Origin: Eledone cirrhosa
Lineage: Eukaryota
DNA: 64,000 bases
Direction of reading: 5' to 3'
Assembly: GCA_964016885.1 (NCBI GenBank)
Contig: OZ024748.1
Location: 7,874,001 to 7,938,000, forward strand
The translations under genes were made by a program, and so were the position numbers. A model generated the notes under the pieces. That model was not told the DNA's origin and ran no database searches. It saw only the letters and a program-made list of their open reading frames with translations. Shown piece after piece: positions 1 through 64,000 of the stretch (positions are counted from its first letter, which is position 1; each line of letters begins with the position of its first letter).

Positions 1-1881
1 TTATACATTTTAGAATTTCTATAATAATTATCAACTTAAAATTTGATATCGCACACTGTAAATGTGTTGATTCATGTAAGCAATAAATCTATTTAATCTA
101 AAGGTAGCAAGGAGAAAATTAAGATTTCTGATTAAAAAAAAAAAATATTTTATAATTTTATTTTGTCTTATTGCTTTCTAATTGTGATATCTTTGTGTGA
201 TATCTTTGTGATATTTTGTTATGTGAAGTGTTGTCTGTTGCATTTCATGTCGGCATTGTTAAATTTAGTTAATATTGTTTGTACTATATGCAAAAATCCT
301 TGTAGTAGCTATAGAAGTAGTAAATATTCAGTTTGACAAAATTACCATTATAGATGGGCTCAGCTCTCATTAATACTTAACAAAGATGTGTGCTCAGCAA
401 CAATTGCATTATTTTTTAAATTGCAGTCTATCAACATTTTTATTCTCTTTCTTATTAAATTACAGTTCATATATTTTGTTGTATGTTCTCCTTTTTAGTG
501 TTGTCCATTTACTTCACAATTTACATCTCAGAACAGTATGTGATATTACTGTTCTGAGTGTTCAGTTTTCATTTGAAATTATTGTTGTTAATAACATTAT
601 TTTTGCACTGTCTTATGAGAGTGATCTTTGGTTATTTATTGGCTCCATTTGGCAGAGAAATACAGAGTTAAAGTATTGATTAAAGAAATTGTTATTGCTG
701 GAAATAAATCTACAAGCAACGTGATGGACAAAAATATCAATTTTAAAATGATAGATTATGTTAAGATATATTTTGTTTTCTCTAAACAGAAAATATCATT
801 CCCCACTCCCACCAAAATATCCCCTAAAAAAACAAAAAACAAAAACGAAAAACAAAAAAACTACAAAAAAATATATATATATATATTATATTCTTTGAGT
901 TGGAATAAATAGTCTGTTGAAAAGTTTATCAGGTCGATGACAGTAATGATGATGATGGTTGTGGTAGTGGTGGTGAAGAGGATGATAATGGTGTTAATTA
1001 GGTTGAAGACTAATAAAAAAAAAAGATAAGTTATCCAGACTAACTACACATATTTGCATTATATTTTTGCCAGTAATTTTTTTTTTAGTCTTTCATCATT
1101 AAAATTCTATAATATCCCACTTTAATGGAAACAAAATTTGGCTTTGAAAGATTATCAAAATGTTTTCTCTCCCTGAAAAATGATCAAACAATGCTTAATA
1201 ATTGTAAAACACAAAATGAGATGTGAGTTGTAATTCGGCACAAATGTATAACTATCAATGTAAATTGTGCAAAAAAAAACCCCCAAAAAACCAAAAAAAC
1301 CACTGTTCCTGAATATCTGTGTCTTCTGAATAGAAACTTCTATCAAAAATTAATCTCAGAAAATAATTTTTGTTGGTTTTATTTTCCATTATGTAACATT
1401 ATTGTTTCTATTAAGGAATGAAATTACTATTCTCATTCAAAATTTTTAACTTTTTCTCTAATTATAATTTTTGTAATTGTATTTTACAAAAAAAAAAAAA
1501 ATGTATTTTGATATTTTATACTTATTTATTGAAATTGAAACATGAATTATTCTCTGCTTGTGTATTCAAGAACTTCAATTGGTTAAATGAGATCCTGTGA
1601 TAACCCATGAGCCAATGAAAATCTATGCATTGCACTTCGCCTTAGAAGCATCAGCTCTTTAAAATGTTTTTTCCTAAGCTAGTTTGCTGCATTATGCCTT
1701 ATGATGTCGAAGTAAAGTCATATAAAGGTCACCATAGAATCAACTAGTACCACAGAATGGTAGATTAGTTTTACTCATATTAATATATTAAATATATAAA
1801 TTTCTTAAATTCTCAAATGTAAGTTTGTACTGGTATAAGTGCCTCTATGTGAAGATACATATGTACATACACACACATATG

Positions 1882-1936
<55 letters not shown>

Positions 1937-2077
1937 AGTTTATGTTGGTTGTATACCAACACCTCAGTATGCAGGCTGGAGCACTCGACGAAGTGCGCAG
2001 GTTGGTTTGGTTACTCCGGAGTAGTGTAAAATAAAGTTAAATAAAAGTCAAATGATTAAAATTTAGCTTCGTTTATT

Positions 2078-2132
2078 ACTGCTATATATATTTCAGTGAC
2101 AGCCATCTTTGGCTGTGACCTCTTCAGGCAGT
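2078..2132 (-). ncRNA. Type I hammerhead ribozyme (mirror copy)
   Basis: Exact reverse complement of 2324-2378. Confidence 0.82.
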
Positions 2133-2323
2133 TTGAATTAGTATGGTATAGACAAGTACATATGTTGTTTAGGTGTATGATATTGTCAATACTCTGATAT
2201 GGAGTCATATGACTCCAGTTCCCCAGTGAATTAACAACCCAACAAGGAACTGGGCATATCAGAGTATTGACAATATCATACACCTAAACAACATATGTAC
2301 TTGTCTATACCATACTAATTCAA

Positions 2324-2378
2324 ACTGCCTGAAGAGGTCACAGCCAAAGATGGCTGTCACTGAAATATATATAGCAGT
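2324..2378 (+). ncRNA. Type I hammerhead ribozyme
   Basis: actgc CTGAAGA ggtcacagcca-aaga-tggctgtcact GAAA tatata TA gcagt; 5-bp stem I, palindromic stem III. Confidence 0.82.
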
Positions 2379-2425
2379 AATAAACGAAGCTAAATTTTAA
2401 TCATTTGACTTTTATTTAACTTTAT

Positions 2426-2479
<54 letters not shown>

Positions 2480-3470
2480 CACAAATATGCATATGTATGT
2501 TTATCATATGCATATATAAATACACACACATATATATACATATATGAATATGTATGTATATATAGATATGTGTGTGTGTATGTGTCTATATCTATATATA
2601 TATATATATACATATATACATATATACATATATTCATAGATATAGATATGTGTGTGTGTATGTGTCTAATATATCTATATATATATACATATATACATAT
2701 ATATATATACATATATTCATAGATATATATGTGTGTGTGTGTATATATATATATATACAAATATTCATACACATATATATATGTGTGTGTGTGTGTTAAC
2801 ACAAATATTCAGGAATGGTTCTCTCCACATTGACTACAGTTCTTGATTGGCAGACCAGGTGGTCAATACAGAGCTGTCACCATACATAGCCATTGTCAAG
2901 GTCAAAATATGACTGTCAACAGACCCAGCCACTGTCAAGGTCAAAATATGACTTTCAGTATATCAGTTATGGTTATGGCTGATATCTGACTAGCATCAGG
3001 CACAGCCATGGTCATTAAATAGTAAATTCTGTTCTGGTGGGGAATTAGTGCTGCTGTCTCACTGTTCTTCCTCCATCTTTTGTTTTCAAGGTTAGTCCTG
3101 CATATATTTTCAAAGGAGGAGATTAAGTGGTGAATACAACATCCCCATGCCTTGCAATCTGAGCTTATAATAGATCAATGGCATTGTTTCATTATCAGAG
3201 AGTCCTTATACTCCTTATCATGATGGTCAGTGGAGAGTTCAGTATTCAGTTCAACCTTAGACAGATGATGTCCCCTTTACCTTAGAAAAGTTCCTTGCCC
3301 ATTACAGCTGCGTCTTTAACAGCATCATCATCTCCATGGCAATCTCCATCAGGTCAAGGTCTTAATGTTGCTAATGAAGTTACTTCTATTTATGTGGAGG
3401 CACTATAAATACACACGCACAAACATACGCACTCACTCACACACACGTATATATATACATATATATATAT

Positions 3471-3525
<55 letters not shown>

Positions 3526-6500
3526 TATATGTGTGTACAGAGAAAGAGAGACAACGGAAGTCCATTCAGTGAATTTGCGCTAGAGAGGTTGTCATATCCT
3601 CAGCACAATAAAGTGTTGCAGCTACTCTTAAGTTTTTCCAAAGAGAAGACAATCTTTCTAGTTCTGGTGTCTGGATGACATGACCTTAGCACACTGTAAA
3701 GAGTTGCCATAATGAAAGACATACAGCCTAGGGAAACATCACACAAAATATAATTTCGACCAGCACAACTCTTCTTACCTATGACAGCATAAAACAGTGA
3801 ACAGGATTGGATGGTATATACACAATCATATACAGACACACATATGTACATACATACATAGAGAAGGTCACTCTGATATAAAGCCTGTGACTTTGTTTGT
3901 ATCTAATAATGTAGACCAGTTCTACTTTTTGGGTAAATGCATTCGATGTTCAGGGAGTGGGATTGGCTCCATGCAAAGCCTTCTCTCACTTAAAAAAAGC
4001 TTCAAGCACAGGCATCACTTGATATGTGACATTTTTGCGAAGCATGCTATTGCTGGCCATAAGCAAGTCCCTAACAGGACTAAAAAGCAATGTATGTGAT
4101 GCTTAAATATCAAGCAATATCATTACTCGAAATCAAGTTGCAGCCATCATATATATGTATGTGTATGTGTATATGTATATATAATATATATATATACTGG
4201 GCCTCCAAGAGAAATTTTGCAAGGCGGTACAAGACCCCTTTGGGCTCGAAGCAGGCAAAGATTTTCCTCGAAATGGATGTTGCAAGGTTGCTGTGGGGCC
4301 TTCTTAGCTCTTCGACCCCAGAACAATGTACCAGCTGGACTCCCCTCTTATAGGCCTTGTATATATGTATATATACATGATATTTTTTTCTGCTTTTAAT
4401 GGAATTGTGACCATGCTGGGGCACCACCTTCAAAAGTTGTTTAGTCAGTTTCATTGATCTCACTTGTTGTTCTGGTAATTAGTTTCTTATTCTCAAGAGA
4501 TACATATTCTACAGTTGACATTGGCAAGAGGAAAGATAGCTTAGTTTGACAGGAATACTGCTGTTTGAATGTACCAGTTTTCAATGTATTGCTGATATAA
4601 ATATAAATATACACACATACATACATACAAACATGCATATATATATATACATATATATATTTATTTATGTATATAGAGAGATATATGTATGTATATATAA
4701 CTTTGATATGCTTTGGCCAGTATTGGCCCAGGCCATGTCTAACTTAATAGCACCACCATATATATGTGTGTGTGTATACATATATCTATGCGTACTTGTT
4801 TAAATACTGGTAACTAGAAACGAATTAAGCATATTATCAACACAGGACCAATTAATGTTTGAGAATGTAATAGTCACACTATTATTTATATAATCACATC
4901 ATATTTAAAATAAAATTTCAATTACTAAGTGTTCTTGTTTCCCATTGACAAATCAGGATTACACTAGAATACAACAAATACTAAAGGAATTTCTGATCAT
5001 CATACTTACAAACATAAGTTTTTGTGCTAGAGTGCTTTGCGGTGAATAACCTTTCTTATTTTTGTGTTTGTTTTTTAACATAAAAGTATTTCAACATTGC
5101 TTGAGATTCCAGGAGATTCATAAAAAGCAGATATGATTATACGGTAGTTATATATATTTTCTAATATCCTACTATTATAACAAATTACATGTTTATTTTT
5201 TATTAATGTTTGGTCCCTAATCTATAAATTATTCTACAAATCTAGATGTGTAATACAGGAAAATATTAAACATTATTGAGGAATAAGAAAGAAATAATCT
5301 ATCTACTTTAAATCTGACACTACTAATCGTTAAATGTTAATGTCTAATTAACTTGGATCACAATATCGGTGCTGTGGATATATATATATATAAAAAGTTT
5401 TATCATCTTTTCTCTTTTCTTGAATAGGTTATGGCTTTGATCTTGTGCAATTATGACAAATTGTTAAATTATTGGGGTTGTGAACATCTCAGCTTGTACT
5501 TTCCTATTTAGGACTAAGAACAGCTGGTGTGTATCTTTTGAACCAAGTTTGTGCCTTTTTGCAGTGCTTTTTCTTTTCTAGTAGATTGTCAACTGACAGC
5601 ACTGCATGTGCAACAAAGACACAAGCCCTATCAAAGCAAACAAACCTTTACAAAATATAACTTATTTTTATAAAATAAAACAATTTGAAATCAAGAATAG
5701 ATTTAAAATAATAATGGATTTATATTAGTATCATTGATCTCTTGAAGGATGTTGAAGATTTTTCATTTTGAAAACCATTGACAATCCAGAGAAAATTTCA
5801 TTGAAATTTTCTTAAATGGACAGTGCTCATCTTGCTGTCAACTAGTATAGAAATTGGTATTCAGATTGCTATTATTAAAAATATGAATTAATTATTTACT
5901 GATATTAAAGTTCAGAAAAATGTTCAGTTTCATCAAACAATTCTATATTTTGTTCTCAAAACATATTACTACATAATCACATTAGTAACAAAAAAAAAAC
6001 AAACAAAGAAAGTAAAATACCCTAAAAGAAATGTAATAGAAAGCCTTAAATGTTGTTAAAGTCATGATTACCCTGTATCTATTCAAATACCAAAATTAGT
6101 AATGTACCTAAAAAAGGAAGTTAACTGAAATTTTAAAATGAAAGGAAAATTCATTAAGAAATCCTATTAATTTTCACTAGTGTACAATTTCTTCTCTTTT
6201 TAAGACATTTATAATCTAAACCTTGGGACCTGAAAATTCTCTATCAATTAATCCTTAATTTTAGTATTGTTTTTAATATCTTTTGTCAATAATTTAAAAT
6301 TGACTTTCCTTCTGTACCTTTTCTAAAGAGAACTAGTCATAAATTATATTATTGCTGCTCCCAGTTCAACCACGAAAGCCACATTTGTCGATAATTGTGG
6401 CCATTACAAATGATGTTTCCTACACTACACCTGCAGACATCATATATGCTCGTGACCATCAGTTTTTTTATTTGTGTCCTGCACTAACTTTTATTTTAAC

Positions 6501-8569
6501 TTTTGGTCCTAATAATTTGCTTTTTTTCCAAATAATAATATTTAAAGCATAATCTGTTGTAATATCATTTCATAGAAATAAAAAAAAAAAAAACCTATTT
6601 TAACTGCTATCATTTATATTTCTGGTCTGCACCATTATTTTCATTGCTTTTTCTACTGCAATCTAGCATGTGGAATTTGACTCTTAGGTTGGAGCTATGC
6701 CACTCTCAATCTACCTTGTCTTGCTGTTGTGCATGTGATCAAGCACATTGTCATCGCCAAATCTAGACACATTTTTGTTTGTTAAAAGAGCTACATTTAA
6801 CTGGTCATTTTACAAAATACTTTTTAATACAACAAATTCTTAAATGTATGTATACATAACACTATAAAGTCATATGAAAAAAAAAAAAGGAATGAAAAAC
6901 ATGAATTAATATATTATGTTATTATTTAATGTTGTTGTTTTTTTTGTATCCTTTTGAGTACAGCTATGTTAAATCATTTCTACTTCATATAGCCATGTTT
7001 AAGTATAACTATTATGATTGATCTCAGCAAAATTTCATTTGACAGTTTATACCTTAAAATGAAAATTGCACTAAATATTTCTCTGATTAGAATTAATAAG
7101 TATGATATCATAGATTATTATACCTTGAACATACATTAAATTGAGAGAGATGATATTAAATTTAATGCTAACTTTCTCATACATATTTATATATATACTA
7201 GCCACACATATATATATAGGTATATATATATATATATATACATATATAGAGAGAGCTAATATATATATATATATGTGTGTGAATAGTAATGCCATAGTAA
7301 GATTTTATTTGATAAATTAACAAATTTTTAATTCACGTAAATGAACAATTTTGGAATATATCATGGGAACTTTAATTTTAAATGTTGCAAATAATTACTT
7401 AATAAAAAATCATACTACTTGAAATATATTGTATGATATCCAGATATTTAAATAATTCAAATTTAATATAATGGAAGTTGAAACTATATAGAAACTATAA
7501 AATTATTGCCACCAAACAAAATAAAAACTAATTCTTATTCTTAAATATTTATTTATATACTTGATAGATATTGAAACTTTCTTACATATGCACTATTGTT
7601 TTTAAGATAGATTCAGTCGTTGATTTTTAACTACAACATAAAATTTATTCAAGTATTTATAATTAAATAGCTTTAGTTATAAAGTGCATTTTTTTTTTTT
7701 TCGAAATAAATCTTTCTCTGAAATCCTTTTAATAATATTTTATATGATCTCAATAATTTTTTTCTTTACATTATTTCATGATAACATTTAATGAAATGTG
7801 TCATTTCCCACCTTGAAACTTTAAACACTGTTGTAATACCGCAGTAATGAAAAAAAAAGTACAAAATGTTTATATTATACATAATATAAAATAGCTCAGA
7901 TATCATATATTTTGATATCAATTATTAGGTATATTGTGGTTTCTCATTATTATTTAAAGATTTTGAGTGAATAACATTTAATCCTAAATATGATACAAGT
8001 TATTATTTAAATAATCTGGATATATACACACGTTTATCTATATATTATATATTCATATAATTATGTTTTATGCACAATGTTATGAATAAATTATTTGTGT
8101 GTGTTTATATATATATATATACAACCATATAAGAATAACCATCTACTATGTGCATGTAAATACATCTTTACATGAGTGAACATAATTTCCATATAATAAT
8201 TAAGAAGAAATAAGTTCACTATTTCATCACCCATATATTAATCTTTATTTCCTTTTCAAAGAAATAAGAAAGACATATCTCATTCTAGTTTTGATATATC
8301 TTGGGTAATTTCCCCCTAAACTCCTAATACATCTTTGTGTGGTAATTGGAATCAATTGAGAAGGAAGCATGCTGCTCACAGATTCACAAAAATGTTTTTA
8401 GCTTATATCAATCAAGCTATAACTTATGAGCTCCTAATCAGATAATCTATCTGCTCATCATTTTCACTCTACAAAGAAAGAAAATATAATTAAATAAGGC
8501 ATCACGTAAATAAAAAATGTATTTAGATTCCAAATGGAAATCTCAGGTTTGAAAAAAATCTATTAGTTC

Positions 8570-8836
<267 letters not shown>

Positions 8837-9166
8837 TTCAAACTACCTCATTTGCTCTGAAGGAAGTACTGCATTCATCTTAGTTTTATTTATTGGTAAA
8901 AATGTTGTATAGTAATCAATTAAATCCCAATATCCCTTTAATTTTTAAATGGGGTATGTGCAATATCAAAACATTATTTTCTCAACTTTTCTATAAATTA
9001 TATTCTGATAAAATCATCTTATTTTCAGTATTATTTTTATTCCCTTTTTTTTTTGGTTATGAAGAGTGCTATAAGTTGTAGTTTTGGTAATCAAACTTAT
9101 GGTCTAACTTTGATTCCCAGTTGTAATTACTTTACTTATATTACTAATGCCATTCAGAGAGGCATG

Positions 9167-9311
<145 letters not shown>

Positions 9312-9365
9312 GTATATACATATGTCAATTACTTTACTTATATCGCTAATGCCATTCAGAGAGGC

Positions 9366-9402
<37 letters not shown>

Positions 9403-9870
9403 AATTTCCACTTTATTTTTTATCAACATAAAACAAATCTGTATTAGGAAGTAAATTGTATTGTACACTTAGTTGGCCTGAGATTGTTAGTTCTGAAATA
9501 AAAATGTGTCTTGTTGGCATGTTACTGGAAGTTGATTGAATCATGATGTATTTTATACAAGGAGAGTTATTTTCATTGTTTCCATTTATTCTGAATATTT
9601 CTATTACTGGTCCTGGAGCACTGCAAAGATAACAATTAAGTGTAAATCAGACAGCTATATGAATGTACTGCCAAAGATGGAATAAATTTTGATTATTTAT
9701 CAACAATATCTTATTTTTAGTTTTTTATTTTTAAATTTTGTTTTTTATTTAACTTTTAAACTTTTCATTTACCATACTTGTAATGAAGACATTGCCTATG
9801 TTTTTTATTCTTTCTGATTCATAAATTTCTCCTTCTATATCTTTATTGTTCAAGCCCCTCTTTGTACTCC

Positions 9871-10063
9871 AGACCTGTCAACTCTTCCCGTCCGATGGGG
9901 AGAACTCCCACCCACTTTCACGTGGGTAAGAGATGTCTTCTCTTGTGAAAAGGGGTATAGTTTTCATTATGTATAATCTCCCCATTTTGCCTTATTTCTC
10001 CCCGTTTTGAGGCACTTTTTTTCATGGTACTCCAAGTTTGGGTTTTTAGAGGTTGACAGGTCT
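9871..10063. mobile_element. MITE with CAGACCTGYCAA TIRs (also 42470-42630, 51640-51782, 57258-57443, and interrupted near 26.6-26.9 kb)
   Basis: cagacctgtcaac...gttgacaggtct ends; shared internal tttcattatgtaaaat block. Confidence 0.75.
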
Positions 10064-10263
10064 TATTGTTAGAATAATCAGGGCAGCCTCTATATAGTTC
10101 TTATATCTGCTACTAATAACAGTCTTTAAAATATATACATGAGATAAGGTGGTTCGATGGTCATGGCTGGAACATCTTTGATCTAAGTCTACTCCTTCAG
10201 TGCTGGCTTGGGGCTACACAACAGCAAGATGTATATAGGCCGCTATCACCTTGTACTCTCACT

Positions 10264-10600
10264 AGATCTTAGCAAAAATGACTTACAGAGATCCAAAGTC
10301 CCTGGTACAATACTCCCTACCATGCTGAACTCTCACCAGATCTTAGCAAGGATGACTTACAGAGATCCAAAGTCCCTGGTACAATACTCCCTACCATGCT
10401 GAACTCTCACCAGATCTTAGCAAGGATGACTTACAGAGATCCAAAGTCCCTGTTACAATGCTCCCTACCATACTGAACTCTCACCAGATCTTAGCAAGGA
10501 TGACTTACAGAGATCCAAAGTCCCTGTTACAATGCTCCCTACCACACTGAACTCTCACCAGATCTTAGCAAGGATGACTTACAACTACCCAAAGTCCCTA
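10264..10600. repeat. 74-bp tandem repeat, ~4.5 copies
   Basis: agatcttagca recurs at 10264, 10338, 10412, 10486, 10560. Confidence 0.95.
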
Positions 10601-11684
10601 TCATTAGAAGTGTTTGGGTAAGTTATTATTTAAATCCAATGCAACGAATATTTAAAAAAAGCAAATTAGAAATGAATATGAGGCGAGAAGAAAAGACGGC
10701 TGAGGATAATATTGTTTCAGCTTTATTCTGGTCTCATCATTGTACTTGCTAAATATGTCACCCACAAAAAGTTTAGGGACAAAAGAGAGTATAATTGTTT
10801 AGGGAAGGGGTCTCAAACACGAGGACCACAAACAATGTTTCTATGGCCTGTGGCAAAACAAAAGAAGATTTAATTGGAAAATTTATCCCTTTACATTTTG
10901 TAATAATTCACATACCCCACTTACTATCATATGTACAGTCATTTTGATAGAAATAAACACATAATAATAAATAGCAGTCTATCAGCTATTGCAGTTTGGT
11001 ATTATAACAGGTAGGACCTCACCTCATCTCACCTTTGGACTACTGTGCCTCTCCCCAAGGACATAATGGCTCTTTTGAGTTCTTGAGTTTCAGACTCTTG
11101 GTTCATGGATTAGTAATTCAGAGGTGATGGTGGTACACCTCCAAACTTCATAGTTTTTTGTTTAAAGACCAGAGTCAATGAAGCACAACTCCAAGACACT
11201 AGATTGATGAATTATAAGGAAACTACAACTTCCATTTGGGTAAGTAAAACTGAGGCTGACAGAACCTTTCAATGGTAACAGAGAACCTGGAATCCATTTC
11301 TATCAAGGCTGGGAAGATGGACAGTAAGTATTGAAGTATCAATCTCTTCTTCTTGTCATCTAATTATAGTGAGGTCAACCCTTCTATTTACTGATACTAT
11401 ATTGAATTAGGCAGCAAATTGGCTGAGTTGTTAAGACATTGGATAGAATGCTTTACGGTATTTGTCCCACCTCATTGCGTGCTTGGAATTCAAATCCTGC
11501 CATGGTCAACTTTGCCTTTCATGAAGAAATGGGCATTAAACAACGATGATGATGATTATATATATATATAAGTACATGTTTATATGTGTATATGTATATA
11601 TATATACACACATATATATATACACACATACATATATATATACATATATATATTTATATATATATATATATATGTATATATATG

Positions 11685-11764
<80 letters not shown>

Positions 11765-11846
11765 TAGAAAGGATAACAAGGACGATTGATTACTCCTTCA
11801 TTGCATTTATTGATAGGTGACGCATGTTTCCTAGTTACACCCCCTG

Positions 11847-11912
<66 letters not shown>

Positions 11913-12681
11913 CATATATAACATTCACTATGTTACTTCCAGCTGATGTAATATGAGAATATTTTCATCCTCATATCACTTATTTACCATTTAAACCATC
12001 TTCCATTTCTCACATGTTTCTTTGGTCGTTTAAGCTCTTCACATTCATTTATTTTAAATGGCAGATGAAGATTTATCTACAGCTATGTTTAGTGAAATAT
12101 TAATTAGTAGTAGTATGAGAGCAGGAGGGCAGGAGCATATATGCATGTGTACTTTTGCCAGTGTTAGGGGTGAGGGCGAATGAGAGAAGCACAAGAAAAT
12201 AGCATTTTATATCAAATATGATATTATGTAGCTGGGTTTTATGGCTCTCTCTCTAGACATATTTTTCAACTGTTAAATGTCAAATTTTAGTCAATCACTC
12301 TTATGCAGTAGGGGGAAGAAAATGTTTCCTGTACTATGCTTCTACTTACCTAATTCCTTACCTTATTTCTGATGAGAAGAGTGCTTATGACTTTCAAAGA
12401 ATTTCAAAAATAATCAAGAAATTGAAGGGATTTAGTAATATAACTAAATTTCTTGTTATTATGCTGGTGTTTGGAACATAGCAAATGTCCTTGGGTGAAA
12501 TTATGATGAAAGGGTTTTTTTTTATATATAAATATAAACAATTATACAGCGTGTAACAGGTAAATTGGGACCATTTTAGTATCTTTATTATAATTACTAT
12601 AACGTGGAAAAATCAAACACTGGAATTTTATGTTTATGTCAATTTATTGTGGAGTGTTTAGCACTTCATCATTTAACATCC

Positions 12682-12717
<36 letters not shown>

Positions 12718-12882
12718 GAGGTTATATTTAATTTGTTGGGATTCAACAAGCTTAAACATTTTTATAACTGATATAAAGCACTCAACAAGTTAGTGGAGTA
12801 AATATACAAGTAAATTACCTTGGTCGCCCTTGAAATATATATAATAAAATAATTATGGTTTTATAAATATAGTTTTCATTTA

Positions 12883-12960
<78 letters not shown>

Positions 12961-13455
12961 ATGTGTAGACTTAGGAATATCTGTGATTGTTTAATCGTAG
13001 TACAACATTAAAGTATGATCTTCTAACACCCTCCTTTTTCTCATATAGATATTCCCTCATTATAAGCCTAAAGGCAGCACCCAAGTAGATTATTAGAAAT
13101 CAAAGAGATAGACAACATATGAAGAATATATTGCCCTGAAGTATAAATAGAATTATGTTATAGTTGCTATGTTAATTGGTACAAAGTTTTCTTATATCTA
13201 GTTTCATACTGATCTTGAATTACAGCAATAGTAACTTAATAACAGAGACCTAGATTATCTTATATATATTGCTTCTATTTACAGGAGCTGTGCCCTTTTT
13301 ACAGTTTACCATTAATTACTGGAGTGTTTATGTATTCATTATTTTCGATTATAAAACAAAATAAAGTCTCAATTGACTAATTTAATAACTTTCTCTCTCT
13401 CTCTATATATATATATATCTGCCCGTCCCCTCAATCTATCTTATTTCTCATTCTT

Positions 13456-13491
13456 TCTTTTGATGAGGGACTAGCATCCGAAACGTTAAGA
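13456..13491 (+). ncRNA. Minimal hammerhead-like motif (C3-to-U variant)
   Basis: tctt TTGATGA g gga-ctagca-tcc GAAA cg TT aaga, within a short unit between microsatellites. Confidence 0.55.
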
Positions 13492-13655
13492 CCCTCTTCC
13501 TGCTATATCAAGCATTAACCTAATATATCCCTTCCATATACTGTACCGATTGTGTTGTTATTTCTGTTTTACACATATATATATATATATAAGTATATCC
13601 TGATGATTTCTCCCGAATGAAACAGTTATAGTCCTATAGAAGCCTTTTCTATATT

Positions 13656-13760
<105 letters not shown>

Positions 13761-14429
13761 AAGAGGTATAAGTTAATATTCCTTAATTTACTTCTTTTAA
13801 ATTATGAAATGTTGGCTTATACCTCTTGTTTATAATTTACTCTGGAGTTAGCAGACCCTCTTGTGGACTTCGTTGAGTGCTCTACCCTGCATAAAAGCAG
13901 GGAAAAGCAGTTGTAAAATCATGATGATGATATATATATATATAGTATACATACCTTTCAGTCTCTCTGTCTCAAAGGTCTGTACGGTAGAGCTACCTTA
14001 TGCCCACAACCACATCCCAATATATTCATTCTTAAGAAACTAATTATTTTTTATTAACATGGACTCGTAGTATTCCATAGCCACAAAAAATAGATCAGAG
14101 ATAGAATTGCTTTATTTTTCGTCATTAATTTGTTGAAAACTAATGCTTTGTGGGGAAATAAACTTCCCAACTATAATAACACAAACTATTGACCAAAATA
14201 ACTAAGAATTCTGTAAAACAAGGCATAACATTAATAACCTTTTACAGAAATGATCAAGTTGAAGGAAATAATAATGATTTCTACTATAGGCACAAGGCCA
14301 GCAATTTAAGGGGAGGAGAAAGTCAATTAAATCGATTCCAGTGCATTACTGGTACTTTATTTTATCGACCTCCATAAGGATGAAAGACAAAGCTAACGAT
14401 TGAAGGAAATAATATTGAAAACAAATAAT

Positions 14430-14612
14430 AATTGTTTCTACTTTAGGCACAAGGCCAGCAAATACCCAGTGCATTACAGGTACTTTATTTTATCGACCCC
14501 GTAAGGATGAAAGGCAAAGTCAACCTCGGCGGGATTTGAACTCAGATCCTAAAGGGACGTAACTATGCTGGAAAGCATGGCGTCCGACCCTCTACCGATA
14601 CTGTCAATCCAC
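14430..14612 (-). mobile_element. tRNA-derived SINE family A (cephalopod-type), near full length
   Basis: B-box gagttcaaatccc, core gcctttcatccttacggggtcgataaaataaagtacc, tail gtagaaacaat. Confidence 0.88.
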
Positions 14613-15749
14613 AAATAATAATACTATTGTATAGATATAAAAATTTGAGAGTACATTGCAGTAATAAGTGTTATCATGCAAAAATATATTCTAAAGAATA
14701 TTTGAGAAGCTTTTTAAAAGATTAGATATGAAAATAACAAATATATTGAAGTGTATGCAGTGTTCAAGTAGCGACAAAGATATTATTGGCTATACTTGCA
14801 AATAAAACCAGGAATAGTTTTTAATTGTTATTAATGTAATAAATGTAAACAATCTATTATTGTAATAAAGAAATTAGAACGAATATATATGTGTGTATAC
14901 ATATATACACACACACACATATATACATACGTATATATATATGTATATAAATATATACATATAAATATATACATACATATATATATACATACATATAAAC
15001 ATACATATATGATGGCTGCCCCCTCGTTATCGAGTGTGGCCATTGCACGATATACCATTATTAATAATTATTAACTAATTCTATTGTGCAATGCCTGTGC
15101 ATAAAGATATTTTTTAAAGTGAGGAAAGACTGTGCACTGAGCCAATCCCACTCTCTGAGCGACAGTAGTTATATCCCGAAAAGAAGAGATCAACATCATC
15201 GGTAACTACTGAGCCACAGGTTTTATATCGGAGTTATCCCAGTTTCCTGAGTTGCCTTCTCCTAGAAGAATGCCCTGACAAAGGCTAGGGATCCTTCACT
15301 CCCAGTGGTTTAACCGCGCGGTACATGTGTATATACATATTTACATACTTTTGGATGGCCGTTGACTTTATGAGTTCTTCCCCCTTTTGTCAGGTTTTGT
15401 TTTTTGTCCTGCAGGATGTCCAATCACCCACCTCACCAAGTAAACTTGGTGGGGTTACCGGTTTAGTCGCCGACGACCCGACCATGCGACAGGTTGTACT
15501 GGGTTACATGTTACCATATATATATATATACATACACATATATATATATATACATACACATATATATATATACATACAGATATATATATATATATACATA
15601 CAGATATATATATATACATACGCACATATATATATATACATATACATATATATACATATACATATATATATATACACATATACATATATATATATATACA
15701 CATATACATATATACACATATACATATATATACATATACATATACATAC

Positions 15750-15784
<35 letters not shown>

Positions 15785-15799
15785 CATACATACACATAC

Positions 15800-16180
15800 A
15801 TGGAGGCACATGGCTTAGTGGTTAGAGCATTGGCCTTGCAATCGAAAGCTTGTGAGTTCAATTCTCAGACCGGGTGATGTGTTGTTTCCTGAGCAAGACA
15901 CTTTATTTCACATTGCTCCAGTTGACTCAGCTGTAAAAATGAGATGATAGGGGCTGGGGTCCTTATCATTCAACTGCAAAGAGGTCGTGGAGGTGCCACG
16001 GCAAAAAAGCCCCCAGCCCACACTGTAAAGTGGATGTGTAGGCGCCACTGAAAAAAAGCACCCAGCACTCACTGTAAATGAGGTTAGTGTTAGGAAGGGC
16101 ATCTGGCTGTAGAAATCAAACCAGAATCAGTTCCCATCCCACCCTTGCTAGCAGGGAAAAGTGGACGTAAAATGAAATGA
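15800..16180 (+). mobile_element. tRNA-derived SINE family B
   Basis: A-box tggcttagtgg, B-box gagttcaattc, gagcaagacactt core, RTE-like tail ggacgtaaaatga. Confidence 0.85.
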
Positions 16181-17243
16181 TACACACATATATATATATA
16201 TATATATATACATACACATATATATATCCTCATCATCATCACCGCTTTACGTCCGTTCTTCCACACTAGCATGGGTTAGACGGGTTGTCCTGTTGTGGGC
16301 AGTGTCCGGTCGGCTTACCTTGTCTTGCTCATACGGGAACTGATTCTGGCTTGCTTTCTACAGCTGGATGCCCTTCCTAACACCAACCTCATTTACAGTG
16401 AGTGCTGGGTGCTTTTTTTCCATGGCACCTACTCGACCAGTTTACAGTGTGGGCTGGGTGCTTTTTTGCCGTGGCACCTCCACGACCACTTTACAGTGGA
16501 TAGGGACCCCAGTCCTATCATCTCAAAATACGAACCACAGCTAAGGGAAAAAATATGTGAATGAAGAATGGCGTTGACAACGCAGCATGCCATTCTTCAT
16601 TCACATATTGCGAGAATCGACATCGAATTATTTTCCGGAACGCAACGTAACAACCTGCTGTATTGAGCTAAAGACCAACAAACTACGATTCTCTAACAAG
16701 ATCGTCAAACGCCCAATATCGAATCGTCGTAGATTATGTGAGGGGCATATAATCTGAATAATACGCTACCCGGACTGTGAAAATGATGCTGTGCATGAAA
16801 TCCATATCATCGCTTTGCTACGCATTTCCAATATTTTTAATGCTTATATTATTTCTCCACGCACAGGCTATAACAATCATATAAAGGATTCATTACCAGT
16901 TCAACCCCCCTAACACTCTTGATCACCTGTTTAAGTGCTTCTATTACATGTAACACTCTGCCACACTATAGCATTATATAAACAAGACGCACGTGCTTGC
17001 CACACGTGTAACTATTGCACTCAATAACTGCTTATGACTATCCTATCGCATTAATTTCATGTTGTATTTTAACCTGTATTTTTGATTTTGTCCTCTTTTA
17101 ATATGAATGTAATCTCTAAATGTATACTGCCACACTAAATGCTATAATGGATGTCGACCCACCAAGCAACAATGTTTGCATATGTATCTGTATGTCTCTT
17201 GGGTTGAAAAGGAGGTCATATAAGTGTTCACTCATTAATAAAT

Positions 17244-17290
17244 TGCTCCGAAGAATCCAAACCTCGGTTTCGAGGAAACAGTTGTAAGCA
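17244..17290 (+). ncRNA. Degenerate hammerhead-like motif at the end of a ~0.7 kb element
   Basis: tgct CCGAAGA...ctcg-gttt-cgag GAAA cagttg TA agca; followed by a TA-rich tract. Confidence 0.45.
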
Positions 17291-17708
17291 TAAAGATGTT
17301 TTGAACAGATCTTTGATTCTTATAACTTATACATATACATACATATATATATATATATGTGCGTGTATATATATATATGTATGTATATGTATATATATGT
17401 ATGTTTATATATGTATGTATGTGTATATATATGTATGTATATATATATATATATATATATACATTAAACGAACATTTATAAATTTGTAATAGTTTGAATA
17501 ATAATCAAATATGAAGAAAGAAAAAGATATTTAAGTTTTTATTAGAAAACATTTTCAAATATGTAACATCTTTACAATAATGGCCAGCAATTTGAGGGGA
17601 GGGGAAAGTCGATTAAATCAACCCCAGTGTGTGACTGGTACTTTATGTTATCAACCCCGTAAGGATGAAATGTAAAGTTAACCTCGGTGGGATTAATATC
17701 TTTACAAT

Positions 17709-17897
17709 AATTGTTTCTACTTTTGGCACAAGGCCAGCAATTAACCCAGTGTATTACTGGTACTTTATTTTATCGACCCCGTAAGGATGAAAGGCAAAGC
17801 TAACCTCGGCGGGATTTGAACTCAGTGCATAAAGGGCCGTAACTCTTTGCTACAAAGCATGGCGTCCGACCCTCTACCAATACTGCCAATCCACCAC
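17709..17897 (-). mobile_element. SINE family A
   Basis: Same consensus as 14430. Confidence 0.88.
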
Positions 17898-17926
17898 CAT
17901 AATAATAATCTTTACAATAAAAATCT

Positions 17927-18111
17927 TTACAATAATAATAATGATTTCATGTTCAAGCAAGTTGTTCTATTTGTTTCATTCGATGAATCTTTGATAATTG
18001 GCCTTTGGAGGGTTTGATTTAGTTGGTTTTTGTTTTTAAATTTGTTGCAGACAACATCACAAACACAAATGACTGCCATGTTCCTGTTTTTAGATATATC
18101 TGGCCATAGTC
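17927..18111 (-). other. Probable downstream (3'UTR or alternative last) exon of contactin
   Basis: Strong acceptor ttttatttctgttttcag ending at 18112; the upstream donor at 19362 needs a partner. 3' end not defined. Confidence 0.55.
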
Positions 18112-18307
18112 CTGAAAACAGAAATAAAACTAAAAAGTAAACACTTGCTTATCTGAAAAAGCAAAACAAAAAGTGAATTTAGGTCAAAAGGAGAGTATAT
18201 ATACATACATATATACATACATACAAATCTATATATATACATATATATAGATATTTACATATATATATATTCACACACATATTTATACATACATACATAT
18301 ATAAATA

Positions 18308-18354
<47 letters not shown>

Positions 18355-18409
18355 GTGAGGTTTTTTTACAAAATGAAAAAAAAAACGAGGTGTCCTACAC
18401 GAGTGAAAG

Positions 18410-18628
18410 TATAAGGGAAAAGATGAAATCGAAAATGCAACTGGAGTCTTTTTTAAAAAAAGTATATTTATTTGGTTTCTTTACCAGTTTCGCAGTTCTT
18501 GGGCTTTTGAAAAGTAGAATTGAGATGGAGGGTTTGTGGTTTTTCTCGCGAGTAAACCGGTAAAGGAACCAAATAAATATATATTTTTTAAAAAAGACTC
18601 CAGTTGCATTTTCGATTTCATCTTTTTT

Positions 18629-18635
<7 letters not shown>
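18410..18635. repeat. Imperfect inverted repeat (~80-bp arms) between (TA)n tracts
   Basis: gatgaaatcgaaaatgcaactggagtc / gactccagttgcattttcgatttcatc. Confidence 0.85.
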
Positions 18636-18673
<38 letters not shown>

Positions 18674-19101
18674 CACATATGTATATATGCTCCAGGGAGA
18701 TACATTGGCTCCCTACCTTTTTATAATCGCAGTGGGCTATTGTATGCACCTTGCTCTGGAGAAACTCCAGGACTCAGGCTTTACTGTAACACTGGCTCAG
18801 AGTTAAGGCTAAACAGATATCAGATGCTGAGTTTGCTGAAGAAATAGTTTTGGTGACAAACGCAGTAAAGGAGGTGGAGGAGTTGATGCAGTATTTGGAG
18901 ACTGTGTTGGTGAGTGTGGGGCTGGTAGAGAACATTACAAAGCCAGAGAAGATTATGAAAGTAGGCAGGAAGCTACTAGAGTTGGTTGAGGACCTCCTGT
19001 ATCTGGAAGCAAAGATTAGGAACACAGAAAGTGTGGTAAGGATCCAGGTGAACTATAACGCACCAGAGTACTCGATAGTACTTAGGGTAGTAGAGTGGGT
19101 A

Positions 19102-19244
19102 ATAGGAAAAGAGTCAGGACCCCGATGGCTGAGCTCCAGCTGTTTCGACAACTAGATCTGAACTAACCCAGCAGTATTAGGGTTAGTTCGGATCTAGCTG
19201 TCGAAACTGCTGGAGCTCAGCCATCGGGATCCTGACTATTTTCC

Positions 19245-19247
<3 letters not shown>
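19102..19247. repeat. Hairpin (~65-bp arms) next to (TA)n
   Basis: cccgatggctgagctccagc...gaactaacc / ggttagttc...gctggagctcagccatcggg. Confidence 0.85.
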
Positions 19248-19276
<29 letters not shown>

Positions 19277-19372
19277 CACATGTGCATGCATGTGTATTTG
19301 TGTGTGCAATATATATGTATGTATAAATATGTGGCAAAGCAGGAGTTACAATTTACACTTACCAAAGCAACA

Positions 19373-19491
19373 TTATTTATTCAAAATAATATGTAATAGA
19401 AATGATATGCTTAAAATTGTGAGAGAGTATGTCAGTGTACTTGTGCCTGCTAAGATGCTGTAACTCTGTGGATCGAAAGTAATTTGCCCAC
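19373..19491 (-). CDS. Cont: Contactin last coding exon, GPI-anchor signal (GQITFDPQSYSILAGTSTLTYSLTILSISFLLHIILNK*)
   Basis: ttccag acceptor; small-residue run then hydrophobic tail; TAA at 19375-19373; gtaagt donor 10 nt after the stop. Confidence 0.9.
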
Positions 19492-20041
19492 CTGGAAAAT
19501 ATGAAAAAAGAAACACATTTAGTAATGTATTTTGAGGGAAAGATGTTGAAAAATCAATGCATGTCTTTTTTTTTTAAAAAAAAATAATAAACAACCTTTG
19601 GCCTCCAGGACACATAGTAGATTTTTGAGACTTATTTTAGGAAAAAAGTAGCGTCTTCGACGCCGGGAAATACGGTAGCTTGTTTACCAATGGTATAACA
19701 GAATATAAACAATATATAGGCTTCCTTATGTATACTGAAGAAAGGAAAAATCTTAGCTAAAATAACTCTATTAAGCAGAGAGAGAAAACAAATAGATCTA
19801 TAAGTATTTGATAACAGTTAAAGTTTTTAAAGTACAAAGGTAAGCTTGAAATTTACATTAATAGAAAAATATAGTCACAGGCATAGACATGTCTGTGATG
19901 TTAAGGAGTTTGCTTTGCAACCATATGTTTCCAATTTCAGTCCTGCTGTATGGCACCTTCAGCAAGTGACCCCTATAATAACCTTGAGTTGACCAATGAA
20001 TGCCTTGAGATTGGATTTTAGTAGACAGAACTGCCATCTAC

Positions 20042-20073
<32 letters not shown>

Positions 20074-20211
20074 CATACATATATATATATACATACATAT
20101 ATATATATAGATACATACACACACACACATATATATATACATATATACATACATTTATATACATACATATATATATATATATACATATATATAGACACAT
20201 ATATACATACA

Positions 20212-20246
<35 letters not shown>

Positions 20247-20486
20247 GTATATATATACATACATGTATATATATACATACATGTATATATATACATATAT
20301 ATATATAGATACATACATATATATATATAGATACATACATATATATATATAGATACATACATATATATATACATATATATATATACACATATATATATAT
20401 ACATACATACATATATATGTATACATATATATATATGCATATATATATATACACACACATATATATATACATATATACACATACAC

Positions 20487-20519
<33 letters not shown>

Positions 20520-20568
20520 TATATATACATATATATATATACACACACACATATATACATATATATAT

Positions 20569-20628
<60 letters not shown>

Positions 20629-20789
20629 CATTAACTTTTATATTCTATATTTTATACTCTATATTTACTATTATATTTTCACAGCAAAGTCTTTTACTTA
20701 CATAATTATCTCACATAATATCACATAATATCGAATCTATAAGATGTTGATATTATTTATGTTGAGAACAATACCTTAACATCAGTATA

Positions 20790-21110
20790 AGTGGCCAGTT
20801 TGAACAGAAAGAGGTGAGAGAAGTCTGGCTGGATACAGCCAGTTTAAATGCTAAAAGGTTAATAAGCTGCCAAAAAAATTTGAGAGATCTGCATGATGTG
20901 GGCATGGATGTTTTCAAGAAATATCTTGACACTCTGCTATCAAGGATCCCAGATGAGTCCACAGCATGGAATGAAGGTAACCTAAGGGCAGCAGCAATGG
21001 ACTCCCTCCTATCCTACATCAATGACCAGCCAGCACAGGCTGGATATAGAAAGTGTAGCAACAAGGGCAATGCCCCAGTATAGCCTCAGCTGGATGACTG
21101 CAACAGGTAA
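20790..21110 (+). mobile_element. CR1-group LINE 3' fragment
   Basis: LRDL...FKKYLDTLLSRIPDE terminal motif. Confidence 0.55.
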
Positions 21111-21172
21111 AGTGTAATAGAGTAAATCCAAATTATTTATATGGTATTTTCAAACATAGTTATATTACTCAC

Positions 21173-21350
21173 CCAGTGTGAAGTATATAGATTCACTCTT
21201 TTTGCCATCACCATCAACACTATAAGCCATAACTCGGAGCTTATATAAAACATTTTTCTCCAAATCACTTATAACTCCTTCTTCAACGTACTCGATATTG
21301 TGACAGGATTTCGTCAAGTCCAACACTTCTCTAACGGATGTGTAGCATAG
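21173..21350 (-). CDS. Cont: Contactin exon, FN3-4 C-half
   Basis: LYKLRVMAYSVDGDGKKSESIYFTL; tttag/gtgagt. Confidence 0.93.
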
Positions 21351-21367
21351 CTAAAATATAAACAAAT

Positions 21368-21556
21368 AATTATTTCTACTTTTTGGCACAAGGCCAGCAA
21401 TTATCCCAGTGTATTACTGGTACTTTATTTTATCGACCCTGTAAGGATGAAAGGCAAAGTTAACTTCGGCGGGATTTGAACTCAGACCATAAAGGGCCGT
21501 AACTCTATGCATCAAAGCATGGCGTCTGACCCTCTACCAATACTGCCAATCCACCA
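21368..21556 (-). mobile_element. SINE family A, ~15 bp from a contactin acceptor
   Basis: Same consensus. Confidence 0.88.
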
Positions 21557-21798
21557 CAAATAATAAAAGAGCATTTTTAAATCTTGCATTTAGCATGTAT
21601 GTGAGGTTATGTATTTGTGTGTATATATTTAGTACATTTGAAGGTGGGTCATCTATACGGTTACAACAGCAAGTAAGGTACTCAATACATAGAGTATATA
21701 TCAGATATAATATAAAAAATGGATTCTACAGAACTAGAACTGTTTCATTCGAAGGAAATTATCAAGAAAGCCCATCATCATTTCCTTCAAATGAATAT

Positions 21799-22125
21799 AT
21801 GGAGGCACATGGCTTAGTGGTTAGAGCATTGGCCTTGCAATCGAAAGGTTGTGAGTTCAATTCTCAGACCGGGTGATGTGTTGTTTCCTTGAGCAAGACA
21901 CTTTATTTCACATTGCTCCAGTTTACTCAGCTGTAGAAATGAGATAAGGACTGGGGTCCTATCATTCCACTGTAAAGTGGACGTGGAGGTGCCACGGCAA
22001 AAAAGCACCCAGCACTCACTGTAAATGAGGTTAGTGTTAGGAAGGGCATCCAGCTGTAGAAATCAAGCCAGAATCAGTTCCTGTCCCACCCTTGCAAGCA
22101 GGGAAAAGCGGACGTAAAATGAAAT
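21799..22125 (+). mobile_element. SINE family B (partial copy also at 26264-26425)
   Basis: Near-identical to the 15800 copy. Confidence 0.85.
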
Positions 22126-22198
22126 GAAAATGAATGAAATGATATATATTTATATATATATATATATATGAAATATGGATATATATATGGATAAATGG

Positions 22199-22230
<32 letters not shown>

Positions 22231-22285
22231 GGATATATATATATATATGGATATATATATATATATGGATATATATATATATATA

Positions 22286-22622
22286 TGCGCATGCGTTACC
22301 CGGATGTAACATATGCGCAAACTAAGCACACAACACACACAAAAACAAGATGGCATAGGACAAACAAAGGAGAGGCACAAAACAAAGAAAAGAATCCCCA
22401 GTCACTGAATGTGTGAAGAAAGAACTTTGACAATATATGAACAACAACCATCTGGTTGTGGAACCAACGAACCAATTTTTTAAAATTTATAATTTAATTT
22501 ATAATAAATTGGAGTGAAAGCAACTGGTGCATGTGTTTCTTATTGGCAACATGACCCTCCCAAAGTATAACAATATCGTTTTTAGATAAAGAATGTTGCT
22601 AAACAAATTCAGAAACGAAATG
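22286..22622 (+). mobile_element. Short PLE 3'-end copy (hammerhead partly deleted), between TA-rich tracts
   Basis: Matches the 28070-28410 and 47121-47445 copies. Confidence 0.75.
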
Positions 22623-23637
22623 TATTTATATATGGATATATATATATATATATATATATGGATATATACACATATATATATGGATATATATATATATATG
22701 GATATATACATATATATATATGGATATATATCCATATATATATATATCCATATATATATATATATATATATGGATATATATATATATATATGTATGTATA
22801 TATAGTATAAAAAAACGAAAAATCAGTGATGCATCAGTGATGTGTGTTACAATTGTTTCGCTGGCAAGTAGCGCGAGACATGATCACTGTATGGATCTGG
22901 CTGATTCTACGGCTGCAGGTTCCTTCGGACACGGGCAGTTCGTACGGAGCAAATTTTCTCACTGGGGTGTTATCATAAAAAAACACCTTCAAAAAGCATC
23001 TTCCACTCTTGTCATGCCATTGGCTGTTGTTTTTCTATGTCATGTATGTATGTATGTATGTATGTATGTATGTATGTATGTATGTATGTATGTATGTATG
23101 TATGTGTGTGTGTGTGTGTGTATATGTACAAATATTGATGGGTGATATTTACACCTTTATTATGAAAGTAGTAAACTGCATATTGACTGCTTTACCACTT
23201 GTGAGTGATATAAAGGTGTGATAAAAGAAAATAGAACAGCAATACCTTAATATAAAAGGTTATATAGATAACAATTGATAAAAGACCAAATAACTCTAGA
23301 TAGGTGAAGTCATTCCTCCCATTTTCACATTCTTCAAAACTGAAAGCGGCAGCTAATCAGTAAAGCAGTAAGCCTGAAAAATGTTATTTAATATATTACT
23401 GGAGAAATATGATTTCTTTGAAATGTGTACAATTCTTATTTTGAGATTTCATTTGTTTTGTTTTGTTTTCATGATGATGATGATGATGATCATCATCATC
23501 ATTTAACATCTATCTTCTATGCTAGCATGGGTTAGACAGATAATAGTATACATTGATTCTCAAGTTTCATTCAATGAATTTGTGAGAGAATATAATCTCA
23601 TATGTATGTTGTTGTCTTCCTGTTTCTTCTACAACAA

Positions 23638-23835
23638 CTACAGCGGTATGCGATGGGGCCCACCCACAGCCCTGGCGGACAGAATGGAGAAGGCGTTTCC
23701 CCGGAGGATAACAAGGGAGAAGCGTTGGAAAAGCCACTCCAACTCGCGGGGCTCACACCTGCGGCTGGCCAGCTCAGCGCCTATGGTGGTGAGTAAGGAG
23801 GTAGCCCTGGGGCCGAGGACACCAGAAGTCTCCAT
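23638..23835 (-). mobile_element. 3' fragment of CRE-like (restriction-like endonuclease) non-LTR retrotransposon
   Basis: ETSGVLGP...LFQRFSLVILRGNA resembles the E..G..G and QR.S..I.RGNA C-terminal motifs; sibling copies at 27900-28035 (-) and 61500-61640 (+). Confidence 0.65.
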
Positions 23836-23911
23836 ATATGAAGATAACTCCTATATACTTTTGCTGTTTCTATACTGCATTTACGCATGTAATATATACG
23901 TATATATATAC

Positions 23912-23942
<31 letters not shown>

Positions 23943-23989
23943 CATATATATATACATATATATTACACACACACACACATACACACACA

Positions 23990-24385
23990 CACGGAGGATA
24001 TGCGAAGGCTGGAGAGAAATGAAGCAAGCATGCTCCAATGTATGTGCAATGTCAATGTGCGTGAACAAGTTGAAAGCATGGACAAGTTGAAAGTGAAACT
24101 GTGTATAAGAGAGATAAACTGTAGTGTGTGAGAGAGGAGACTGCGATAGTATGGACATGTAATGCGCATAGATGATGGCCACGGGGTGAAGAAGTGATAA
24201 GAAATCCCAGTGGAAGGAAGACACAGTAGAGGAAGACCATGGATGGCGGTGGTGAGAGCTGACCGTAGGTTGCTGAAGCTCATAGAGGAGATGATGAAGG
24301 ACTTGAACAAATGGAGAGATGCTGTACTGAAAAGGATCTGTCCATCCCTTACAAGCAGGGAAAAGCGGATGTAAAATGATGATGG
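23990..24385 (+). mobile_element. RTE-type LINE 3' fragment, degraded
   Basis: RRLERNEASML..MCNV...YGHVMR...VEGR..RGRP across frames, with stops. Confidence 0.75.
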
Positions 24386-24491
24386 GAAATTGTATTTTGC
24401 GCATTAAATAATGTCATTTATATAATTAACAATGACCTCTTGGTAAATTGATAAACCAATAATGCTGTAATCAGTGTTTATAGAATCTTAC

Positions 24492-24607
24492 CTTATAACC
24501 TGAAACAGGACTTTCGTTAATGCCAAAACCTACTCCACGGAATTTTACTGTGACACTTGTACTGTCTCTGGAATAAACACGTATTTCTGTCGGGAAATGT
24601 AACGGAG
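24492..24607 (-). CDS. Cont: Contactin exon, FN3-4 N-half
   Basis: PLHFPTEIRV...FRGV...ESPVSGYK; ctag/gtaaga. Confidence 0.92.
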
Positions 24608-24680
24608 CTAGATATTGATGGAAATGAGAAAATATTAGAAACAAAGATTAATATTTGATTTACAGTTGTATAATAATACC

Positions 24681-24866
24681 TGTTTCTACTTTTGGCACAA
24701 GACCAGAAATTACCCAGTGTATTACTGGTACTTTATTTTATCGACCCCGTAAGGATGAAAGGCAAAGTTAACCTCGGTGGGATTTGAACTCGGACCTCAA
24801 AGGACCGTAACTCTTTGCTACAAAGCATCACGTCAGATCCTCTACTGATACTGCCAATCCACCGCC
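24681..24866 (-). mobile_element. SINE family A
   Basis: Same consensus. Confidence 0.88.
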
Positions 24867-25428
24867 AGTTGTACAATAATATTATTACTCAAAGTTTGCC
24901 ACCAAAATATCATATTCCATGTCAACCACTGTCAACCTTTCATTAACATGTCATCATCGCTTCATTAAATGTGTGTCTTTTCTAGGGTAAACCTATTACA
25001 TAAATATGGATGTACCCTTTCCAAAAGCTTAGAAGAGGTTCTCTTCAAATCAGTTAGGTCCAGAGTTTGGTCCTGTTGCATGTCGTGTGGCCTCATAACC
25101 TTGACCATAGTCTCAACTCAACCCATGTGTTGTGAATGAAATTGAATAAACAGAAACTGTTTGGAATCTCGTAGGAAGGATTGTACATGCAATTTTAAAA
25201 GCCAGCATTACCTGTCTTCGCTAACAACTTACAACTATGTAAATTGATTGAATGTTCAGAGACTGTTAGCACCTACAGAGATATTGAATCATGCACATAC
25301 ACACACACACACATATATATATATATAGAGAGAGATAGCTAGATCCACACACACACATACATGCATACATGCACAACATTTTCTGAAAAGAGTGGAAGAA
25401 AATACAAGAAGGTTTTTATTAAACTTAC

Positions 25429-25627
25429 CATCCATTCCAAGTGAACCAAGATATTGTTCACTGATAGGACCAAGGCCAGCAGAGTTAAACACTTGGACGG
25501 TCACCCAATAGTATCCATTTGGATGGAGACCAATTATGACGGCTTCAGTGATTTCTCCAAAGAACGATTGAGAGTATCGCACAGGCTCCCCCTCATAATC
25601 CTCCTCAACTCTCTCTAACCAATTAAT
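25429..25627 (-). CDS. Cont: Contactin exon, FN3-3 C-half
   Basis: IIGLHPNGYYWVTVQVFNSAGLGPIS; tacag/gtaagt. Confidence 0.95.
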
Positions 25628-27021
25628 CTGTAAAAAAAAAAAAAATTCCACATGACTTAAATAAGATAGAAGGTATGTACTCTCGGGTCCCAAATAATAG
25701 GGGGGGGGGGTATAAAAGCAGTGAAGATGGAAAAAATGTGAAAGATTAATAAGCAGGTGGAGAGGGGGGGAGGTATTCAAAACCTGAGTAGTTAATAATT
25801 CTTTCAAATACTGGCACAAAACCAATAATTTACTGGAAGGGGAGAGTCGATTATATTGACCCCATTAACTTAACTGGTCTTTTATTTTATTGACCCCTGG
25901 AAGGGTGAAAGGCAAAGGTGACCCCAGTATGAGACTGATAATCTTTTTATTGACCTTGAAAAGATGAAAGGCAAATTTACCTTGGTGGGAATTGAACTCA
26001 GAGTATAGAGACTCTGCCAGCCACCTCAATATTTATATTGAAATATATTCATATTTTAACCTATCAATTTAATAAGGCGTCCATTAGTAATATACTAAAA
26101 TGACATATTGAACTTCTTATTCCATATGGAATGATGATTAACTCATATCTCAAAACAATTCTGTTGATAATATTTTTCTTTTGCAACGATGAAAAGATAT
26201 TGACTTCTAATGGCTTCTAATTGACTTCTAATTGACTTCTAATTGACTTCTAATTGACTTCTAATGGCTTAGTGGTTAGAGCATTGGGCTTGCAATCAAA
26301 AGGTTTTGAGTTCAATTCTTGGACCGGGTGATGTGGTGTTTCCTTGAGTAAGACACTATTTCACATTGCTCCAGTTTACTCAGCTGTAGAAATGAGATGA
26401 TAGTATTGGGGTCCCTATCATTAAATCACCCAATCTCCAACAAGATATACCTTGGAGGAGGCCAGCTAAACCAGCATAGGTGTGAGCTGTAACAACAACA
26501 ACAAGACTACATATTTTGAGGGAGCATATAGCCGAGCAGATTGATCTCAGTATTTCTCTGTTACTTATTATTTCGACCCAGTAAAGGTGAACTGCAAAGT
26601 TGACACAGTCGGACAGAGAGATCTCTCACCCGCTTTGGGGTGGGTGAGAGATGTGTATAACTTTCATCATCATCATTTTAAGTCCACTTTTCCATGCTTG
26701 CAAGGGTAGGATGGGTCCTATTCAGCACAGCATCTCTCCACTTGTCACGGTCCTTTGTCATCTCCTCCGTGAGCTTCAGCGATCTGAGGTCTGCTCTCAC
26801 CACCTCCGTCCATGTTTTTCATTATGTAAAATCTCTCCATTTTGCCACATCTTTCCCAGTTTTGGGATTCTTTTTTCATAGTACTCTCCGTTTGGATTTT
26901 TAGAGGTTGGCAGGTCTGTATACAGGTAATATGTTTAAGAAACTCTAGAGACATGACATAACCTGAAGTAATTTGTAAAATTTATTAAAATTAATACAGA
27001 AACTATTTCTAAATAAATTAC

Positions 27022-27143
27022 TTGATATCCAGCTATCTTCCCTCTCATAGTTGCACGATCATTTACGGGGGGTGTCCACGTGACCAAAATGGCTGTTGCA
27101 TTATAAGTGTCAGCAGCAACTTCGATAGGAACAGCACGTGGTA
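27022..27143 (-). CDS. Cont: Contactin exon, FN3-3 N-half (YNATAILVTW...RGKIAGYQ)
   Basis: tttcag/gtaatt; in phase. Confidence 0.93.
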
Positions 27144-27289
27144 CTGAAAAATCAAATAATCATATAATTAATTAATATTTTTTAATCAGATTAAGATTGT
27201 TTTGTTTAAATAAATATTTAGATATTAATATCATTAAAAATGTCCAATACGTATAGGAAATAACATTATATAAACACTTTAAAACTTAC

Positions 27290-27434
27290 AATCTTCTGCT
27301 GAGTAAATGCTTGATATAGTAGAATTGGGGCCAGGACCGCGACTATTAAAAGCTTGCACTTGAACTTCATAGAGTGTATAAAAATTAAGTCCTGCCAAAG
27401 CATAAAATTCACTTGCTTGTCCATTTATAACATG
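27290..27434 (-). CDS. Cont: Contactin exon, FN3-2 end (YTLYEVQVQAFNSRGPGPNS...SAED)
   Basis: tttcag/gtaagt; YSAED motif. Confidence 0.95.
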
Positions 27435-28035
27435 CTGAAATAATAATGTTAAATTTTGACCAAGAATATTTTCCAGTATCTTATATATTTCAATAATTGT
27501 TTCTACTTTTGGCACAAGGCCAGCAATTAACCAGTGTATTACTGGTACTTTATTTTAATAATAAGTATTAGTTATTTTCTAAGTACGCATATATTTCTTT
27601 GGTAGCAATATTTCTACAGCATGCTATGCAGAATTCAGTTACAACCCTTTACGTTCTGAGTTCAAATCCTGCTGAGGTTAGCTTTGCCTTTCATCATTAC
27701 GGGGTAATGAAATACTATACATATATAACTATTTTTTTTTTTAATGATAAATAATAATAATAATAATAATAATATTATCAAGTGTGCAAATTGAAAAAAA
27801 GAAGCAACTAAAAGAATGCTTTACAATGGTCTTGTTAATAGAGTATTCAAAACATACATTTTAAAAACCTTGATTCAGTGGAATGATATGTGATGGACGA
27901 CCACCCCCCTCTCACAACCCCGGCGGACAAAATGGAGAAGGTGTTTCTCCGGAGGACAGCAAGGGAGACGCACTGGAAAAGCCACTCCAACTCACGGGGC
28001 TCACACCTGTGGCAGGCCAGCTCAGCGCCTATAAC

Positions 28036-28069
<34 letters not shown>

Positions 28070-28077
<8 letters not shown>

Positions 28078-28405
28078 ATACTTTGAGAAAATGGCGTAGG
28101 ATAGAAGATAGAAGAAAGGAAAGGCACAGAAACGAAGAAAGAAATCCCCAGTCACTGAAGAGGTCACAGAGTGTGTGACGAAAGAACTATGACTATATAT
28201 ATATAAACAACTATCTGGTTGTGGAACCAACCAACCAACCAGAAATTTATAAATTTGTAAATTTATAAATATATAATAAATTAAATTGAAGTGAAAGCAA
28301 CTGGTGCGTGTGTTTCTTATTGGCAACATGACCCTCCCAAAGTATAACAATATCGGTTTCAACACACGATTTCAGATAAAGAATCTTGCTAAACAAATTC
28401 AGAAA

Positions 28406-28410
<5 letters not shown>
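28070..28410 (+). mobile_element. Short PLE 3'-end copy inside (TA)n
   Basis: Hammerhead plus ...atgaccctcccaaagtataacaatatcggtttcaacacacg tail; (TA)n on both sides. Confidence 0.8.
28150..28194 (+). ncRNA. Minimal hammerhead ribozyme in short PLE 3'-end copy
   Basis: agtca CTGAAGA g gtcaca-gagtg-tgtgac GAAA gaac TA tgact. Confidence 0.75.
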
Positions 28411-28465
<55 letters not shown>

Positions 28466-28681
28466 AAAACAACAGGATCTAAGCTAACGGGCAAAGGCAG
28501 CGGGTGTAACTGGACATTTGGAAACTCTGCTTCGTAGAATCGAGACATATCCGAGGATCTTGTGATTTCAGAGTCAGGTTTGATCATTGCATTGATCGTG
28601 CCTCGAGCTGGTCGCCAGAGAAACGATTGTAATATGTCTAATAAATCTTATTCGTTGCACCACTGATTCTCCGTTTCTTAT

Positions 28682-28715
<34 letters not shown>

Positions 28716-28940
28716 TAGTGCTGAATAATTGTTATAGGAGTAGTGAGTGTGGGGAAACAGCTTTTATAGTGAAAAGAGTGGGAGGAAAGAATGGGGGAGG
28801 TGATGGAGAAGAAAAGGTATCAAGAGAAATATGTTAGTGGAGGGCAATGTTAAAATCGAGATGAGAAAATGATTGGAATAATGGCAGATTTGTAAGAGGA
28901 AGGGGTTGAGAAGAACAGGAAACACATACATATATATACA

Positions 28941-29292
28941 CTAGCAGATTTACCCGGCGTTGCTCGGGGTTTGAAATTATACTAAGAATACACAGCTAGG
29001 AAGTAAAAGAACATTATTTGTCTCCAACCTGTCAAAATAAGCAGTCTCTTTATAAGGATTGTCAATAAAGTTGGTTATCTCCCTTACATCAATTTTGCTA
29101 CCGATAATTTTGATATCAATTTTTTTATTGCTCAACGTGGGTCGATTGGGAAAATGTTTGTGATATGACCATCTTAGCGACCTGTGGAACGTGCACAGAA
29201 AATTTGGTCAAATTCGGTTGGTAATTGTAAAAGCCTTAGGTATCCAAATTTGTACACAGACACACACACAGCCTCGCTTTTATATAAATAAA

Positions 29293-29294
<2 letters not shown>
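28941..29294 (-). mobile_element. Non-autonomous Helitron
   Basis: Minus strand begins TCtttatttatataaaa and ends with hairpin cccgagcaacgccggg followed by CTAG-T. Confidence 0.72.
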
Positions 29295-29338
<44 letters not shown>

Positions 29339-29339
<1 letters not shown>

Positions 29340-29793
29340 GCAGAGGTTATATTTAATTTGTTGGGATTCAACAACCTTAAACATTTTTATAACTGATATA
29401 AAGCACTCAACAGTTTAGTGGAGTAAATACACAATATATTAATAAATGGAAACTATATTTATAAAACCATATTTATTTTATATATATTTCAATATATATC
29501 CTCTTCTTCCAACAGTTTAATTTAAATAAACCGTTATCTTTTCAATTTTTCGGACACTCATTTGCATATTCACTCATAACTTTGTATTACCCTCAATAAA
29601 TGTACTATCTCCACTATCCAGGAAGCTCCAACCGTTAAGGTTGTCTTTTTTCCGGGTATGTCAATATTTATTTATAAAACAAATCTGTATTTTATCTGAT
29701 GAAAGCGCACCATAATTTGCCTTGGTTGCCCTTGAAATATATATAATAAAATAAATATGGTTTTATAAATATAGTTTCCATTTATTAATATAT

Positions 29794-29796
<3 letters not shown>
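29339..29796 (+). mobile_element. Hammerhead-bearing element with internal inverted repeat; deleted sibling at 12714-12890
   Basis: 29433-29492 is inverted relative to 29732-29792. Both end blocks recur joined at 12714-12890. Both loci are flanked by (TA)n. Confidence 0.7.
29688..29753 (+). ncRNA. Type I hammerhead ribozyme
   Basis: tattttat CTGATGA aagcgcacca...tggttgccctt GAAA tatata TA ataaaata; 8-bp stem I. Confidence 0.78.
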
Positions 29797-29834
<38 letters not shown>

Positions 29835-29995
29835 ATATATATATATGTATGTATATATATATATATATGTATGTATATATATATATATGTATGTATATAT
29901 ATATATATGTATGTATATATATATATATATATGTATGTATATATATATATGTATGTATATATATATATGTATGTATATATATATATATATGTATG

Positions 29996-30028
<33 letters not shown>

Positions 30029-30376
30029 GTATGTATAAAATATAAATCTTTCACCGAAAGTGGTTTTTCATTACATCTCTTCTTTCCATGATATCCGGAA
30101 TACATTGAGTTCTTCATACGGATTGGACACTACCGTAAACTCTTGGTAGATTTATCTACATATGTATGTATATATATATATATGTATGTATATATATATG
30201 TATGTATGTATATATGTATGTATATATATATGTATGTATGTATATATATATGTATATATATATGTATGTATGTATATATATATGTATATATATATGTATG
30301 TATGTATATATATATGTATATATATATGTATGTATGTATATATATATGTATGTATGTATATATATATGTATGTATG

Positions 30377-30469
<93 letters not shown>

Positions 30470-30486
30470 ATATATATGTATGTATG

Positions 30487-30517
<31 letters not shown>

Positions 30518-30749
30518 ATATATATATATATATGTATGTATCTATATATATATGTATGTATCTATCTATCTATCTATCTATCTAAGGCGGGTAAAATTCC
30601 CGAGATCCATGGACGAGTTCTCTCCAGCGGTCTCTGTCCCTCATTATCGCTGCCATATCCTGCGTCTCCAACAGACCAGTGTCTGTCCTTAGGGCATCAA
30701 CATATGTTAACCTTGGTCTTCCTCTTCTAGTGTGTCCATGTAGTCGGAC

Positions 30750-30998
30750 CGCCTCTTCATTGCTGTAGTGGAGTCTGTGCTGCTGTATGGGTCTGAGACT
30801 TGGACACTGACCAAGAAACTCACTCAGATGGTGGATGGGTGCTACACGTGAATGCTGAGGATGGCTCTGAACATTAATCAGTATACACAGAGGATGAGAA
30901 ACTCAGAGCTGTATGGGAGCCTCCGAAAAGTCAGCTCAAAAGTGACACAGAGGAGACTGAGGTTGGCTGGACATGCTCACCGACATCCAGAGTTGACA
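30750..30998 (+). mobile_element. RTE-like LINE fragment
   Basis: LLYGSETWTLTK...MLRMALNI...RRLRLAGH, with an in-frame stop. Confidence 0.75.
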
Positions 30999-31387
30999 TA
31001 TGTATGTATATATATATATATATATGTATCATCATCATCATCATCATCATCAACGTTTAACGTCCGTGTTCCACGCTTGCATGGGTTTGGACGGGGGTAG
31101 TCCCACTTGAGGCAAGAGTGATTGTCTTGCTCGCATAGGACTGTCTGGCAGGTTTTCTACAGTTGGATGCCCTTCCTAACACCAACCACATTTACAGTGT
31201 GGGTCTGGGAGGTTTTTACCGTGTTGCCTACACGGCCACATTACAGCGTGGACTGTGTGTTTTTTTGTCGTGACACCTACACGATCTCATTTGTTTCGGC
31301 CTGGATGGCGCGGCACCAACATAACTTTACATAGAACGGGGTGGTGTGGATGGGGTGGGGGTGGTGGCGGGACGGGGTGTATTTTGT

Positions 31388-31546
31388 TAGAGATGCCTAC
31401 TGGCAAGGCGGGTCTTCTCTGTTACTGAGTACCGCCAAAGGTCTCGGTCCAGTGACATTGTCTTGGAGAGGTGTAAGTGTGTGAGGTCGGAGTTTATCAG
31501 CTCATCCCATGTTTTTCTAGGTCTGCCTATTCCGTGGCTACCGTCT
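31388..31546 (-). mobile_element. RTE LINE 3' fragment
   Basis: GIGRPRKTWDELINSDL...DRDLWR. Confidence 0.7.
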
Positions 31547-31565
31547 ATATATATATATAAATATG

Positions 31566-31617
<52 letters not shown>

Positions 31618-32218
31618 TATTGGATTAAGTGTGTTCAGGTGCTATTGTACTTCAAATATTAACACATTGACACATAATGACAAAGAGCTTGACTTTACTT
31701 ATGAGTACATCTTGCCTGAGGGCGGAGGGATTTTTGAAATGTAGGGTGACTGATGCAGCGGGTAGGGTATCTCTGGCTGTTCTCCTTCATGGGGTACACC
31801 CTGAGACATACCACCTAAAATGGGTAGAGGTGTGAGGTAGAGTGTGTCGCTCCCTCCCACATACTTTTTACTTTTGCTATTTAATAGATTTTTTTCTATT
31901 GTATTATATTTGTGTTTTATCTTTTTATAATATAATATAACATAATATATAATATAATATATATAATAATATATATAATATAATATAATATATATAAATA
32001 TAATATAATATATATAATATATATAATATAATATATAATATATTTAATATAATATAATATATAATATAATATAATATATAATATATAATATATATAATAT
32101 ATAATATAATATATAATATAATATAATATAATATATAATATAATATAATATAATATATAATATATATAATATAATATATAATATATATAATATAATATAA
32201 TACATATAATATATAATA

Positions 32219-32402
32219 TAATTGTTTCTACTTTTGGCACAAGGCCAGCAATTATCTCAGTGTATTACTGGTACTTTATTTTATCGACCCCGTAAGGATG
32301 AAAGGCAAAGTTAACCTCGGCGGGATTTGAACTCAATCCGCAAAGGGACGTAACTGTTCTGCAAAGCATGGCGTCCGACCCTCTACCGATACTGCCAATC
32401 CC
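32219..32402 (-). mobile_element. SINE family A inside an ATATA/AATAT satellite
   Basis: Same consensus. Confidence 0.88.
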
Positions 32403-32484
32403 CCATATAATATATAATATAATATAATATAATATAATATAATATAATATAATATAATATAATATAATATAATATAATATATAA

Positions 32485-32882
32485 TATGAGGGCAATCCCA
32501 AAAGTAAGGTCTCCTTCCGATATTGCAACTTTTCCGTTAAAATCCGGTGGATGGTGCTTCGGGAAACCTCAGGAACCAAAATGCAGAGAGCATCCATAGT
32601 GATCCGACGTTCTTTACGCATGTTTTCCTCGGAAGGAGACCTTTCTTTAGGGTTTGCCCTCGTATATAATAACTGCGCGAAATTCGCACTTGGCGGTAAC
32701 GTTCAACGGGAGCTCTATTCTCAACGGCTGCCAAGCCAAGATTGAGCATCCTAGCGAAGCGCGCGCATGTTTGTTTGGGAGTGAAGGAAGCACCAATCAC
32801 AACAGTGTTGCCAACAGCCGTACGAACAGTTTCTCTGCGTCCCCAGCGCTTTGGAGACCTTACTTTTGGGATTACCCTTGTA
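32485..32882 (-). mobile_element. Internally deleted mariner element
   Basis: ~28-bp TIRs (agggyaatcccaaaagtaaggtctcc) with TA ends; transposase remnant ERRITMDAL...SRSTIHRILTEKLQYRK. Confidence 0.85.
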
Positions 32883-33453
32883 TATATTATATAATATATA
32901 TATAAAATAGTAGCAGAAAAACCACCCTTTGGGTGGTTTTCTGCTAGCATATGTAGTGTGTATTATACGCAAGTATATATACATGAAGATATGATACATC
33001 AAATAAAATCGTAATTGACAATATAAACAGAAATTGAACGAAGACGTTATTACACTATCTTATGTAATCAGTAACGTTATCCATGATACATTAAAAAAAA
33101 ACGATATTATATATAAACTGCATTAGGAGAAAATTAGTGACAGAAAATTAGTATGTTTATTTAAGTGATCGCCACCGGAAGTGTTGACATCACACACTTT
33201 CTCTCTTTCTATATATATGGTAGTTGAAGTGGTGGTGTTGGCAACGATATACCGGAAGTGCAACTTTGAAAAGAAGTCAATTATAAATTATTTATTTTTA
33301 CGAAATTATTTTTGTTTACGAAATTTAGTAGATAAATTATGTAATATTCATTCACTATTTATTCAAAGTAATCCAACTTATTTTACTAACGGGATAAACA
33401 AATAAATAAACCGTACGCAGTCCCGCAGACCTTCCTTTATTATAGTTTAGATA

Positions 33454-33666
33454 CAGGGTGGGTCAAAAGTCACTTCCTATTAAAAAAAATTCATAATTTT
33501 TTTATTCTTAAAATATTAGATTTTTTTTTCCTTTCAGAATAAAGTTGAATAAAAACAACATCCAATTATGAAATTTAATTCAAATATAAAAAGAAAATTA
33601 GTTTTGATTTAATTTGTAATGTTGCATTAATAAAAATAGGCGAGAAGTGACTTTTGGCACACCCTG
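33454..33666. mobile_element. Tc1-like MITE
   Basis: TIRs cagggtgggtcaaaagtcactt / aagtgacttttggcacaccctg; left TA. Confidence 0.75.
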
Positions 33667-33671
33667 TGTAA

Positions 33672-33858
33672 TATTGTTTCTATTTTTTGGCAAAAGGCCA
33701 GCAATTATTTCAGTGCATTACTGATGCTTTATTTTATCGACCCCGTAAGAATGAAAGGCAAAGTTAACCATGGCAGGATTTGAACTCAGACTGTAAAGGG
33801 CCGTAACTCTATGTTGCACAGCATGACATCCAACCCTCTACTGATACTGTCAATCCAC
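33672..33858 (-). mobile_element. SINE family A
   Basis: Same consensus. Confidence 0.85.
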
Positions 33859-34885
33859 TTTCTTATAAGATTAATTCTACAATCCCAGACAGAGAATGAA
33901 CTTATAACTTTGAATGGAACTTATAACTTGAATGAACTTATAACTTATAACTACAAATTTGAGCACTCTTGTCAAGTGAGCCTCCAGTGAACTTATAATA
34001 TAATATGATATAATATAGTATAATATAATTGTTTCTACTTTTGGCACAGGGCCAGCAATTACCCAGTACATTACTGGCACTTTATTTTATCGATCCCGTA
34101 AGGATGAAAGGCAAAGTTAGTATAATATAATATAGTATAATATATGGTATAATACAATATGATATAATACAATATAATATATATAATATAATATAATATA
34201 TATAATATAATATATATAATATAATATAAAATGTTATAATATAATATAAAATGTTATAATATAATATATAATATATTACTCTTGAAACTAAAGAGAGATA
34301 TTTCTCTTGAAACTAAAGAGAGATTGTGAGAGAATATTGAGACAATTCGGTGTAAGAGGAAAGTTCAAAGGTGACGAGATTTGTATGCTAAGGTGATCTA
34401 AGCTCAGTTAACCATAGTTTGAAAGATGCAAATAAGATTGCCATGTTAGTTTAATATGTGCAGCTTTAGAATGATCTGCAGCTCATATTTCATGAAATTC
34501 CTAACAACATTGGTTGAAAGTTGAAACAGCTGTTGACTGTTATGTATTGTTTGAAAATCACTCGGTTTCGTTCTCTGTATTGTCTGTTGCAAAAAGCCCT
34601 TCAGTAAATTGTATTTCAAACATACTGCAATACTAAACACACACACACACACTTACCCACATGCACACACACAACAAACAAATAAAAATCAAATTACTGG
34701 ATGAATTGAAGTAGTGAAGAATATTTATAGAGAATACAAATAACATCTACTTTGGTTCCTTTTTGCGAACACACACACATATATGTGTGTGTCGGTGTGC
34801 GAAAAGTAAACAAGAACAACAAAACAAACAACACAGTACAATGAAGAAATATATTAGTTTAATGCTTGATATATTAGGAAAAGAG

Positions 34886-34920
34886 TCTTTAGGTTTCGGA
34901 CACTAGTCCTTTATCAGAAT
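34886..34920 (-). ncRNA. Degenerate minimal hammerhead (same family as 13456)
   Basis: CTGATAA a ggac-tagt-gtcc GAAA cc TA aagac; core G8 changed. Confidence 0.45.
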
Positions 34921-35070
34921 ATAGAATAAGGAATAGAAGATTAAATAGAAAGATAGAGGGGGAGGAGACGAAGGGCCGAGGAAATAATTTTTGGGGAGAA
35001 AAAGCACGTGTGTGTTCAGCCAGCCCTTTTTGGAAATGTGTGTGTGTGTGTGTGTGTGAGTGTGTGTAGC

Positions 35071-35254
35071 CATTGGCAGTATCGGTAGAGGGCTGACGCC
35101 ATGCTTTGCAGCAAAGAGTTACGACCCCTTATGGTCCGAGTTCAAATCCCGCCGAGGTTAACTTTGCCTTTCATCCTTACAGAGTCGATAAAATAAAGCA
35201 CCAGTAATACACTGGGATAATTGTTGGCCTTGTGCCAAAAGTAGAAACAATTAT
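35071..35254 (+). mobile_element. SINE family A, opposite orientation
   Basis: ttggcagtatcggtagag...gagttcaaatcccgccgagg...gtagaaacaatt on the + strand. Confidence 0.88.
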
Positions 35255-35907
35255 TTAGTAGAGAAAGTGGATAGGTGACGTCTGCCATACAAACTATCCA
35301 TATTTATTTTAACATCTGGTCAGGTATGTGTCCACTTCCTGTGTATCCTGAAGTCTCAAGTTACTAAATGTTGGCATGTTTACACAGGACGCCTTACAGA
35401 ATGAGCTGTAAACGAGTATTAGAAAGATTAACGCTATTCTCACGAGACTATAAAATTACCTGACATTGTTTCAATGTCACTTTACATTGTTTGTTTCCAT
35501 TCCACTATTGTCTCACCCATAATATATATAGTATCACATATCAGTTATTTTAATGGTTGAGGGGAACACTATCCAAGGAACATTCTATTAAAAAGTGTAT
35601 CGTTGTTCATAATGTATTGGTTTTTGGTGGAGGAAGGGCAAGTCGACCAAATCGACCCAAGTGCATCACTGGTACTTTATTTCATCGACCAAGTAAGGAT
35701 GAAAGGCAACGCTAACCTCAGCGGAATTTGGATCTAGATTCAAAATGTAAAGAGCCGTAATAAAACTCCGCAAATCATACTGTCCGATGATATATCGATA
35801 CTGCCAAATCTATCGCCTTCACAATAAGAAAATAATAAGAAACTAATCGAAATATCTAGATTTAGCTATTAAGTAACCAAATATACAGTAAATTAAAGTT
35901 AATTTAC

Positions 35908-35997
35908 CTTGGCCCATTTACTATTAGGATTTCCTTCCATGCGCCAGTAGACCACGTAGCCAATACCAGGGGCACATTGTTCCTCGGGAGGCAATGG
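35908..35997 (-). CDS. Cont: Contactin exon, FN3-2 middle (PLPPEEQCAPGIGYVVYWR...)
   Basis: tttcag/gtaaat; 90 nt, phase 0-0. Confidence 0.92.
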
Positions 35998-37686
35998 CTG
36001 AAAAATATCAGAAATAATAAAGAGGATAATTTTTGAAAAACAATCAAATGGTTTTGTTGCAGTGGCAAACAGTGAGTGTGTTTTACTTTTTTTTTTCTGA
36101 CAATATTAGAACAACATGGCCTTTCCCAAATATAACAAGGTCTTGTTGCAACAAAGTGGAAAGTTTGAATTCTGGACTGAATTAATTTTGTCCTTGAACA
36201 AGGCTTTTATTTCACCTTACTCAGTCCACTCATCTGGTAAAAAGGAGTCACACCAACACAGTCACCAAGCTGTATCGGCCTTTACCTTTCCATTGGATAA
36301 TATCGATGTCATAAAGAGAGAAGACTAGTATACACGGAAAACTGCTGAATTTTCCACAATCGAACCTGTCTATGGTTGTGCTTTGGAGAGACAAATCTAT
36401 CGTTAGCGGGCCATGGGTGTAAAGCCGATGGTCAAGTGGTTGACATAATATAGACACAAACACATTAACATAGTGTGTATAGTACAAAAACGTATTAACA
36501 TTGATTAAAACACCTGAAATAGAACGCAATACGAAACATAGTCAAATATAAACATTAAACAAAATCAAACACATTGATATCCAAACACAGAATCGTTACA
36601 ACGATAATAACGTTAGAATATCAGTTAAAATACACTGTAGTTTAAGGGTATTTTACTTGATTTTCTAACGCTATTATCATTGTAACGATTTCAAATGTTT
36701 CGAGTCATCCAAACGCCTCGTTAAATCGCAAGACATTTAAAAATGTATCTGTATGTGTGTGTATATGTGTGTGTGTATGAGTACGTTGCGACCGTGTCAA
36801 TGTTTATACTTACATCGGATTAAGAAACCGTTGTTGTTGTGTATGCTATATTAATCTAAGTCCCATAACTGAATAGTTCACAACATAGACAGCAATGCTT
36901 AGCAGATTAAGGAAGTCACCCATATAGCAGAAATGAAACCTAATTTCAATAGAAAGCAGGAATGGAATAGTAACAATCCCACGACCTAGAGATTGAGGAT
37001 AAAAATATTAGGACACACTGGGCTAGATACACAGGAGTGCACTAACATAGAAATGGGAATTAGTGTGTGTGTATGTATAGGTATGGACATATGAAAACTG
37101 GTGCAAAGTCGCCAAGGTTTACTCAAATAGATCCCACATGCAGATAGGTGTAAACACACAGAAACTTGCGGGAGTAAGAATATATAAAGACAAACGCACA
37201 TACACACACATGTGTAGAGAGTTACATTCGTTTACCACACACATCACAGAATGACAGAAAGATAAAGAAGAGATGGTGTAACTGGAGCAAAGCCGAAACG
37301 AAGAGGAGAACCAGGGGACCAAAATAGTTCTAAAGAATGTCACAGTATTCGCGACGAAGGAGCTTTGTCAATTAAATAACCATCTGGTCGCTAAACCAAC
37401 CAATGGATGGCTTAGTTACCTAACTAATAATAAACACCCAAGTGAAATACAACTGGTGCGTGCTCATATTTATATTGGCAGCACGACCCACCCAGCATGT
37501 GTGTGTATATATATATATATATATGCGATTATAGTGTAATAGTTCACTATTTTCTTTGGTAAGATGAGTTAGGCTCGATGCACTTTTTTTTTACCCTTCG
37601 TTCTTCAGAAGCGAACATAAACTGGATGAATATATTATGATAATATAAATAAATAAATAAAAATAATAATCATGGGTGTTATTGAA

Positions 37687-37768
<82 letters not shown>

Positions 37769-39319
37769 TATGGTGGTATCCAAAACTTCTTTTCTCCAAT
37801 AACTTCAGGTACTACTAACCAACTTTCTGTATACAACAGACTTCGTTCTATCTGTTTATAATATAATGAAATTGTGTACAGTGCTCAGGTGCACTACAAC
37901 TATCTGCGTTATAGTCTAACTTCTCTACTTTTCATTTTTCTCTCATTCTGTTCCAATCAGTTTTATATATCTGACACGTATCTCTTCCATAGATGATAAC
38001 TAGAAAATCATTTTCATATTTTTAAAAAACTATTTCGACCCTTTTCAAATCAAATTCAGTTTAGTCACCACAGATTTAATCATTGCTGTTTTCTGTAGTA
38101 ACCAACTTTAATAGTTTCAATAGGTCCAATAATCTTCAATGATTTTACAACATTGGTTCCCTCATGCTGTATGGAAACATTATCTATTTCTTTATTGGTC
38201 CTTATCTTTGTTTTGTCGACATTACGAAAAAACTCAACATTTTCAGAAAGTTTAACAACTTCCAGCAACAAAGTGAGGTTATGCTTGTTTTCTAAAACCA
38301 ACTTGCTTGGTATATCTGAATTTGTTCATTATTATCCCCCGCAAATATTTATAACAATTTGAATTTTATTCGGTTTTCATTCTCTTAAAATATTTTCATT
38401 ATATAAATTAAGTATGCAGAACGTATTTTGAACATTATAGAAGCAAGAAAATTAAGAAGACAAATCAAAAAGAAATTGACATCCTCGTGTACGTTTCTCT
38501 CTTTAATACAGCTGTCATAATGAAATATTTGCGCATATTTTTCAGTTGGTGTGATTATAAGAACTCACATATACAGAGAAACCGAAATATAGAACTGAAT
38601 ATATATTTCATATGCATTCTAATTAGATTTGTAAATATTTCACACTTATATCCAGAGTAAATATATTTATTACATTATCGAGAGGAATATTTTTGCTTGT
38701 AAATACATACATATAAATCTTGGCATATTCTCGAAACGCTTGAGTTCTAGTGGAATTTCGATTAAAAGTAGAGAAGTACCAGTATCCAGCTGTTCCTCGC
38801 TTGTTATATGATAACATACCATTCCTACACTTGAAAAGAAGTAATATGATATAGAAAATGCTTAGCTTGTTCTTCATGCATATCTCATTACTGACACAAG
38901 CGACCTAGATTCAAAGAAGAATCTCAAAGATACAAGAATTAAACCTTGTTTCCGTTGTAGTATTTTGTGTTTTATCTGCTTAATAATAATTTGAATTGTC
39001 TGAGGACTAAAGTTTGAACTAAAGTGCAGCAGCTTTAAAATGAAAACAAAAAGGAAAACTAAAGATGAGGTTTTGTTTCAGAATAAATGGAGATAGAAAT
39101 GTCAAAGGGAATATGAAACCCTTCAGCACCAGTCATTTGTAGTAAGTTGAGCTATTTTTAGAGGATCTATATAAAGGAAAAAATTACTTTGGCCTCTTCA
39201 CAGATTTCTTTGAAAAATTACATCGCAATAATCTTGAAATTAGTTTCAAAATTTCAAGAAATATACACACACGATCTCTCTCTACTCCATATATATAATA
39301 TTTTTCAGCATTACTTTCT

Positions 39320-39351
<32 letters not shown>

Positions 39352-39548
39352 TGTATGTATGTATGTATGTATGTATGTATGTATGTATGTATGTATGTAT
39401 GTGTGCGTGTGTATGTATGTATGTCGCTGGCTGGACTAAAAAGTCACTCGTTCAGCGCATCGGTAGGGGTTCTCCTACATGGATATAAAGTAGTGGCCGT
39501 ACTCGAAAACGAGTTGGCAGCCACCATGTATGTATGTATGTATGTATG

Positions 39549-39579
<31 letters not shown>

Positions 39580-39614
39580 GTAAGTAAGTAAGTAAGTAAG
39601 TATTATGTATGTAT

Positions 39615-39693
<79 letters not shown>

Positions 39694-40162
39694 TTCACAT
39701 ATTAGATAGTGGCCAGGCTGGCCACAGCCTTAAAGAGATTGCAGTCGACTATATCGTCTCCAGTACTTACGTTTTTCAAGTGTGGGACTTTTTCCATTGA
39801 TCTTTATTTATCGAACCACACACACACACGTATGTGTGTTTATGTAAGCCTAAATGCACATGGGAAAAGAAAACGGACATTGAGGACGAGCAAACAAAAG
39901 CATGTATCTCCAGTCAACTCCTGAAATAAATCCCTGCAATTTAGGCAGGATTGCTACTTTATTTCCAGTATGTACAACAACAAGCGAATGGCAAACCGCC
40001 GGAAAGATGCGCGTGGGGCAATATAACAAAATAAAAACGCACGTGCGGAAAATACAGAAAGAAATATATTGGAACAAAACCCAATGAACCAGAGAATTAC
40101 AAAAGAAACAGCACATGACCAATGAAATTACGATTGGTCTTACTATTCTAAGCTGGTAACTC

Positions 40163-40205
<43 letters not shown>

Positions 40206-40749
40206 TTATATATTGATTTCTGTTGATATATATGCTCCTAGCTTAGTTAAGAAGTGCTTTGTGTGTTAGTGTGTGAGTTATTTCTAGTATTACACCTTAC
40301 CACTTTCATCCTATCAAACGTTATAGTTTTATTTTTATCCTACACGTGACCTGAGAGCTAATATTGTTCTACAATTTCAAGACGTCTACTAAAGATTGCA
40401 GTTCTTGGCTTCATAATTTGCCGATGTTAATCAGCGGTAAATGTTGATGATTTTTGCTGTAAGAAATGGTACCGTGTAGACATTATAAAACCTTAGTGGC
40501 AGTGTAAGTATGATATTTATTCTGTCTACGTATTTTAAACCTAATTAGATTAACTTAATTAATTGTTCGCTGCAAAATATTAGTTTTGTGGTTTCCTATG
40601 ATATTGACAGTGTGTAAAGCTCTGAGATCTTGGATTCTTGGCCCAAATTCTGTGATGAGCCAGATGATCGTTATATATTATATATCGATCTGTTTTGATA
40701 TATATATATTTACAAGAAACCGAATTCAATCCAAATAAATTTTACTTAC

Positions 40750-40844
40750 AGTCCAAGTCATGGCCAAATCGCCAACTTTTCCACCACCCCCACCGACATT
40801 ATCTGGTGCTCTTTTAGGAGGAGAAGATAAGGTTTGGTAATCAG
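40750..40844 (-). CDS. Cont: Contactin exon, FN3-2 start (APDNVGGGGGKVGDLAMTW)
   Basis: Contactin-typical poly-Gly linker; caag/gtaagt. Confidence 0.93.
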
Positions 40845-41018
40845 CTTGAAAAAAAAAAATTCAAAATAGTAAAGTGAATGATATAAATAAAGAACATTTA
40901 ATATAATTATAAAAAATTCAAGAAACTCCAATTATCTTTAGAAGAACATTTCAAGCTATGAATTTTACGACAATCAGAATAAATATTGAAAAAAAGGGTA
41001 ATATTATTAAATGTTTAC

Positions 41019-41159
41019 CTGAAGGTAAACTTGGTAGACCAACTCCAAGTTTATTTATAGCACTAACACGAAATCTATATTGATTATTTGGTTGTAACCC
41101 CACAACTTGGAAAGACTTGAATATTCGGTCCTGAACAATGACAGCAGATGACGGGATTT
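41019..41159 (-). CDS. Cont: Contactin exon, FN3-1 C-half
   Basis: GLQPNNQYRFRVSAINKLGVGLPSLPS; gtag/gtaaac. Confidence 0.95.
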
Positions 41160-42050
41160 CTACAAGAAAACAATACTTTACATTTTTCTCATAATTTGTT
41201 GAATAGAAAACTTTCTCTTTCATTTTCTATAATATTGTTTATATTTGTAGATGAAAGACACAATTACACTTTCTTTCTTTCTTTCTTTCTCAGCCCCCCC
41301 CCCCTTCTCTGTTTCTCACATCATTCGTCTCAATTTCACCAGACTCACGATCTTCGCCCTCAACAGTGACCCCCTACAGATATATCTCTCCATATTTTTT
41401 CAAACTCCACACCTGTTAGCCAGCCGTTTTTTTCCGAATCATCCGCATCTGGTCACTTAGGCTTTGTTGCGTCACAACACTTGTCTTCCCTCTAGATTTT
41501 CTGCATTCGTTTTCTGTTGTAACCTTTTATAGACTTTCCTCTCATCAACGACAGACTTACGCAAGATACAACACTTTATTACAGCTGCATTCAACTTCTT
41601 CGAACATCCTGACTTGTTTTTACTTCGGTGATGTCCTCTTTCCTTTGCTTCATGTAAACCCCACTTTGTGATGTGTTGTCTTTGTCCTTGTATTGTCTTG
41701 ATCATCATCATCATCATCATCATCTTCCTGATAATTATTATTATTATTATTATTAATATTGAGGATGAAAGGTTGGCTTTGCCTTTCATCCTTACGGGGT
41801 CGATAAAATAAAGTACCAGTCTCACACTGGGGTCGATTTAATCGACTTTCCCTACCCCTCAAGTTGTTGGCCTTGTACCTAAATCAGAAACTCTCTGAGT
41901 TCAAATCCTGCCGAGATTAACTTTACCTTTCATCCTCGATAAAATAAAGTACCAGTAATGTACTGTGGTAATTGCTGGCCTTGTGCTAAAAGTACAAATA
42001 ATAATAACTATTATTATATCACCGAAAAGGAAAACTTATGTGTAATTTAC

Positions 42051-42209
42051 CTCGAGTTGCCATTTTCCATTCTGGGTTTAACTTATTTGAACTTTCTATA
42101 ATATATCGTGTAATGGGATAACCATTATCAATTGGTGATAACCAATGTATATTAATTCTATCTTCTGTAGTTTCATCACCGTAGACACCACCTGGTTCAC
42201 CGGGAGGAC
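42051..42209 (-). CDS. Cont: Contactin exon, FN3-1 N-half
   Basis: GPPGEPGGV...W...DNGYPITRYIIE; ttcag/gtaaat. Confidence 0.95.
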
Positions 42210-43456
42210 CTGAACAGAAATAAAACAATAGTCTGAGAAAAAGCATTAACATCACAAATTTTAAAAACAAAAACAGAAATATAATCTTTTGTTACAATAT
42301 AAGGGCAGTCCTGCCAACTTCTAAAAGCCCCAGAATGTGTCCTCGGTGGGAATTGAACCCGTAACGTAGAAATACGTAACTAAATACTACAAAACATGCT
42401 GTCCAACTCTATCGATAATATCAATTCACTGCCTTAATATAAAAAAATATAGTAATGTTTCTCATGATGCCAGACTTGCGAATCTTTAAAAACCCAAACA
42501 AGGAATACCATGAAAAAAGTTGCCCCAAAACGGGGAGAAATGATTTTACATAATGAAAGCTATACCCATTTTCACAAAAGAGGACGTCTCTCACCCAGTC
42601 CAAAATGGGTGGGAGAGAGTTGACAGGTCTGTATCCGAGCGTCACAATGTCTAGGCCATCTCTTCAGTGCCGGAACGTAGTTCAACTATTAACAGTAGCT
42701 GACCCTCTTCAGAACACAGGGGTGACCCACTTTAAACTACTTCATCGACCTCAATAATATGTGAAACTGTCACGGCTATGAGCTTTGAAACTTTCCCTCA
42801 GATAATATTACGATAAAAACAATATAACTTACGCTCATAGGGTTTTATATGTATAAAACCAAATAAAACAAACTGAAGTGTTATAGTACGGGCTATAAGT
42901 GTTGCTATCATAACTTTAGCTACAGTGAACAATTTCGTTGTAACAAGTTTGTCGCCAACCTGTACAAAGAGCTGACTGCATTTTCATGCCTTCCTTTATC
43001 GGTAAACTCTTGACATAAACTCATTGTTTGTGCAAGTCTATTGAAGCCGTTCACGTTCAAACAAGATCACATCATCTAGGTAACCGTAACAATAGTTGAC
43101 AATATATTAATCATCTTTTAAGTTTTACGTTTATTTTATAAAAAGAGAAAAAGAAATGTATTCATCGTTACAGTAGGTTATTTGCCCCTCCCCACACATT
43201 GAACAGAAATCTAACCCTCAAAGGGCTTAAGCATCTTTATTTATAGTTATTTATTTAATCATAAACAAATCTATTTCAACTAACAACAACACTATAGATG
43301 TTTAAAAAATAAAAACGAAGAGAAGGGCAAGTGTTCTGGGGTCACAGAAGAATGGGAGGTCCACTTTGCCTTCCATCCTTTGGAGGTTTATAAAAACAAT
43401 ACTGTCAAGTATTGGGGTCTATTCTTACTCTATATCTCTTTCTCACTTCCCCACTA

Positions 43457-43518
<62 letters not shown>

Positions 43519-43614
43519 GAGAAATAAGTTAGGCCCTAAAGTATCCAGTCCATTGCGCTGACAAAACAAAAAATATAGATAGATAGATTAAGATATTTAA
43601 AACGTTTGATTTAC

Positions 43615-43741
43615 CTTTGACGTTTAGAAAAGCGGAAGCGGAATCAGTAGTAAGGGGACTCTGTATAGTGCACGTATAATTCCCTCGGTGTTTTAACCGG
43701 GCTGTACGTACATATAGTCCATGCTGGTTTTCAACGGAACC
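43615..43741 (-). CDS. Cont: Contactin exon, Ig6 C-half
   Basis: GLYVRTARLKHRGNYTC...SAFLNVK; tttcag/gtaaat. Confidence 0.93.
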
Positions 43742-43759
43742 CTGAAATATAGCCAAGTA

Positions 43760-44430
43760 AAGTGTAAGTGTAGATTAGATGTACAATATACCAGATGTAG
43801 GTAGTGTTAGTGTAGATTAGATGCACTACACCAGATGTAGGTAGTGTTAGTGTAGACTAGATGTACTATACCAGATGTAGGTAGTGTTAGTGTAAACTAT
43901 ATGTACTATACCAGATGTAGGTAGTGTTAGTGTAAACTAGATGTACTATACCAGATGTAGGTAGTGTTAGTGTAAACTAGATGTACTATACCAGATGTAG
44001 GTAGTGTTAGTGTAAACTAGATGTACTATACCAGATGTAGTTAGTGTTAGTGTAAACTAGATGTACTACACCAGATGTAGGTAGTGTTAGTGTAAACTAG
44101 ATGTACAATATACCAGATATAGGTAGTGTTAGTGTAAACTAGATGTACTAAACCAGATGTAGGTAGTGTTAGTGTAGACTAGATGTACAATATACCAGAT
44201 GTAGGTTAGATGCTAGTGTAAACTAGATGTACTATACCAGACGTAGGTAGTGTTAGTGTAGACTAGATGTGCTATACCAGATGTAGGTAAGATGTGATGT
44301 AGACTAGATGTACTATACCAGATGTAAGTTAGATGTTAGTGTAAACTAGATGTACTCTACCAGATGTAGGTAGTGTTAGTGTAAACTAGATGTATGTTAC
44401 TAGCTGTAGTGAAATATTAGTGTAAACTTA
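43760..44430. repeat. ~40-bp minisatellite filling a contactin intron
   Basis: Unit tagtgtaaactagatgtactataccagatgtaggtagtgt, ~16 copies. Confidence 0.95.
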
Positions 44431-44431
44431 C

Positions 44432-44595
44432 TTCACTATAATAAGGGTTTTTTTCTATGTCAATTGGATGACCATTAAAATACCATTTGTAAGCAATCTC
44501 AAAGTCAGGATCATAAGAGACAGCACAATAAAAGAAAGCTGTTTCATTGACAATCACTTCGATGTTTGATGGACGTCGACTTATTACCAAACGTT
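44432..44595 (-). CDS. Cont: Contactin exon, Ig6 N-half
   Basis: RPSNIEVIVNETAFFYCAVSYDPDFEIAYKWYFNG; ttcag/gtaagt. Confidence 0.93.
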
Positions 44596-44689
44596 CTGAA
44601 GAAATAAAAACATCTTAATAACATTTCCTGGAGCAATTTTACATTAAATAACATCATCTCCATGGGAACTGTACCCGATTTTGTCAACA

Positions 44690-45690
44690 TGTGACAAGTA
44701 GAACCAGTGTAATACATGACAAGGGTAGACCTTTATATTACAGGTAGAATTACAGGTAGAACCAGTGTAATACATGACAAGGGTGGACCTTTATATTACA
44801 GGTAGAATTACAGGTAGAACCAGTGTAATACATGACAAGGGTGGACCTTTATATTACAGGTAGAATTACAGGTAGAACCAGTGTAATACATGACAGAGGT
44901 GGACCTTTATATTACAGGTAGAATTACAGGTAGAACCAGTGTAATACATGACAGGGGTGTATCTTTATATTACAGGTAGAATTACAGGTAGAACCAGTGT
45001 AATACATGACAAGGGTGGACCTTTATATTACAGGTAGAACCAGTGTAATACATGACAGAGGTGGACCTTTATATTACAGGTAGAATTACAGGTAGAACCA
45101 GTGTAATACATGACAAGGGTGGACCTTTATATTACAGGTAGAATTACAGGTAGAACCAGTGTAATACATGACAAGGGTGGACCTTTATATTACAGGTAGA
45201 ACCAGTGTAATACATGACAGAGGTGGACCTTTATATTACAGGTAGAATTACAGGTAGAACCAGTGTAATACATGACAGGGGTGGACCTTTATATTACAGG
45301 TAGAATTACAGGTAGAACCAGTGTAATACATGACAGGGGTGGACCTTTATATTACAGGTAGAATTACAGGTAGAACCAGTGTAATACATGACAAGGGTGG
45401 ACCTTTATATTACAGGTAGAATTACAGGTAGAACCAGTGTAATACATGACAAGGGTGGACCTTTATATTACAGGTAGAACCAGTGTAATACATGACAAGG
45501 GTGGACCTTTATATTACAGGTAGAATTACAGGTAGAACCAGTGTAATACATGACAAGGGTGTATCTTTATATTACAGGTAGAATTACAGGTAGAACCAGT
45601 GTAATACATGACAGGGGTGTATCTTTATATTACAGGTAGAACCAGTGTAATACAACATGTGACAAGGGTGGTCCTGTTAATTACAGGTAA
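44690..45690. repeat. 58/46-bp minisatellite
   Basis: Unit gaaccagtgtaatacatgacaagggtggacctttatattacaggta with or without an extra 12-bp ttacaggtagaa. Confidence 0.95.
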
Positions 45691-46502
45691 AACATCCTAA
45701 CGATATCGACTGCTATTTAATTCGAGTTATATCCCTTCAAGTATTTAGTTCTGAGTTATGTCCCTTTAAGCTTGGTCTCTCGCTATTATTTCTTCATAAC
45801 AAAATCAATAGAATATATAACAGACAATGAACTGCGATTGATGCAATCGATTAAAATCCCTCAGAGCAATATCCCAGCTTCTGTTAAAACAATTTTAAAG
45901 AATTATATGTTTCATATTTGCATAATATGGTTTTATAATGGATACAACATAGCCAAACGGTTAAGAGAATTACTTCACAATCATTAGGTCTCAGATTCGA
46001 TCTCACCGCAGGGTTGACGAAAACTACAGGTACTTCAGGTCGGATATATATATGGATAGATGGATTTATACATAAACACGTGTATAGGGGAAGTAACGCA
46101 TCACAAAGGCTGTTGCAGTACATTCCCTTTTATGAAGCTCAACTAAAGTTGCCTCCCTTTAAAGACAATTCATATTTATTTTAATAAATTTATTTAATTT
46201 ATACAATTTAATACTATTTCAATACATTATATAATTTGATACTATTATTAAATTAAATGTACTCGTAAATTTATACTATTCTAAATCTAATATCATAATT
46301 AAATTAATATTACATTAATAATGTATTAGTAATATTAATTATTCACTCACAAACGCATTTACGTATCCGCTATGTTAGAGCGAAAATAAATTTTAATTTT
46401 AACTTAATATTCAACATTCATAACGCGTTCAATAGTTCTAGAAATAGATTGTTTAGATAATATTGTGTTTTTTAAAATCATTTAAATATAAAAGTACCTT
46501 AC

Positions 46503-46799
46503 CAACAATTTTCAATTTAGTTGACTCAGAAGCAGATCCAATATTATTTGTTGCAGTGCATTTGTATTCTCCAGCATCATTTTGCATAATATCCTTCAAA
46601 ATTAAGTTACCATTTAATAGTTTCTGTAGTCTTCCTGTAGAATCTTGACTGCTGTGCAGTCCCAAATCCATACCATTTTTTGACCAAGTTATCTCTGCTT
46701 TAGGAATGGCATCGGGATTACATATCAATGATATTTCCCCATTTCTTGCAGCCAATGTACTGTCAGGGAGATGGTACCGTATAAACCTCGGAGCAAAAG
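46503..46799 (-). CDS. Cont: Contactin exon, Ig5
   Basis: FAPRF...CNPDAIP...W...NGNL...DAGEYKCTATN; aag/gtaagg. Confidence 0.95.
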
Positions 46800-46878
46800 C
46801 TTTAAAAAGGTAGAGAAGAAATTAGAGTGCTGCGTAGAAATTAATCTGTATCTATAGCAAACATTTACTGAGTAGAGA

Positions 46879-46937
<59 letters not shown>

Positions 46938-46944
<7 letters not shown>

Positions 46945-47445
46945 ATACTTTGGGAGGGTCATGTTGCCAATAAGAAACACGCGCACCAGGGGCTTTCACT
47001 TCAATTTATTATAATAAATTTATAAATTTAGGAATTTATAAATTTCCGGTTGATTGGTTGCTTCCACAACCAGATGGTTGTTTATATATTGTCAAGGTTC
47101 TTTCGTCACACATTCTGTGAACACACACACAGAAACAAGATGGCGTAGGACAGAACAAAGGAGAGGCACAAAAACAAAGAAAAGAATCCCCAGTCACTGA
47201 AGAGGTCACAGAATGTGTGACGAAAGAACCTTGACAATATATAAACAACCATCTGGTTGTAGAACCAACCAACCAACCGGAAATTTATAAATTCCTAAAT
47301 TTATAAATTTATTATAATAAATTGAAGTGAAAGCAACTGGTGCGTGTGTTTCTTATTGGCAACATGACCCTCCCAAAGTATAACAATATCGGTTTCAACA
47401 CACGTTTTCAGATAAAGAATCTTGCTAAACAAATTCAGAAACGAT
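46938..47445 (+). mobile_element. PLE 3'-end copy with inverted 5' arm (fold-back), inside (TA)n
   Basis: 46938-47120 is an imperfect reverse complement of 47206-47389; hammerhead motif at 47193-47235. Confidence 0.85.
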
Positions 47446-47620
47446 ATATATATATATATACAAATAATAATAAAAAGGACGAGGTATTAGATCTTCATTA
47501 CATTTATTGAGGTGTGACGCGCGTTTCGCGATTGATTAGCTCAAGGCTCGATCTATATCGATCAGGCCCGACTCTGGAATCAAAAGCTCGTCGGACTTCT
47601 GTTATGGTATGGCATGGCAT

Positions 47621-47678
<58 letters not shown>

Positions 47679-47999
47679 ACCTGTTATTGAAGGACCGGCT
47701 TGTCACTGGCTGAGTCACACCGAACCTGCCTAATAATTATTACCTTAAAGGTATGCGTGCCTGTGGAATACTCAGCCACTTTCACGAGCCTACGAGCAGG
47801 CTGGAACACTCATCGGTGGAACAGCCGGAGATCCATGGACATATACTACAACATTTTCACTTCATGGAACCATTTATGGAGATTTTATTTATTTGTTTTC
47901 CAGCCGACTGGCTGAGGTAATGCTGGGGCACCAACACTGAAATTAATCAATATATAACATTTTTAATGACACAGAAAATTATTTGATTATAGTACTTAC

Positions 48000-48272
48000 T
48001 TGCAAATTTTAGCTGTGCTGAACTGTATGTAATACCATTTGAATTTTCGGCGGCACACTGGTACATGCCGCTATGTCTATCTTCATCAGTCTTCGATATC
48101 GTAAGTTTATTTTCATTAATTTTAATGTCACCAGAAATTGTGACAAGTTTTTTACTATCTTTAAACCAAGAATAGGTTACATCTGGTCTTCCTTCGGCAA
48201 CACAGCGCCACGAAAATTCTTCGCCTGGCTCCACATACTGGGATTCCAGTTTTATCACGAAATACGGTTTTG
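48000..48272 (-). CDS. Cont: Contactin exon, Ig4
   Basis: KPYF...WRCVAEGRPDVTYSWFK...SGMYQCAAEN; ctag/gtaagt. Confidence 0.95.
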
Positions 48273-49168
48273 CTAGATAATAAAAAGAAAAGCTACAATA
48301 CATAAGTTATTCATATAATAATAATGAAAATATTGTGTACAGTGCTCAGGTGCACTACAACTCATCAAAGGTGCATGTATAGTACATAGAATAATATACA
48401 AATGTCAGGGAAGTGAACAGTGTATGAGTCATGATATACATGTGTGCGTGTGTATAGAGGGGGAATATTAGGTGTAGTGTTGTTGTTAGCAAGATGGTTA
48501 ATAATTTTGTGGGTGTTTAACAAGTCAGTTGCCAGACGTATCCATGCACAGGGAAGCAAGGCGTTCAGAGTATGGTAGATGCCTGATGGAGGGTATATAT
48601 GTATATATATATTATATATATGTATAATATAATTCATTTATAAACTGTATCCCCCACACTAATTACCCCCACCCCATTCTCTCTCTCTTCCTCTCTCTCT
48701 ATCTCTTTCTCTGTGTGTGTGTGTGTGCTCGCGCACCTGCATGTGTGTGAGTGTTGTGTGGTGTGGTAGTGGTGTGTCAAAAAATAAAAATAAATTCGGA
48801 CACTCTTCGTAAAACGGAAAATGTCAGTCGCTCTCCGTAACAGTGGAGGCTTCTGGTGTCCTTGGCCCACGGACTACCTCCATACTAACCACCATCAGCA
48901 CGGAGTAGGTTTCCCGACGGAGTAGGTTTCAACGACCACCCTCTGGGGAAACACCTGGAGCCCATGCACTAGCCACGGGGCGGCTAGTGCATGGGTTCCC
49001 ATTTACTCATAATGGAGATTGGGACAGCGAAAAAGACGGAGCAAGTGAGTGAAAGATATACAACATCAACACTGAAACATTAAGTTTCGATATATAAAAG
49101 AACAAAGAAAATATGCCAGCGATTTTCCATCAGTGTACAGTATTTATAAGAAACATTAAACTACTAAC

Positions 49169-49359
49169 ATAATAGTTGCAATGTGTATGTTTTGTTGTCT
49201 GATTTCCGACCATTGCTATTTGTCTCCACGATACAGTTGTAAGTTCCTTCATCTTCCAATTGAGCATTCTGGATAGCAAGAACACGATTGAGAGATGAGT
49301 ATGAAACCCGTGAGGACATTTGACCATTCATTTTAATCCATTTGTATTTGAATGGGCTC
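49169..49359 (-). CDS. Cont: Contactin exon, Ig3 C-half
   Basis: YKW...NRVLAIQNAQLEDEGTYNC; ttgcag/gttagt. Confidence 0.93.
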
Positions 49360-50292
49360 CTGCAATAAATAAGTATTTATTTAAGTTATAATCATTTCAT
49401 GATTTTATATACACATATTTTAAAACAGTCTGTCGTTAATATTAAGCAAAATGAATTAAAACATATTCTGGCTATTTCTAACAAGAAATATGCTGAGAGT
49501 TCCAATTATTGGAACAACCTACTCATGAAATTAACACGTGACTATGCATTGAACATACACAGTGAGATCCAGCGTGACACGGATGTGATGAAGCTGGTCT
49601 TTGAATTACAGGCTTATAAAAAATATCCTGATTACCCAAGTTCCCTCACAAAGCATAGGTTATGGTAAATTACTCTTACATAAGATACTAAGGATAGAAG
49701 CCAGGAGCGAATCTCTTAGAAATTCCGCTATGCTGTGCCTACGTATATTATATATAAACATTCATTTTATAGTAAGACAATTATTTCGTCACAAACTTAT
49801 ATTAAAGAGAAGGTTGGCGATTTGGATTGTTTATCAAATCTCAACTTTCCCGATCTAATTACAATATAATTCTCTTGTGTTTAGCGTAAACATCTCCAAG
49901 AACTCTCTATAGTTCTTCAATATGAAACATCAGACAGAAACTACAAAAGACGCCACACAGTATGAGTTTAAATATTCACTCCATTCTGAAATTATAAACG
50001 CTAAATATAGAATTAGAAGAACCAGTACTGGAATTACAATTGTGCTTAGCTGTGCTTAAGCACAGGTCCCAGTTGGCCCCGGGGGGGGGGGGGGGGGGGG
50101 TCCATCTCCCTGCCCCCAGAATTTTTTACAATGAATTTTTCCAATATTGCGGGTCTCATAACTTAACTAAAACAGGGCTTCATTTGTCCTAAATCCGGCA
50201 CTGAGAAGAACCATTATACATCTAGAGTAGATGCCTTATTAGATCTATTTTTATTATCCCACTATACTCAAGTAGAAAAAATGTTCACTGAC

Positions 50293-50407
50293 GAGGAGGT
50301 TCCAATAGCAAAGCATTCCATTTGTATGTCATCACCAATTATTGGCGAGTTCGGTAAAACAGCAATGAAGTCATTCAAAATTCGCGGTCCAAAATCTGCT
50401 TTCGAGG
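50293..50407 (-). CDS. Cont: Contactin exon, Ig3 N-half
   Basis: DFGPRILNDFIAVLPNSPIIGDDIQMECFAIG; aatag/gtcagt; phase 1 to 2. Confidence 0.9.
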
Positions 50408-50599
50408 CTATTCAAATAAAGAATAAAACATTTGAGAGTATATTTATGAGTCCTACCATAGTCAACAGTTATCTATTAAGCATATAAATGGTTTGAAAAA
50501 GAATTAAAGATATTTTGATTAAAACATTTAAAAGAAAATAAATATTTTCAAATTGAATAGCAAAAGAACACAATGGGGGGAAATATAGAAACATAATAA

Positions 50600-50641
50600 T
50601 CACTGATGATGTCACAGATATGTGTGACGAAAGAACTCTGA
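50600..50641 (+). ncRNA. Minimal hammerhead in old PLE 3'-end copy (~50570-50825)
   Basis: tca CTGATGA t gtcaca...tgtgac GAAA gaac TC tga; downstream cagtgagtgtgtt...ctggcaatatt matches the 62.3 kb tail. Confidence 0.68.
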
Positions 50642-50931
50642 GAAACTACATTTATATTTATATTTTTTAACTGTTGGTCAGTCAATGATAAATATTGATT
50701 GGCAGCTGAATTAATTATAGAAATATATATACTGAAGCGAGAACCAAACCAATCAGTGAGTGTGTTTTACTATATTAACCTGGCAATATTAGAATAATAT
50801 GGCCCTCCCTAAATATAAAAATTTAAACTCCCATTACAAGAAATGGTAAGGAGATTGCTGCATAACGGTTTCCACCACTTTAGGAACTGATGTAAATAAG
50901 ATGTATGGGGAATTAGGATAGTAGCAGCTGC

Positions 50932-50963
<32 letters not shown>

Positions 50964-51338
50964 AGCTGAGGAAAAAGTTGACATCTTACTGTTTAATGTA
51001 ATTTATTTAATAAATGTTTGTTATGACCCCGTAACTACTGATAGAGATGTAGAGGCGCTATATTGACATATGGAGAGAGGAAATGAGAAAGAGATATAGA
51101 GGAAGAATCGACCCCAGTACTAGACTGGTACTTTATTTTATCGACCACTAAAGGATGATAGGTAAAGTTGACCTCGGCGGGATTTGAACTCAGAGAGCTG
51201 AGAACCAGAACGAATACCATAAAGTGTTCTATCTGACGTTCTAACGACTGCCAATTCGTCGCCTGATTTAATAAGTTCTAGAAGCAAGAATTTGCTAAAG
51301 TGTCAGTAACTGTTTTGTTTTAATACAAATATACTCAC

Positions 51339-51575
51339 CTCCGGTATTCACGACAAGTTTAATCTCTTTGCTTATCCTTGATGGGGGTTGAGTGGTAGTC
51401 AACTTGTAATGTCCTGATCCAGACAACACAACTACACAGTAATATATACCAGCATCGGATTTACCAACTATCTCCGAGAAATAAAGTCCACCATTGTTCG
51501 AGATAAACGTGTAACTCTGCTTATCGGTTCGAATATAATTTGTTACTGATGTTTTAGCCCAATGATATCGTACAC
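51339..51575 (-). CDS. Cont: Contactin exon, Ig2 C-half
   Basis: YHW...FISNNGGLYFSE...DAGIYYCVV; ctag/gtgagt. Confidence 0.95.
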
Positions 51576-51824
51576 CTAGAAAAGTCAAAATAGTTTTTCA
51601 AAAGCATAATTTTGCTGATTTACAACGGAAAAAAAAAGACAGACCTGCCAACATCTAAAAATCCGCACTATGAAAAAAAGTACTAAAAAAATGGGAAGAA
51701 ATGAGGCAAAATTTTACATAATGAAAGCTATAACCTATTTTCTCAAAAATGAGCCGTCGTACGAGGACAGTTGACAGGTCTGGAAAGATGATGGTGTATA
51801 ATTTTCATTGCATGTAATATATAT

Positions 51825-52002
51825 AATTGTTTCTACTTTTGGCACAAGGCCAGCAATTACCCCAGTGCTTTATTTTATCGACCCCGTAAGGATGAAAGGC
51901 ATATTTAACCTCGGTGAGATTTGAACTCAGATCATAAAGGGCCGTAACTCTATGCTGCAAAGTATGGCGTCCGACCCTCTACTGATACTGCCAATCAACC
52001 AC
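51825..52002 (-). mobile_element. SINE family A
   Basis: Same consensus. Confidence 0.85.
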
Positions 52003-53382
52003 CTATATATATTTTATAATAATAAGTGAAATGATTGTCAGGTGGAATAATTATAATAAGAAAAAATGAAATATTATAAGATGTATCAACAAACAACAGC
52101 AGAGAGAATGAGAGGGAGTGTGAGAAAGAGAGCGTGGAAAAGGGAGAGAGAGAGAGAGGGGGCAGAAAGAGAGAGAGGGGGAATAAGAGAGAGAGAGAGA
52201 GAGAGAGTTAGGGGAAAAGAGAGGGGAGAGAGAGAAACAGGAATAGAATAGAGTAGATTTTCAAAGTTAATACCGGAATAAACGAATGTTTAAAAATACT
52301 CTTAAGTGAGTAATTGTTATATTTAGAGAATATTTATTGAACCAGGAAGAATTTTTGAAGTAAACGAATAAACAAATGTTATCCTACAGTAGAATCACAA
52401 GTAAAATCATAAGTTAATGATTATTGAACAAATAATCGAGACATTAAATAATTAAATCAGGAATTTTTATAAATAGGATACAAAAGCATAGGAGTGTTCT
52501 GATTGAATAATTATAAGAACTATTATTATCTCGTGAATAATTATTGAAGTATTAAAGTTCGATAGTTTAATGAATCGAACACACGGATGAAACCGATTTT
52601 ATATTGGAATTAGGGGAGAATAATCTATTTGCCGACCTACTTAACAGGAAGCTTTAGCAAATCAACTTCTTACATTAGAAAAAAAGGGCAAATGTTTGTC
52701 GGTAACAGATATCAAGGAATCGATACTTTTTCTTATCGATCTCCATATTAATAGATGACAGGCAAAGTCCACCACGCCATAATTTGAACCTTGAACACCA
52801 ACAAATGTAATAAAATACAAATCCGGCCATAAGATGCCCTAAGGCACTGGAACCAATATACAAGGCATGTCTGACATATTCCCTTTCGATGAGAGATTCT
52901 CTAACATATATCCAAACGTTATTTACCAGCTTGTACACAATGTGACGGAAATATATAAAACCAAGACATTAATTTGAACCTTGAACCTCAACGATTGTAA
53001 TAAAATACGGATTCGGCTATGAAATTCCCTAAGGCACCAAAACCAATACAGAGGACATGTCTAACATCTTATATTCAAACGCAATTTGTTTACCAGCTTA
53101 TACACTGTGCAACGAAAATATAAAACCAAGAAATTAATGATAAATATAAAGCAAAGTTAATAGTTTTTTTCTATGTTATTTAATGGTTAAAATGACTCTT
53201 TCACGCAGTAATTATTATGTATTAAACTTCCAATATAAGAAATGGATTTTAGAGCAACTTTATATGATTTTACGTTAAAGAGTTATATATTAATTTGAGA
53301 AGAAATAACCAAGAATGACGTTAACAATGCTAACTTATAGAATTAATAATTAGTTTTAAAGAAATACATTTAAAATATTTAC

Positions 53383-53478
53383 CTGGCTTGCCTGAAATTA
53401 CCGGACACTGAAGAATTTTGAAATTGTACTCATTAGCTTGTTCTGTTTCTGGTGCAATATTCGAGAATGTTCCAAGAG
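53383..53478 (-). CDS. Cont: Contactin exon, Ig2 N-half
   Basis: LGTFSNIAPE...LQCPVISGKP; atttag/gtaaat; in phase. Confidence 0.9.
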
Positions 53479-54907
53479 CTAAATAATTTAAAATATGGGG
53501 AGGAATATTTTCAAAATAAAAAAAGTTTGAATTTTTAAAATAAAATGTAAAATATAATTAGTTCTGGCAATTATTGTATTTCATGAATTAATTGATGAGA
53601 ATTTATGCTTCGTACATTATCTTTTGTTTGGAAGCAGCAAATAAAATAGTTAAGGGGTTCACTCTGCGATCATTAAGTAACAGGTTCGATCACACTACGT
53701 GTAATTTAGCTGAGTCTGAGGCCGACTCATGCCTTGTGCATGAAATTGGTTAGACGGAGGCCGTCGGATGGGCTGTACCTGTAATTCACACGGCCAGATT
53801 TATCACATACTGCATCACGTTAAGGATAGAGATGTCTGTGGATACTCAACCACAACTTGAATACTTCTTGCTGAAACCATTCCATATTTTAGAGAGTGCT
53901 TAGCAGGATTTCTGCTCAAAACTAAAGCTGTATTGACATTATTTTAAAAATCTGAATATGATAAATCAAATTTGTTTTGAGGTATCGTGATAAAAACGAT
54001 TCAATATTTTACCGAAAAATATCACACTTTAGTCTTTCACTAAAGTGTTTTGATGTTGTCTGGATAAAATATTTTATTAGAGGAATTAAGACAAACATGC
54101 AAACTGCACTAATGAAATGTTTATAATGCGTCTATCGATGGTTGGTAAACTTTAATTAACTAACAAAATAAAAATAATAAATAAACATTTTTCTCTTATT
54201 TCTAATTCTAAGCTAAATTCTAATTATAATATAATCTCTGCTTCTTAAAGGAAAAAATGAATACACGGTACAACAATAGCCGTGCTGGTGAAGAGATATG
54301 GCCGCTATGCTGATAGACTGAGGTCACGAGCTCGATTCATTACGAAGCCTTGTTTTCTTCAGCAAGGCACTGTAATTCCCTTTGCTCCAGTTTATTAAAC
54401 TCTATTGAGCAGGTTGAAATGATTTGTGGCTGTAATTCAAAGGGACAACGTTGTCACATATTAGGTCTCCCTAATAAAGGGGGTCTGTGGAATGCTCAGT
54501 GACTTGAACATCAATTTGAAGAGCAGCCTCTTCCGTTAATTGAATCAACTAAAACACTCGTCATCGAAAGAGACGGAAGTCCAGCAGCCACAGAGACTAC
54601 ATCCTACCACCGAAGGCAGGCATGAAAAGGACAATACACATAACTCACAATCTAAATTCTCTTTCTCCTTTTTTCGCCCACTTATTCCTGAGAGGGTCGT
54701 GAAGGCAGAGTCCTCAAACAGTCCTTCCAGCGGGTCCTGTCAGAAGTAACCGTCACCAACTGAGCCGGCTGGATCCCCAAATAAGACCAGCCAAGCTCAT
54801 GGATGTTATCCATCTTGCTCTGGGTCTAGCCCTAAGTCTCCTGCAAGTTGGGTTTATTCCGTAAAATCTAACACATTCCAAATTTATTTTTTTTAAATAA
54901 TACTTAC

Positions 54908-55231
54908 TCCCTGCTATTAATTGGGCCCTACTACTGAAAATTGAACCGAATTCATTGAAAGCTATACAGTAGTAATTAGTGGACGCATCATCTGAGTGTG
55001 GATTTGAAATTGTGAGTCGTCCATTGGTAACAGTATAACGTTCATTGGTAGAAGCAGAAATCTCCACATTTTCTTTGAACCACTTATATGTTACTGCTGG
55101 GTTTCCCCTCGCCAGACATTCCAATACGGATGTGCTGTCGGTTTCACTCACAAAAACAGTACTCTTCGGTTGTATTACCATCACAGGTCCTCTTTTTATG
55201 TCGTTTTTATTCTTTATTTCAACACCATAAT
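54908..55231 (-). CDS. Cont: Contactin exon, Ig1
   Basis: YGVE...RGPVMVIQP...LECLARGNP..YKW...YYCIAFNEFGS; tttcag/gtaagt. Confidence 0.95.
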
Positions 55232-55865
55232 CTGAAAAAGATATCCTTTGGCAATTTAGTTAGCAAACATTTTACTCTTGGTCAATTATGAAAACAAAAG
55301 CGCTTTAAATAGAATATATTAAAATTTAAAACGAATTTAATTTACTTTTATTTTATTCGGCACGTTTAAAAGACACGTCTAAAAAGAACTGTGTGTGCGT
55401 GTTTATTGAATCTCTGTTAGTTCCAACGGCGACTGTCTTCGGGACCGGATTTAGTCCTTGGAGTGCCGGGTCACTTCAGCGTGGGTTGGCTCCTCATACA
55501 CCAACAAGAAGCGTTTTAAAGCCAATACAGTGTCTTGCTCAAAGACGTCCCGCCGAGAGTCGAACTCACGATTGAGCTTTAAAAAAATCTAAGAATAAAG
55601 CCACCTGCCTTCACTAGAAAATATTTAATAAGATTTAGTTATTGATTCATCGCCTTTCAAAGTATTGTATCTATATTAAGTATCGATATTGATCAGAATA
55701 TTTCTGATCCCAGTGATAAGAAAATACACTTTTGTTAAATTCATTTTTTTTAATTAGCATTATTAATATAATAATAGAAACAGTTAATTAAAAACAATTT
55801 AAGTTAATTACTTCGCTGTCATATAGAGTGGTATTCGCACATTTTAATTGTAAAAGGTTGCTTAC

Positions 55866-55973
55866 CTAATCCTCTTTTACTTTGAATAATTTTGTAGGTT
55901 TCATACTGGCTTATTTTGCAAATATATGGCAGGGTGTTAGAACGTTCAGTGATGGACCAGCCGATATTAGAAA
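55866..55973 (-). CDS. Cont: Contactin exon, CTLD end (GWSITERSNTLPYICK...RGL)
   Basis: ttccag/gtaag; LPYICK terminal lectin strand. Confidence 0.9.
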
Positions 55974-56294
55974 CTGGAATAGAAATATTTATATTTAAAC
56001 ATCTATTTAAACAACAACTGGAACTAAGATTGGATGGTTACTGTTTAAGTGTGTTCTACAGATGATCTTCGTGGCCGAGTGGTGTAAACAATAGGAATGA
56101 GCACCGGAATGTCCCGGGTTCATACCTCTTTGAAGGAGAAAAGCGGGAGAAGAAGGACACCTGGGAATCATGATCTGAGTGCTTCCCCAGCCCCATCTAA
56201 GTGCCAGGAAGATTCAAGGACCGAAATAGTTCCTTGCTGGAAGTTCTTCCACTGAAGATACCCTGCTGTCCATTTGCCCTCGTGAGATTCCGCC

Positions 56295-56444
<150 letters not shown>

Positions 56445-56630
56445 ATATATATAAAACAACAGAAAGCCGAACTGGAAGATATGCTTTAAAATTAAGCATA
56501 TCTTCCATTCCGGCCTTGTGTTGAGTGCTTACATAACGTCGAGTGCTTTGTTTGATTTGTTACATCATGATTTGCCTACCAGAACCACCAATTCTAACCA
56601 TTGGTAATCAAAATAACTTAAATGGCATGT

Positions 56631-56669
<39 letters not shown>

Positions 56670-57484
56670 ATAATAATAAATTTGAAGACTAAAATCCAAA
56701 GAGGGCTCGATAAGGATAAATATATATCAAATATATAAGAACCGTAGAGCAAATATTTATTAAAATAACAGATTAAAGTTTAAGCAAAGAATCGCTGCTT
56801 TCACCCTTAACGGGATCTTCTGAAACTAACAAAATCAATCTGTGAACGCAGAAGTGAATATTTCAAAAAACGTTGCAACCGGAGGAAGACAGGAAGACGA
56901 TACTTTGTTGGTTCGTGGAAACGTTCCCTGGCAAAAAACGGGAAAAAACGAATATAATACATCATTATTTGGAGCGGTGAAAAACAATCACACGCAAAGA
57001 CAGAACCACGTTTATGGTATAACTGAAGTCGTAGACTAATATTCTCTTAGGTGGTTCATAGAGACGTTCTCTGGCAATGAACGGAAAAAACGAAGATAAT
57101 ACGTCGTATGTGGAGCGTGGAGAACAATTGCACGCAAAGACAAAACCACGTAAATGGTATAACTGAAGTCGTAGACTAAAATTCTAATTATATAAGTCTG
57201 ATTTATATAATATACAAATGCTTTGGAAAAGACATGAATGCCATAATTTAGTTTTATCAGACCTGTCAATTCTCTCTGTGAGATTTCCCACCCCAGAATG
57301 GGTGGGAGAGAGATATCTTCTCTTGTGAAACTGGGTATAGCTTTCATTAAGTAAAATCTCCCCATTTTGCCTCATTTCTCCCTGTTTTGAGACACCTTTT
57401 TTCATGGTACCCGGCGTTTCGGTTTTTAGAGGTTGGCAGGTCTACTTTAGGATTATGTAAAAAAACAAAATCAACATTACTGAC

Positions 57485-57639
57485 TATTTTTATTGTACAC
57501 AAGTTGTGTTCCTGGTTTGTTTCTTGCCTCGTCACTGAACCAATAATCGTTGCTGTCTTCCACACGTGATTGGTCGTTAAGCCATTTAAATACTGACTGA
57601 CTTGTTGAGCCTCTTTCACCGCCTGTCCACCAGAGGGTG
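57485..57639 (-). CDS. Cont: Contactin exon, CTLD (TLWWTGG...FKWLND...YW...LVY)
   Basis: ttgcag acceptor, gtcagt donor; WWTG and F.W..D motifs; phase 2 to 1. Different frame from the track ORF 57347..57673. Confidence 0.88.
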
Positions 57640-57806
57640 CTGCAATAGGAAAATATATAGAATAAACATTCAACTAATAGATAGAATCACTCACAGCCGC
57701 ACACATATACAGACACGCACACACATACACACACACATGCACACACACACATACAAACACGCACACATGCATAACCGCACAGATACACACACATACACAC
57801 ACACAC

Positions 57807-57909
<103 letters not shown>

Positions 57910-57949
57910 CACTCTCTCTCTCTTTCTCTCTCTCTCACACAAACACACA

Positions 57950-57981
<32 letters not shown>

Positions 57982-58160
57982 TGGAGATAGATAAAGAATT
58001 CAATAATCCACAATATAATATATTGGTTTCTGCGTTGGACAGAAAGCCAGAAATTTGGGAAAGAGAAAAGTCGATATAAACCAAAGTAAAATGTAAGCCA
58101 CTGAACCTGAAGATCCAGAACAAGCAGTCCCATGTATTTGCCCGTTGACAATCTGCCATA

Positions 58161-58566
58161 TAATTGTTTCTACTTTTGGCACAAGGCCAGCAATTATCCC
58201 AGTGTATTACTGGTACTTTATTTTATCAACCCCGTAATAATTGTTTCTACTTTTGGCACAAGGCCAGCAATTATGCCAGTGTATTACTGGTACTTTATTT
58301 TATCAACCCCGTAATAATTGTTTCTACTTTTGGCACAAGGCCAGCAATTATGCCAGTGTATTACTGGTACTTTATTTTATCAACCCCGTAATAATTGTTT
58401 CTACTTTTGGCACAAGGCCAGCAATTATGCCAGTGTATTACTGCTACTTTATTTTATCAACGCCGTAATAATTGTTTCTACTTTTGGCACAAGGCCAGCA
58501 ATTATGCCAGTGTATTACTGGTACTTTATTGGATTTGAATTCAGACCATAAAGGGCCGTAACTCTA
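58161..58566 (-). repeat. 77-bp tandem amplification of a SINE 3' portion (~5 copies)
   Basis: taattgtttctacttttggcacaaggccagc... repeated every 77 bp, then a SINE head remnant. Confidence 0.92.
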
Positions 58567-58768
58567 ATATATTAGAAACGCTATTTGGATAATATTGTAT
58601 GCTTAACAGAATCATTTAAAAAATATGTGAAAAGTCTAAAATTTGTTTCAAGCTCGTTAGACCGGTGTGTACCTCGGCTTCCTTGGCGTTAAGTGACTAC
58701 AAGACTCACTCCTGGACAGGACGACAGTCCATTGCAAGTTTTACATAATAGAAGATATCAATACTTAC

Positions 58769-58854
58769 TTGCTTATATATTTTGTTTTTAACGATTGCTT
58801 CAAAAAAATGTGTTCCTTTATGTCTGTTACATAAACCAAGTCCGCACCATTTTC
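58769..58854 (-). CDS. Cont: Contactin exon, CTLD (ENGADLVYVTDIKEHIFL...)
   Basis: tttcag/gtaagt; GA.LV.....E..F motif; phase 0 to 2. Confidence 0.9.
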
Positions 58855-58994
58855 CTGAAATTAGTACAGTTCACGATATTTCTGTCAGATATAACTATCG
58901 ATATATCAATACATCAGCTTTAGCTGATAACACATAGAAGCTCAGTCACTACCTATATAATTACCTGTATATATCCATATATATCCATATATAT

Positions 58995-59132
<138 letters not shown>

Positions 59133-59166
59133 ATATATATATGGATATATATATATATATATATAT

Positions 59167-59279
<113 letters not shown>

Positions 59280-59306
59280 TATATATATATGGATATATAT
59301 ATGTTT

Positions 59307-59505
59307 ATGATTTAGGCACAAGGCCAGCGACTTGTGGGGAGGGGGAAGTTGATCAAATCGACTCCAGTGCATTACTGGTACTTTATTTTACCGACCCCAT
59401 AAGGATGAAAGGCAAAGTTAACCTCGGCGGGATTTGAACTCAGATCATAAAGGGCCGTAACTCTATGTTGCAAAACATGGCATTCAACCCTCTACCGATA
59501 CTGCC
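59307..59505 (-). mobile_element. SINE family A (longer-tail variant); more partial copies near 11.4, 14.3, 17.6, 25.8, 27.5, 34.0, 35.6, 41.8, 51.1, 59.6 and 60.2 kb
   Basis: Same core with an extra ggggagggggaagt segment. Confidence 0.85.
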
Positions 59506-60027
59506 CTAAATATTGACATTATAATGATACCAGTAATGCACTGGGTGATTGCTGGCCTTGTGCCTAAAGTAGAAACAATTATAATGATCAGTAAAATAAT
59601 AATTGTTTCTACAGTTGGCACAAGGCCAGCAATTATCCAGTACATTACTGGTACTATATTTTATCGACCTCGTAAGAGACACAAAGCTTACAATCTGTGG
59701 GGGGTGGGGGGTGAAATGGATTATCCTGACTCAATACATTACTGGTACATTATTTCATCGACCTCGGAAGGATGAAAGGCATAATTGATATCGGAAGGAT
59801 TTGAACTCTGAATTTAGTGAACCCGAACAAATATCTGATACCTTAATGACTCTGCAACGTATTACCTTAATGGTAAAGGGACTTTAACTCTTAATGGAGT
59901 CATAATGGCACCAGGTCAGATCGCAGCCGATTTCTTCTGGGGAAAGAAGGACAGGTTTGTTTCTCTCACATCAAATATTAGGACTATCATAGAATATTGA
60001 ACTTGTTCAACAGTAAGCAAGTCTTAC

Positions 60028-60122
60028 CTCGCATTTAGCAACTGCACTGTCAAATTTCACCGCGGGATTTGGAACAAATTGGTAGCAAAACAAATTGTAA
60101 GTTACCCAGGAAATTGGACAGC
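60028..60122 (-). CDS. Cont: Contactin exon, CTLD start (CPISWVTYNLFCYQF...SAVAKCE)
   Basis: ttttag acceptor, gtaag donor; CP..W...CY.F...A...C lectin-fold motif. Confidence 0.9.
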
Positions 60123-61755
60123 CTAAAATATTAACGAAAAAATAATTGTTGTTTATTCACAAATACAGAATGATTTATTTATTAAAGTCTCGTTGTTTAT
60201 ACAAACGGATTTATGTAATGTTTATCCTTCCATTGAGGGGAGGGGAAAGTCGATTAAATCGACACCAGTGCATTACTGCTACTTTATTTTATCGACCCCG
60301 TAAGGACGAAAAGCAAATGTATATATTTATTTACTGCACGACATGTTAAATACTCCCAAGTCATTTTCTTAGATAAATATTCACATGAAAAAGTCAGTAA
60401 AATGAAAGAAAGCTTGAAAAATATTAAACTATGATCTGAAAATGTTCTATGGACACTCAAAAAAGAAAACTTCAACCAATACCACCACGCCCTAGGCCCA
60501 TCACACTCCCTCTTCACCCCACCCCCTCCTTCTGTGACCCTAGAGCCCTTGTCTTTCCCTTCCTATTCCGTCTTAAAATATTAATAAAGATAATTTTAGA
60601 AAGAGGACAACTATCGACAACATCAGTTTTTACGAAGGGTGAAGGAAAAGAATATTACATTGAAATCGTAAAATACGTTTTAAGAAAAAAACACTAATGA
60701 ATATTGCTGTCTATTGCTGTGTTTCTTATTTCAGGGGCGCTGGAACTGGAATGGGGTAGGGAGGTGTAGGAGACCCACCCCCACCCAATTATTATATTTT
60801 TCTCCCTAAGCTATCAAAACACACATCTATTTATATATACTCTACAATTTATGTACATGTTATGTTTATCGCATATCGAAGTTTTCTGACGATTTTAGAG
60901 TTCAAAGATCTAAACTAATCACTACAACTAAATTGACTAAATTTGCTCTCCCCACCCCCAGAAATTATGAAATGCTTAATCAATTATATCTAGAGTTCTA
61001 ATGAGTGGAAACGTTTCATTATTTACAAAAGCAATTAATTAACTACTTTTAAATTTTATTTCTGGAATTTATCATGTAAATACAGTTTAATAGAAAAAGA
61101 AAATTTAGATTGAGAAGAATGGAATGTAAAATAGGAGAATATAGAGGAAAAAGAGAAAAAGAAAAAACAGGAAGCGGGGAGGGAATGGCAAGAACTCTAA
61201 AGTGATAGAAGAATGGGGAGGGGAAGGGGGATGATTGGGCTCTGGGCCCAGGGCGCGGCGGTAGAGGGCTGCACCTTGCGGACATATGATTTAAAATATT
61301 TGATACAACATTACAAAATCTACATATATTAGCATAACATCTAATCTAGATGTAGAAACAGGAAGAGAGATTCTGAACTGAACAGGCCAAGAATAATAGA
61401 ATAGGTATATTAAAAGAATAACAGAATATATATATTAAATAAAATGAAATATGTGATCAAATCCGATATTATACAAAATATTTTTTTTCTTTTAATTCAC
61501 CACCATAGGCGCTGAGCTGGCCAGCCGCAGGTGTGAGCCCCACGAGTTGGAGTGGCTCTTCCAGCGCATCTCCCTTTCCATCCTCCGAGGAAACGACTTC
61601 TCCATCCTGCCCGCCGGGGCTGTGGGGAGGCCAGCACATAGGACCCCATTTGCTCACCATACGGATTAATAGGCAAAGTTATAAACTATTGTAAATAAAT
61701 GTTTGTGATACAAAAGATAGAAGAGTAAACAAGAAAAACACAAGAAATATCTAAC

Positions 61756-61901
61756 TAATACAACTTTTCGATTGAAATGGCTGGAAAATAAATGAATTAA
61801 TGAGACTGCAAAGAAAAACAAACCAAAAAACACTATGTGACATTATGTGACATTATGTGAGTAACCATTGTATAATTTAAACCTTACAGACAAATAAACA
61901 T
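61756..61901 (-). CDS. Candidate signal-peptide exons of contactin (61901-61888 and 61805-61756 or 61762)
   Basis: ATG TTT ATT TGT CT|gtaagg...tttgcag|T CTC ATT gives MFICLLINSFIFQPFQSKS, phase-compatible with the 60122 exon. The second donor (gttag or gtatt) is weak. Confidence 0.35.
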
Positions 61902-62509
61902 TTTCAGTATTGAATGGGGACATGTTTCCAAGTTGTTGGCCACCTGAAACTCAGGTGGTTTAGTCAACAACCAATTGTAAGGTTCTTTAATTTACATATC
62001 GCTTTATTGTATGAATTTTCAATGTTTCCTCGCGTCTTTTATCAATTCATAATAACAGCAAAGTTTCCCATAGACTTCCCACCTTCCACAATAAGCTAAC
62101 ATAATGCAATACTGTCTTTTTAATATTTATTCAGCAATAGAACAAATATAAACACACATCTCAAAAGTCGTCGTTGTTTCTTAGGTTATTTTGACAAGAC
62201 TAATTATCATGAACGTACATGTGTTATATATATATATATATATATATATAAATATATTAGTTTTGCGAGGTTTTTTATATGAAATCGTGTGTCGAAACAA
62301 ATATTGTTATACTTGGGGAGGGTCATATTTGTGTAATATTGCCAGAATTAATAACAGAACACACTCACTGTTTGGTTGGTTTTCGCTTCTCGCTTCTGTG
62401 TCTTTTATATCGGTAATCTAACTTACTCGGTCCTCAATGTTGCCATTGACTGACCGACGGTCAAAAATAATACAGCTACAATATAGACACAAGCACATAT
62501 ATATAGTTT

Positions 62510-62551
62510 ATCATAAATCTTTCGTTGCACATCTGCAACATCGTCAGTGGT
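62510..62551 (-). ncRNA. Minimal type I hammerhead ribozyme in PLE 3' tail
   Basis: acca CTGACGA t gttgca-gatg-tgcaac GAAA gatt TA tgat; stem I imperfect. Confidence 0.7.
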
Positions 62552-62796
62552 GTTATCGTTTCCTCCTGTTGTATTATATGTCTACGCCATTTTTATTCAG
62601 TCTGTCTATATATTTATTTATTTATTTGCTTGTTTGTTTATTTTATTTTGTCTTCTTTGCGCATGCGTTTGCGTGTGTGTAGTGTTTTGTTTGCTGTGTG
62701 ATGGGTGACTAGTGTATGTTTATGTGCTTGTTGTTATTGTGTTTGTGTATGTATGTATTTATTTATTTATTTATTTATTTTATTTTATTTACTTAT

Positions 62797-63999
62797 TTAT
62801 ACTTCTCTTAGGTCAGTGTTGTTTGTTTGGGTGTTGTTGTTATTCCATTCATTCTTTCTGTTTAGTCTTGGCCTTCTAATTTCTATTTCACTGGCCTCTC
62901 TGATTTGCCTATCTGCTGGGTCATTTCTATGTTTAGATATTATTCTAATTTCTGTGTTGTCTATGTTACCGTCGTGTTGTTGTCTAGCATGTTCGTATAG
63001 TACTGACCCGTTTTTTCGTCCTTTTAGTTCCCCCCAGTGTTGGTCTATCTTTTCACCTATGCTACGAGCTGTCTCACCTATGTATGTTGTTGTCATGTTT
63101 CTGCAAGTACCCTCTGTACATCTTATGCTATAGACTACGTTTCTAGTTTTACAGTTTATCCGGGGGTTTACCTTACATATGATACACTTCCTATTGGTAC
63201 AGTGGGTTTTCTTAAAAGGGTAGGTTTTGCTGATCAGGGATTTTATGGTGGTTCCTGGCTTTTCTACCACCTTAATTTTTAAGTGGGTCTTTCTCAGGGC
63301 CTTTCTACACTGGTTAGCTAATTTCCCTCCGGGGGTGGCGTCCACAAACATGACACTCTGGTATCTCTGGTTGTCGTACCATGAGGTGGCTTTCCCTATC
63401 TTATGTCTAGCCCTATCTAAGCTATTCCATGATTTGCTCCTGTATAATGGGCAAATTCCTTTCATGTCCAGTTCTATGAGGGTATTATACTTCTCCATGG
63501 CTCCTTCGTATACTCTAACTCTGTCTCTTTGGTTGTAGCCAGAGAACTGCATGCGGTTGATGAAGTGTTGGATGTGTCTTTCCATTTCTGTTGGGTCGCA
63601 CATGCTGGACACATTCTTCATCACTCGTACCAAATCTGCGATCAGAATATTAAACTTAGCACTACTGGACATTGCTGAGTTTTTGAGTATCAGGTATTTG
63701 GAGGCCATGGGTTTAGCATAGTGTGAGTGGAGAATTTGGGCTCTCTCGTCTATAGTGTTAATCCAGAGTTCTGTGTCTAATACAGGTAGTCTATTGTTAG
63801 GGTGTTTGGAAGGGAAGTCGATAGTTACAGTAATACTCTGGTGTATGGAATTAGCTATCTGCTGGATGCTTTCCATCGTGCTACGTTCTAAATCAAACTT
63901 GTTGGTGCTTTCTAGTGGGGATGTTCTTATAACTATATTGATATCGTCTACATAACGAGAGTACATGATGAGGTCTATGGAGCTCTCATTAAGGAGATC
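62797..63999 (-). CDS. Penelope-like element ORF (RT C-terminus/thumb, Cys knuckle, GIY-YIG endonuclease); truncated by window edge
   Basis: YSRYVDD RT motif, MQFSGY thumb, CTNRKCIIC knuckle, NVVYSIRC...C...YIGETAR...H GIY-YIG. Frame is open to the window end. Confidence 0.93.
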   Translation of the reverse strand, partial: DLLNESSIDLIMYSRYVDDINIVIRTSPLESTNKFDLERSTMESIQQIANSIHQSITVTIDFPSKHPNNRLPVLDTELWINTIDERAQILHSHYAKPMASKYLILKNSAMSSSAKFNILIADLVRVMKNVSSMCDPTEMERHIQHFINRMQFSGYNQRDRVRVYEGAMEKYNTLIELDMKGICPLYRSKSWNSLDRARHKIGKATSWYDNQRYQSVMFVDATPGGKLANQCRKALRKTHLKIKVVEKPGTTIKSLISKTYPFKKTHCTNRKCIICKVNPRINCKTRNVVYSIRCTEGTCRNMTTTYIGETARSIGEKIDQHWGELKGRKNGSVLYEHARQQHDGNIDNTEIRIISKHRNDPADRQIREASEIEIRRPRLNRKNEWNNNNTQTNNTDLREV

Positions 64000-64000
64000 T

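What the first reader, a model, noticed from the sequence alone, without database searches (positions are those of the whole stretch)
62250..64000. Hammerhead-carrying Penelope-like system: a coding element plus short (TA)n-associated derivatives across the locus
Seen: an open RT/Cys-knuckle/GIY-YIG ORF whose 3' tail holds a CUGANGA/GAAA hammerhead and ends on (TA)n. Related 250-500 bp tails occur at 22.3, 28.1, 37.3, 47.1 and 50.6 kb (fragment at 36.07 kb), most ending on TA-rich microsatellite. Established: Penelope-like elements carry minimal type I hammerheads, and some clades target simple repeats. Inference: this is a cephalopod Naiad/Neptune-like family targeting (TA)n, and its short copies may be retrozyme-like non-autonomous RNAs rather than random truncations.
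Basis: partly seen in the sequence, partly recalled or inferred. Interest (0 to 1): 0.75.

Follow-up and report, generated by a model that had tools for sequence, protein, structure and literature searches.

The report
Octopus Penelope retrotransposon with hammerhead ends
This is a young, very abundant Penelope-type jumping gene that lands on TA repeats and carries a predicted self-cutting RNA motif; the short look-alikes nearby are end pieces of sister protein-coding families rather than a separate RNA parasite, though many start at one spot that likely marks where the element's RNA begins.

Summary
62,258-64,000 (minus) is a 5'-truncated Penelope-like element: RT, Cys linker, C-terminal GIY-YIG and a minimal type I hammerhead. 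Its hammerhead has 8,226 exact genomic matches, and 58 of 66 sampled 3' ends sit on (TA)n, against 9.5% background. It is not a Naiad (endonuclease is C-terminal, no recurrent UGA); the endonuclease looks Nematis-like, not Neptune-like. The short copies are not derived from this element. Those at 22.3, 28.1 and 47.1 kb belong to a sister coding family B, in which 44 of 70 sampled copies run into their own ORF. Retrozyme hallmarks fail: 0 and 1 head-to-tail junctions genome-wide, 0 of 100 ends at the ribozyme cut, and short copies mix with long ones in a tree. The 5' ends are not random, however: 1,072 head-to-head junctions sit at a YY1-like motif against 36 in a control zone, likely the transcription start. 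The RT carries a conserved insert of about 65-70 aa at the telomerase IFD position, which I did not find described for C-terminal-EN elements. The scan earlier noted similar 5' hotspots in other genomes.

The parts
62797..64000 (-). C-terminal 400 codons of the family-A ORF (RT palm and thumb, Cys linker, GIY-YIG EN); the copy starts about 84 bases beyond the window, at motif B'
   Evidence: 98% identical to the 1,130-codon open frame of copy L121
63943..63954 (-). RT catalytic motif YVDD
   Evidence: translation
63175..63201 (-). CX2-5CxxC linker (C-x4-C-x2-C), followed 7 residues later by the first Cys of the EN
62845..63153 (-). GIY-YIG endonuclease (VY...YIGET with two internal Cys, two His, P-x-LN end)
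   Evidence: motifs compared by eye with Fig. S2 of PMC8557442; Pfam GIY-YIG hit in 2 of 26 aligned relatives only, none for the window piece
62659..62667 (-). NRF1-like palindrome in the pseudo-LTR (predicted promoter element)
   Evidence: human consensus in PMC13017510; function untested
62585..62593 (-). YY1-like motif; 5' ends of short copies pile up just upstream (predicted transcription start)
62506..62553 (-). minimal type I hammerhead; helix II 6 bp, helix III 2 bp, helix I weak (2 bp, mismatch, 1 bp); predicted cut after 62,514
62258..62326 (-). 'tail' = start codon and first 23 codons of the ORF of the next tandem unit; this copy ends at ATG+69
62225..62257 (.). (TA)n at the 3' end
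22298..22621 (+). family-B end piece, hammerhead core deleted, TA-rich on both sides
28070..28412 (+). family-B (subfamily B3) short copy starting at the 5' hotspot, intact hammerhead with 5-bp helix I, 19-bp inverted stub, (TA)n on both sides
46937..47449 (+). family-B head-to-head insertion: inverted arm 46,937-47,120 ending at ATG+26, direct arm 47,120-47,449 ending near ATG+84; U16.1 lost
50560..50822 (+). older family-C end piece with intact hammerhead, not on (TA)n
   Evidence: 1 of 9 exact relatives (L345) has an upstream RT-EN ORF
36879..37500 (+). decayed 5'-truncated copy of a further family, with EN C-terminal remnant and degenerate hammerhead
36066..36153 (+). decayed fragment of the pseudo-LTR 3' part

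Best explanation
The 62-64 kb element is a 5'-truncated copy of a young, autonomous Penelope-like retrotransposon (family A) with a C-terminal endonuclease, and the short copies are end pieces of sister coding families that were likely made by the same copying reaction. SHOWN: full units of about 4.1-4.4 kb occur in tandem; each ends in a pseudo-LTR holding the hammerhead and the first codons of the next unit's ORF; 3' ends fall at ATG+26 and ATG+69 to +86 and abut (TA)n; most 5' ends are scattered, often with an inverted second arm; a minority (8 of 70 in A, 16 of 70 in B) start just upstream of a YY1-like motif. INFERRED: the pseudo-LTR promoter starts RNA at that motif. The protein nicks (TA)n and primes reverse transcription inside the RNA at the two tail sites, probably helped by 3-5 nt of TA microhomology. 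When it primes at the downstream tail it gives variably truncated coding copies. When it primes at the tail nearest the RNA 5' end, or on a short transcript from a lone 3' pseudo-LTR, it runs off the RNA start and gives a discrete solo piece of about 250-330 bp. The hammerhead is predicted to cut weakly, as a dimer or with protein help, and does not set the copy ends.
For: Copy counts: 8,226 and 14,651 exact hammerhead words. Tandems with 4,145-4,147, 4,083 and 4,423-bp periods; intact 1,265-1,318 aa ORFs in B. Foldseek: 12 top hits are telomerase RTs. 3' ends at +26: 31 of 70 A, 32 of 70 B; at +84/+86: 10 and 27; (TA)3 within 14 nt in 58 of 66 and 66 of 70 against 9.5-9.7% background. Copies reaching the ORF: 50 of 70 A, 44 of 70 B. 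Hotspot: 14 of 26 ends in 22 nt (expected 1.9; 0 of 200,000 scans as extreme) in B, 7 of 19 in 18 nt (p 0.006) in A; 1,072 against 36 head-to-head junctions. Short and long copies intermingle: 11 label changes for 14 short rows, shuffles as low in 43 of 500. Precedent: internal initiation at two sites in the ORF start (PMC11167929), promoter in the pseudo-LTR (PMC2377424), pLTR including the first codons (PMC3846280).
Against: No RNA evidence for the start site; the YY1 and NRF1 motifs are matches to human consensus words, and family C lacks a clear YY1-like word yet also seems to start 35-50 nt before its hammerhead (by eye, 9 loci). An RT pause or microhomology hotspot in the A/C-rich run could give the same pile-up; other smaller clusters sit at AT-rich palindromes. 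PMC11167929 reports initiation without target homology, against the microhomology step, and some ATAT words in the tail are hardly used. Samples are the first exact matches on one contig, biased to young copies; two-arm insertions were collapsed by hand.
Confidence: 0.8

Rival explanations
1. The short copies are retrozymes: non-coding hammerhead RNAs that circularise and are copied as multimers by the Penelope protein.
For: Size (250-330 bp) and type I hammerhead fit; 5' ends are clustered; retrozymes are reported to derive from pLTRs (10.64898/2026.07.22.740005); scan notes report true tandem retrozymes elsewhere in this genome (unchecked).
Against: Head-to-tail junctions of the family-B short unit: 0 and 1 genome-wide against 21,058 tail words. 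No same-strand neighbour closer than 1,570 bp among 100 A and 100 B hammerheads. 0 of 100 5' ends within 2 nt of the predicted cut, with 3 at +3/+4 in a TA run. The one short-only clade dissolved: 20 of 30 members of that subfamily have the ORF upstream. The one short tandem seen lacks the hammerhead and includes the (TA)n.
Confidence: 0.05
2. The solo pieces are SINE-like: short copies or lone 3' pseudo-LTRs are themselves transcribed from an internal promoter and remobilised in trans as linear RNAs, adding a self-sustaining non-coding tier.
For: Discrete ends at both sides; the YY1-like motif lies inside the copied part; most of 9 family-C relatives look short; pLTRs can act in trans (PMC3846280).
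Against: No short-specific lineage in trees of 61 B and 53 A rows; identical pLTRs occur in short and long copies; hotspot copies lose the upstream NRF1-like word.
Confidence: 0.15
3. The 5' pile-up is an RT stall or fold-back hotspot in a read-through RNA, so all short copies are plain truncations with a sequence bias.
For: Symmetric head-to-head pairs occur at many positions; the hotspot lies in an A/C-rich low-complexity run.
Against: About 30-fold excess over a TA-palindromic control zone; same position relative to the conserved motif in two families whose proteins are only 66% identical.
Confidence: 0.2

Closest known systems
Canonical C-terminal EN+ Penelope-like elements, Nematis clade (PMC8557442, introduction, section 12, Figs S1-S2 read as text)
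   Same: RT, CX2-5CxxC linker, GIY-YIG order; 7 residues between CxxC and the next Cys (7-9 in the Nematis rows, over 20 in the Neptune rows); short P-x-LN end; hammerhead in pLTR; tandem and inverted insertions with optional tail
   Different: RT motif A to B' spacer is about 123 aa against 44-63 aa in short-spacer hits; the nematode rows of Fig. S1 show no insert; no tree with named references could be built
Naiad (PMC8557442)
   Same: (TA)n bias, CX2-5CxxC motif, an insert at the IFD position, very high copy number
   Different: EN is C-terminal; hammerhead present; DKSG not DKA; no recurrent in-frame UGA; insert about 65-70 aa against about 20 aa
Poseidon PAc of Anolis (PMC11167929, parts 1-2 of 4)
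   Same: two internal RT start sites inside the ORF start that define the tail; AT-rich targets; no sign that the hammerhead sets ends
   Different: sites at +26 and +84/86 rather than about +111-118; hammerhead lies 180-226 nt upstream of the ATG; ends coincide with TA words; Cys linker present
Minimal hammerheads of metazoan PLEs (PMC4209133, parts 1-2 of 4)
   Same: long helix II, unpaired base before helix II, G-C first pair, 1-2 bp helix III, mostly dispersed single motifs tied to truncated PLEs
   Different: family A has a helix I of only 2 bp plus a mismatch, as described for D. virilis
Metazoan non-LTR retrozymes (PMC7229834, passages; 10.64898/2026.07.22.740005, part 1 of 5 and passages)
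   Same: unit size, type I hammerhead, link to pLTRs
   Different: no tandem short units, no separation from the coding element, minimal rather than canonical ribozyme
Adineta Penelope elements (PMC3846280, passages)
   Same: pLTR includes first codons, palindromic head-to-head junctions, solo pLTRs, asparagine-rich inserts in the ORF
   Different: thousands of copies, TA targeting, N-rich tract lies N-terminal of the RT

Membership tests
EN+ Penelope-like element | single ORF with telomerase-related RT | tested here: met
   intact 1,265-1,318 aa ORFs; RVT_1 E 3.7e-5, below the Pfam cut-off; AlphaFold model (pLDDT 80) matches TERTs best
EN+ Penelope-like element | GIY-YIG EN with CCHH motif | tested here: met
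   motifs compared by eye; Pfam GIY-YIG in 2 of 26 relatives
EN+ Penelope-like element | pLTRs from tandem or inverted insertion, with optional tail | tested here: met
EN+ Penelope-like element | type I hammerhead in the pLTR | tested here: met
   core invariant, helix II 100% paired with 2 two-sided changes, all from the single family-A row
EN+ Penelope-like element | self-cleavage activity | not testable with these tools
   needs in vitro assay
Naiad | N-terminal EN | tested here: not met
   EN follows RT; the same in 104 of 106 scorable proteins, and the 2 exceptions look like fused or partial records
Naiad | lack of canonical hammerhead; DKA motif | tested here: not met
   hammerhead present; DKSG in the ORF
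Naiad selenoprotein type | recurrent in-frame UGA with SECIS | tested here: not met
   full ORFs read to TAA without UGA; among family-A copies no TGA recurs more than twice at one codon; SECIS itself not searched
Neptune | CX2-5CxxC linker with long spacer to the EN, P..GLN end | tested here: not met
   spacer 7 aa; a long-spacer hit (P0108, 29 aa) is only 24% identical; judged by motif only
Nematis | CX2-5CxxC linker with short spacer | tested here: met
Nematis | RT phylogeny within the clade | not testable with these tools
   no named reference sequences were available as tool inputs
Nematis | no insert at the IFD position | tested here: not met
   spacer 123 aa in A and B
Hydra clade | EN without CCHH; GSYDG-type motif B' | tested here: not met
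   two Cys inside the GIY-YIG and GAAIG motif
Non-LTR retrozyme | head-to-tail tandem units with a hammerhead in each | tested here: not met
   (junction search for family B only)
Non-LTR retrozyme | non-coding lineage separate from the autonomous element | tested here: not met
Non-LTR retrozyme | expressed as circular RNA | not testable with these tools
   needs RNase R RNA-seq

The most novel reading that the evidence does not exclude
These families represent an unnamed, widespread marine clade of Penelope-like elements that joins a Nematis-type C-terminal endonuclease to an RT with a large telomerase-IFD-like insert, and its thousands of solo pseudo-LTR copies are run-off cDNAs that record the RNA start (an NRF1/YY1-type promoter) and both RT initiation sites at base resolution, with TA microhomology priming; these proteins may also be the helpers of the tandem retrozymes in the same genome.
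Probability: 0.35. Interest if true: 0.6.

Novelty: new variant of a known kind. Interest (0 to 1): 0.36.

Why it matters
The basic anatomy is known. Two things add value. First, young copies in the tens of thousands give a natural record of Penelope copying: fixed 3' starts, TA targets, and a 5' hotspot that is not the ribozyme cut. That makes the open questions of where the RNA starts and what the hammerhead does directly testable. Second, an IFD-position insert in a C-terminal-EN lineage would weaken the published contrast that canonical PLEs lack it, and bears on the PLE-telomerase link.

Tried and rejected
Rfam: no hammerhead family among the 150 of 181 matches shown, which were nearly all microsatellite-driven miRNA hits. 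A DNA search with the 28.1-kb piece returned nothing because its words are too common; pattern searches replaced it. Sequencing runs: no RNA holder listed; contigs of 4 runs showed no GT-AG joint, and one 449-nt skip in one contig was not taken as an intron, so the donor-like words at 62,360-62,370 and 62,418-62,429 remain untested. ESM Atlas gave no answer. A short-only clade around the 28.1-kb copy was rejected after a wider sample. A 270-297 bp tandem of family A was rejected as a retrozyme: no hammerhead, unit includes (TA)n. Symmetric two-arm junctions were rejected as proof of a start site, because they occur at many positions. The control does not cover a symmetric junction exactly at the ribozyme cut, so it is only a background zone. 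The tree of 33 long-spacer and 3 short-spacer RTs splits them with 100% SH-aLRT, but the three outgroup rows are long branches and unnamed, so it names no clade. Literature: one search for an IFD in Penelope-like elements returned only PMC8557442; searches listed no paper on this octopus family; Repbase and Dfam were not available.

Full report
OBSERVATION. The minus strand holds a 400-codon open frame at 62,797-63,999 with YVDD, a C-x4-C-x2-C linker and a GIY-YIG-type domain. The neighbouring genome stretch shows the copy is truncated about 84 bases beyond the window, at motif B'. Downstream lie the hammerhead core, a 6-bp helix II and GAAA (62,547-62,520), and the end at 62,258 on (TA)n. The six related pieces exist, but they match the coding element over only 35-90 bp, and the 37.3-kb piece not at all. 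The pieces at 22.3, 28.1 and 47.1 kb are 79-93% identical to another family, B. The copies lie among exons of an Ig-domain host gene.

WHAT THE ELEMENT IS. The genome is 3.0 Gb; the 40 scored relatives are 97-100% identical. Exact words count 8,226 (A hammerhead), 14,651 (B hammerhead), 10,729 and 21,058 (A and B tail). Tandem arrays show the full unit: 4,145-4,147 bp in A, 4,083 and 4,423 bp in B. The junction shows that the 'tail' is the start of the next unit's ORF, which explains why the families share it. Family B has intact ORFs of 1,265-1,318 aa, 66% identical to A over 789 residues. No intact ATG-to-stop ORF of A was found in the loci checked; the longest open frame is 1,130 codons. 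The AlphaFold model matches telomerase RTs best. The best named relative is an Octopus vulgaris protein at 68%.

CLADE. The EN is C-terminal, a hammerhead is present and no UGA recurs, so Naiad is excluded by the definitions in PMC8557442. By eye against that paper's Fig. S2, the 7-residue spacer after CxxC and the P-x-LN end resemble Nematis, not Neptune. The RT has about 123 residues between motifs A and B'. Of 275 stored proteins, 152 could be scored: 148 have 110-149 residues and 4 have 44-63. These hits were selected by similarity, so the share is no frequency among PLEs. The insert is predicted folded (pLDDT about 86-97). PMC8557442 states that canonical PLEs lack the IFD, with sporadic exceptions in Coprina. 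My one search for another report returned only that paper; Repbase was not available, so the lineage may already be catalogued under generic names.

HAMMERHEAD. In 9 distinct rows from families A, B and C the core is invariant and helix II is fully paired, with two compensatory changes, all from the one A row. Helix I is 5 bp in part of B but weak in A. This fits the minimal hammerheads of PMC4209133, which cleave poorly and as dimers. Activity is untested.

3' ENDS. In the first 70 exact matches per family on contig C1, ends fall at ATG+26 (31 A, 32 B), near +69 (4 A exactly) and at +84/+86 (10 A, 27 B); 4 A copies continue into a tandem unit. (TA)3 follows within 14 nt in 58 of 66 and 66 of 70, against 9.5-9.7% of background positions; only 10 of 47 and 9 of 57 5' ends have it. 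Two internal start sites match the in vitro result for the Anolis element (PMC11167929). Each preferred end coincides with a TA word of the template, which suggests but does not prove microhomology priming.

5' ENDS AND THE RETROZYME TEST. Fifty of 70 A and 44 of 70 B copies reach the ORF. Against retrozymes: no close same-strand neighbours among 200 hammerheads; 0 and 1 head-to-tail junctions genome-wide for B; 0 of 100 tail-anchored B copies start at the cut; short copies mix with long ones; and the subfamily of the 28.1-kb copy (2,540 words) has the ORF upstream in 20 of 30 members. After collapsing two-arm insertions, 14 of 26 B ends and 7 of 19 A ends within 300 nt of the hammerhead fall in windows of 22 and 18 nt just upstream of a YY1-like motif. 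Genome-wide, 1,072 head-to-head junctions lie there against 36 in a control zone about 110 nt downstream. An NRF1-like palindrome lies 40-100 nt further up. In human promoters YY1 acts just downstream and NRF1 upstream of the start (PMC13017510, passages), and the D. virilis Penelope promoter lies in the pseudo-LTR (PMC2377424, passages). I therefore read the hotspot as the likely RNA start. I had this lead (note) before seeing scan notes that report similar hotspots in other genomes.

MECHANISM. Shown: structure, copy numbers, end positions, target bias. Inferred: promoter and start site, nicking of (TA)n, internal priming, run-off synthesis of solo pieces, weak or assisted ribozyme cutting.

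PAPERS SEEN. PMC8557442: passages, sections 3 and 12, supplement parts 2, 54, 55 and term searches. PMC4209133 and PMC11167929: parts 1-2 of 4. 10.64898/2026.07.22.740005: part 1 of 5 and passages, supplements not seen. PMC7229834, PMC3846280, PMC2377424, PMC13017510, PMC13282606: passages.

VERDICT. A real, young Penelope-like system of a known kind with a variant RT. The retrozyme reading fails for families A and B, while the 5' hotspot and the insert are worth follow-up. Interest 0.36.

Noticed in passing
   Followed up: no
window 25,289-55,259 minus: Exons of an Ig-domain cell-adhesion gene (three exons hit Pfam Ig; one further exon looks FN3-like by eye, no Pfam hit).
   Followed up: partly
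window 58,160-58,530 and 59,300-60,330: Abundant SINE-like repeat with a 77-bp unit tandemly amplified 4.8 times.
   Followed up: no
L032 850-2,946: Frame-broken ORF with motifs like the Hydra clade of PLEs, beside a family-A copy.
   Followed up: no
L297 1,170-2,260: Four tandem copies of a small two-arm family-A insertion including its (TA)n, without hammerhead; likely DNA-level duplication.
   Followed up: yes
L341 653-4,606; L121 3,343-6,732: Long asparagine-rich, variable-length tract between the N-terminal helical region and the RT; predicted disordered in the family-A model.
   Followed up: partly
window 62,360-62,370 minus; 50,754-50,764; 36,070-36,080: Splice-donor-like word about 40 nt upstream of the ATG, conserved in families A and C; possible 5' intron as in D. 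virilis Penelope.
   Followed up: partly
window 43,761-45,690: Two minisatellites, 40-bp (16 copies) and 58-bp (17 copies).
   Followed up: no
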